Below are positions 1 to 64,000 of a stretch of 64,000 nt of DNA, one piece after another (within the stretch, counting starts at the first letter, position 1; the number at the start of each line of letters is the position of its first letter). The notes beneath the pieces were generated by a model. That model searched no databases and was not told the origin of the DNA. It saw only the letters and a program-made list of their open reading frames with translations. Both the position numbers and the translations under genes were made by a program. The DNA comes from Octopus sinensis (taxonomy: Eukaryota): NCBI RefSeq assembly GCF_006345805.1, contig NC_043014.1:52638001-52702000 (forward strand). The letters run 5' to 3'.

Positions 1-40
1 GAACCATGTGGTTTGGAAGTGAGCTTCTTACCACACAGCA
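1..40. mobile_element. Fragment of a common SINE-like interspersed repeat, truncated by the window edge
   Basis: gaaccatgtggtttggaagtgagcttcttaccacacagc resembles a repeat end I recognise from Octopus genomic DNA. From memory only. Confidence 0.35.
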
Positions 41-67
41 ACTTCTAGTTTATATATATATATAAAT

Positions 68-546
68 AATTTAAAAATAGGATAATATCTTTATAAGAAT
101 TTATCAAGTAGTTAGCGTGAAAAAACTGATAAGAGAAAAATTCACCAATTTTTTCTCTTAAATATATTTATTTATATTATATAGAAGGCATTACCATTCA
201 TAAATGCCACACGCTATGGGGGGACTCTTAAAGTCAAAACTACCAAAATAATTAAACACATCGTACCGAGTGCGAGGGAATGCAAATCTCGAAACAAGCC
301 ACTCCAAAAAAGAATTCAGCTGCAAATCACATGATTTCATAATTGGTACAGAAATGCACTTTTTAATCATCAGTGCAAGCATAATTCAAGATTTATAACG
401 AATGAAGAAAAATCAACATACCAGACGAACAACCAATGTATCTAACATAGCATATAGAAATGTTCTATATATATACTCCGGTTAAATTTACAATTTAAAA
501 ATAGGATAAAATCTTTATAAGAATTTATCAAGTAGTTAGCGTGAAA
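68..546 (+). repeat. 55-bp direct repeat pair (68-123 and 492-546)
   Basis: aatttaaaaataggataa(t/a)atctttataagaatttatcaagtagttagcgtgaaa occurs twice with 1 mismatch, about 370 bp apart. Confidence 0.85.
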
Positions 547-597
547 TGCAGTTCGAAAGAGCCCGTCATTTACATAGATGTATGAAGGTTGAACATA

Positions 598-605
598 TGC
601 ATATA

Positions 606-644
<39 letters not shown>
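598..644. repeat. (TA)n microsatellite
   Basis: Direct reading. Confidence 0.95.
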
Positions 645-648
<4 letters not shown>

Positions 649-927
649 AATTGCAGCGTGGAAGGTGTTTGTAAGCCATTTAAGAAACACACAAAAGCCG
701 TTCAATTCACTTCAACATTTAATTTGTCAAAATATTTTCGTCGCTTTAAGACCGCGACCTGTTCACTGACAAAAATCCGTGCAGCACGGATTTTTGTCAG
801 TGAGCGGGTCGCGGTCTTATAGCGACGAAAATATTTTGACATATTAAACTTAAATGTTGAAGTGAATTGAACGGCTTTTGTGTGTTTCTTAAATGGCTTA
901 CAAACACCTTCCACGCTGCAATTGTTT
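645..927. repeat. Foldback palindrome 1 (~140-bp arms, 1-nt loop at 783), possibly MITE-like
   Basis: 645-782 is the reverse complement of 784-927, with about 4 substitutions and a 6-bp indel. Apex: aaaaatccgtgc-a-gcacggattttt. Confidence 0.92.
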
Positions 928-978
928 CCGTTCCAGCACACGATCTCAGATCAAATCACTTGCTATGCGAGTACATCG

Positions 979-1193
<215 letters not shown>

Positions 1194-1284
1194 ATTTCAA
1201 CAATTGAGGGTAAAATTAATTAATTATTAATCAATTTCACCAAGTATTCAGTATGCAAAGGGACCATTTAAGGCGAATTCAAAT

Positions 1285-1687
1285 TATTACATTATATAAA
1301 AGGGCTTAGTAAAATAAATTACTTTGCCGCATACTGAACTCATTAGAAATAGTAGCTAAAAAAACTTTTTTAAAACTATTTCTAATACTTAAAGAAAACC
1401 TCTCTCATATAGTGTTTGCTCAATTCAACTCACGAAAGTATGGGGGTAAAGACATTAAAAAATCAAATGCAAAGGTTCTCAAATACGTTCTCAAATAACC
1501 TTTGGATTTGATTTTTTAATGTCTTTACCCCCATACTTTCGTGAGTTGAATTGAGCAAACACTATATGAGAGAGGTTTTCTTTAAGTATTAGAAATAGTT
1601 TTAAAAAAGTTTTTTTAGCTACTATTTCTAATGAGTTCAGTATGCGGCAAAGTAATTTATTTTACTAAGCCCTTTTATATAATGTAA

Positions 1688-1689
<2 letters not shown>
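1285..1689. repeat. Foldback palindrome 2 (193-bp arms, 19-nt loop 1478-1496), possibly MITE-like
   Basis: 1285-1477 versus the reverse complement of 1497-1689 shows 1 mismatch by eye. The loop region contains a tandem gttctcaaata duplication. Confidence 0.93.
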
Positions 1690-2092
<403 letters not shown>

Positions 2093-2699
2093 ACATACCT
2101 TTCAATTTTGTTCATGTTACTCATCTCTTAAATATTGTTGATGCTATTACTGTTATTATTGTTGTTTCTGTTGTTTATGGTGGTGGTGGTGGTGGTGGTG
2201 TGGTCGTCGTCATTATCGTTGTTGTTCGTACTTTTGCACTTGTTGCTGATGTCATAGCAACGAAGCGGAAATTATATTTCTCTTTGGCGAGAAATTTATT
2301 TCTCCTTCAGCTGCTCTTCGTCGGAGTCAACAAAATGCTGCCCTTGGTCGATTATTTTTCCCAAATCTGACATTTTTTTATAAATTAGAAAAATGAATAG
2401 AATCTTGTCTTCACAAAATAAAATGAGGAACAAATTAGTTACTCAGTTTAAAACATCACTAAACAGTTATGCCCGGAAATATAGCTACCAACAAAATAGA
2501 GGTGATTTTCGATCTATCAGCCTTTTATATGACAAATATATCTATCCGGAGAATAAGAAATCGGTGTCATGTCAAAAAGTCAACCCTCAACAAGCAGACC
2601 CGTCTCCTATTGTCACCGTCAATGCTTTAATGAAAAGCTATAGCTCATGCTGGGTTTTTGTCCGGTACAAGAAGGACCGCGTTACCCAGGGAGGAACCA

Positions 2700-2860
2700 G
2701 ATTGGTGTCGGAAAATCTGCTGCTAGAACATAGCCCTAATCCTAGACCTGTAGTGACACCACAAAAAACTACACCTAAAGCAAAAAGCATAAAATGGACT
2801 AGAGAGGATTATAGAGACGTGTTGAAAGCTTCCTCTACTGCCCAACTAAACACAAACAAT
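2700..2860 (+). mobile_element. Possible N-terminal fragment of an R4/Dong-type retrotransposon ORF
   Basis: KWTREDYRDVLKASSTAQLN within ORF 2393-2908 resembles the KWTREE...YY N-terminal motif of R4-clade ORFs. Single short motif. Confidence 0.3.
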
Positions 2861-3654
2861 ATTCTACTTCTGCTACTTCCTCTCCCCAAGTTTTCGGTCC
2901 TAGTATAGAGCTCTTATATTTCGTTCGCCCTAGGACGCTGGGTGTGTCTCTGCAAGTGGCTAGTACAAAATGCAGATTAAAAGTAAATAATAACAAGAGG
3001 ACTCTGTCAAGTGCAACACCAACGTCCTATCAACGGTCAGCCAGAGATAATTTTTTAAATGAGAATATCAAAAATTAAGTAAAAAACAAACGAAAAAATA
3101 ATCCAGAATCCTTGTCCGGTAACTGATCGATCCCAATGGTAGTCATGGGATGTGAAGGTGGGCGTGCGGGCCGTGTTTGTAATCCACTGATATGGTGTCT
3201 TTACAACCATTAAGGTCTATAGTGAAAAAATTATCGTGCGTGAAAGAAAACGGAAAGGACCTAGGTTCAACAATATCGGTGGGCACAAAAAGTCCGAGCT
3301 AGAAATGCAATTGTCAAGTAGGTAAGAAGTTTTAAACAGGAGTAATATATTCAAAATTGGTAAAACTAAAAATTGTCGAGGAAAAATTGAAATTATTATT
3401 GTTACTGAATATGTTAGTGTTATTTAATTTCTGAACGGTTTCGCTGCCGTTTGTTTATGTAGTTTGATTTCTTTATTCATCAGTTTCTACTAAGATAGAA
3501 ATACGAGTAAAATCAATAATAGAGAAACGAAAAAAAACTTTGGAAACAGCAACGCGTCCATAGCTTACGTGGAAACCATGAGCGTGCTTTCAAGGGAGAT
3601 AATCAGAGAAAGACTCGGAAGTCTGTAAGATGGCAATACTTCATATAAAGTAAA

Positions 3655-3855
3655 GTGAATATAACAAATAAGCCAGAATCTTTGCCCGATACCGGATTGA
3701 TCTCAAAATCTAATCAGTTCGTGCCAGTCACAAGGCCAAACATCCCTGAAAGTTTCATTCGAACCCATCCAGCGGCTCTTGAGATATCTTGTCCACGGAC
3801 AAACAAACGAACAAGACTGAAAATAATACCTCCGCATTCGCTAAGGCAGAAGATA
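3655..3855 (+). mobile_element. Interspersed repeat end with a degenerate terminal hairpin (non-autonomous DNA or Helentron-like element?)
   Basis: ccagaatctttgcccgataccggattgatctcaaa partially repeats 3102-3136. The segment ends in acctccgc-attcgctaa-ggcagaagat, an imperfect inverted repeat. Confidence 0.3.
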
Positions 3856-4732
3856 AAGCACTGTACAAGCAATTGAAAACGAATGAAAATGAAAATAGGT
3901 GGGTAAAGAAAAGAATGCATGGACAATTCAATAGGGATGTTGAAGATAAGACAGACAGAAAAAAAGATGGCTGTGGATGACTAAAAGTGATGTAAAACCA
4001 GAAACAGATGCTCTAATCTGTGCTGCCCAAGAGCAAGCACTAAGAACAAACTACATAAAATGGAGGTTAGACAACACATCAGAAAGTGATAAGTGCAGAA
4101 TCTGTGGACAAAACGGTGGAACTGTATGGCATATTACCAGCCAAGGTACGCCACTAGCCCAGAAGGAATATAAGAGATGCCCCGACAATATAGCCAGGTT
4201 TGTCCATTGGACACTTTGCAACAAGTATGCACTTGACAGAGCAAAAAATTGGTAAGACCACAAACCTGAAGGCATCGTTGAAAATGGAAATGCAAAGACC
4301 CTATGGATTTTATGATTCAGTGCGACCATGAGATACAGAATAGGAAGCCAGACATAGTCTTAATTGAGAAAGAAAACAAACTATGCTGAATCATAGACAT
4401 AGCATGCCCAGCTGACAACAAGGTATGCGATAAGAAAGAAAGAAAAGTTGATAGATATGACAGGTTAGCTTGGGAAGTTAAGCAGTTGTCAATGAAAAAG
4501 TAGGTAGTATTACCAATAATTGTGGGAGTACTATAGTAAGTAAAAATGTTGAGAAGTACATGGAACAAATAGGGGCTGCAATAAAGGTGGAGCACTTTCA
4601 GAAAACAACACTGCTTGGAACAGCTCAAATACTCCGGATGGTGCTCGAAAAATAAGAGGTGCTATCTTAGTTCACTGGTAGTGAACAGCTGACACCGTAG
4701 TACAGCTCAAGCATTAGAAGCTGTGCAAAGGC
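3856..4732 (+). mobile_element. 5'-truncated RLE-type non-LTR retrotransposon (R4/Dong-like), copy 1, degenerate
   Basis: Across frameshifts it reads W..KRMHGQF, KPETDALICAAQEQALRTN, zinc knuckle CRICG..TVWHITS, endonuclease RKPDIVLIEK..IIDIACPAD and KTTLLGTA. A 3'UTR hairpin gttcact-ggt-agtgaac lies at 4670-4686, followed by (TAA)n. Confidence 0.88.
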
Positions 4733-4783
<51 letters not shown>

Positions 4784-4813
4784 GATAATAATAATAATAA
4801 TAATAATAATAAT
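4733..4813 (+). repeat. (TAA)n/(TGA)n trinucleotide tract at the 3' end of copy 1
   Basis: Direct reading. Confidence 0.95.
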
Positions 4814-4819
4814 AGCAAT

Positions 4820-5580
4820 AGAAGAATGTCTACAGATGGAAAGAAAAAGTCTAATAGAGCATTTACAGAGCAGCACAGAAAAACTACTAAAGACAGTTGA
4901 CAAAGAACAGGTGATGAAACGTGTAATATGAGAAACGGACAAGAATGAAATACAAAGAGAGCATGTCAAACAGATCGAAGAGAAATCTCTCCATAGCCAG
5001 TTTTGGAGAGCCACTGAAGACGTATGTGGAACAGAGAGCCTAATTGTAACAGCCCAAGATCAAGCAATAAAAACAAACAGCTTGAGAAAAAATATATAGA
5101 GAGAGAATATTTCAGAAAAATGTAGAGCCTGTGGAAATTGGAACGAGGCAATGGCACACATTGTCACAAAATTCCCCAAGTTGGCACAGGAAGAGTATAA
5201 GATTGGAGGTATAACCTAGTTGTAAAAGTTTTACACTGAAAACTGTGCCAGAAATGGTAATTTGAAGCTGGAAACACATGGTACACTCACCAAGTCGAAA
5301 TATTGCTAGAGTCAGCGAAATGTAAAATTTTATGGAACTTTCCTATTCAAACAGAAAAGAAATTAGAAAATAATAAACTAGATATAACATTTATAGATGA
5401 GGAAAAGCGAAGTTACTTCCATATCGACCCATCGTGCCTGTTTCATTCCAGAATCATAACAAAAGAAGAAAAACCAAAAAATACAGTCCCTTGAAGTTTG
5501 AAATAAGAATTTGGAGCATGCGAACAATAAAGGTTGTGCCTATAATAAGTGGTGCATTGAGAACAGTAAGCTAAGATACA
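4820..5580 (+). mobile_element. RLE-type non-LTR retrotransposon fragment (R4/Dong-like), copy 2, more decayed
   Basis: EKSLHSQFWR, TESLIVTAQDQAIKTN, CRACG..EAMAHIV, KILWNFPIQTEKKLENNKLDI and KVVPIISGAL, with stops and frameshifts. Confidence 0.8.
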
Positions 5581-5729
5581 GAGTGCTTTATTATGTTAAT
5601 TTAACATAATTCCTCTTTAATATTAGGATAATTATTATAGAGACTTAGCAAATAAATATTCCGGGGGTAAAGATGCAGGTTGAATGGTTGGTGAGAAGAA
5701 ATGATTAACTGTTTCTGGTTACTGTATTC

Positions 5730-5732
<3 letters not shown>

Positions 5733-5762
<30 letters not shown>

Positions 5763-5915
5763 TGTATGTATGTATGTATGTATGTATGTATGTATGTATG
5801 TATGTCTGTCTGTATGTATGTATGTATGTGTGTATGTATGTCTGTATGTATGTATGTATGTATGTATGTATGTATGTATGTATGTATGTATGTATGTATG
5901 TATGTATGTATGTAT
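5733..5915. repeat. (TATG)n microsatellite
   Basis: Direct reading. Confidence 0.95.
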
Positions 5916-6129
5916 TCTTGTTATTGTCCAGTTTTATTTCAAGATTTCTTGCTAATAAGGAAAGAGTTTGTTTCTAACCTAGATTAAAGGCTCCTTCATT
6001 GGAATTTCAACATCAACATAAGGGTATTTTGTATGTATGTATGTATGTATGTATACGTGCAGATTTGTATGTTTTGCTTTATGTATGCATTTTCATGCAT
6101 ATAGTTGCATATCTAGAGATGCTCATATA

Positions 6130-6990
6130 TCAAATGATAAACTTCAGGAAAGTTTTACAGATTTTTACAGTTCCAGTGATGGATTGGATCAGTAGTCTTT
6201 GAATTAGCTTTCTCCTTTCTGGTTTTGAGAAGCCTAATTTCTCAAGATTGGTATTTAGGCCATGTATTACATATCCCAGGGCCCCAATAATTACAGGTAT
6301 AAACCTGAACTTGTAATCTGGATAGTGTAACTGCAGATTTCTCAATAGTTCAGTATAAGTATTCTCTTTTTCATTGATCTTCGGCTTTATAACATCCACT
6401 GAGCAGCTAATTTCCACAACTGTGCACATTCTCTCTTCTCTATTCCAAATCATTATATCAAGTCTTTTGTGCTTATACTTTATTGAGGTCTTCACTGGGA
6501 CATTTCACCAGTACTCTTTTTTATTATGACTGGCTGTGGCTTCTTGTCCTCATGGTTATCTTTCCAACATGTTTCATTATAGAGTGTCCTAGCTACAACA
6601 TCATGTCTCATCGGTAGATAATACTATGATGACATTTTCAGACAACTGCATATGATGTGTGTGATATCTTCAGTGTGAACTCCTCAAAGTCTGCATCGGT
6701 TGTCACATTTTACGGCTTTTCCTGTATCTCTGTTCCTTTTGTGCATCAGGTACTTGGTTGATATTTCCTGTTCCTGGATTGCAAACGCATACTCTTCAAA
6801 GTAGGTGGTAATAATCCGGCTATTGGCCCATGATAAACTGCTTTGATGATCGATGTTACTATCATCACGGAGCTTTCTACTGACATATTCGTGTATAGTC
6901 TTCTGCTCATCCTTTCCTCTGATGATGCATTGCAGTAGAGTTGTGCGTCTTCTTTGGGCATGTATTCTAGGTTATCAGACAAAGAATGTT
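6130..6990 (-). mobile_element. RLE-type non-LTR retrotransposon 3' fragment, second subfamily, copy 3
   Basis: Minus strand reads AIQEQEISTKYL, CRL*GVHTEDITHIICSC (CCHC knuckle) and YYLPMRHDVVA. ORF 6130-6495 has KRLDIMIW..VEISC..D..KENTY..FIPVIIGALG, a PD-(D/E)xK-like endonuclease. Confidence 0.82.
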
Positions 6991-7019
6991 ACTCAAGGAG
7001 CTGCCTTCCAAGTTTTATG

Positions 7020-7122
7020 ATGTGTGTGTGTGTGTCTTTCTGTCTGTGCGCGTGCATGTGTGTGTGTGTGTGTGTGTGTATGTGTGTGTGTGTGTGTCTG
7101 TAAGTATGTATGTATGTATGTA
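7020..7122. repeat. (TG)n/(TATG)n microsatellite
   Basis: Direct reading. Confidence 0.9.
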
Positions 7123-7127
7123 TCTTG

Positions 7128-7620
7128 GCTACTGCATTTTCAAACTCCTTATCAATGGTCCATAGATGTGCTCTTTCTCTTGTATTTTTCTAACTACATT
7201 CATGTCCAAGGGGCAACTGATTTCCACACCAGAAGAGGGTCTTTTCTTTGTAGTCTCACACAACAATATTTAGCCAGTTGTCTTTTTGGTGACTGTTTTA
7301 ATTTTCAAATTCCACCAATATTCTTTTGAACCATTGGTCTCAATATGGTCAACTTCATTTGTGGGTATTCTCTTTTTTGTTAATCCTATTCCAGACCACT
7401 CTGACCAATCTATCATGCCCCATGCTTTGTGGGAAGATAATATCTGGAAGACATTCTCTCACAGTTGGCAATAATGTGGCTGATGTGTTCAGTCCTGGTT
7501 TTGCAGAGCCTACATTTGTTGTCTGCCAATGTTTTCTGCCTTTTATGCTGGAGGTTATAGGTGGGGATCTCTTGTTCTTGGGTTGCATGGAGGTAGATTC
7601 AAAGTGGGATGTCATAAACT
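7128..7620 (-). mobile_element. RLE-type non-LTR retrotransposon fragment, same subfamily as copy 3, copy 4
   Basis: Minus strand reads MTSHFE, ATQEQEIPTYNL, CRLCKTRTEHISHIIANCERMSSRYYLP, HDRLVRVVWN, KEYWWN and EISCPLDMNV..KEHIYGPL. Confidence 0.8.
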
Positions 7621-7636
7621 AGTTGTTGCTCCATGC

Positions 7637-7772
7637 TGTATGTATGTATGTATGTATGTATGTATGTATGTATGTATGTATGTATGTATGTATGCATGTA
7701 TGTATGTATGTATGTATGTTGTATGTATGTATGTTTGTATGTTTGTATGTATATATGTATGTTGTATGTATG
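7637..7772. repeat. (TATG)n microsatellite
   Basis: Direct reading. Confidence 0.93.
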
Positions 7773-7964
7773 CCTTTTTCATGTCAGCTCCAGGCTCCAC
7801 AATAATGACGTTGGTTAACGTTTTTTTAATTTCCAAAACAGACTGAGTAGCATAGGGCAGTTTATCTACCTGGCCAGCTCCTGTGAACTGTCCTACTCAT
7901 GCATGGAAGGTGGACATTAACCGATGATGATGATGCAAGAGATTTTTAACTGATTTTAACTGTC

Positions 7965-9085
7965 TTTTTTTGTGTTAATTTCAAATTTGTAATCAGTTTT
8001 ATCCACCATGATCTAATTTTCTTGCTATTTGAAGATTAACTTTTTATAAATTCATAATTATATTCGACTTACTGAGATACATATATCCTACCTATGAAGA
8101 ATTGACAACAGTGGTTTTTTTCAGATCTGATCATGACTTCTTCAAGTAGACACAGATGTGTGTGAATAATCCTGATGGCTTCTGCTATGTCTGTGTAGCT
8201 CTTTCATGCTTTTTCCTCAAACGTGCAATATCACATCGTCTGTGAGACGGGATTATTAAGGTTATTTTGTAATTCCTCTTGGCCACCAAGACAAAAAATT
8301 GTTCCTTCATGTTGTGAGGAAATGCTTCGTGACTGGACAAAAGGAAAACAAAAGGGCCAACCATTTGGAGCTCCTATAGTTTGGCAACAGCCCAGGGACC
8401 ACACAGGTCACTGTTATTTGTGTATGGTCAACACAAAAGGCATTGGAAAGAAAAAAAACATATAAAATACCTTATCCCAATACTCCTTCAGCAATTATGC
8501 ACTCTGAGACACTCCTGATTCCAGTTTTCTTTGGATTTACCTTTTCCAAACAAGAGTATGAAGAATTTCAAGACACTTCTTATGGTAGTGAAAAACCAAC
8601 TCCTCAACCATTTGGCTAACAATACTATGATCTAGTGGGTGATTAGGGACTTTCTAAGACAGCAGCTGAAGTTCTAGCATCCAGGCTCCAAGTAAAATAT
8701 CTACTTGACCAAACTGCAAAAGTTTCTTATTTACTGGAACATTAAATGAGTAAGTCTACAAATGCAAGAGTTCCAAGTGCAAATTCTTGTCTGAATAAGA
8801 TCTATAATTTTCCATTCACAGCCTAACTCTTATTGTGGTGTACTAACTTGTATATATGAATAAAGTTAGAATCTCAATGCATAGATATTTAGGCCTTTTT
8901 TCCACCTAGTTTGAAGATAACATAACTAGAAAATTATCGGATGGATTACAGCATATCTCAGGAAATGCTTGAAATTTGGAAAATATGTAAAAAAAATAAA
9001 ACCTTAATTGCAAAACATCTAGAGCTTACAGAGAAAAAGTTCATATTTGAATTCAGCAAATTAGATAATACCAGTTGTTGGTATC
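7965..9085 (+). mobile_element. Internally deleted Chapaev3-like (CMC superfamily) DNA transposon remnant
   Basis: From the ATG at 8133: MTSSSRHRCVNNPDGFCYVC, then CEEMLRDWTKGK..PFGAPIVWQQPRDHTGHCYLC and GLSKTAAEVLASRL. Loosely inverted subterminal motifs lie at ~7975-8020 (ttcaaatttgtaatcagtttt) and ~9010-9060 (aaaagttcatatttgaattcagc). The catalytic region is absent. Confidence 0.65.
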
Positions 9086-9133
9086 TGTGCAACAAAAATT
9101 TGTTTGGTCAGTGTAATCATGTAAGATCTAAAA

Positions 9134-9447
9134 GAAGGGTTCTCAACCATTTTTTATCTATGGGCCCCCTTTAACTACCATTTTATTCTAGAGGATACCC
9201 CATTCAATGTTTAAAAACTAGTTTTATAGAAACTTCTTTCAAAATTCCTATTCTGTTTTTCAAATTAATTCATGTCGGCTGAACTGTGTAAAATGTTAGA
9301 GAAAGAAACCTCGCTGTTCTCTGCAAAACAAAAAAATACAGCAAAATTTTTTCAAGGACCCTTAAAATACTATTGTGGATCTCCAATTTACTATTTTATT
9401 GTGTGGACCCCAAAAAATCTTACATGGACCCTGGTTGAGAATCACTG
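9134..9447. mobile_element. hAT (Charlie-like) non-autonomous MITE
   Basis: TIRs gaagggttctcaacc (9134-9148) and ggttgagaatcactg (9433-9447). The flanking 8-mers atctaaaa and atctaacg resemble a decayed NTCTAGAN-type 8-bp TSD. Confidence 0.65.
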
Positions 9448-9887
9448 ATCTAACGAAACAGGAGTTACCTCCCTTTGCCCATTAAATTTCAGTCTTTCCA
9501 ATAAGTTTCCTACAAAACATTCAAAGATGTTCGTTCATCTTCAACGTAAAATATGTCAGTTTGTTCTTCAATTAAACTGACTTAATTTCACTGTATTTGA
9601 AATTTTATTTCATAACCTGCATATTCTTTCCCTCTCTCTCTCTCTCTCACTCTCTCTCTCACACACACACAAACACAGCTAATTTGGAAGGATTTAGATT
9701 AAAATAGTATTTAATATTGCATTTTACAGCAGGTTAGACATAACTTGTATCTCCCACAACACAAAAAATATATATAGATAAAGAAGTTTAAAAATATCAG
9801 CCTGCTTCTTATAAGAGAAATTGCAGTTTCTCATAAAGAAATGTATTGCTCAACCAAAAACAATTTTGCTTTGTATTGAGTTGTATG

Positions 9888-10200
9888 AGGTGCAATGACC
9901 CAGTAGTTAGGGCAGCGGACTCACGGTCGGAGGATCATGGTTTCGATTCCTAGACCAGGCGTTGTGTGTGTTTATTGAGCGAAAACACCTAAAGCTCCAC
10001 GAGGCTCCGGCAGGGGGGGGGGCGACTCCAGTTGTACTCTTTCACCCCAACTTTCTCTCACTCTCTCTTCCTGTTTCTTGGGTAACGCTGCAATGGACTG
10101 GCATCTCGTCCAGCTGGGGGGAACACATACACCATAGAAACCAGGAAACTGGGCTCATGAGCCTGGCTAGGCTTGAAACAGGTGCATAAATAAAATGAAA
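9888..10200 (+). mobile_element. tRNA-derived SINE
   Basis: Pol III A-box-like tgacccagtagttag (~9896-9910), B-box ggtttcgattcc (9939-9950), central gcaatggactggcatctcgtccag motif and an A-rich tail. Confidence 0.75.
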
Positions 10201-10417
10201 TTGAGTTGTATAGGGAACATGGGTGTAGTTCCATCTGTATTTCATGAACTGCCAAACATCTCTATGCAGACTAAAGCATTATTGTCCTGATGGCTTGCAA
10301 AAAAAATATCGCCATTTTTTCAATATTTAAATGACAAAAAATAATTCCATGAAAATCTAAATTTTTAAATATAATGTAATTATTCATATTCTCGTAAAAG
10401 AATGGTTGAATGAAACA

Positions 10418-10500
10418 AATCATCATCAGCAGCAGCAGCAGCATTCCCCTCCTATTCCTCTTCCTTCTCCTCCTCCTCCTTTGCATCATCATCATCATTT
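10418..10500. repeat. Mixed (CAT)/(CAG)/(CCT) trinucleotide low-complexity tract
   Basis: Direct reading. Confidence 0.85.
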
Positions 10501-10734
10501 TAGCTTTCACTTTTCCATGCATGTGTCAGGACGGTGGCTACTGGAGCAGATTTTCAAAGACCAGATGCTTTTGAAACAAAGAATCTTTCCCTATGGCCAA
10601 ACATATTTCCCAAGAAAATGGGAAATGAATGACACTGCTTGGATGACAGCAACACTTATTTACGGCAACCGTGCAATGTCGAAACAAAGAGACACCCCCC
10701 CCCACACACACACACATACACACACAGATGTATA

Positions 10735-10935
10735 CATATTTACATCTTTTTATTTATTTCAGTCATTAGACTGTGGCCATGCTGGGGCAGCAGTGCCTTG
10801 AAGAATTTTCGTCAAGTGAATCGACCTTAATGCTTATTTATTTTACTTTTTTTAAGTGTGGTACTTATTCTAGCAGACTCTTTTACTGAACTGTTAAGTT
10901 ACTGGGATGTAAACACGCCAACACCCGTTGTCAAG
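10735..10935 (-). mobile_element. SINE-like interspersed repeat fragment
   Basis: ttcagtcattagactgtggccatgctggggca...gtacttattct...ctgaactgttaagttactgggatgtaaac matches a very common Octopus-type repeat body that I recognise from memory. Strand is tentative. Confidence 0.5.
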
Positions 10936-12104
10936 AGGGAGACAAACAAAGATACAAACACCCAGCTTATCAGATACTGATGAGAAGGAAACCGATACAC
11001 ATGGACAAATTGCAAGAAAGTGCATTCAATGATTCATGCAACTTCTGCAACAAAAAGGAAAAAATTCTGTTGTCGACCGAACAAACAAGAAAGAAGAGGA
11101 CAGAAAAATGGTGATGGAAAAAGAACACACAAAAACTTCCATGTTATAGAATCAAGGAACAAGGCTCATACTGACTCAAAAGAAGAGAACTGTGATCCCT
11201 ACTACTGCATACAAATTTCAATCATGTGAAACGAAGCGTTTGCGACATTGGATGTCATATGTCCACAGAAAGAAACGGTATATAGCGGTCACCAGTTTTT
11301 ATAGCAGATGATTTTTGCTTGGTTGGCTGTTAGTGTTATGCTACTTTTATGTTTCCTATTTGGAAATGGATAAACATATTTTACTTTTGAAGCAGGGATA
11401 TATATACTGATAAACCCGTGACTTATAACTTGCTTATAAGTGTTATCATTATACATAAATCCTGACTCCAGCTACATAAACGCCATAGTGAGAAATATAT
11501 ACTCTGAAACGCTAACGGACATTTTATGCATGCATGTATGTTGAATATAAATAATTTCATCTTCTTTTAAGCGCTATAAAAAAAATACAGTTTCATAATT
11601 ACAGAAATACATTTCATTAATAAGTTGAAGAACATGAAGAAAGAGAAAGTAATTACTACATTATTTTATTTATGTACATTTAGCATTTTTAACATTTATA
11701 ATACAATTTGAAGTAAAGTAATTTTGTCATAGAGAATTACGACTTAAAATTTATGCTAACTAATTCTTCATACTAACTATAAAGATCTCAACAATTCAAA
11801 CAAGTCTTGTTGGATTTTTCATAGACATGGCATAAAAAAATAACCAATGTCTCAAAGGAGTGAGTGTCATGGAGTTTAGTTACATCCCACAAATTTTTCC
11901 CCAAAATCCAGGGTTTTTATTACTACTCAACTTGACTTTAAAGAATTGAAATCACATAAAAATATTCTTTAACTAATTTTCAGAATTCCTATAATAGCAG
12001 TTATTTCAACCAATGGGAAAATGACAATCATATTTCTCCGGCAATATGACATTACGTCATATTGCCAGCTGCCATGAATTGGTGCTACTACAGGTACAAC
12101 AATA

Positions 12105-12630
12105 AAATTAAAGACTGATACGGGAGCAGCAGGCAACACATTGCCAATGTGTGCATATCACCAGATGTACAAATCAACTCCAACTGCAGACATGCTTAAA
12201 CCAGAGAAAAACATTCGTCTGATGGCAGACAATGGCCAAAAAATCAAATGCTTGGGATCAATCTACTTTCAGCTTTGCTCAAATGGCAGTAAATTCCATG
12301 ATGCCAAATTCTATGTGGTAGACGTGGATGGACCCCCAATTATCGTATTGCCAACAGGTGAGGCAATAAAACTGGATTCAGCTCCTGATATCACAACAAT
12401 CAAAGGCCTGAAAGAAACATACTCAAATCTTTTTGACAGCCTGGGCAACTTCAAAGGACCCACACAACTGTACATAAAAGCAAGATCGGAACCCTTCATT
12501 GACCCACCTTGGAAATGCTCAGTTCACTTGGAAAAGAAGCTCAATATTGAACTCTGGAAGATGGAAGAAATGGGGGTCATCAAGCCAGTGGTGTTCAAGC
12601 ATGGAATATTCTGTAAAAAAAGATGGATCT
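12105..12630 (+). mobile_element. Ty3/Gypsy LTR-retrotransposon pol remnant (aspartic protease plus RT N-terminus)
   Basis: KLKTDTGAAGNTLP has the retropepsin D-T-G at 12117-12125, in frame with ORF 12141-12668. It is followed by LFDSLGNFKG, PFIDPP..KMEEMGVIKPV and a frameshifted W.SSM..SVKKDGS. No LTRs seen. Confidence 0.78.
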
Positions 12631-12759
12631 ATTTCCCATGTAATTCAGTGTCAAAAGAAGTGGCATAGGAGTACTAAAGTGTGGCAAGTAGACTTTGTTG
12701 CTGTAATCATAAATAACCTGGCCATAATAATAATATTCTGAACATCTGGTTTTCCTGTT

Positions 12760-13300
12760 TCTAGTCCAGCGGCACTGGCAACAACCTTGCTCAGATGTTT
12801 TTTACACGTGCCACCAGCACAAGTACCAGTAAGGTGATGCAGGTAACGACCACACTCGAATGATGCTTTTTACATGCCACTGGCACAGAAGCCAGTTTTT
12901 TGCTCTGGCAATGATCATGCTCGGATGGTACTCTTAGCGCTCCATTTGCACAGATGCCAGTCATTGAATTTGATTTCAATTTCACTTGCCTCAACAGGTC
13001 TTTGAAAGCAGAGTTTAGTGTCCAATGAAGGAAAGGTATGCATAAGTGGGCTGGTTACACCCCTGGCATAGGCCACAGGTTGTGGTCTCACTTGGCTTGC
13101 CGAGTCTTCTCAAGCACAGCATATTTCCAAAGGTCACGGTCACTAGTTATTGCCTCAGAGAGGATCATTGCCTTAGTGAGGGTCATTGCCTTAGTGAGGG
13201 TCATTGCCTCGGTGAGCTCATTGCCTCGGTGAGGGTCATTGCCTCGGTGAGGGTCATTGCCTCGGTGAGGGTCATTGTCTCGGTGAGGGTCATTGCCTCG
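12760..13300 (-). mobile_element. 3' end of an RTE-type LINE or a derived SINE (ORF C-terminus plus 3'UTR)
   Basis: Minus strand reads EAITSDRDLWKYAVLEKTRQAK* (stop at 13088-13090). Downstream UTR-like degenerate tandem motifs lie at 12760-12950. Confidence 0.6.
13148..13300. repeat. 18-bp minisatellite (cattgcctcggtgagggt) x ~8.5
   Basis: 7 units of 18 bp, one of 17 bp and a 10-bp partial unit. Confidence 0.95.
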
Positions 13301-14261
13301 CAGCTAAGCAAATGAGCTTCTCTGAATGTATTGAAAGCATTGTAGCATAATCTGAACACTATTTCAGAAAGTTATCTCTCATTCTCTTTGAGCATATAAA
13401 AGACAAATTTAGATGGGGAAAAATGAGTAAGACAAGACAAGGTAAATTTGCCTCTTCAATTCTCCAGAATAATATTTGGGGAAAAAACTCATAAAACATC
13501 AATATCTTGGTCAAATGAAAGGGAATCATGGGGAAATAGCAAAAAATGAAATTAACGAAACTTGACTAAACCAAAACTTTCAACATAAAACATTCTCTAT
13601 GGCTTCTTCACAACCTGCTGGAGGGGCTTTCTGCAGAATTCTGGTCTAAGCACCCCTGACCACCCAAAATTATCTCGATATTTTATTAGCAACCTCAATT
13701 ACGACTGGGTCAAAGTTGAGAGAAAATTTCTTTAAAGTATCGGTTACCTGACAGTTTCAATCTGTCTCAACTGTAACTGCAACAATGGTGGCCAATGTTT
13801 GCTGCCAAAGAAGATGCAAGAATACAGAATGGTGATGCAATACTCGCAAATGTAATGTTTTCAAACAATTCATGAGAAAATAATGAGAAATTGGTAGTAA
13901 CTCATTTTGTCCTACTTCCTTGTAGCTATTTCAAGTATTTGACAAAAGGATGAAAAATAGGGGAAAGATTAAAAGAAAACATGTGAGCACAAAAGCAATA
14001 ATTCTAAAGCTGAAGAAAAAATGCTTTTAGCTGTTGAGAGACGTAATTTTATAATTGAAACCAAATACAAAATTTAAATTTTGGAACATATTACTTACTT
14101 GCTCTTTCATAAATTAAGACATTTTTCAACGTCTCATTGAAATAATGAAGTTTACAGTGGCAATGTGTGTGTGTCTTTAATGGCCAGTGGTCAATGTGCT
14201 CTAAAGACGATAAATAACTTCTTTCTATCAATCTCTTTATCTATCCTTATATACATCCATA

Positions 14262-14310
<49 letters not shown>

Positions 14311-14883
14311 TTTTTTGGGGGTGTTTTAACAACAATTAAATTCAATGGGAATTGTGGCTGCTTTGGGAATGGGTAACAAAGGGTTTTTTAATTCAATGAA
14401 TTGATGTCACTAATGGAGTTAAAACTAGTTATTTATAAAAAAAAAAGGGTCCATTACATTTTTAAGGATATGTTTGTTTATTCAAAGAGAGCCTCCACAT
14501 GCAAAACTGTCAAGAAGTGGGACCTTCCTATATTAAGTGTTACATACCCTACATAGCAGGAGGGTCCTATATCTAGTGAATGCCTGGGGCAATTGCCTTC
14601 TTCAACCACCTATAAATCAGGTCCTATGTATGATAGAAGTCAACTCGTTAACTGTGTAAGACTTTTCTCCACTGCAGTAAACACTAAGAGCAGAGTATTT
14701 ACAAATGGGCAGTAAACTAATTAAACCTAACAACACTCCTCGGCTCTAATCTCATAACAGTGTTGTAAGCTTTTTGGGGGTTTTTTTGTAATCTTATACA
14801 ACAGCACTGGAAATTATGTATTTTTAGCAAAACAAAAGTGGTTGTAGCGAGACACAAAGAAGCCAGTGCCATTTTGAAACAAC

Positions 14884-17800
14884 GAGATCTCACCTGCAAC
14901 CATTGCCATACACAAGACAAAAATGAGATCTCACCTGCAACCATTGCCATACACAAGACAAAAATGAGATCTCACCTGCAACCATTGCCATACACAAGAC
15001 AAAAATGAGATCTCACCTGCAACCATTGCCATACACAAGACAAAAATGAGATCTCACCTGCAACCATTGCCATACACAAGACAAAAATGAGATCTCACCT
15101 GCAACCATTGACATACACAAGACAAAAATGAGATCTCACCTGCAACCATTGCCATACACAAGACAAAAATGAGATCTCACCTGCAACCATTGCCATACAC
15201 AAGACAAAAATGAGATCTCACCTGCAACCATTGCCATACACAAGACAAAATGAGATCTCACCTGCAACCATTGCCATATGCACAAGACAAAAATGAGATC
15301 TCACCTGCAACCATTGCCATACACAAGACAAAATGAGATCTCACCTGCAACCATTGCCATACACAAGACAAAAATGAGATCTCACCTGCAACCATTGCCA
15401 TACGCAAGACAAAAATGAGATCTCACCTGCAACCATTGCCATACGCAAGACAAAAATGAGATCTCACCTGCAACCATTGCCATACACAAGACAAAAATGA
15501 GATCTCACCTGCAACCATTGCCATACACAAGACAAAAATGAGATCTCACCTGCAACCATTGCCATACACAAGACAAAAATGAGATCTCACCTGCAACCAT
15601 TGCCATAGACAAGACAAAAATGAGATCTCACCTGCAACCATTGCCATACGCAAGACAAAAATGAGATCTCACCTGCAACCATTGCCATACACAAGACAAA
15701 AATGAGATCTCACCTGCAACCATTGCCATACGCAAGACAAAAATGAGATCTCACCTGCAACCATTGCCATACACAAGACAAAAATGAGATCTCACCTGCA
15801 ACCATTGCCATACGCAAAACAAATATGAGATCTCACCTGCAACCATTGCCATACACAAGACAAAAATGAGATCTCACCTGCAACCATTGCCATACACAAG
15901 ACAAAAATGAGATCTCACCTGCAACCATTGCCATACGCAAGACAAAAATGAGATCTCACCTGCAACCATTGCCATACGCAAGACAAAAATGAGATCTCAC
16001 CTGCAACCATTGCCATACACAAGACAAAAATGAGATCTCACCTGCAACCATTGACATACACAAGACAAAAATGAGATCTCACCTGCAACCATTGACATAC
16101 ACAAGACAAAAATGAGATCTCACCTGCAACCATTGCCATACACAAGACAAAAATGAGATCTCACCTGCAACCATTGCCATACACAAGACAAAACTGAGAT
16201 CTCACCTGCAATCATTGCCATACACAAGACAAAACTGAGATCTCACCTGCAACCATTGCCATACACAAGACAAAAATGAGATCTCACCTGCAACCATTGA
16301 CATACACAAGACAAAAATGAGATCTCACCTGCAACCATTGCCATACACAAGACAAAAATGAGATCTCACCTGCAACCATTGCCATACACAAGACAAAACT
16401 GAGATCTCACCTGCAACCATTGCCATACACAAGACAAAAATGAGATCTCACCTGCAACCATTGACATAGACAAGACAAAAATGAGATCTCACCTGCAACC
16501 ATTGCCATACACAAGACAAAAATGAGAACTCACCTGCAACCATTGCCATACACAAGACAAAAATGAGATCTCACCTGCAACCATTGCCATACACAAGACA
16601 AAAATGAGATCTCACCTGCAACCATTGCCATACACAAGACAAAAATGAGATCTCACCTGCAACCATTGCCATACACAAGACAAAAATGAGATCTCACCTG
16701 CAACCATTGCCATATACAAGACACAAATGAGATCTCACCTGCAACCATTGCCATACACAAGACAAAAATGAGATCTCACCTGCAACCATTGCCATACGCA
16801 AGACAAAAATGAGATCTCACCTGCAACCATTGCCATACGCAAGACAAAAATGAGATCTCACCTGCAACCATTGCCATACACAAGACAAAAATGAGATCTC
16901 ACCTGCAACCATTGCCATACGCAAGACAAAAATGAGATCTCACCTGCAACCATTGCCATACACAAGACAAAAATGAGATCTCACCTGCAACCATTGCCAT
17001 ACACAAGACAAAAATGAGATCTCACCTGCAACCATTGCCATACACAAGACAAAAATGAGATCTCACCTGCAACCATTGACATACACAAGACAAAAATGAG
17101 ATCTCACCTGCAACCATTGCCATATACAAGACAAAAATGAGATCTCACCTGCAACCATTGCCATACACAAGACAAAAATGAGATCTCACCTGCAACCATT
17201 GCCATACACAAGACAAAAATGAGATCTCACCTGCAACCATTGCCATACACAAGACAAAAATGAGATCTCACCTGCAACCATTGCCATACACAAGACAAAA
17301 ATGAGATCTCACCTGCAACCATTGCCATACACAAGACAAAAATGAGATCTCACCTGCAACCATTGCCATACACAAGACAAAAATGAGATCTCACCTGCAA
17401 CCATTGACATACACAAGACAAAAATGAGATCTCACCTGCAACCATTGCCATACACAAGACAAAAATGAGATCTCACCTGCAACCATTGACATACACAAGA
17501 CAAAAATGAGATCTCACCTGCAACCATTGCCATACACAAGACAAAAATGAGATCTCACCTGCAACCATTGCCATACACAAGACAAAAATGAGATCTCACC
17601 TGCAACCATTGCCATACACAAGACAAAAGTGAGATCTCACCTGCAACCATTGCCATACACAAGACAAAAATGAGATCTCACCTGCAACCATTGCCATACG
17701 CAAGACAAAAATGAGATCTCACCTGCAACCATTGCCATACACAAGACAAAAATGAGATCTCACCTGCAACCATTGCCATACACAAGACAAAAATGAGATC

Positions 17801-20800
17801 TCACCTGCAACCATTGCCATACACAAGACAAAAATGAGATCTCACCTGCAACCATTGCCATACACAAGACAAAAATGAGATCTCACCTGCAACCATTGCC
17901 ATACACAAGACAAAAATGAGATCTCACCTGCAACCATTGCCATACACAAGACAAAAATGAGATCTCACCTGCAACCATTGCCATACACAAGACAAAAATG
18001 AGATCTCACCTGCAACCATTGCCATACACAAGACAAAAATGAGATCTCACCTGCAACCATTGCCATACACAAGACAAAAATGAGATCTCACCTGCAACCA
18101 TTGCCATACACAAGACAAAAATGAGATCTCACCTGCAACCATTGCCATACGCAAGACAAAAATGAGATCTCACCTGCAACCATTGCCATACACAAGACAA
18201 AAATGAGATCTCACCTGCAACCATTGCCATACACAAGACAAAAATGAGATCTCACCTGCAACCATTGCCATACACAAGACAAAAATGAGATCTCACCTGC
18301 AACCATTGCCATACACAAGACAAAAATGAGATCTCACCTGCAACCATTGCCATACACAAGACAAAAATGAGATCTCACCTGCAACCATTGCCATACACAA
18401 GACAAAAATGAGATCTCACCTGCAACCATTGCCATACACAAGACAAAAATGAGATCTCACCTGCAACCATTGCCATACACAAGACAAAAATGAGATCTCA
18501 CCTGCAACCATTGCCATACACAAGACAAAAATGAGATCTCACCTGCAACCATTGCCATACACAAGACAAAAATGAGATCTCACCTGCAACCATTGCCATA
18601 CACAAGACAAAAATGAGATCTCACCTGCAACCATTGCCATACACAAGACAAAAATGAGATCTCACCTGCAACCATTGCCATACACAAGACAAAAATGAGA
18701 TCTCACCTGCAACCATTGCCATACACAAGACAAAAATGAGATCTCACCTGCAACCATTGCCATACACAAGACAAAAATGAGATCTCACCTGCAACCATTG
18801 CCATACACAAGACAAAAATGAGATCTCACCTGCAACCATTGCCATACACAAGACAAAAATGAGATCTCACCTGCAACCATTGCCATACACAAGACAAAAA
18901 TGAGATCTCACCTGCAACCATTGCCATACACAAGACAAAAATGAGATCTCACCTGCAACCATTGCCATACACAAGACAAAAATGAGATCTCACCTGCAAC
19001 CATTGCCATACACAAGACAAAAATGAGATCTCACCTGCAACCATTGCCATACACAAGACAAAAATGAGATCTCACCTGCAACCATTGCCATACACAAGAC
19101 AAAAATGAGATCTCACCTGCAACCATTGCCATACACAAGACAAAAATGAGATCTCACCTGCAACCATTGCCATACACAAGACAAAAATGAGATCTCACCT
19201 GCAACCATTGACATACACAAGACAAAAATGAGATCTCACCTGCAACCATTGCCATACACAAGACAAAAATGAGATCTCACCTGCAACCATTGCCATACAC
19301 AAGACAAAAATGAGATCTCACCTGCAACCATTGCCATACACAAGACAAAAATGAGATCTCACCTGCAACCATTGCCATACACAAGACAAAAATGAGATCT
19401 CACCTGCAACCATTGCCATACACAAGACAAAAATGAGATCTCACCTGCAACCATTGCCATACACAAGACAAAAATGAGATCTCACCTGCAACCATTGCCA
19501 TACACAAGACAAAAATGAGATCTCACCTGCAACCATTGCCATACACAAGACAAAAATGAGATCTCACCTGCAACCATTGCCATACACAAGACAAAAATGA
19601 GATCTCACCTGCAACCATTGCCATACACAAGACAAAAATGAGATCTCACCTGCAACCATTGCCATACACAAGACAAAAATGAGATCTCACCTGCAACCAT
19701 TGCCATACACAAGACAAAAATGAGATCTCACCTGCAACCATTGCCATACACAAGACAAAAATGAGATCTCACCTGCAACCATTGCCATACACAAGACAAA
19801 AATGAGATCTCACCTGCAACCATTGACATACACAAGACAAAAATGAGATCTCACCTGCAACCATTGCCATACACAAGACAAAAATGAGATCTCACCTGCA
19901 ACCATTGCCATACACAAGACAAAAATGAGATCTCACCTGCAACCATTGCCATACACAAGACAAAAATGAGATCTCACCTGCAACCATTGCCATACACAAG
20001 ACAAAAATGAGATCTCACCTGCAACCATTGCCATATACAAGACAAAAATGAGATCTCACCTGCAACCATTGCCATACACAAGACAAAAATGAGATCTCAC
20101 CTGCAACCATTGCCATACACAAGACAAAAATGAGATCTCACCTGCAACCATTGCCATACACAAGACAAAAATGAGATCTCACCTGCAACCATTGCCATAC
20201 ACAAGACAAAAATGAGATCTCACCTGCAACCATTGCCATACACAAGACAAAAATGAGATCTCACCTGCAACCATTGCCATACACAAGACAAAAATGAGAT
20301 CTCACCTGCAACCATTGCCATACACAAGACAAAAATGAGATCTCACCTGCAACCATTGCCATACGCAAGACAAAAATGAGATCTCACCTGCAACCATTGC
20401 CATACACAAGACAAAAATGAGATCTCACCTGCAACCATTGACATACACAAGACAAAAATGAGATCTCACCTGCAACCATTGCCATACACAAGACAAAAAT
20501 GAGATCTCACCTGCAACCATTGCCATACACAAGACAAAAATGAGATCTCACCTGCAACCATTGCCATACACAAGACAAAAATGAGATCTCACCTGCAACC
20601 ATTGCCATACACAAGACAAAAATGAGATCTCACCTGCAACCATTGCCATACACAAGACAAAAATGAGATCTCACCTGCAACCATTGCCATACACAAGACA
20701 AAAATGAGATCTCACCTGCAACCATTGCCATACACAAGACAAAAATGAGATCTCACCTGCAACCATTGCCATACACAAGACAAAAATGAGATCTCACCTG

Positions 20801-23800
20801 CAACCATTGCCATACACAAGACAAAAATGAGATCTCACCTGCAACCATTGACATACACAAGACAAAAATGAGATCTCACCTGCAACCATTGCCATACACA
20901 AGACAAAAATGAGATCTCACCTGCAACCATTGCCATACACAAGACAAAAATGAGATCTCACCTGCAACCATTGCCATACACAAGACAAAAATGAGATCTC
21001 ACCTGCAACCATTGCCATACACAAGACAAAAATGAGATCTCACCTGCAACCATTGCCATACACAAGACAAAAATGAGATCTCACCTGCAACCATTGCCAT
21101 ACACAAGACAAAAATGAGATCTCACCTGCAACCATTGCCATACACAAGACAAAAATGAGATCTCACCTGCAACCATTGCCATACACAAGACAAAAATGAG
21201 ATCTCACCTGCAACCATTGCCATACACAAGACAAAAATGAGATCTCACCTGCAACCATTGCCATACACAAGACAAAAATGAGATCTCACCTGCAACCATT
21301 GCCATACACAAGACAAAAATGAGATCTCACCTGCAACCATTGCCATACACAAGACAAAAATGAGATCTCACCTGCAACCATTGCCATACACAAGACAAAA
21401 ATGAGATCTCACCTGCAACCATTGCCATACACAAGACAAAAATGAGATCTCACCTGCAACCATTGCCATACACAAGACAAAAATGAGATCTCACCTGCAA
21501 CCATTGACATACACAAGACAAAAATGAGATCTCACCTGCAACCATTGACATACACAAGACAAAAATGAGATCTCACCTGCAACCATTGCCATACACAAGA
21601 CAAAAATGAGATCTCACCTGCAACCATTGCCATACACAAGACAAAAATGAGATCTCACCTGCAACCATTGCCATACACAAGACAAAAATGAGATCTCACC
21701 TGCAACCATTGACATACACAAGACAAAAATGAGATCTCACCTGCAACCATTGACATACACAAGACAAAAATGAGATCTCACCTGCAACCATTGACATACA
21801 CAAGACAAAAATGAGATCTCACCTGCAACCATTGCCATACACAAGACAAAAATGAGATCTCACCTGCAACCATTGCCATACACAAGACAAAAATGAGATC
21901 TCACCTGCAACCATTGCCATACACAAGACAAAAATGAGATCTCACCTGCAACCATTGCCATATACAAGACACAAATGAGATCTCACCTGCAACCATTGCC
22001 ATACACAACAAAAAAATGAGATCTCACCTGCAACCATTGCCATACGCAAGACAAAAATGAGATCTCACCTGCAACCATTGCCATACGCAAGACAAAAATG
22101 AGATCTCACCTGCAACCATTGCCATACACAAGACAAAAATGAGATCTCACCTGCAACCATTGCCATACACAAGACAAAAATGAGATCTCACCTGCAACCA
22201 TTGCCATACGCAAGACAAAAATGAGATCTCACCTGCAACCATTGCCATACACAAGACAAAAATGAGATCTCACCTGCAACCATTGCCATACACAAGACAA
22301 AAATGAGATCTCACCTGCAACCATTGCCATACACAAGACAAAAATGAGATCTCACCTGCAACCATTGCCATACACAAGACAAAAATGAGATCTCACCTGC
22401 AACCATTGCCATACACAAGACAAAAATGAGATCTCACCTGCAACCATTGCCATACACAAGACAAAAATGAGATCTCACCTGCAACCATTGCCATACACAA
22501 GACAAAATGAGATCTCACCTGCAACCATTGCCATACACAAGACAAAAATGAGATCTCACCTGCAACCATTGCCATACGCAAGACAAAAATGAGATCTCAC
22601 CTGCAACCATTGCCATACACAAGACAAAAATGAGATCTCACCTGCAACCATTGCCATACACAAGACAAAAATGAGATCTCACCTGCAACCATTGCCATAC
22701 ACAAGACAAAAATGAGATCTCACCTGCAACCATTGCCATACACAAGACAAAAATGAGATCTCACCTGCAACCATTGCCATACACAAGACAAAAATGAGAT
22801 CTCACCTGCAACCATTGCCATACACAAGACAAAAATGAGATCTCACCTGCAACCATTGCCATACACAAGACAAAAATGAGATCTCACCTGCAACCATTGC
22901 CATACACAAGACAAAAATGAGATCTCACCTGCAACCATTGCCATACACAAGACAAAAATGAGATCTCACCTGCAACCATTGCCATACACAAGACAAAAAT
23001 GAGATCTCACCTGCAACCATTGCCATACACAAGACAAAAATGAGATCTCACCTGCAACCATTGCCATATACAAGACAAAAATGAGATCTCACCTGCAACC
23101 ATTGCCATACACAAGACAAAAATGAGATCTCACCTGCAACCATTGCCATACACAAGACAAAAATGAGATCTCACCTGCAACCATTGCCATACACAAGACA
23201 AAAATGAGATCTCACCTGCAACCATTGCCATACACAAGACAAAAATGAGATCTCACCTGCAACCATTGCCATACACAAGACAAAAATGAGATCTCACCTG
23301 CAACCATTGCCATACACAAGACAAAAATGAGATCTCACCTGCAACCATTGCCATACACAAGACAAAAATGAGATCTCACCTGCAACCATTGCCATACACA
23401 AGACAAAAATGAGATCTCACCTGCAACCATTGCCATACACAAGACAAAAATGAGATCTCACCTGCAACCATTGCCATACACAAGACAAAAATGAGATCTC
23501 ACCTGCAACCATTGCCATACACAAGACAAAAATGAGATCTCACCTGCAACCATTGCCATACACAAGACAAAAATGAGATCTCACCTGCAACCATTGACAT
23601 ACACAAGACAAAAATGAGATCTCACCTGCAACCATTGCCATACACAAGACAAAAATGAGATCTCACCTGCAACCATTGCCATACACAAGACAAAAATGAG
23701 ATCTCACCTGCAACCATTGCCATACACAAGACAAAAATGAGATCTCACCTGCAACCATTGCCATACACAAGACAAAAATGAGATCTCACCTGCAACCATT

Positions 23801-26800
23801 GCCATACACAAGACAAAAATGAGATCTCACCTGCAACCATTGCCATACACAAGACAAAAATGAGATCTCACCTGCAACCATTGCCATACACAAGACAAAA
23901 ATGAGATCTCACCTGCAACCATTGCCATACACAAGACAAAAATGAGATCTCACCTGCAACCATTGCCATACACAAGACAAAAATGAGATCTCACCTGCAA
24001 CCATTGCCATACACAAGACAAAAATGAGATCTCACCTGCAACCATTGCCATACACAAGACAAAAATGAGATCTCACCTGCAACCATTGCCATACACAAGA
24101 CAAAAATGAGATCTCACCTGCAACCATTGCCATACACAAGACAAAAATGAGATCTCACCTGCAACCATTGCCATACACAAGACAAAAATGAGATCTCACC
24201 TGCAACCATTGCCATACACAAGACAAAAATGAGATCTCACCTGCAACCATTGCCATACACAAGACAAAAATGAGATCTCACCTGCAACCATTGCCATACA
24301 CAAGACAAAAATGAGATCTCACCTGCAACCATTGCCATACACAAGACAAAAATGAGATCTCACCTGCAACCATTGCCATACACAAGACAAAAATGAGATC
24401 TCACCTGCAACCATTGCCATACACAAGACAAAAATGAGATCTCACCTGCAACCATTGCCATACACAAGACAAAAATGAGATCTCACCTGCAACCATTGCC
24501 ATACACAAGACAAAAATGAGATCTCACCTGCAACCATTGCCATACACAAGACAAAAATGAGATCTCACCTGCAACCATTGCCATACACAAGACAAAAATG
24601 AGATCTCACCTGCAACCATTGCCATACACAAGACAAAAATGAGATCTCACCTGCAACCATTGCCATACACAAGACAAAAATGAGATCTCACCTGCAACCA
24701 TTGCCATACACAAGACAAAAATGAGATCTCACCTGCAACCATTGCCATACACAAGACAAAAATGAGATCTCACCTGCAACCATTGCCATACACAAGACAA
24801 AAATGAGATCTCACCTGCAACCATTGCCATACACAAGACAAAAATGAGATCTCACCTGCAACCATTGCCATACACAAGACAAAAATGAGATCTCACCTGC
24901 AACCATTGCCATACACAAGACAAAAATGAGATCTCACCTGCAACCATTGCCATACACAAGACAAAAATGAGATCTCACCTGCAACCATTGCCATACACAA
25001 GACAAAAATGAGATCTCACCTGCAACCATTGCCATACACAAGACAAAAATGAGATCTCACCTGCAACCATTGCCATACACAAGACAAAAATGAGATCTCA
25101 CCTGCAACCATTGCCATACACAAGACAAAAATGAGATCTCACCTGCAACCATTGCCATACACAAGACAAAAATGAGATCTCACCTGCAACCATTGCCATA
25201 CACAAGACAAAAATGAGATCTCACCTGCAACCATTGCCATACACAAGACAAAAATGAGATCTCACCTGCAACCATTGCCATACACAAGACAAAAATGAGA
25301 TCTCACCTGCAACCATTGCCATACACAAGACAAAAATGAGATCTCACCTGCAACCATTGCCATACACAAGACAAAAATGAGATCTCACCTGCAACCATTG
25401 CCATACACAAGACAAAAATGAGATCTCACCTGCAACCATTGCCATACACAAGACAAAAATGAGATCTCACCTGCAACCATTGCCATACACAAGACAAAAA
25501 TGAGATCTCACCTGCAACCATTGACATACACAAGACAAAAATGAGATCTCACCTGCAACCATTGCCATACACAAGACAAAAATGAGATCTCACCTGCAAC
25601 CATTGACATACACAAGACAAAAATGAGATCTCACCTGCAACCATTGACATACACAAGACAAAAATGAGATCTCACCTGCAACCATTGACATACACAAGAC
25701 AAAAATGAGATCTCACCTGCAACCATTGCCATACACAAGACAAAAATGAGATCTCACCTGCAACCATTGCCATACACAAGACAAAAATGAGATCTCACCT
25801 GCAACCATTGCCATACACAAGACAAAAATGAGATCTCACCTGCAACCATTGCCATACACAAGACAAAAATGAGATCTCACCTGCAACCATTGCCATACAC
25901 AAGACAAAAATGAGATCTCACCTGCAACCATTGCCATACACAAGACAAAAATGAGATCTCACCTGCAACCATTGACATACACAAGACAAAAATGAGATCT
26001 CACCTGCAACCATTGACATACACAAGACAAAAATGAGATCTCACCTGCAACCATTGCCATACACAAGACAAAAATGAGATCTCACCTGCAACCATTGCCA
26101 TACACAAGACAAAAATGAGATCTCACCTGCAACCATTGACATACACAAGACAAAAATGAGATCTCACCTGCAACCATTGACATACACAAGACAAAAATGA
26201 GATCTCACCTGCAACCATTGCCATACACAAGACAAAAATGAGATCTCACCTGCAACCATTGCCATACACAAGACAAAAATGAGATCTCACCTGCAACCAT
26301 TGCCATACACAAGACAAAAATGAGATCTCACCTGCAACCATTGCCATACACAAGACAAAAATGAGATCTCACCTGCAACCATTGCCATACACAAGACAAA
26401 AATGAGATCTCACCTGCAACCATTGCCATACACAAGACAAAAATGAGATCTCACCTGCAACCATTGCCATACACAAGACAAAAATGAGATCTCACCTGCA
26501 ACCATTGCCATACACAAGACAAAAATGAGATCTCACCTGCAACCATTGCCATACACAAGACAAAAATGAGATCTCACCTGCAACCATTGCCATACACAAG
26601 ACAAAAATGAGATCTCACCTGCAACCATTGCCATACACAAGACAAAAATGAGATCTCACCTGCAACCATTGCCATACACAAGACAAAAATGAGATCTCAC
26701 CTGCAACCATTGCCATACACAAGACAAAAATGAGATCTCACCTGCAACCATTGCCATACACAAGACAAAAATGAGATCTCACCTGCAACCATTGCCATAC

Positions 26801-29800
26801 ACAAGACAAAAATGAGATCTCACCTGCAACCATTGCCATACACAAGACAAAAATGAGATCTCACCTGCAACCATTGCCATACACAAGACAAAAATGAGAT
26901 CTCACCTGCAACCATTGCCATACACAAGACAAAAATGAGATCTCACCTGCAACCATTGCCATACACAAGACAAAAATGAGATCTCACCTGCAACCATTGC
27001 CATACACAAGACAAAAATGAGATCTCACCTGCAACCATTGCCATACACAAGACAAAAATGAGATCTCACCTGCAACCATTGCCATACACAAGACAAAAAT
27101 GAGATCTCACCTGCAACCATTGCCATACACAAGACAAAAATGAGATCTCACCTGCAACCATTGCCATACACAAGACAAAAATGAGATCTCACCTGCAACC
27201 ATTGCCATACACAAGACAAAAATGAGATCTCACCTGCAACCATTGCCATACACAAGACAAAAATGAGATCTCACCTGCAACCATTGCCATACACAAGACA
27301 AAAATGAGATCTCACCTGCAACCATTGCCATACACAAGACAAAAATGAGATCTCACCTGCAACCATTGCCATACACAAGACAAAAATGAGATCTCACCTG
27401 CAACCATTGCCATACACAAGACAAAAATGAGATCTCACCTGCAACCATTGACATACACAAGACAAAAATGAGATCTCACCTGCAACCATTGACATACACA
27501 AGACAAAAATGAGATCTCACCTGCAACCATTGACATACACAAGACAAAAATGAGATCTCACCTGCAACCATTGACATACACAAGACAAAAATGAGATCTC
27601 ACCTGCAACCATTGCCATACACAAGACAAAAATGAGATCTCACCTGCAACCATTGCCATACACAAGACAAAAATGAGATCTCACCTGCAACCATTGCCAT
27701 ACACAAGACAAAAATGAGATCTCACCTGCAACCATTGCCATACACAAGACAAAAATGAGATCTCACCTGCAACCATTGCCATACACAAGACAAAAATGAG
27801 ATCTCACCTGCAACCATTGCCATACACAAGACAAAAATGAGATCTCACCTGCAACCATTGCCATACACAAGACAAAAATGAGATCTCACCTGCAACCATT
27901 GCCATACACAAGACAAAAATGAGATCTCACCTGCAACCATTGCCATACACAAGACAAAAATGAGATCTCACCTGCAACCATTGCCATACACAAGACAAAA
28001 ATGAGATCTCACCTGCAACCATTGCCATACACAAGACAAAAATGAGATCTCACCTGCAACCATTGCCATACACAAGACAAAAATGAGATCTCACCTGCAA
28101 CCATTGCCATACACAAGACAAAAATGAGATCTCACCTGCAACCATTGCCATACACAAGACAAAAATGAGATCTCACCTGCAACCATTGCCATACACAAGA
28201 CAAAAATGAGATCTCACCTGCAACCATTGCCATACACAAGACAAAAATGAGATCTCACCTGCAACCATTGCCATACACAAGACAAAAATGAGATCTCACC
28301 TGCAACCATTGCCATACACAAGACAAAAATGAGATCTCACCTGCAACCATTGCCATACACAAGACAAAAATGAGATCTCACCTGCAACCATTGCCATACA
28401 CAAGACAAAAATGAGATCTCACCTGCAACCATTGACATACACAAGACAAAAATGAGATCTCACCTGCAACCATTGCCATACACAAGACAAAAATGAGATC
28501 TCACCTGCAACCATTGCCATACACAAGACAAAAATGAGATCTCACCTGCAACCATTGCCATACACAAGACAAAAATGAGATCTCACCTGCAACCATTGCC
28601 ATACACAAGACAAAAATGAGATCTCACCTGCAACCATTGCCATACACAAGACAAAAATGAGATCTCACCTGCAACCATTGCCATACACAAGACAAAAATG
28701 AGATCTCACCTGCAACCATTGCCATACACAAGACAAAAATGAGATCTCACCTGCAACCATTGACATACACAAGACAAAAATGAGATCTCACCTGCAACCA
28801 TTGCCATACACAAGACAAAAATGAGATCTCACCTGCAACCATTGCCATACACAAGACAAAAATGAGATCTCACCTGCAACCATTGCCATACACAAGACAA
28901 AAATGAGATCTCACCTGCAACCATTGACATACACAAGACAAAAATGAGATCTCACCTGCAACCATTGACATACACAAGACAAAAATGAGATCTCACCTGC
29001 AACCATTGCCATACACAAGACAAAAATGAGATCTCACCTGCAACCATTGCCATACACAAGACAAAAATGAGATCTCACCTGCAACCATTGCCATACACAA
29101 GACAAAAATGAGATCTCACCTGCAACCATTGCCATACACAAGACAAAAATGAGATCTCACCTGCAACCATTGCCATACACAAGACAAAAATGAGATCTCA
29201 CCTGCAACCATTGCCATACACAAGACAAAAATGAGATCTCACCTGCAACCATTGCCATACACAAGACAAAAATGAGATCTCACCTGCAACCATTGACATA
29301 CACAAGACAAAAATGAGATCTCACCTGCAACCATTGCCATACACAAGACAAAAATGAGATCTCACCTGCAACCATTGACATACACAAGACAAAAATGAGA
29401 TCTCACCTGCAACCATTGCCATACACAAGACAAAAATGAGATCTCACCTGCAACCATTGCCATACACAAGACAAAAATGAGATCTCACCTGCAACCATTG
29501 CCATACACAAGACAAAAATGAGATCTCACCTGCAACCATTGCCATACACAAGACAAAAATGAGATCTCACCTGCAACCATTGCCATACACAAGACAAAAA
29601 TGAGATCTCACCTGCAACCATTGCCATACACAAGACAAAAATGAGATCTCACCTGCAACCATTGCCATACACAAGACAAAAATGAGATCTCACCTGCAAC
29701 CATTGCCATACACAAGACAAAAATGAGATCTCACCTGCAACCATTGCCATACACAAGACAAAAATGAGATCTCACCTGCAACCATTGCCATACACAAGAC

Positions 29801-32800
29801 AAAAATGAGATCTCACCTGCAACCATTGACATACACAAGACAAAAATGAGATCTCACCTGCAACCATTGCCATACACAAGACAAAAATGAGATCTCACCT
29901 GCAACCATTGCCATACACAAGACAAAAATGAGATCTCACCTGCAACCATTGCCATACACAAGACAAAAATGAGATCTCACCTGCAACCATTGACATACAC
30001 AAGACAAAAATGAGATCTCACCTGCAACCATTGCCATACACAAGACAAAAATGAGATCTCACCTGCAACCATTGCCATACACAAGACAAAAATGAGATCT
30101 CACCTGCAACCATTGCCATACACAAGACAAAAATGAGATCTCACCTGCAACCATTGCCATACACAAGACAAAAATGAGATCTCACCTGCAACCATTGCCA
30201 TACACAAGACAAAAATGAGATCTCACCTGCAACCATTGACATACACAAGACAAAAATGAGATCTCACCTGCAACCATTGACATACACAAGACAAAAATGA
30301 GATCTCACCTGCAACCATTGACATACACAAGACAAAAATGAGATCTCACCTGCAACCATTGACATACACAAGACAAAAATGAGATCTCACCTGCAACCAT
30401 TGACATACACAAGACAAAAATGAGATCTCACCTGCAACCATTGACATACACAAGACAAAAATGAGATCTCACCTGCAACCATTGCCATACACAAGACAAA
30501 AATGAGATCTCACCTGCAACCATTGACATACACAAGACAAAAATGAGATCTCACCTGCAACCATTGCCATACACAAGACAAAAATGAGATCTCACCTGCA
30601 ACCATTGCCATACACAAGACAAAATGAGATCTCACCTGCAACCATTGCCATACACAAGACAAAAATGAGATCTCACCTGCAACCATTGCCATACACAAGA
30701 CAAAAATGAGATCTCACCTGCAACCATTGACATACACAAGACAAAAATGAGATCTCACCTGCAACCATTGACATACACAAGACAAAAATGAGATCTCACC
30801 TGCAACCATTGCCATACACAAGACAAAAATGAGATCTCACCTGCAACCATTGCCATACACAAGACAAAAATGAGATCTCACCTGCAACCATTGACATACA
30901 CAAGACAAAAATGAGATCTCACCTGCAACCATTGACATACACAAGACAAAAATGAGATCTCACCTGCAACCATTGACATACACAAGACAAAAATGAGATC
31001 TCACCTGCAACCATTGCCATACACAAGACAAAAATGAGATCTCACCTGCAACCATTGACATACACAAGACAAAAATGAGATCTCACCTGCAACCATTGCC
31101 ATACACAAGACAAAAATGAGATCTCACCTGCAACCATTGCCATACACAAGACAAAATGAGATCTCACCTGCAACCATTGCCATACACAAGACAAAAATGA
31201 GATCTCACCTGCAACCATTGCCATACACAAGACAAAAATGAGATCTCACCTGCAACCATTGCCATACACAAGACAAAAATGAGATCTCACCTGCAACCAT
31301 TGCCATACACAAGACAAAAATGAGATCTCACCTGCAACCATTGCCATACACAAGACAAAAATGAGATCTCACCTGCAACCATTGCCATACACAAGACAAA
31401 AATGAGATCTCACCTGCAACCATTGCCATACACAAGACAAAAATGAGATCTCACCTGCAACCATTGCCATACACAAGACAAAAATGAGATCTCACCTGCA
31501 ACCATTGCCATACACAAGACAAAAATGAGATCTCACCTGCAACCATTGCCATACACAAGACAAAAATGAGATCTCACCTGCAACCATTGACATACACAAG
31601 ACAAAAATGAGATCTCACCTGCAACCATTGCCATACACAAGACAAAAATGAGATCTCACCTGCAACCATTGACATACACAAGACAAAAATGAGATCTCAC
31701 CTGCAACCATTGCCATACACAAGACAAAAATGAGATCTCACCTGCAACCATTGCCATACACAAGACAAAATGAGATCTCACCTGCAACCATTGACATACA
31801 CAAGACAAAAATGAGATCTCACCTGCAACCATTGCCATACACAAGACAAAAATGAGATCTCACCTGCAACCATTGATATACACAAGACAAAAATGAGATC
31901 TCACCTGCAACCATTGCCATACACAAGACAAAAATGAGATCTCACCTGCAACCATTGACATACACAAGACAAAAATGAGATCTCACCTGCAACCATTGCC
32001 ATACACAAGACAAAAATGAGATCTCACCTGCAACCATTGACATACACAAGACAAAAATGAGATCTCACCTGCAACCATTGCCATACACAAGACAAAAATG
32101 AGATCTCACCTGCAACCATTGCCATACACAAGACAAAAATGAGATCTCACCTGCAACCATTGCCATACACAAGACAAAAATGAGATCTCACCTGCAACCA
32201 TTGACATACACAAGACAAAAATGAGATCTCACCTGCAACCATTGACATACACAAGACAAAAATGAGATCTCACCTGCAACCATTGACATACACAAGACAA
32301 AAATGAGATCTCACCTGCAACCATTGACATACACAAGACAAAAATGAGATCTCACCTGCAACCATTGCCATACACAAGACAAAAATGAGATCTCACCTGC
32401 AACCATTGACATACACAAGACAAAAATGAGATCTCACCTGCAACCATTGCCATACACAAGACAAAAATGAGATCTCACCTGCAACCATTGCCATACACAA
32501 GACAAAAATGAGATCTCACCTGCAACCATTGACATACACAAGACAAAAATGAGATCTCACCTGCAACCATTGCCATACACAAGACAAAAATGAGATCTCA
32601 CCTGCAACCATTGCCATACACAAGACAAAAATGAGATCTCACCTGCAACCATTGCCATACACAAGACAAAAATGAGATCTCACCTGCAACCATTGCCATA
32701 CACAAGACAAAAATGAGATCTCACCTGCAACCATTGCCATATACAAGACACAAATGAGATCTCACCTGCAACCATTGCCATGCACAAGACAAAAATGAGA

Positions 32801-35800
32801 TCTCACCTGCAACCATTGCCATACACAAGACAAAAATGAGATCTCACCTGCAACCATTGCCATACACAAGACAAAAATGAGATCTCACCTGCAACCATTG
32901 CCATACACAAGACAAAAATGAGATCTCACCTGCAACCATTGCCATACACAAGACAAAAATGAGATCTCACCTGCAACCATTGCCATACACAAGACAAAAA
33001 TGAGATCTCACCTGCAACCATTGACATACACAAGACAAAAATGAGATCTCACCTGCAACCATTGCCATACACAAGACAAAAATGAGATCTCACCTGCAAC
33101 CATTGCCATACACAAGACAAAAATGAGATCTCACCTGCAACCATTGCCATACACAAGACAAAAATGAGATCTCACCTGCAACCATTGCCATACACAAGAC
33201 AAAAATGAGATCTCACCTGCAACCATTGCCATACACAAGACAAAATGAGATCTCACCTGCAACCATTGACATACACAAGACAAAAATGAGATCTCACCTG
33301 CAACCATTGCCATACACAAGACAAAAATGAGATCTCACCTGCAACCATTGCCATACACAAGACAAAAATGAGATCTCACCTGCAACCATTGCCATACACA
33401 AGACAAAAATGAGATCTCACCTGCAACCATTGCCATACACAAGACAAAAATGAGATCTCACCTGCAACCATTGCCATACACAAGACAAAAATGAGATCTC
33501 ACCTGCAACCATTGCCATACACAAGACAAAAATGAGATCTCACCTGCAACCATTGCACATACACAAGACAAAAATGAGATCTCACCTGCAACCATTGACA
33601 TACACAAGACAAAAATGAGATCTCACCTGCAACCATTGACATACACAAGACAAAAATGAGATCTCACCTGCAACCATTGACATACACAAGACAAAAATGA
33701 GATCTCACCTGCAACCATTGACATACACAAGACAAAAATGAGATCTCACCTGCAACCATTGCCATACACAAGACAAAAATGAGATCTCACCTGCAACCAT
33801 TGACATACACAAGACAAAAATGAGATCTCACCTGCAACCATTGCCATACACAAGACAAAAATGAGATCTCACCTGCAACCATTGCCATACACAAGACAAA
33901 AATGAGATCTCACCTGCAACCATTGCCATACACAAGAAAAAATGAGATCTCACCTGCAACCATTGCCATACACAAGACAAAAATGAGATCTCACCTGCAA
34001 CCATTGCCATACACAAGACAAAAATGAGATCTCACCTGCAACCATTGACATACACAAGACAAAAATGAGATCTCACCTGCAACCATTGCCATACACAAGA
34101 CAAAAATGAGATCTCACCTGCAACCATTGCCATACACAAGACAAAAATGAGATCTCACCTGCAACCATTGCCATACACAAGACAAAAATGAGATCTCACC
34201 TGCAACCATTGACATACACAAGACAAAAATGAGATCTCACCTGCAACCATTGACATACACAAGACAAAAATGAGATCTCACCTGCAACCATTGCCATACA
34301 CAAGACAAAAATGAGATCTCACCTGCAACCATTGCCATACACAAGACAAAAATGAGATCTCACCTGCAACCATTGCCATACACAAGACAAAAATGAGATC
34401 TCACCTGCAACCATTGCCATACACAAGACAAAAATGAGATCTCACCTGCAACCATTGCCATACACAAGACAAAAATGAGATCTCACCTGCAACCATTGCC
34501 ATACACAAGACAAAAATGAGATCTCACCTGCAACCATTGCCATACACAAGACAAAAATGAGATCTCACCTGCAACCATTGCCATACACAAGACAAAAATG
34601 AGATCTCACCTGCAACCATTGCCATACACAAGACAAAAATGAGATCTCACCTGCAACCATTGCCATACACAAGACAAAAATGAGATCTCACCTGCAACCA
34701 TTGCCATACACAAGACAAAAATGAGATCTCACCTGCAACCATTGCCATACACAAGACAAAAATGAGATCTCACCTGCAACCATTGCCATACACAAGACAA
34801 AAATGAGATCTCACCTGCAACCATTGCCATACACAAGACAAAAATGAGATCTCACCTGCAACCATTGCCATACACAAGACAAAAATGAGATCTCACCTGC
34901 AACCATTGCCATACACAAGACAAAAATGAGATCTCACCTGCAACCATTGCCATACACAAGACAAAAATGAGATCTCACCTGCAACCATTGCCATACACAA
35001 GACAAAAATGAGATCTCACCTGCAACCATTGACATACACAAGACAAAAATGAGATCTCACCTGCAACCATTGCCATACACAAGACAAAAATGAGATCTCA
35101 CCTGCAACCATTGCCATACACAAGACAAAAATGAGATCTCACCTGCAACCATTGCCATACACAAGACAAAAATGAGATCTCACCTGCAACCATTGCCATA
35201 CACAAGACAAAAATGAGATCTCACCTGCAACCATTGCCATACACAAGACAAAAATGAGATCTCACCTGCAACCATTGACATACACAAGACAAAAATGAGA
35301 TCTCACCTGCAACCATTGCCATACACAAGACAAAAATGAGATCTCACCTGCAACCATTGCCATACACAAGACAAAAATGAGATCTCACCTGCAACCATTG
35401 CCATACACAAGACAAAAATGAGATCTCACCTGCAACCATTGCCATACACAAGACAAAAATGAGATCTCACCTGCAACCATTGCCATACACAAGACAAAAA
35501 TGAGATCTCACCTGCAACCATTGCCATACACAAGACAAAAATGAGATCTCACCTGCAACCATTGCCATACACAAGACAAAAATGAGATCTCACCTGCAAC
35601 CATTGCCATACACAAGACAAAAATGAGATCTCACCTGCAACCATTGCCATACACAAGACAAAAATGAGATCTCACCTGCAACCATTGCCATACACAAGAC
35701 AAAAATGAGATCTCACCTGCAACCATTGCCATACACAAGACAAAAATGAGATCTCACCTGCAACCATTGCCATACACAAGACAAAAATGAGATCTCACCT

Positions 35801-38800
35801 GCAACCATTGCCATACACAAGACAAAAATGAGATCTCACCTGCAACCATTGCCATACACAAGACAAAAATGAGATCTCACCTGCAACCATTGCCATACAC
35901 AAGACAAAAATGAGATCTCACCTGCAACCATTGCCATACACAAGACAAAAATGAGATCTCACCTGCAACCATTGCCATACACAAGACAAAAATGAGATCT
36001 CACCTGCAACCATTGCCATACACAAGACAAAAATGAGATCTCACCTGCAACCATTGCCATACACAAGACAAAAATGAGATCTCACCTGCAACCATTGCCA
36101 TACACAAGACAAAAATGAGATCTCACCTGCAACCATTGCCATACACAAGACAAAAATGAGATCTCACCTGCAACCATTGCCATACACAAGACAAAAATGA
36201 GATCTCACCTGCAACCATTGCCATACACAAGACAAAAATGAGATCTCACCTGCAACCATTGCCATACACAAGACAAAAATGAGATCTCACCTGCAACCAT
36301 TGCCATACACAAGACAAAAATGAGATCTCACCTGCAACCATTGCCATACACAAGACAAAAATGAGATCTCACCTGCAACCATTGCCATACACAAGACAAA
36401 AATGAGATCTCACCTGCAACCATTGCCATACACAAGACAAAAATGAGATCTCACCTGCAACCATTGCCATACACAAGACAAAAATGAGATCTCACCTGCA
36501 ACCATTGCCATACACAAGACAAAAATGAGATCTCACCTGCAACCATTGACATACACAAGACAAAAATGAGATCTCACCTGCAACCATTGCCATACACAAG
36601 ACAAAAATGAGATCTCACCTGCAACCATTGACATACACAAGACAAAAATGAGATCTCACCTGCAACCATTGCCATACACAAGACAAAAATGAGATCTCAC
36701 TGCAACCATTGCCATACACAAGACAAAAATGAGATCTCACCTGCAACCATTGCCATACACAAGACAAAAATGAGATCTCACCTGCAACCATTGACATACA
36801 CAAGACAAAAATGAGATCTCACCTGCAACCATTGCCATACACAAGACAAAAATGAGATCTCACCTGCAACCATTGCCATACACAAGACAAAAATGAGATC
36901 TCACCTGCAACCATTGCCATACACAAGACAAAAATGAGATCTCACCTGCAACCATTGCCATACACAAGACAAAAATGAGATCTCACCTGCAACCATTGCC
37001 ATACACAAGACAAAAATGAGATCTCACCTGCAACCATTGCCATACACAAGACAAAAATGAGATCTCACCTGCAACCATTGCCATACACAAGACAAAAATG
37101 AGATCTCACCTGCAACCATTGCCATACACAAGACAAAAATGAGATCTCACCTGCAACCATTGCCATACACAAGACAAAAATGAGATCTCACCTGCAACCA
37201 TTGCCATACACAAGACAAAAATGAGATCTCACCTGCAACCATTGCCATACACAAGACAAAAATGAGATCTCACCTGCAACCATTGCCATACACAAGACAA
37301 AAATGAGATCTCACCTGCAACCATTGCCATACACAAGACAAAAATGAGATCTCACCTGCAACCATTGCCATACACAAGACAAAAATGAGATCTCACCTGC
37401 AACCATTGCCATACACAAGACAAAAATGAGATCTCACCTGCAACCATTGCCATACACAAGACAAAAATGAGATCTCACCTGCAACCATTGCCATACACAA
37501 GACAAAAATGAGATCTCACCTGCAACCATTGCCATACACAAGACAAAAATGAGATCTCACCTGCAACCATTGCCATACACAAGACAAAAATGAGATCTCA
37601 CCTGCAACCATTGCCATACACAAGACAAAAATGAGATCTCACCTGCAACCATTGCCATGCACAAGACAAAAATGAGATCTCACCTGCAACCATTGCCATA
37701 CACAAGACAAAAATGAGATCTCACCTGCAACCATTGCCATACACAAGACAAAAATGAGATCTCACCTGCAACCATTGCCATACACAAGACAAAAATGAGA
37801 TCTCACCTGCAACCATTGCCATACACAAGACAAAAATGAGATCTCACCTGCAACCATTGCCATACACAAGACAAAAATGAGATCTCACCTGCAACCATTG
37901 CCATACACAAGACAAAAATGAGATCTCACCTGCAACCATTGCCATACGCAAGACAAAAATGAGATCTCACCTGCAACCATTGCCATACACAAGACAAAAA
38001 TGAGATCTCACCTGCAACCATTGCCATACACAAGACAAAAATGAGATCTCACCTGCAACCATTGCCATACACAAGACAAAAATGAGATCTCACCTGCAAC
38101 CATTGCCATACACAAGACAAAAATGAGATCTCACCTGCAACCATTGCCATACACAAGACAAAAATGAGATCTCACCTGCAACCATTGCCATACACAAGAC
38201 AAAACTGAGATCTCACCTGCAACCATTGCCATACACAAGACAAAAATGAGATCTCACCTGCAACCATTGCCATACACAAGACAAAAATGAGATCTCACCT
38301 GCAACCATTGCCATACACAAGACAAAAATGAGATCTCACCTGCAACCATTGCCATACACAAGACAAAAATGAGATCTCACCTGCAACCATTGCCATACAC
38401 AAGACAAAAATGAGATCTCACCTGCAACCATTGCCATACACAAGACAAAAATGAGATCTCACCTGCAACCATTGCCATACACAAGACAAAAATGAGATCT
38501 CACCTGCAACCATTGCCATACACAAGACAAAAATGAGATCTCACCTGCAACCATTGCCATACACAAGACAAAAATGAGATCTCACCTGCAACCATTGCCA
38601 TACACAAGACAAAAATGAGATCTCACCTGCAACCATTGCCATACACAAGACAAAAATGAGATCTCACCTGCAACCATTGCCATACACAAGACAAAAATGA
38701 GATCTCACCTGCAACCATTGCCATACACAAGACAAAATGAGATCTCACCTGCAACCATTGCCATACACAAGACAAAAATGAGATCTCACCTGCAACCATT

Positions 38801-41800
38801 GCCATACACAAGACAAAAATGAGATCTCACCTGCAACCATTGCCATACACAAGACAAAAATGAGATCTCACCTGCAACCATTGCCATACACAAGACAAAA
38901 ATGAGATCTCACCTGCAACCATTGCCATACACAAGACAAAAATGAGATCTCACCTGCAACCATTGCCATACACAAGACAAAAATGAGATCTCACCTGCAA
39001 CCATTGCCATACACAAGACAAAAATGAGATCTCACCTGCAACCATTGCCATACACAAGACAAAAATGAGATCTCACCTGCAACCATTGCCATACACAAGA
39101 CAAAAATGAGATCTCACCTGCAACCATTGCCATACACAAGACAAAAATGAGATCTCACCTGCAACCATTGCCATACACAAGACAAAAATGAGATCTCACC
39201 TGCAACCATTGCCATACACAAGACAAAAATGAGATCTCACCTGCAACCATTGCCATACACAAGACAAAAATGAGATCTCACCTGCAACCATTGCCATACA
39301 CAAGACAAAAATGAGATCTCACCTGCAACCATTGCCATACACAAGACAAAAATGAGATCTCACCTGCAACCATTGCCATACACAAGACAAAAATGAGATC
39401 TCACCTGCAACCATTGCCATACACAAGACAAAAATGAGATCTCACCTGCAACCATTGCCATACACAAGACAAAAATGAGATCTCACCTGCAACCATTGCC
39501 ATACACAAGACAAAAATGAGATCTCACCTGCAACCATTGCCATACACAAGACAAAAATGAGATCTCACCTGCAACCATTGCCATACACAAAAAAAATGAG
39601 ATCTCACCTGCAACCATTGCCATACACAAGACAAAAATGAGATCTCACCTGCAACCATTGCCATACACAAGACAAAAATGAGATCTCACCTGCAACCATT
39701 GCCATACACAAGACAAAAATGAGATCTCACCTGCAACCATTGCCATACACAAGACAAAAATGAGATCTCACCTGCAACCATTGCCATACACAAGACAAAA
39801 ATGAGATCTCACCTGCAACCATTGCCATACACAAGACAAAAATGAGATCTCACCTGCAACCATTGCCATACACAAGACAAAAATGAGATCTCACCTGCAA
39901 CCATTGCCATACACAAGACAAAAATGAGATCTCACCTGCAACCATTGCCATACACAAGACAAAAATGAGATCTCACCTGCAACCATTGCCATACACAAGA
40001 CAAAAATGAGATCTCACCTGCAACCATTGCCATACACAAGACAAAAATGAGATCTCACCTGCAACCATTGCCATACACAAGACAAAAATGAGATCTCACC
40101 TGCAACCATTGCCATACACAAGACAAAAATGAGATCTCACCTGCAACCATTGCCATACACAAGACAAAAATGAGATCTCACCTGCAACCATTGCCATACG
40201 CAAGACAAAAATGAGATCTCACCTGCAACCATTGCCATACACAAGACAAAAATGAGATCTCACCTGCAACCATTGCCATACACAAGACAAAAATGAGATC
40301 TCACCTGCAACCATTGCCATACACAAGACAAAAATGAGATCTCACCTGCAACCATTGCCATACACAAGACAAAAATGAGATCTCACCTGCAACCATTGCC
40401 ATACACAAGACAAAAATGAGATCTCACCTGCAACCATTGCCATACACAAGACAAAAATGAGATCTCACCTGCAACCATTGCCATACACAAGACAAAAATG
40501 AGATCTCACCTGCAACCATTGCCATACACAAGACAAAAATGAGATCTCACCTGCAACCATTGCCATACACAAGACAAAAATGAGATCTCACCTGCAACCA
40601 TTGCCATACACAAGACAAAAATGAGATCTCACCTGCAACCATTGCCATACACAAGACAAAAATGAGATCTCACCTGCAACCATTGCCATACACAAGACAA
40701 AAATGAGATCTCACCTGCAACCATTGCCATACACAAGACAAAAATGAGATCTCACCTGCAACCATTGCCATACACAAGACAAAAATGAGATCTCACCTGC
40801 AACCATTGCCATACACAAGACAAAAATGAGATCTCACCTGCAACCATTGCCATACACAAGACAAAAATGAGATCTCACCTGCAACCATTGCCATACACAA
40901 GACAAAAATGAGATCTCACCTGCAACCATTGCCATACACAAGACAAAAATGAGATCTCACCTGCAACCATTGCCATACACAAGACAAAAATGAGATCTCA
41001 CCTGCAACCATTGCCATACACAAGACAAAAATGAGATCTCACCTGCAACCATTGCCATACACAAGACAAAAATGAGATCTCACCTGCAACCATTGCCATA
41101 CACAAGACAAAAATGAGATCTCACCTGCAACCATTGCCATACACAAGACAAAAATGAGATCTCACCTGCAACCATTGCCATACACAAGACAAAAATGAGA
41201 TCTCACCTGCAACCATTGCCATACACAAGACAAAAATGAGATCTCACCTGCAACCATTGCCATACACAAGACAAAAATGAGATCTCACCTGCAACCATTG
41301 CCATACACAAGACAAAAATGAGATCTCACCTGCAACCATTGCCATACACAAGACAAAAATGAGATCTCACCTGCAACCATTGCCATACACAAGACAAAAA
41401 TGAGATCTCACCTGCAACCATTGCCATACACAAGACAAAAATGAGATCTCACCTGCAACCATTGCCATACACAAGACAAAAATGAGATCTCACCTGCAAC
41501 CATTGCCATACACAAGACAAAAATGAGATCTCACCTGCAACCATTGCCATACACAAGACAAAAATGAGATCTCACCTGCAACCATTGCCATACACAAGAC
41601 AAAAATGAGATCTCACCTGCAACCATTGCCATACACAAGACAAAAATGAGATCTCACCTGCAACCATTGCCATACACAAGACAAAAATGAGATCTCACCT
41701 GCAACCATTGCCATACACAAGACAAAAATGAGATCTCACCTGCAACCATTGCCATACACAAGACAAAAATGAGATCTCACCTGCAACCATTGCCATACAC

Positions 41801-44800
41801 AAGACAAAAATGAGATCTCACCTGCAACCATTGCCATACACAAGACAAAAATGAGATCTCACCTGCAACCATTGCCATACACAAGACAAAAATGAGATCT
41901 CACCTGCAACCATTGCCATACACAAGACAAAAATGAGATCTCACCTGCAACCATTGCCATACACAAGACAAAAATGAGATCTCACCTGCAACCATTGCCA
42001 TACACAAGACAAAAATGAGATCTCACCTGCAACCATTGCCATACACAAGACAAAAATGAGATCTCACCTGCAACCATTGCCATACACAAGACAAAAATGA
42101 GATCTCACCTGCAACCATTGCCATACACAAGACAAAAATGAGATCTCACCTGCAACCATTGCCATACACAAGACAAAAATGAGATCTCACCTGCAACCAT
42201 TGCCATACACAAGACAAAAATGAGATCTCACCTGCAACCATTGCCATACACAAGACAAAAATGAGATCTCACCTGCAACCATTGCCATACACAAGACAAA
42301 AATGAGATCTCACCTGCAACCATTGCCATACACAAGACAAAAATGAGATCTCACCTGCAACCATTGCCATACACAAGACAAAAATGAGATCTCACCTGCA
42401 ACCATTGCCATACACAAGACAAAAATGAGATCTCACCTGCAACCATTGCCATACACAAGACAAAAATGAGATCTCACCTGCAACCATTGCCATACACAAG
42501 ACAAAAATGAGATCTCACCTGCAACCATTGCCATACACAAGACAAAAATGAGATCTCACCTGCAACCATTGCCATACACAAGACAAAAATGAGATCTCAC
42601 CTGCAACCATTGCCATACACAAGACAAAAATGAGATCTCACCTGCAACCATTGCCATACACAAGACAAAAATGAGATCTCACCTGCAACCATTGCCATAC
42701 ACAAGACAAAAATGAGATCTCACCTGCAACCATTGCCATACACAAGACAAAAATGAGATCTCACCTGCAACCATTGCCATACACAAGACAAAAATGAGAT
42801 CTCACCTGCAACCATTGCCATACACAAGACAAAAATGAGATCTCACCTGCAACCATTGCCATACACAAGACAAAAATGAGATCTCACCTGCAACCATTGC
42901 CATACACAAGACAAAAATGAGATCTCACCTGCAACCATTGCCATACACAAGACAAAAATGAGATCTCACCTGCAACCATTGCCATACACAAGACAAAAAT
43001 GAGATCTCACCTGCAACCATTGCCATACACAAGACAAAAATGAGATCTCACCTGCAACCATTGCCATACACAAGACAAAAATGAGATCTCACCTGCAACC
43101 ATTGCCATACACAAGACAAAAATGAGATCTCACCTGCAACCATTGCCATACACAAGACAAAAATGAGATCTCACCTGCAACCATTGCCATACACAAGACA
43201 AAAATGAGATCTCACCTGCAACCATTGCCATACACAAGACAAAAATGAGATCTCACCTGCAACCATTGACATACACAAGACAAAAATGAGATCTCACCTG
43301 CAACCATTGCCATACACAAGACAAAAATGAGATCTCACCTGCAACCATTGCCATACACAAGACAAAAATGAGATCTCACCTGCAACCATTGCCATACACA
43401 AGACAAAAATGAGATCTCACCTGCAACCATTGCCATACACAAGACAAAAATGAGATCTCACCTGCAACCATTGCCATACACAAGACAAAAATGAGATCTC
43501 ACCTGCAACCATTGCCATACACAAGACAAAAATGAGATCTCACCTGCAACCATTGCCATACACAAGACAAAAATGAGATCTCACCTGCAACCATTGCCAT
43601 ACACAAGACAAAAATGAGATCTCACCTGCAACCATTGCCATACACAAGACAAAAATGAGATCTCACCTGCAACCATTGCCATACACAAGACAAAAATGAG
43701 ATCTCACCTGCAACCATTGCCATACACAAGACAAAAATGAGATCTCACCTGCAACCATTGACATACACAAGACAAAAATGAGATCTCACCTGCAACCATT
43801 GCCATACACAAGACAAAAATGAGATCTCACCTGCAACCATTGCCATACACAAGACAAAAATGAGATCTCACCTGCAACCATTGCCATACACAAGACAAAA
43901 ATGAGATCTCACCTGCAACCATTGCCATACACAAGACAAAAATGAGATCTCACCTGCAACCATTGCCATACACAAGACAAAAATGAGATCTCACCTGCAA
44001 CCATTGCCATACACAAGACAAAAATGAGATCTCACCTGCAACCATTGCCATACACAAGACAAAAATGAGATCTCACCTGCAACCATTGCCATACACAAGA
44101 CAAAAATGAGATCTCACCTGCAACCATTGCCATACACAAGACAAAAATGAGATCTCACCTGCAACCATTGCCATACACAAGACAAAAATGAGATCTCACC
44201 TGCAACCATTGCCATACACAAGACAAAAATGAGATCTCACCTGCAACCATTGCCATACACAAGACAAAAATGAGATCTCACCTGCAACCATTGCCATACA
44301 CAAGACAAAAATGAGATCTCACCTGCAACCATTGCCATACACAAGACAAAAATGAGATCTCACCTGCAACCATTGCCATACACAAGACAAAAATGAGATC
44401 TCACCTGCAACCATTGCCATACACAAGACAAAAATGAGATCTCACCTGCAACCATTGCCATACACAAGACAAAAATGAGATCTCACCTGCAACCATTGCC
44501 ATACACAAGACAAAAATGAGATCTCACCTGCAACCATTGCCATACACAAGACAAAAATGAGATCTCACCTGCAACCATTGCCATACACAAGACAAAAATG
44601 AGATCTCACCTGCAACCATTGCCATACACAAGACAAAAATGAGATCTCACCTGCAACCATTGCCATACACAAGACAAAAATGAGATCTCACCTGCAACCA
44701 TTGCCATACACAAGACAAAAATGAGATCTCACCTGCAACCATTGCCATACACAAGACAAAAATGAGATCTCACCTGCAACCATTGCCATACACAAGACAA

Positions 44801-47800
44801 AAATGAGATCTCACCTGCAACCATTGCCATACACAAGACAAAAATGAGATCTCACCTGCAACCATTGCCATACACAAGACAAAAATGAGATCTCACCTGC
44901 AACCATTGCCATACACAAGACAAAAATGAGATCTCACCTGCAACCATTGCCATACACAAGACAAAAATGAGATCTCACCTGCAACCATTGCCATACACAA
45001 GACAAAAATGAGATCTCACCTGCAACCATTGCCATACACAAGACAAAAATGAGATCTCACCTGCAACCATTGACATACACAAGACAAAAATGAGATCTCA
45101 CCTGCAACCATTGACATACACAAGACAAAAATGAGATCTCACCTGCAACCATTGCCATACACAAGACAAAAATGAGATCTCACCTGCAACCATTGCCATA
45201 CACAAGACAAAAATGAGATCTCACCTGCAACCATTGCCATACACAAGACAAAAATGAGATCTCACCTGCAACCATTGCCATACACAAGACAAAAATGAGA
45301 TCTCACCTGCAACCATTGCCATACACAAGACAAAAATGAGATCTCACCTGCAACCATTGCCATACACAAGACAAAAATGAGATCTCACCTGCAACCATTG
45401 CCATACACAAGACAAAAATGAGATCTCACCTGCAACCATTGCCATACACAAGACAAAAATGAGATCTCACCTGCAACCATTGCCATACACAAGACAAAAA
45501 TGAGATCTCACCTGCAACCATTGCCATACACAAGACAAAAATGAGATCTCACCTGCAACCATTGCCATACACAAGACAAAAATGAGATCTCACCTGCAAC
45601 CATTGCCATACACAAGACAAAAATGAGATCTCACCTGCAACCATTGCCATACACAAGACAAAAATGAGATCTCACCTGCAACCATTGCCATACACAAGAC
45701 AAAAATGAGATCTCACCTGCAACCATTGCCATACACAAGACAAAAATGAGATCTCACCTGCAACCATTGCCATACACAAGACAAAAATGAGATCTCACCT
45801 GCAACCATTGCCATACACAAGACAAAAATGAGATCTCACCTGCAACCATTGCCATACACAAGACAAAAATGAGATCTCACCTGCAACCATTGCCATACAC
45901 AAGACAAAAATGAGATCTCACCTGCAACCATTGCCATACACAAGACAAAAATGAGATCTCACCTGCAACCATTGCCATACACAAGACAAAAATGAGATCT
46001 CACCTGCAACCATTGCCATACACAAGACAAAAATGAGATCTCACCTGCAACCATTGCCATACACAAGACAAAAATGAGATCTCACCTGCAACCATTGACA
46101 TACACAAGACAAAAATGAGATCTCACCTGCAACCATTGACATACACAAGACAAAAATGAGATCTCACCTGCAACCATTGCCATACACAAGACAAAAATGA
46201 GATCTCACCTGCAACCATTGCCATACACAAGACAAAAATGAGATCTCACCTGCAACCATTGCCATACACAAGACAAAAATGAGATCTCACCTGCAACCAT
46301 TGCCATACACAAGACAAAAATGAGATCTCACCTGCAACCATTGCCATACACAAGACAAAAATGAGATCTCACCTGCAACCATTGCCATACACAAGACAAA
46401 AATGAGATCTCACCTGCAACCATTGCCATACACAAGACAAAAATGAGATCTCACCTGCAACCATTGCCATACACAAGACAAAAATGAGATCTCACCTGCA
46501 ACCATTGCCATACACAAGACAAAAATGAGATCTCACCTGCAACCATTGCCATACACAAGACAAAAATGAGATCTCACCTGCAACCATTGCCATACACAAG
46601 ACAAAAATGAGATCTCACCTGCAACCATTGCCATACAAGACAAAAATGAGATCTCACCTGCAACCATTGCCATACACAAGACAAAAATGAGATCTCACCT
46701 GCAACCATTGCCATACACAAGACAAAAATGAGATCTCACCTGCAACCATTGCCATACACAAGACAAAAATGAGATCTCACCTGCAACCATTGCCATACAC
46801 AAGACAAAAATGAGATCTCACCTGCAACCATTGCCATACACAAGACAAAAATGAGATCTCACCTGCAACCATTGCCATACACAAGACAAAAATGAGATCT
46901 CACCTGCAACCATTGCCATACACAAGACAAAAATGAGATCTCACCTGCAACCATTGCCATACACAAGACAAAAATGAGATCTCACCTGCAACCATTGCCA
47001 TACACAAGACAAAAATGAGATCTCACCTGCAACCATTGCCATACACAAGACAAAAATGAGATCTCACCTGCAACCATTGCCATACACAAGACAAAAATGA
47101 GATCTCACCTGCAACCATTGCCATACACAAGACAAAAATGAGATCTCACCTGCAACCATTGCCATACACAAGACAAAAATGAGATCTCACCTGCAACCAT
47201 TGCCATACACAAGACAAAAATGAGATCTCACCTGCAACCATTGCCATACACAAGACAAAAATGAGATCTCACCTGCAACCATTGCCATACACAAGACAAA
47301 AATGAGATCTCACCTGCAACCATTGCCATACACAAGACAAAAATGAGATCTCACCTGCAACCATTGCCATACACAAGACAAAAATGAGATCTCACCTGCA
47401 ACCATTGCCATACACAAGACAAAAATGAGATCTCACCTGCAACCATTGCCATACACAAGACAAAAATGAGATCTCACCTGCAACCATTGCCATACACAAG
47501 ACAAAAATGAGATCTAACCTGCAACCATTGCCATACACAAGACAAAAATGAGATCTCACCTGCAACCATTGCCATACACAAGACAAAAATGAGATCTCAC
47601 CTGCAACCATTGCCATACACAAGACAAAAATGAGATCTCACCTGCAACCATTGCCATACACAAGACAAAAATGAGATCTCGCCTGCAACCATTGCCATAC
47701 ACAAGACAAAAATGAGATCTCACCTGCAACCATTGCCATACACAAGACAAAAATGAGATCTCACCTGCAACCATTGCCATACACAAGACAAAAATGAGAT

Positions 47801-50800
47801 CTCACCTGCAACCATTGCCATACACAAGAAAAAATGAGATCTCACCTGCAACCATTGCCATACACAAGACAAAAATGAGATCTCGCCTGCAACCATTGCC
47901 ATACACAAGACAAAAATGAGATCTCACCGGCAACCATTGCCATACACAAGACAAAAATGAGATCTCACCTGCAACCATTGCCATACACAAGACAAAAATG
48001 AGATCTCACCTGCAACCATTGCCATACACAAGACAAAAATGAGATCTCACCTGCAACCATTGACATACACAAGACAAAAATGAGATCTCACCTGCAACCA
48101 TTGACATACACAAGACAAAAATGAGATCTCACCTGCAACCATTGACATACACAAGACAAAAATGAGATCTCACCTGCAACCATTGCCATACACAAGACAA
48201 AAATGAGATCTCACCTGCAACCATTGACATACACAAGACAAAAATGAGATCTCACCTGCAACCATTGCCATACACAAGACAAAAATGAGATCTCACCTGC
48301 AACCATTGCCATACACAAGACAAAAATGAGATCTCACCTGCAACCATTGCCATACACAAGACAAAAATGAGATCTCACCTGCAACCATTGCCATACACAA
48401 GACAAAAATGAGATCTCACCTGCAACCATTGACATACACAAGACAAAAATGAGATCTCACCTGCAACCATTGCCATACACAAGACAAAAATGAGATCTCA
48501 CCTGCAACCATTGCCATACACAAGACAAAAATGAGATCTCACCTGCAACCATTGCCATACACAAGACAAAAATGAGATCTCACCTGCAACCATTGCCATA
48601 CACAAGACAAAAATGAGATCTCACCTGCAACCATTGCCATACACAAGACAAAAATGAGATCTCACCTGCAACCATTGCCATACACAAGACAAAAATGAGA
48701 TCTCACCTGCAACCATTGCCATACACAAGACAAAAATGAGATCTCACCTGCAACCATTGCCATACGCAAGACAAAAATGAGATCTCACCTGCAACCATTG
48801 CCATACACAAGACAAAAATGAGATCTCACCTGCAACCATTGCCATACACAAGACAAAAATGAGATCTCACCTGCAACCATTGACATACACAAGACAAAAA
48901 TGAGATCTCACCTGCAACCATTGCCATACACAAGACAAAAATGAGATCTCACCTGCAACCATTGACATACACAAGACAAAAATGAGATCTCACCTGCAAC
49001 CATTTCCATACACAAGACAAAAATGAGATCTCACATGCAACCATTGCCATACACAAGACAAAAATGAGATCTCACCTGCAACCATTGCCATACACAAGAC
49101 AAAAGTGAGATCTCACCTGCAACCATTGACATACAGAAGACAAAAATGAGATCTCACCTGCAACCATTGCCATACACAAGACAAAAGTGAGATCTCACCT
49201 GCAACCATTGCCATACACAAGACAAAAATGAGATCTCACCTGCAACCATTGCCATACACAAGACAAAAATGAGATCTCACCTGCAACCATTGCCATACAC
49301 AAGACAAAAATGAGATCTCACCTGCAACCATTGCCATACACAAGACAAAAATGAGATCTCACCTGCAACCATTGACATACACAAGACAAAAATGAGATCT
49401 CCCCTGCAACCATTCACATACACAAGACAAAAATGAGATCTCACCTGCAACCATTGACATACACAAGACAAAAATGAGATCTCACCTGCAACCATTGACA
49501 TACACAAGACAAAAATGAGATCTCACCTGCAACCATTGACATACACAAGACAAAAATGAGATCTCACCTGCAACCATTGACATACACAAGACAAAAATGA
49601 GATCTCACCTGCAACCATTGCCATACACAAGACAAAAATGATATCTCACCTGCAACCATTGACATACACAAGACAAAAATGAGATCTCACCTGCAACCAT
49701 TGCCATACACAAGACAAAAATGAGATCTCACCTGCAACCATTGCCATACACAAGACAAAAGTGAGATCTCACCTGCAACCATTGCCATACACAAGAAAAA
49801 AATGAGATCTTACCTGCAACCATTGCCATACACAAGACAAAAATGAGATCTCACTGCAACCATTGACATACACAAGACAAAAATGAGATCTCACCTGCAA
49901 CCATTGACATACACAAGACAAAAATGAGATCTCGCCTGCAACCATTGCCATACACAAGACAAAAATGAGATCTCACCTGCAACCATTGCCATACACAAGA
50001 CAAAAATGAGATCTCACCTGCAACCATTGACATACACAAGACAAAAATGAGATCTCACCTGCAACCATTGACATACACAAGACAAAAATGAGATCTCACC
50101 TGCAACCATTGACATACACAAGACAAAAATGAGATCTCACCTGCAACCATTGCCATACACAAGACAAAAATGAGATCTCACCTGCAACCATTGACATACA
50201 CAAGACAAAAATGAGATCTCACCTGCAACCATTGCCATACACAAGACAAAAATGAGATCTCACCTGCAACCATTGCCATACACAAGACAAAAGTGAGATC
50301 TCACCTGCAACCATTGCCATACACAAGACAAAAATGAGATCTCACCTGCAACCATTGCCATACACAAGACAAAAATGAGATCTCACCTGCAACCATTGAC
50401 ATACACAAGACAAAAATGAGATCTCACCTGCAACCATTGCCATACACAAGACAAAAATGAGATCTCACCTGCAACCATTGACATACACAAGACAAAAATG
50501 AGATCTCACCTGCAACCATTGCCATACACAAGACAAAAATGAGATCTAACCTGCAACCATTGCCATACACAAGACAAAAATGAGATCTCACCTGCAACCA
50601 TTGCCATGCACAAGACAAAAATGAGATCTCACCTGCAACCATTGCCATACACAAGACAAAAATGAGATCTCACCTGCAACCATTGCCATACACAAGACAA
50701 AAATGAGATCTCACCTGCAACCATTGACATACACAAGACAAAAATGAGATCTCGCCTGCAACCATTGCCATACACAAGACAAAAATGAGATCTCACCTGC

Positions 50801-53800
50801 AACCATTGACATACACAAGACAAAAATGAGATCTCGCCTGCAACCATTGCCATACACAAGACAAAAATGAGATCTCACCTGCAACCATTGCCATACACAA
50901 GACAAAAATGAGATATCACCTGCAACCATTGACATACACAAGACAAAAATGAGATCTCACCTGCAACCATTGCCATACACAAGACAAAAATGAGATCTCA
51001 CCTGCAACCATTGATATACACAAGACAAAAATGAGATCTCACCTGCAACCATTGCCATACACAAGACAAAAATGAGATCTCACCTGCAACCATTGACATA
51101 CACAAGACAAAAATGAGATCTCACCTGCAACCATTGCCATACACAAGACAAAAATGAGATCTCACCTGCAACCATTGACATACACAAGACAAAAATGAGA
51201 TCTCACCTGCAACCATTGCCATACACAAGACAAAAATGAGATCTCACCTGCAACCATTGCCATACACAAGACAAAAATGAGATCTCACCTGCAACCATTG
51301 CCATACACAAGACAAAAATGAGATCTCACCTGCAACCATTGACATACACAAGACAAAAATGAGATCTCACCTGCAACCATTGACATACACAAGACAAAAA
51401 TGAGATCTCACCTGCAACCATTGACATACACAAGACAAAAATGAGATCTCACCTGCAACCATTGACATACACAAGACAAAAATGAGATCTCACCTGCAAC
51501 CATTGCCATACACAAGACAAAAATGAGATCTCACCTGCAACCATTGACATACACAAGACAAAAATGAGATCTCACCTGCAACCATTGCCATACACAAGAC
51601 AAAAATGAGATCTCACCTGCAACCATTGCCATACACAAGACAAAAATGAGATCTCACCTGCAACCATTGACATACACAAGACAAAAATGAGATCTCACCT
51701 GCAACCATTGCCATATACAAGACAAAAATGAGATCTCACCTGCAACCATTGCCATACACAAGACAAAAATGAGATCTCACCTGCAACCATTGCCATACGC
51801 AAGACAAAAATCAGATCTCACCTGCAACCATTGCCATACACAAGACAAAAATGAGATCTCACCTGCAACCATTGCCATATACAAGACACAAATGAGATCT
51901 CACCTGCAACCATTGCCATGCACAAGACAAAAATGAGATCTCACCTACAACCATTGCCATACACAAGACAAAAATGAGATCTCACCTGCAACCATTGCCA
52001 TACACAAGACAAAAATGAGATCTCACCTGCAACCATTGCCATACACAAGACAAAAATGAGATCTCACCTGCAACCATTGCCATACACAAGACAAAAATGA
52101 GATCTCACCTGCAACCATTGCCATACACAAGACAAAAATGAGATCTCACCTGCAACCATTGACATACACAAGACAAAAATGAGATCTCACCTGCAACCAT
52201 TGCCATACACAAGACAAAAATGAGATCTCACCTGCAACCATTGACATACACAAGACAAAAATGAGATCTCACCTGCAACCATTGCCATACACAAGACAAA
52301 AGTGAGATCTCACCTGCAACCATTGCCATACACAAGACAAAAATGAGATCTCACCTGCAACCATTGCCATACACAAGACAAAAGTGAGATCTCACCTGCA
52401 ACCATTGACATACAGAAGACAAAAATGAGATCTCACCTACAACCATTGCCATACACAAGACAAAAGTGAGATCTCACCTGCAACCATTGCCATACACAAG
52501 ACAAAAATGAGATCTCACCTGCAACCATTGCCATACACAAGACAAAAATGAGATCTCACCTGCAACCATTGCCATACACAAGACAAAAATGAGATCTCAC
52601 CTGCAACCATTGCCATACACAAGACAAAAATGAGATCTCACCTGCAACCATTGACATACACAAGACAAAAATGAGATCTCCCCTGCAACCATTCACATAC
52701 ACAAGACAAAAATGAGATCTCACCTGCAACCATTGACATACACAAGACAAAAATGAGATCTCACCTGCAACCATTGACATACACAAGACAAAAATGAGAT
52801 CTCACCTGCAACCATTGACATACACAAGACAAAAATGAGATCTCACCTGCAACCATTGACATACACAAGACAAAAATGAGATCTCACCTGCAACCATTGC
52901 CATACACAAGACAAAAATGATATCTCACCTGCAACCATTGACATACACAAGACAAAAATGAGATCTCACCTGCAACCATTGCCATACACAAGACAAAAAT
53001 GAGATCTCACCTGCAACCATTGCCATACACAAGACAAAAGTGAGATCTCACCTGCAACCATTGCCATACACAAGAAAAAAATGAGATCTTACCTGCAACC
53101 ATTGCCATACACAAGACAAAAATGAGATCTCACTTGCAACCATTGACATACACAAGACAAAAATGAGATCTCACCTGCAACCATTGACATACACAAGACA
53201 AAAATGAGATCTCACCTGCAACCATTGCCATACACAAGACAAAAATGAGATCTCACCTGCAACCATTGCCATACACAAGACAAAAATGAGATCTCACCTG
53301 CAACCATTGACATACACAAGACAAAAATGAGATCTCACCTGCAACCATTGACATACACAAGACAAAAATGAGATCTCACCTGCAACCATTGACATACACA
53401 AGACAAAAATGAGATCTCACCTGCAACCATTGCCATACACAAGACAAAAATGAGATCTCACCTGCAACCATTGACATACACAAGACAAAAATGAGATCTC
53501 ACCTGCAACCATTGCCATACACAAGACAAAAATGAGATCTCACCTGCAACCATTGCCATACACAAGACAAAATGAGATCTCACCTGCAACCATTGCCATA
53601 CACAAGACAAAAATGAGATCTCACCTGCAACCATTGCCATACACAAGACAAAAATGAGATCTCACCTGCAACCATTGACATACACAAGACAAAAATGAGA
53701 TCTCACCTGCAACCATTGCCATACACAAGACAAAAATGAGATCTCACCTGCAACCATTGACATACACAAGACAAAAATGAGATCTCACCTGCAACCATTG

Positions 53801-55726
53801 CCATACACAAGACAAAAATGAGATCTCACCTGCAACCATTGACATACACAAGACAAAAATGAGATCTCACCTGCAACCATTGCCATACACAAGACAAAAA
53901 TGAGATCTCACCTGCAACCATTGCCATACACAAGACAAAAATGAGATCTCACCTGCAACCATTGCCATACACAAGACAAAAATGAGATCTCACCTGCAAC
54001 CATTGCCATACACAAGACAAAAATGAGATCTCACCTGCAACCATTGCCATACACAAGACAAAAATGAGATCTCACCTGCAACCATTGACATACACAAGAC
54101 AAAAATGAGATCTCGCCTGCAACCATTGCCATACACAAGACAAAAATGAGATCTCACCTGCAACCATTGACATACACAAGACAAAAATGAGATCTCGCCT
54201 GCAACCATTGCCATACACAAGACAAAAATGAGATCTCACCTGCAACCATTGCCATACACAAGACAGAAATGAGATATCACCTGCAACCATTGACATACAC
54301 AAGACAAAAATGAGATCTCACCTGCAACCATTGCCATACACAAGACAAAAATGAGATCTCACCTGCAACCATTGATATACACAAGACAAAAATGAGATCT
54401 CACCTGCAACCATTGCCATACACAAGACAAAAATGAGATCTCACCTGCAACCATTGACATACACAAGACAAAAATGAGATCTCACCTGCAACCATTGCCA
54501 TACACAAGACAAAAATGAGATCTCACCTGCAACCATTGACATACACAAGACAAAAATGAGATCTCACCTGCAACCATTGCCATACACAAGACAAAAATGA
54601 GATCTCACCTGCAACCATTGCCATACACAAGACAAAAATGAGATCTCGCCTGCAACCATTGCCATACACAAGACAAAAATTAGATCTCACCTGCAACCAT
54701 TGACATACACAAGACAAAAATGAGATCTCACCTGCAACCATTGACATACACAAGACAAAAATGAGATCTCACCTGCAACCATTGACATACACAAGACAAA
54801 AATGAGATCTCACCTGCAACCATTGACATACACAAGACAAAAATGAGATCTCACCTGCAACCATTGCCATACACAAGACAAAAATGAGATCTCACCTGCA
54901 ACCATTGACATACACAAGACAAAAATGAGATCTCACCTGCAACCATTGCCATACACAAGACAAAAATGAGATCTCACCTGCAACCATTGCCATACACAAG
55001 ACAAAAATGAGATCTCACCTGCAACCATTGACATACACAAGACAAAAATGAGATCTCACCTGCAACCATTGACATACACAAGACAAAACTGAGATCTCAC
55101 CTGCAACCATTGACATACACAAGACAAAAATGAGATCTCACCTGCAACCATTGACATACACAAGACAAAAATGAGATCTCACCTGCAACCATTGCCATAC
55201 ACAAGACAAAAATGAGATCTCACCTGCAACCATTGCCATACACAAGACAAAAATTAGATCTCACCTGCAACCATTGCCATACACAAGACAAAAATGAGAT
55301 CTCACCTGCAACCATTGACATACACAAGACAAAAATGAGATCTCACCTGCAACCATTGCCATACACAAGACAAAAATGAGATCTCACCTGCAACCATTGA
55401 CATACACAAGACAAAAATGAGATCTCACCTGCAACCATTGCCATACACAAGACAAAAGTGAGATCTCACCTGCAACCATTGACATACACAAGACAAAAAT
55501 GAGATCTCACCTGCAACCATTGCCATACACAAGACAAAAGTGAGATCTCACCTGCAACCATTGCCATACACAAGACAAAAATGAGATCTCACCTGCAACC
55601 ATTGACATACACAAGACAAAAATGAGATCTCACCTGCAACCATTGCCATACACAAGACAAAAATGAGATCTCACCTGCAACCATTGCCATACACAAGACA
55701 AAAATGAGATCTCACCTGCAACCATT
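14884..55726. repeat. 41-bp satellite array, ~40.8 kb, ~996 monomers
   Basis: Consensus gagatctcacctgcaaccattgccatacacaagacaaaaat, head-to-tail and uninterrupted. Main variants: ttgCc/ttgAc, ataCAc/ataCGc, 1-A deletion. Both junctions are inside the window. Confidence 0.99.
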
Positions 55727-57049
55727 ATTTAAGGAAAAGACAACAACATTTTCCTTCTCATACTTCTCACGCTGACACTACCAAGACTTCGAAGCCAGGA
55801 CTTTTGTCTTGCCGTGATACCACATGCATTGTCTCTAGAGGCAACTGAACCTCACGTGTATGGGAGAGAAGGCTAACTATGCACTGCTGTGAAGATGGTT
55901 ACTGAAAGCAAACCCTTTGTACGAAGCATCTGTGAATAAACGGTGTATTGAATTTACTCCGCCTGAGAACTTCATTCTTTGTATCTCCAGTTCTTTGAAT
56001 CAACAGAATAATTATGATAGAAGATACCCCAAAAGTATCCTAAAACCCTTCCTTCCATTATATGGTAATTTACTTGAATTTACCTATGTATAACATCATA
56101 AATTATGACTCTGATAGAATCTTTTATTATTTTTGTTCCTGTCCTCCAATTTTCATGTCTCCTTCAATATCTCCTTTTTCTTTTTTTTACCAAACTACTA
56201 TCAGATTTGTTTTTATCATCGCAGATTATAATTACGCAAATTTAATTTCTCCCAAATTCAGTTATTTGACAGATTTTCATTAAAAAGCAATGAAATTCTG
56301 CGTGAAATACATTATTACATCAATATACCAAATTTGAACATTTTCACTTAATTTAAAAATTTCAAAAAGTGAAGGGAAACAGAAAAGGTCCAAGCCGGGT
56401 TTTTCTTTTTTTCAAATAAATTCACGAGCGAAATACGTGGGCAGAACTAATGTACATTCAAATAAAAACAGCATTTGTGTCACCTACTTTTACTTTTTCT
56501 TATTTTAAATATTTGTCATGTTTAACAAAAGGCACCAATCTTCCATTGTTACGTTGTATCACAAACACATTACTTACGTAAAATAGTTTAAACACTTTCT
56601 ACGTATTTCCTCTTCAATAACTATGAACCACTTTCTTTATATTATGTACTAAGTTATATTACAGAAGATCTCTAACCACCAAGCTCCTTGCTTCATGTTA
56701 TTGCATTCAATTATTTCCATGAAGACATTTAATCACTAACGATGCTGGCGATGTAAAAAATATATGAAAACTGAAATATATTAATATTTGGTCCCTCTTG
56801 TCTTCACATGCAGCCAGCCAAACTACTGGGAAATTCCAACGAAGTGTTAATTATCAAAGCCCGCACACTTAACCTCCATTCATGCACATATAACTAATTG
56901 AAGTACGTGTAGTGTACATTTGTAACGAGTTTTGACATGGTCAGTTACTGTAGCAGTTCAATACTGTTTAGAACGAACAAATAATACTTTTTAAATGTAC
57001 CAGTTTCACTTTCTCAAACTAACAAGTGTGGACGGGTCAATAGATTCTG

Positions 57050-57360
57050 TGCTCCCACTGCAGTAGGCATCCGTTGATTTCAAGGGACCACGGATGTGTG
57101 CCTGAGAATTTGTGTTAGCTGTTGATAGTGGTGCCACATCTGCTGTGGTGGCTGTACAGGCTTACATGCGAGTGGCAGTCACACAGACAATGGCTGCATT
57201 CGAAGAAGCCCTCTGCCATCACTATTGATCCGTTGTGGTAAGTTCCAGGTTCTCTTCCCCTCACTTCATTCTCTTTTTGCAGTTTTTGGCTCCAGTATGG
57301 GCAGTCATTTGCAACCTCCTCCCATTTCTGGATGTCCACATCTATTAACTTCATCTCTCT
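57050..57360 (-). mobile_element. 3' end of an RTE (BovB-like) LINE
   Basis: ORF 57115-57354: DIQKWEEVANDCPYW...FECSHCLCDCHSHVSLYSHHSRC matches the RTE C-terminal W..LA.DR..W and CxxC..SRIGL.SH.R.C motifs. The 3'UTR is gcacacatccgtggtcccttgaaatcaacggatgcc. Confidence 0.75.
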
Positions 57361-57979
57361 CTCTCTTGCTGATGTCCTTGTCCAAAGAAAAGCTAGTTTT
57401 GTGTGTGTGTGTGCGCTTTGCGTTATCTATTAACTAATATCAGTGTAGTCCTTCGTTATTTGAAGTTGAGAATAAACCCCCAATTTATTGATAATTCAAA
57501 TGTTTTATTACTAAAGATGGAATGGATACAGTTAGTTTACCAAATCAAAACCATTTTTTGCACATTTTTAAATTCCTGATTTCAAGGCAGATGACTCATA
57601 TGGCTCAGCATCGTTTCTAACTCATTTGTTCTGTGGCACATCCTTAATGCCACAGCACAAATGATGGATGGAGTTACTGCAACAGTAAATAAATGAAGTG
57701 AAACACTGAAATATTTTGTAGAATCTGCTAGATTGTATTTTCCAATCTGTGGCTTTTGAGACATTCTAGGGTCTGCGGATAACAGACAAGGTCTTTGACT
57801 TTGTTAGTGTCCTACTTCAAACATCAGATGGTGTTTGGGAAGTCACCTGGTTGTTTCTAGCATGTGTTATATTTGAGTGGGGTGTCTGTATACCCCTGGT
57901 TATTCACTGATTTCTTTTCTCTTTCTCATTTTTCTTACTATTTGCTTTTGTCAGTTATGTTCTTTTCCACTGGAGGAAA

Positions 57980-58100
57980 GTCGTCATCATTTAACACCTG
58001 TTTTCCATACTGGCATGGGTTAAACGGTTAGACAGGAACTGCTAACACCAACCACTTTGTAGAGTGTAGTGGGTGCTTTTGTTATTGCACCGGTAACCGC
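57980..58100. mobile_element. SINE-like repeat fragment
   Basis: catcatttaacacctgttttccatactggcatgggtt resembles a common Octopus-type repeat end, from memory. Confidence 0.4.
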
Positions 58101-59234
58101 GAGGCCACTATCTAACTTGCAAAATTGGTTAAGTGTACCCCTAATTCATGTTGTAGACATACAGGCAATCCTCAACATTGTTTCATTATAACATTCATGT
58201 GAAGTAATATAGAATAGTGTGAAATATAAATCCACCTAGGGTACCTAAAGTACATACCACAAAAATGAACTGTTGTTTACTATAATTTTTCCTTTCTTTT
58301 GGAACTTGTTTTCAATTCAGTAAAATAGAAAGAAATATATAAACGAGATTGAACAACAATACAAATCATTTTCTTTTTTTGTTTAGTTTTGTTTATCAAT
58401 ATTTAGCAAACAACATCAACATAGTCATCATATACACAGGTTGGCTGCCTTGAAACCAGCAGGCAGTGGTACCTACATGGTATCAGATTAAGGGCTTTAT
58501 CAAAGGACACAGTATTTCAGTTTGAATACACTTAACACACCACATCTTCACTTCAAAATATTCCCTGTAAATCAATACAAATTGGTTAATGGAGAAAGAA
58601 TAAACATTAATTGAAATATCTTGTGAAATTTTAATGGCTTTTGCACAGAAATTACGTCACTGCTACTTGCAAAGAACTGGAATTTACAATTAAACACATT
58701 CACGTGTCTTGAGGTGATGGGTTGTCGAGATTGTCATTTTCTGGAGGTAAAGGACCATGAGAATCCTTATTTTCTTCATTTTGAAAGGTAATCACAATAT
58801 CAAGAACTGGTGCAGATGATGATGATGCTGACGACAACAATGATGGCGGCAGCAGTGGTGGTCACACATCTCGGTGAATAGATATTGATTTTTCTAATGC
58901 TTCATAGTCTATTAGTGATTCTTCAGTCTTAATCGTCCGTGTTCTTCATGGCACACACTTCCAAAACATTGCTGCCTCGTCTACACAATAGTCATAGAAG
59001 TTCAATTCCATCTGATGCCAATGAGTCAAACGTTGTCCAGGGAATGCTTTTCTCCACACACTACATGAAACTTTAAACTATGTCAATCTTTGAAACTGGG
59101 AAGCCAAACCTTACCATAACCACAATATAAAATATATTTAAACATATATTAGAACTATATAAAGTGTGTGCATTTTCCTTCTTTTATTTTATATACACAC
59201 ACACACATATATATACATACATATATATATATAA

Positions 59235-59268
<34 letters not shown>

Positions 59269-59509
59269 ATATATACTTTATTAAAAAGCAGCAAAAATAT
59301 CACAAAAACTGTTACTCAGAGTTTCACGTTACCATTCATCACACAGTTTTGTTTACATTCTAAACAAAACAATCCAGCAAACAGGAACATGAAACCCGAG
59401 TAACAGTTTTTGGGATATTTTTGCTGCTTTTTAATAAAGCATATTCCTCAACCTCTGGTACTCGAGTACTATTTTTTCCACCTTCTTTCACATTTATGTG
59501 CTTACTCTG

Positions 59510-59650
<141 letters not shown>

Positions 59651-59985
59651 TGCACATATAGGTACAGGACATCACAAAACATAAACAACATGAAATACAA
59701 AGGCAAGCCTGGTATGCGAACAATGAAACAAACAAATGGAAGACAAGACAACTAACATACAGAACGACCCTTCATCAGTTGTTGGGTGTTTATCTCCACT
59801 CCATATTTCGAGCAATTCAGAACACTATGTGTCTTCGTTGTTTCATTTCGTTTGTTGTATGTCCAGTTTTTGTTACCAACTTTCACCTTCAGCAAAAACC
59901 AAATTTTATTTCGGTTTCCAGGAGCAACTCTTTCTCGAAGAAACATATTGTCATGAATTGCTTGAAATATATGTATTATTATATA

Positions 59986-60038
<53 letters not shown>

Positions 60039-60129
60039 GGGCATTCTTTAAATTATTTCTACACTCAGCTTTTTATTCGGTTGCTACATTTAGAATTCTG
60101 CAATCATGCACTGTATAGACATTTATGCT

Positions 60130-61430
60130 GCATTTCAGGATTTTTAGTATAAACGATTGCATATCTACAATTTTCTTCATTTCAAGGAATATACTTTCAA
60201 CCTCTGCCAGCACTTTATCTGGAGAATGGATTTTCGAGTATTTCCTTTGAAATAGTCTCAGTTTTGTTGTGAATTTGACAGTATTATGAGGACATCATCG
60301 TTGGGGAATATAATCTAGGCAATTGCAAACAAATGTCTTCCAACGGTTAAGCCTGATCTCTTCTGTTCTTTGGAATATTCATTGGCTCTACGCCCTTAAT
60401 TTTTTACAAATTTATCACATTTGTAATTTACACCTGGATGTCTTTTTTAATCCATTTACAACTCCCAAGGCCAACACTATTTTTTCACTCTGGTACAGCA
60501 ATTTCTTTTGGCATTTAAGTTCTTTTGGTGTCTTTAATAACTTTGAGGTTTTTACTACTTTCACAATCGTAGCACCCTTGCTGTAACTCATGAGGACAAC
60601 TGGGGATAAGTCTGATATAGAAGTTTCAAACGATGTCCCCAGAACAAAAACTAGTCCCCTCTATGGAAACCTGCAGAATGGTTAACCGTTCATTGCATGC
60701 AGGTATGTAAATATTGGAAAGGTACTGAGGTAAGGGTGCATCGGTAGTAGAAACAAGATTTCTGTCAGTGAGGAAATTAAAAAAAACCATTCACCATGTT
60801 TCTGACAATATGGTGGTCACAAATTTCATGGAATATTGTTGTGTGGCCATCTTTGTCAAGTCCAAATACATCCCTTCTACTTTTGATTGGTAAAGTAGCT
60901 GTTTTCACATCCAATTCTAATGTGGCAGTATTTGTTCTTGGACAGAATCTATATTGGGTTTCACACAAGTTATTTTACTCTTGGAACAGAATCAATTTGT
61001 GTTTGATGCTGAATTCTGTGATTTAACTGGTAGATGAAGTCAAAGATGCATGTCTATAATGTTTTGTGTTTGTCCTGCATCCTCATTTATGGCAAGAATA
61101 TACAACAGCTTTTTTATTGCTAATGGGAATTTTAATGTTCTCCAGAAGATTTTGGAAAGAAACTAAAGGACTTTGGTTAGAGGATTTTTACATATTTTTA
61201 GGAGAATTGTTGGGAAGCAATCAGGGTCCGGTGCTGAGTTTATATGTATTTTGTCTGAAACAGTTATTCCATCGATTTCTTCTACGTCCACGTAAGGCCA
61301 TGCTATTGAAAGTCTTTGTTGGCTTAGTTGTGTACCAGGAAAATGGTGAAGATATTAGAAGAGTCAGATATGCCATTCAGTTCTTTATTCTTTTGAAATT
61401 TAGCTGTATTAACATTATCAAGACATGTCA
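60130..61430 (-). mobile_element. Heavily decayed CR1/L2-group LINE reverse-transcriptase region
   Basis: Colinear degenerate motifs on the minus strand: NSAPDPDCFPTILLKIC (cf. SAxGPDG.P..LLK), HK*GCRTNTKHYRHASLTS (cf. K.G......NYRPISLTS), QYRFCPRT (cf. QHGFR.GRS), WFFNFLTDR, and YSL..RYAIVY (cf. YSLERRR.RY.I). Confidence 0.75.
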
Positions 61431-61552
61431 CTGATGTTCAACTTCATCAGAGACACAGAAACCACCACAATAACAGCAGTAACTATCAGGTGGGACACTG
61501 CCAAAATACAGCAGACACAGGAAAATGTTCTTCACAATTATGAAAAAACAAA

Positions 61553-63727
61553 CTAAGATAGACTGCAAAGAAAATTAAAAATATTCACAATGTCATCTCT
61601 GTGTCCACTTTGGCATTTCAACTGAGGAAAACTTTCTAAATGTTTTGGAATTTCTATATCTTCATGGTTACTGATCATAAAAATTTGACCAATGTTAGGT
61701 TGTCGATCTTCCATGATTTGTTTGGCATATTCAGTGTGGGTTAAAAACTCTGGTGATATAGTCTTTGAATGTTCTAAATAAATTCCAATATTGCAACTGT
61801 TTTCTAATATGGTACGAAGGTTTACAGTTTTATATTTTCCCAATATATAGTCACGATTACCAAATGTAACTTTTAACCCAAAGTATTTGTCTAGATTCAT
61901 TCCAATGTTTTCAGCCAGTTCTTCAGAGTTTGGGGATGTTAAAATATAGATATCATAATGAAAGTTAGTTACGATGTCATTCTTTGAACATGCTAACCCC
62001 GTTTTAGCATTGGTTTCAGAGCCAAATCCAAAACAAAGCTCATAACATTTTCTGAAGAACTCTTTGCTACAGTCAGGTTCTGTTTCTGTGAAATGCTTTC
62101 CTAAATTTACATAAATTTGTTTCATTAGCTTTACATCAACTTCATGGGGCTTAACTTCTGAAAACCTAAGACAAAGAAAAGCTTTAAAATATTGCTTATT
62201 TTTACAAAGTTTTCGTAACTTTCGTGATAATTCACTTTTATCACAATCCACGAGAAGTTTATTATAAAGTTCTTCATCATCACGGAGTTCCTCTACTGAC
62301 TCAATTAATTCCAACAGTTTTTCATTATACTCAATATACCCATGCTTATACACATCAGTCATAATATCCTTTATTCCCCAAATGTCTTTCAGCTTCTTCT
62401 GGAAAGGAAGAAATTCTATAGCAGATTTAATAGCAAGGAAGAACCTATCTGTTCCATCGTCTCTAAATTCTCGTTTCAACTCTTCATCATTTTCTTCTTC
62501 TGCTAGTATGAAATATAATCTTCCATACAAAATGTTAAAACTAATGTCTTGTATTTTAATATTTGTTTTAAATTGTTCACAACACTCCTGGGCATTTTCG
62601 TATTCTTTCAAAGCCAAATATAACAAAATCAAATCGTAGAGAACAGCTCCATTTTCTGGAGAAAGTTTAAGAGCTTCTTTAAAGTGATATTCTATTTTGC
62701 CAATGAATTCATTCCTTTCCAATTCAGGAATAGTTCTAGGATATTTAATAAGTTTTCCAAGTGTATTTTCTTCCACAGAAAACTCCTTCTTTGCAGTGAA
62801 ACATGTGAATTCTGGAATATGTATTTTTTGATAAGTTAATCCAAGATGATGATGAGAAAATGCTGTTGCATTTATTTCGATTGCTTTTACAAACAATTCT
62901 TTTGCTTTATCAAACTTATATAAAGTCTTATAAAAGTTAGCACACTTTTCCAAAACAAAACGGTCATCAGGGGCAAAATGAAGAGCTCTTTGAACATATT
63001 TTTCACTGAATTCCTGATTCTTATGACTATTACATTTCCTTGAAGGTCTCACTTTAAACAAAGCTAATAATGCTAACGTTTTCCCCATTAGGATCTTGTC
63101 AATACAGCGAGGAAAAGCACATCGTATTTTCTCTAAGTACTGTACTGCCTCTGTACTAATTGTGTTTTTTTTATCTTCATCAGAGATCTTTCTTAAACAA
63201 CGATACTGTAACAAAGCTACACCAAATAGACATGAATAATTGCCCGGACAAAAATTGGAAGCCTCTTTGTAAAGTTTGATAGCCCTCTCATAATCATTGA
63301 ATGATATTCGACTTAAACAATAAGCAACATTCATTTTACCTTCTGCTTCTATCTGTTGGAAATCTTCTCTTTTTTCAAGATTGTTAAGATAAACCATAAC
63401 CTCTTTTAACTTATTCATATTTTCATTGTACAGATGAATGAATGCAAGATTGGTTAATGCCAAGAGGTTGTCTGGATTAGTTTCTTGAACTTCATTGGCT
63501 AATCTTTCAGCTTCAATATTCTTATTTAGCTCCCACTGAATAAACACCAAGGTATTCTTGTGGCGAATCTCATCTTCTAAACCAGACACAGTATCGTTAC
63601 TTAATGAATTTTCCAGTTTTTTGTAAAGAGACAACCAATGATCTTTGGTGTAGTGAAAATATTCTCCCATTAAATTCGGAAATCTCTGAATTTTTTCTCT
63701 GTACAATTCTCTTCTGCTTTCGTCATC
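61553..63727 (-). CDS. Terminal coding exon (724 aa) of an IFIT/TTC22-like TPR protein with a C-terminal TIR-like domain; upstream exon(s) lie beyond the window
   Basis: 2,175-nt open frame with stop TAG at 61553-61555. A phase-0 acceptor ...ttttgtttttctttcag|GAT precedes it. TPR motifs are colinear with IFIT5/TTC22 (NPDNLLALTNLAFI; AYCLSR..YERAIKLYKEA..P.N..FGVA..YR; EKYVQRAL..VLEKCANFYK..KAKELF.KAIE..AFSHHHLGLTY). TIR boxes lie at the C-terminus. Confidence 0.9.
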   Translation of the reverse strand, partial: DDESRRELYREKIQRFPNLMGEYFHYTKDHWLSLYKKLENSLSNDTVSGLEDEIRHKNTLVFIQWELNKNIEAERLANEVQETNPDNLLALTNLAFIHLYNENMNKLKEVMVYLNNLEKREDFQQIEAEGKMNVAYCLSRISFNDYERAIKLYKEASNFCPGNYSCLFGVALLQYRCLRKISDEDKKNTISTEAVQYLEKIRCAFPRCIDKILMGKTLALLALFKVRPSRKCNSHKNQEFSEKYVQRALHFAPDDRFVLEKCANFYKTLYKFDKAKELFVKAIEINATAFSHHHLGLTYQKIHIPEFTCFTAKKEFSVEENTLGKLIKYPRTIPELERNEFIGKIEYHFKEALKLSPENGAVLYDLILLYLALKEYENAQECCEQFKTNIKIQDISFNILYGRLYFILAEEENDEELKREFRDDGTDRFFLAIKSAIEFLPFQKKLKDIWGIKDIMTDVYKHGYIEYNEKLLELIESVEELRDDEELYNKLLVDCDKSELSRKLRKLCKNKQYFKAFLCLRFSEVKPHEVDVKLMKQIYVNLGKHFTETEPDCSKEFFRKCYELCFGFGSETNAKTGLACSKNDIVTNFHYDIYILTSPNSEELAENIGMNLDKYFGLKVTFGNRDYILGKYKTVNLRTILENSCNIGIYLEHSKTISPEFLTHTEYAKQIMEDRQPNIGQIFMISNHEDIEIPKHLESFPQLKCQSGHRDDIVNIFNFLCSLS
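61565..61963 (-). other. TIR-like domain (~133 aa) at the C-terminus of the CDS
   Basis: Box1-like FHYDIYILTS, box2/BB-loop-like GLKVTFGNRDYILG, alphaB/betaC-like VNLRTILENSCNIGIYL. Spacing and length fit a TIR fold. Confidence 0.75.
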
Positions 63728-63775
63728 CTGAAAGAAAAACAAAATAGTGAATATGTATAAAATGTGTATTAAAAA
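63728..63775 (-). promoter_or_regulatory. 3' splice acceptor with polypyrimidine tract
   Basis: Minus strand: ttttttttaatacacattttatacatattcactattttgtttttctttcag|GATGACGAA. Protein similarity begins only after the AG. Confidence 0.8.
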
Positions 63776-64000
63776 AAGCATCACCATTATCGTTGGCAAG
63801 ATTCCAGGTTACTGAGACAAGGCTAAACCCTCCAAGTTAGATAAGGCTGATGCAGTGGAAGTTCATTTGGGGTTCCAGAGTTTGATGCCTTTCAAAAAAA
63901 AATACTGTCACCAGAAATGGAATTCCAGATGATAGCAGTTTTGTGGAAGAAGGATTGGTTTAGTACTCACTAACGTCTGTGTGTGTGCATGCATGATTGC

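What the first reader, a model, noticed from the sequence alone, without database searches (positions are those of the whole stretch)
61553..63727. IFIT-like TPR sensor fused to a C-terminal TIR domain: candidate invertebrate cytosolic immune receptor
Seen: the first ~450 aa align by eye, in order, with vertebrate IFIT5 and with TTC22. Examples: AYCLSRISFNDYERAIKLYKEASNFCPGN..FGVA..YR versus IFIT5 GWALLKFGGKYYQKAKAAFEKALEVEPDN..IGYA..YR, and VLEKCANFYK..KAKELFVKAIE..AFSHHHLGLTY versus VLRYAAKFYR..KALELLKKALE..SFLHHQMGLCY. After a ~140-aa helical linker, the last ~133 aa carry TIR box1, BB-loop and betaC motifs. Established: vertebrate IFITs are interferon-induced TPR proteins that bind viral RNA 5' ends and have no signalling domain; TIR domains act as oligomerising adaptors (TLR/MyD88) or NADases (SARM1, plant NLRs, bacterial Thoeris). 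Inference: the fusion could couple RNA or ligand sensing directly to TIR signalling in an animal lacking canonical interferon. TPR+TIR architectures exist elsewhere, and I cannot tell whether this particular family has been described.
Basis: partly seen in the sequence, partly recalled or inferred. Interest (0 to 1): 0.92.

Follow-up and report, generated by a model that had tools for sequence, protein, structure and literature searches.

The report
Octopus IFIT-like protein with TIR-like tail
An Octopus sinensis gene encodes a protein whose first 500 residues clearly resemble vertebrate antiviral IFIT RNA-binding proteins and whose last 140 residues probably, but not provably, form a very divergent TIR signalling domain, an architecture no vertebrate IFIT has.

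Summary
The ORF is real. Window 61553-63727 (minus strand) is the 724-codon last exon of Octopus sinensis LOC115221489, annotated "uncharacterized protein". It is one of three tandem copies.

The IFIT-like N-terminus is well supported. IFIT5, IFIT1 and IFIT2 are the best solved-structure sequence matches. A profile aligns about 340 colinear residues to IFIT1. The 13 best Foldseek matches of the AlphaFold model are all IFIT1 or IFIT5.

The TIR claim is only probable. No Pfam, NCBIfam, PADLOC or PDB sequence search recognises the last 144 residues. A scan of 1.84 billion representative proteins finds no relative outside Octopus. AlphaFold left the domain unfolded (pLDDT below 50). Profile-profile comparison with 11 verified TIR domains gives 84-86% probability (P about 6e-6), with box 1 and the BB-loop in register. 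Shuffles, reversal, CheY, flavodoxin and ribosomal L4 controls all fail.

Supporting context:
- The TPR part varies among copies (9.8% of sites) while the tail does not (1.4%).
- Short "IFIT-like" paralogues carry decayed remnants of the tail.
- The promoters carry ISRE-like motifs.

Function is untested. I rate it a new variant of a known kind, of moderate to high interest.

The parts
61553..63727 (-). Terminal coding exon (724 codons plus stop) of Octopus sinensis LOC115221489. It encodes all but the first 17 residues of the 741-aa protein.
   Evidence: ORF. The translation is 100% identical to XP_029647544.1 (P0049) over 724 residues. The window is 100% identical to CM016876.1 over 8200 bases.
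63728..63746 (-). 3' splice site: polypyrimidine tract and AG acceptor. Exon 1 (MAEEIEEIIEKLDGILL) lies about 9.9 kb beyond the window end.
   Evidence: Sequence. Exon 1 and the GTAAGT donor are seen in L008 at 10001-10051.
62228..63727 (-). IFIT-like TPR region (exon residues 1-500), all helical.
   Evidence: TPR Pfam hits. IFIT5, IFIT1 and IFIT2 are the top PDB sequence hits. AlphaFold pLDDT is mostly 75-93. Foldseek ranks 1-13 are IFIT1 or IFIT5.
61988..62227 (-). Helical linker (residues 501-580), absent from the short 474-510-aa paralogues.
   Evidence: Alignment. Four predicted helices at pLDDT about 50-60. It is 41% identical to the O. vulgaris paralogue P0010. It shows no similarity to death domains.
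61556..61987 (-). Probable divergent TIR-like domain (residues 581-724).
   Evidence: hhalign against 11 TIR domains gives probability 83.9%, P 7.8e-6, with residues 588-704 colinear. Adding the relic lineage gives 85.8%. The HMM score is above all 204 decoys. No curated model hits it. The fold was not predicted.
61934..61957 (-). YDIYILTS, aligned with TIR box 1 / beta-A (F/Y-D-x-F-I-S-Y).
   Evidence: hhalign alignment. The motif is invariant across both paralogue lineages. Coordinates.
61835..61861 (-). GNRDYILGK, aligned with TIR box 2 / BB-loop (RDxxPG). Leu629 sits at the Pro position.
   Evidence: hhalign alignment. G, D, L and G are invariant in the paralogue. Coordinates.
61775..61795 (-). 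CNIGIYL, aligned with TIR beta-C, preceded by the conserved E-x-S.
   Evidence: AlphaFold places a strand at 647-652 at low confidence.
61568..61591 (-). IVNIFNFL, the C-terminal helix and a possible counterpart of TIR box 3 (FW...L).
   Evidence: Reached only by the greedier local alignment. Predicted helix at 710-722. Weak evidence.
61553..61555 (-). Stop codon (TAG).
61384..61389 (-). AATAAA hexamer 164 nt after the stop: a candidate polyadenylation signal.
   Evidence: Sequence only. Such hexamers are common by chance in DNA this AT-rich.

Best explanation
This is one copy of a tandemly multiplied, Octopus-specific gene. It encodes a cytosolic two-module protein.

The first module (about 500 residues) is an IFIT-type TPR clamp. 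The second, after an 80-residue helical linker, is a 140-residue domain that is most likely a very divergent TIR domain of the TLR/MyD88 (scaffold) type.

The proposed working model has two steps. First, the fast-diverging TPR clamp binds a non-self ligand, by analogy with IFIT1 and IFIT5 most likely an RNA 5' end. Second, the conserved TIR-like tail passes this on through homotypic TIR contacts or oligomerisation.

What is shown: the gene structure, the IFIT likeness, the conservation pattern and the multiplicity. What is probable: the TIR homology. What is inferred: ligand, signalling and immune role.
For: Gene and identity.

IFIT likeness:
- phmmer against PDB puts IFIT5 first at 6e-7, then IFIT1 and IFIT2.
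- The family profile gives IFIT5 6.7e-11 and IFIT1 1.1e-10, the latter over positions 84-421 against 76-394.
- Foldseek ranks 1-13 are IFIT1 or IFIT5, with E 2e-10 to 1e-8 and target-normalised TM-score (TMt) 0.57-0.62. The next, generic TPR hits start at 9e-8.
- The gene has the two-exon IFIT-style layout, with nearly the whole ORF in exon 2 (PMC13197388).

TIR likeness:
- hhalign gives 83.9% and P 7.8e-6 over 111-132 colinear columns, with box 1 and the BB-loop in register.
- Two paralogue lineages only 38% identical each pick TIR on their own (scores 26.4 and 30.2). The score rises to 39.4-40.5 when they are combined.
- Among 200 column shuffles the highest score is 22.3; among 200 block shuffles, 24.1. 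The reversed alignment scores 12.5.
- CheY scores 14.2, flavodoxin 15.0 and ribosomal L4 13.9.
- The TLR/MyD88 subset gives 77%, while the SARM1/plant/bacterial subset gives 1.8%.

Receptor-like evolution:
- Among five O. sinensis and O. vulgaris copies, 48 of 489 TPR sites vary. Only 2 of 91 linker sites and 2 of 144 tail sites do (Fisher p 2e-5).
- Against O. bimaculoides, dN is 0.089 in the TPR part and 0.032 in the tail.

Possible IRF control: ACTTTCACTTTCACACTTTCAC lies about 370 bp upstream of the ATG in all three O. sinensis copies. The strict ISRE pattern is expected 0.34 times per 32 kb.
Against: No curated TIR model (PF01582, PF13676 and relatives) scores the tail at E<=10. PADLOC, NCBIfam and PDB sequence or profile searches are empty.

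An exhaustive phmmer scan of 1.84 billion representatives finds only Octopus proteins.

AlphaFold gives pLDDT below 50 for residues 564-724, so the TIR fold is untested.

The hhalign probability is below the 90-95% usually required. The test was targeted at one family rather than run against a full library.

The column of the NADase catalytic Glu holds Gln670, and the BB-loop Pro is Leu629.

Only about 7 of 12 mapped IFIT5 RNA-contact residues are kept or conservatively replaced, and R253 becomes Glu (residue list in PMC9677429).

The low variability of the tail could come from gene conversion rather than constraint.

No expression or functional data were available.
Confidence: 0.5

Rival explanations
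1. The tail is a lineage-specific alpha/beta domain that is not a TIR, or is too diverged to act as one. The protein would then be an IFIT-like protein with an orphan C-terminal domain of unknown role.
For: No curated model or PDB sequence recognises it. It has no relative outside Octopus among 1.84 billion representatives. AlphaFold cannot fold it. The paralogue gives a sub-threshold Pfam Ribosomal_L4 hit over 55 residues (E 8.8e-5, 22.7 bits against a cutoff of 25.8).
Against: The hhalign signal is specific to TIR and covers the domain in order, from box 1 through beta-B, the BB-loop and alpha-B to beta-C. It exceeds all 400 shuffles and three unrelated alpha/beta families, including L4. Two 38%-identical lineages give the same register independently.
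Confidence: 0.22
2. The protein is an IFIT-type effector rather than a receptor. It would sequester or block non-self RNA as vertebrate IFIT1 and IFIT5 do. The TIR-like tail would serve only to oligomerise or localise it, playing the part that C-terminal IFIT1-IFIT3 contacts play in mammals, with no downstream signalling.
For: IFIT-like fold and partly conserved pocket residues: R140, Y146, R176, H293 and L297 at IFIT5 K150, Y156, R186, H287 and L291. Short paralogues that lost the tail persist as intact genes, so the TPR module works on its own. Gln at the NADase Glu column.
Against: The tail is the most conserved part of the protein. Its closest profile is that of signalling TIRs of the TLR/MyD88 type. 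Nothing here distinguishes scaffolding for signalling from plain oligomerisation.
Confidence: 0.2
3. The protein is a non-immune TPR scaffold. The IFIT resemblance would reflect generic TPR repeats, and the promoter motifs would be chance.
For: Overall identity to IFITs is only 17-19% and TM-scores are about 0.6. Consensus-designed TPR proteins also score well on a short stretch. The strict ISRE match is not conserved in O. bimaculoides.
Against: Only IFITs align along the whole length. NCBI's own pipeline names the paralogues IFIT5-like and IFIT1B-like. Tandem expansion, TPR dN/dS of 0.8-1.2 and repeated loss of the tail are typical of immune gene families.
Confidence: 0.07
4. The long ORF is an annotation artefact or a decaying pseudogene.
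For: Overall dN/dS is high, at 0.75 against O. bimaculoides. Several paralogues are visibly broken.
Against: The 724-codon frame is intact in at least seven copies in three species. The tail is conserved while broken copies elsewhere show what decay looks like.
Confidence: 0.01

Closest known systems
[quoted passage not shown]
   Same: All-helical TPR protein of about 480-500 residues, colinear with IFIT1 and IFIT5 in sequence and in predicted fold. Two-exon gene with nearly the whole ORF in exon 2. Tandem gene cluster. ISRE-like promoter motifs. Several RNA-contact positions kept: IFIT5 K150, Y156, R186, H287 and L291.
   Different: It carries an extra 225 residues (linker plus TIR-like tail), and vertebrate IFITs have no second domain. 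It has only 17-19% identity. Several pocket residues are changed: R253 to E, Y254 to K, Q288 to H, F337 to N and F339 to A. It occurs in a mollusc with no recognisable interferon (background knowledge).
TIR domains of the TLR / IL-1R / MyD88 class
   Same: The order of elements and the signature residues of box 1 (YDxYI) and box 2 / BB-loop (RDxxxG) match, as does the E-x-S before beta-C. The best profile match is to this subgroup.
   Different: It falls below every curated model threshold. The BB-loop Pro is Leu. Box 3 is doubtful. The fold is unverified. The domain sits at the C-terminus of a TPR protein rather than on a receptor or a death-domain adaptor.
TIR-TPR proteins catalogued in oyster and other invertebrate immunomes (PMC4346834, PMC9334734)
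   Same: Molluscan cytosolic proteins that combine TIR and TPR modules.
   Different: Those were found through a recognisable Pfam TIR. As far as the searched papers say, they are not described as IFIT-like. Their domain order and their relationship to this family were not tested here.
Bacterial TPR-plus-TIR defence proteins (e.g. the BcTir/Tpr operon, bioRxiv 10.1101/2023.05.26.542521) and STAND/Avs sensors with TPR arrays and TIR effectors
   Same: The same logic: a repeat-array sensor coupled to a TIR output.
   Different: The bacterial TIRs are NADases with the catalytic Glu. STAND proteins have a central NTPase, and none is detected here. The octopus tail resembles the scaffold class and has Gln at the Glu column.

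Membership tests
IFIT | Colinear sequence similarity to IFIT1 and IFIT5 over most of the length, better than to generic TPR proteins | tested here: met
   IFIT5 6e-7 and IFIT1 2e-5 are the top PDB hits. The profile gives IFIT5 6.7e-11 and aligns IFIT1 at 1.1e-10 over 84-421 against 76-394, whereas generic TPR proteins match only columns about 245-313.
IFIT | IFIT-type three-dimensional arrangement of the TPR helices | tested here: met
   AlphaFold pLDDT is 75-93 for residues 1-500. Foldseek ranks 1-13 are IFIT1 or IFIT5, with target-normalised TM-score (TMt) 0.57-0.62 over 430-480 target residues. The TM-score is moderate, so the arrangement of the subdomains is uncertain.
IFIT | Conserved RNA 5'-end binding pocket (IFIT5 K150, Y156, R186, Y250, R253, Y254, R260, H287, Q288, L291, F337, F339; list from PMC9677429 table 5) | tested here: inconclusive
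   Mapped through the alignment: R140, Y146, R176, F257, E260, K261, K267, H293, H294, L297, N, A. About 7 of 12 are kept or conservatively replaced. R253 to E reverses the charge. E33, T37, Q41, K415 and K426 could not be aligned.
IFIT | Two-exon gene with almost the whole ORF in exon 2 (PMC13197388) | tested here: met
   Exon 1 encodes 17 residues and exon 2 encodes 724.
IFIT | Induction through ISRE / IRF elements | tested here: inconclusive
   ISRE-like repeats lie 370 and 225 bp upstream of the ATG in three O. sinensis copies. They are only partly conserved in O. bimaculoides. No expression data were available.
IFIT | Consists of TPR repeats only, with no other domain | tested here: not met
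   A 225-residue C-terminal extension is present and conserved.
IFIT | Groups with IFITs rather than TTC22 or other TPR families in a phylogeny | not tested
   No TTC22 or invertebrate outgroup sequences could be retrieved. The word-indexed search returned only Octopus proteins and prokaryotic TPR proteins.
TIR domain | Match to a curated TIR model (PF01582, PF13676, PF08937 and relatives) at its threshold | tested here: not met
   No TIR family is listed even at E<=10 for the window protein, the O. bimaculoides orthologue or the O. vulgaris paralogue. PADLOC and NCBIfam are empty.
TIR domain | Profile-level similarity across the domain, with box 1 and box 2 (BB-loop) in register | tested here: met
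   hhalign gives 83.9-85.8%, P 5e-6 to 8e-6. All controls fail. The HMM score exceeds all decoys. This is below the customary 95% level.
TIR domain | Five-stranded parallel beta-sheet with flanking helices (flavodoxin-like TIR fold) | tested here: inconclusive
   AlphaFold pLDDT is below 50. The low-confidence secondary structure is strand-helix-(strand missing)-helix-strand-helix-strand-helix, in the TIR order. Foldseek on the poor model is meaningless.
TIR domain (NADase subclass) | Catalytic Glu in alpha-C | tested here: inconclusive
   The aligned column holds Gln670 in the window protein and Glu in the O. vulgaris paralogue. Alignment confidence there is low.
TIR domain | Self-association, TIR-TIR signalling or NAD+ cleavage | not testable with these tools
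   Needs biochemistry.
STAND / NLR-like sensors with TPR and TIR | Central P-loop NTPase (NACHT or NB-ARC) | tested here: not met
   Only TPR families hit the full-length protein. The linker is helical with no hits.
MyD88-like adaptors | Death domain next to the TIR | tested here: not met
   Linker against a death-domain profile gives 0.1%.

The most novel reading that the evidence does not exclude
IFIT-type RNA 5'-end sensors would exist outside vertebrates. In cephalopods they would be wired directly to a TIR output, forming a single-chain animal receptor that reads non-self RNA ends and signals through TIR assembly or NAD+-derived products. Because short octopus IFIT-like genes demonstrably descend from the long form by decay of the tail, the 'naked' IFIT architecture could be a derived state. 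The ancestral role of the fold would then have been signalling rather than RNA sequestration.
Probability: 0.15. Interest if true: 0.88.

Novelty: new variant of a known kind. Interest (0 to 1): 0.62.

Why it matters
IFITs are treated as vertebrate, interferon-driven effectors with no signalling domain. Molluscs have IRF, STING and RLR parts but no recognisable interferon (background knowledge).

A cephalopod family that keeps the IFIT fold, multiplies in tandem, diversifies its TPR surface and carries a conserved TIR-like tail would be a concrete, testable candidate for how such animals link nucleic-acid recognition to signalling.

It would also extend the recurrent pairing of a repeat sensor with a TIR output, known from bacteria and plants, to an animal IFIT-like scaffold.

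The tail escapes every curated model. If it is confirmed as a TIR, it shows that domain-based immunome surveys undercount TIR proteins in molluscs.

Tried and rejected
- AlphaFold on the 235-residue C-terminus alone gave pLDDT 41. The full-length run with 11 sequences left residues 564-724 below 50. Foldseek on the poor model gave only E>0.7 hits to helical proteins, which are meaningless.
- A profile search of the protein collection with the C-terminal alignment returned nothing, not even the known orthologues. I treat this as a limitation of the word index, not as evidence.
- A profile search with the whole family returned only Octopus paralogues and prokaryotic TPR proteins. It could not place the family relative to vertebrate IFITs or TTC22.
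- The Pfam Ribosomal_L4 sub-threshold hit of the paralogue was tested by hhalign and rejected (0.3%).
- Death-domain identity of the linker was rejected (0.1%).
- STAND/NLR architecture was rejected, because no NTPase is detected.
- Early on I treated L003 as the orthologue. It is in fact a tandem paralogue in the same genome, so the dN/dS of 1.2-1.35 is a paralogue comparison.
- Literature searches for IFIT plus TIR in molluscs or cephalopods found no description of this family.
Full report
**1. What is at the coordinates**

One search lists a 748-codon open frame at 61553..63799 on the minus strand. Its first 24 codons are a polypyrimidine tract read as protein. The sequence ...ttttgtttttctttcag|GATGACGAA puts a 3' splice site at 63728/63727.

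The translation is 100% identical over all 724 residues to XP_029647544.1, [quoted passage not shown]. Window 55801-64000 is 100% identical to CM016876.1 of assembly GCA_006345805.1.

Exon 1 encodes 17 residues (MAEEIEEIIEKLDGILL, followed by a GTAAGT donor). It lies about 9.9 kb beyond the window end. The gene thus has the layout described for IFIT genes: two exons, with nearly the whole ORF in the second (PMC13197388).

**2. Family context**

- The gene is one of three near-identical long-form copies within about 75 kb in O. sinensis: LOC115221489, LOC115221491 and LOC115221278.
- O. vulgaris has three more, deposited as "IFIT1B-like". O. bimaculoides has LOC106878804, which is 85% identical.
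- Shorter paralogues of 474-510 residues, named IFIT5-like or IFIT1B-like by NCBI, stop at ...HKSEL. This corresponds to residue 500 of the exon.
- A more distant pair of paralogues in O. vulgaris (L001) keeps an open C-terminal domain that is 38% identical to the window's. One of the two has a frameshift just before it.
- The DNA just 3' of short paralogues still holds a decayed copy of the linker and tail, with stop codons and frameshifts. This is seen in O. sinensis (L002) and O. vulgaris (L005). The stops are shared between the two species (YILG*CK, GIL*V, NY*F). The long architecture is therefore ancestral to these short genes, and the short form arose by loss.

**3. The N-terminal module**

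- Pfam sees only TPR families.
- phmmer against all PDB sequences puts IFIT5 first (E 6e-7), followed by IFIT1 and IFIT2.
- A profile of 11 octopus family members raises IFIT5 to 6.7e-11. IFIT1 scores 1.1e-10, aligned over profile positions 84-421 against residues 76-394. Designed consensus TPRs, CDC27, OGT and others match only one stretch of about 65 residues.
- AlphaFold with that alignment gives pLDDT 75-93 through most of residues 1-500.
- Foldseek against the PDB returns IFIT1 and IFIT5 as ranks 1-13. E-values run from 2e-10 to 1e-8, with target-normalised TM-score (TMt) 0.57-0.62 over 430-480 residues. Generic TPR proteins follow from 9e-8, and IFIT2 is at rank 27.

The IFIT likeness therefore holds at sequence and at predicted-fold level.

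I mapped the IFIT5 RNA-contact residues (list in PMC9677429, table 5) through the alignment:

| IFIT5 residue | Octopus residue | Change |
|---|---|---|
| K150 | R140 | conservative |
| Y156 | Y146 | kept |
| R186 | R176 | kept |
| Y250 | F257 | conservative |
| R253 | E260 | charge reversed |
| Y254 | K261 | changed |
| R260 | K267 | conservative |
| H287 | H293 | kept |
| Q288 | H294 | changed |
| L291 | L297 | kept |
| F337 | N | changed |
| F339 | A | changed |

The pocket is partly kept, and RNA 5'-end binding is plausible. An identical binding mode is unlikely.

**4. The C-terminal module**

All direct tests were negative.
- No Pfam family appears at E<=10 for the window protein, the O. 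bimaculoides orthologue or the O. vulgaris paralogue. The one exception is a sub-threshold Ribosomal_L4 hit of the paralogue.
- PADLOC and NCBIfam list no TIR family; NCBIfam's only row is a far-sub-threshold L4 hit of the paralogue.
- PDB sequence and profile searches find no TIR and nothing below E about 1.
- An exhaustive phmmer scan of 1.84 billion cluster representatives finds only the O. bimaculoides orthologue and an O. vulgaris protein that matches the linker alone.
- AlphaFold failed twice on this part, with pLDDT about 25-45.

Profile-profile comparison is positive.
All 11 were verified as PF01582.
- An alignment of the window tail, two relatives and the 38%-identical paralogue scores 39.4 against them. 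That is a probability of 83.9% and P 7.8e-6, with 111-132 colinear columns.
- The aligned signature elements are:
  - YDIYILTS on box 1.
  - LKVTF on beta-B.
  - GNRDYILGK on the RDxxPG BB-loop.
  - ENS-CNIGIYL on E-x-S plus beta-C.
  - SPEFL on the S-x-x-F/Y-L after beta-C.

Controls all fail.

| Control | Score |
|---|---|
| 200 column shuffles | mean 12.4, max 22.3 |
| 200 block shuffles | mean 15.7, max 24.1 |
| Reversed alignment | 12.5 |
| CheY receiver profile | 14.2 |
| Flavodoxin profile | 15.0 |
| Ribosomal L4 profile | 13.9 |

Further points in favour:
- Each lineage alone already prefers TIR (window 26.4, paralogue 30.2) in the same register. Adding the relic lineage gives 40.5, or 85.8%.
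- An HMM built from the 11 TIRs ranks the four real tails above all 204 reversed or shuffled decoys (6.9-9.6 bits against at most 4.6).
- The signal comes from the TLR/IL-1R/MyD88 subgroup (77%) and not from the SARM1/plant/bacterial subgroup (1.8%).
- The low-confidence AlphaFold secondary structure follows the TIR order. It has a strand at 592-596, a helix at 599-616, a helix at 637-642 and a strand at 647-652. These are followed by a helix at 659-674, a short strand at 682-683 and a helix at 710-722.

Points against an enzymatic TIR:
- The column of the NADase Glu holds Gln670 here and Glu in the paralogue, in a poorly supported part of the alignment.
- The BB-loop Pro is Leu629.

I conclude that a very divergent TIR of the scaffold class is the best reading, at about 75%. 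It is not proven.

The 80-residue linker is helical, has no family match, and is not a death domain.

**5. Evolutionary behaviour**

- Among five long-form copies of O. sinensis and O. vulgaris, 48 of 489 TPR sites vary. Only 2 of 91 linker sites and 2 of 144 tail sites do (Fisher p 2e-5).
- Against O. bimaculoides, dN/dS is 0.79 for the TPR part, 0.71 for the linker and 0.52 for the tail. dN is 0.089 in the TPR part and 0.032 in the tail.
- Between the tandem paralogues, the TPR part shows 32.5 non-synonymous and 6.5 synonymous differences.

A diversifying recognition module with a constant output module fits a receptor. Gene conversion of the 3' half is an alternative cause.

**6. Promoter (outside the window)**

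All three O. sinensis copies carry ACTTTCACTTTCACACTTTCAC about 370 bp upstream of the ATG. Its complement is GTGAAAGTGTGAAAGTGAAAGT, an ISRE/IRF-type repeat. They also carry GGGTTTCGTTTCTGGGAA about 225 bp upstream. The strict pattern GAAANNGAAAST is expected 0.34 times in 32 kb.

In O. bimaculoides the first site has one mismatch, and a GGAAACGAAACT lies nearer the ATG. No strict match is present there. This is suggestive of IRF control, no more.

**7. Mechanism**

- Shown: the architecture, the IFIT likeness, the multiplicity and the conservation pattern.
- Probable: the TIR homology.
- Inferred: the TPR clamp binds a non-self ligand, most likely an RNA 5' end, and the TIR-like tail transmits this by homotypic assembly.

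The main rivals are an orphan non-TIR tail, and an IFIT-type effector that uses the tail only for oligomerisation.

**8. Comparison with what is known, and novelty**

- TIR-TPR proteins are listed in oyster and Aplysia immunome surveys (PMC4346834, PMC9334734).
- Bacterial TIR plus TPR defence pairs exist (bioRxiv 10.1101/2023.05.26.542521).
- No paper in the searched library describes an IFIT-like protein with a TIR domain, or IFIT-like genes of cephalopods.
- The gene models are public, but their precomputed Pfam annotation shows only TPR families.

I rate this a new variant of a known kind.

Noticed in passing
window 14884-55726: A 40.8-kb satellite of about 996 copies of a 41-bp unit (GAGATCTCACCTGCAACCATTGCCATACACAAGACAAAAAT), 98% matching. 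Its composition is strongly strand-asymmetric (GC skew about -0.41, AT skew about +0.42). It lies 5.8 kb downstream of the gene. An exact 24-mer from the unit is found only in the window's own locus (L008). It is absent from the fetched flanks of the two tandem paralogues L003 and L007.
   Followed up: partly
L008, L003, L007 at about 9630-9652 and 9773-9790 (promoters, outside the window): ISRE/IRF-like repeats (ACTTTCACTTTCACACTTTCAC, and GGGTTTCGTTTCTGGGAA containing a TTCNNNGAA GAS-like core) lie 370 and 225 bp upstream of the start codon of all three O. sinensis long-form genes. They are only partly conserved in O. bimaculoides.
   Followed up: partly
L002 2175-2716 and 17584-18125; L005 11575-12044: Decayed remnants of the linker and TIR-like domain lie just 3' of short IFIT5-like / IFIT1B-like genes. 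They have stop codons and frameshifts that are shared between O. sinensis and O. vulgaris, and they end in a GA-rich microsatellite. The short form therefore arose from the long form by loss. The O. sinensis gene model P0009 splices part of this relic into its C-terminus.
   Followed up: yes
L001 2332-4502 and 15431-17590 (O. vulgaris OX597833.1, about 8.79 Mb): Two copies of a divergent paralogue (39% identical overall) have identical, open TIR-like domains. Both need a frame change between the TPR part and the tail or within the TPR part. One copy is merged into a neighbouring BEACH/WD40 gene model. The other is truncated in the annotation (P0010) just before the domain.
   Followed up: partly
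L001:4062-4502 (paralogue tail): Sub-threshold Pfam hit to Ribosomal_L4 (E 8.8e-5, 22.7 bits against a cutoff of 25.8) over 55 residues spanning the last strand-helix elements. The window protein does not share it, and hhalign does not support it (0.3%).
   Followed up: yes
window 981-1193, 1676-2090, 5733-5915, 7637-7772, 13149-13300: Long (AT)n and (TA)n runs, (TATG)n and (TGTA)n microsatellites, and an 18-bp tandem repeat (ATTGCCTCGGTGAGGGTC, 8.5 copies). The 18-bp unit shares the 8-mer ATTGCCTC with nothing else that I examined.
   Followed up: no
window 2393-2908, 3977-4255, 6130-6495 (-), 12141-12668: Isolated ORFs of 92-175 codons in the upstream 14 kb. From memory they look like fragments of transposable-element proteins. 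None has a significant Pfam hit.
   Followed up: partly
tool behaviour: The word-indexed protein search with the C-terminal alignment returned no hit at E<=10, although P0001 and P0002 contain those very sequences. Negative results from that tool with short alignments should not be read as absence.
   Followed up: no
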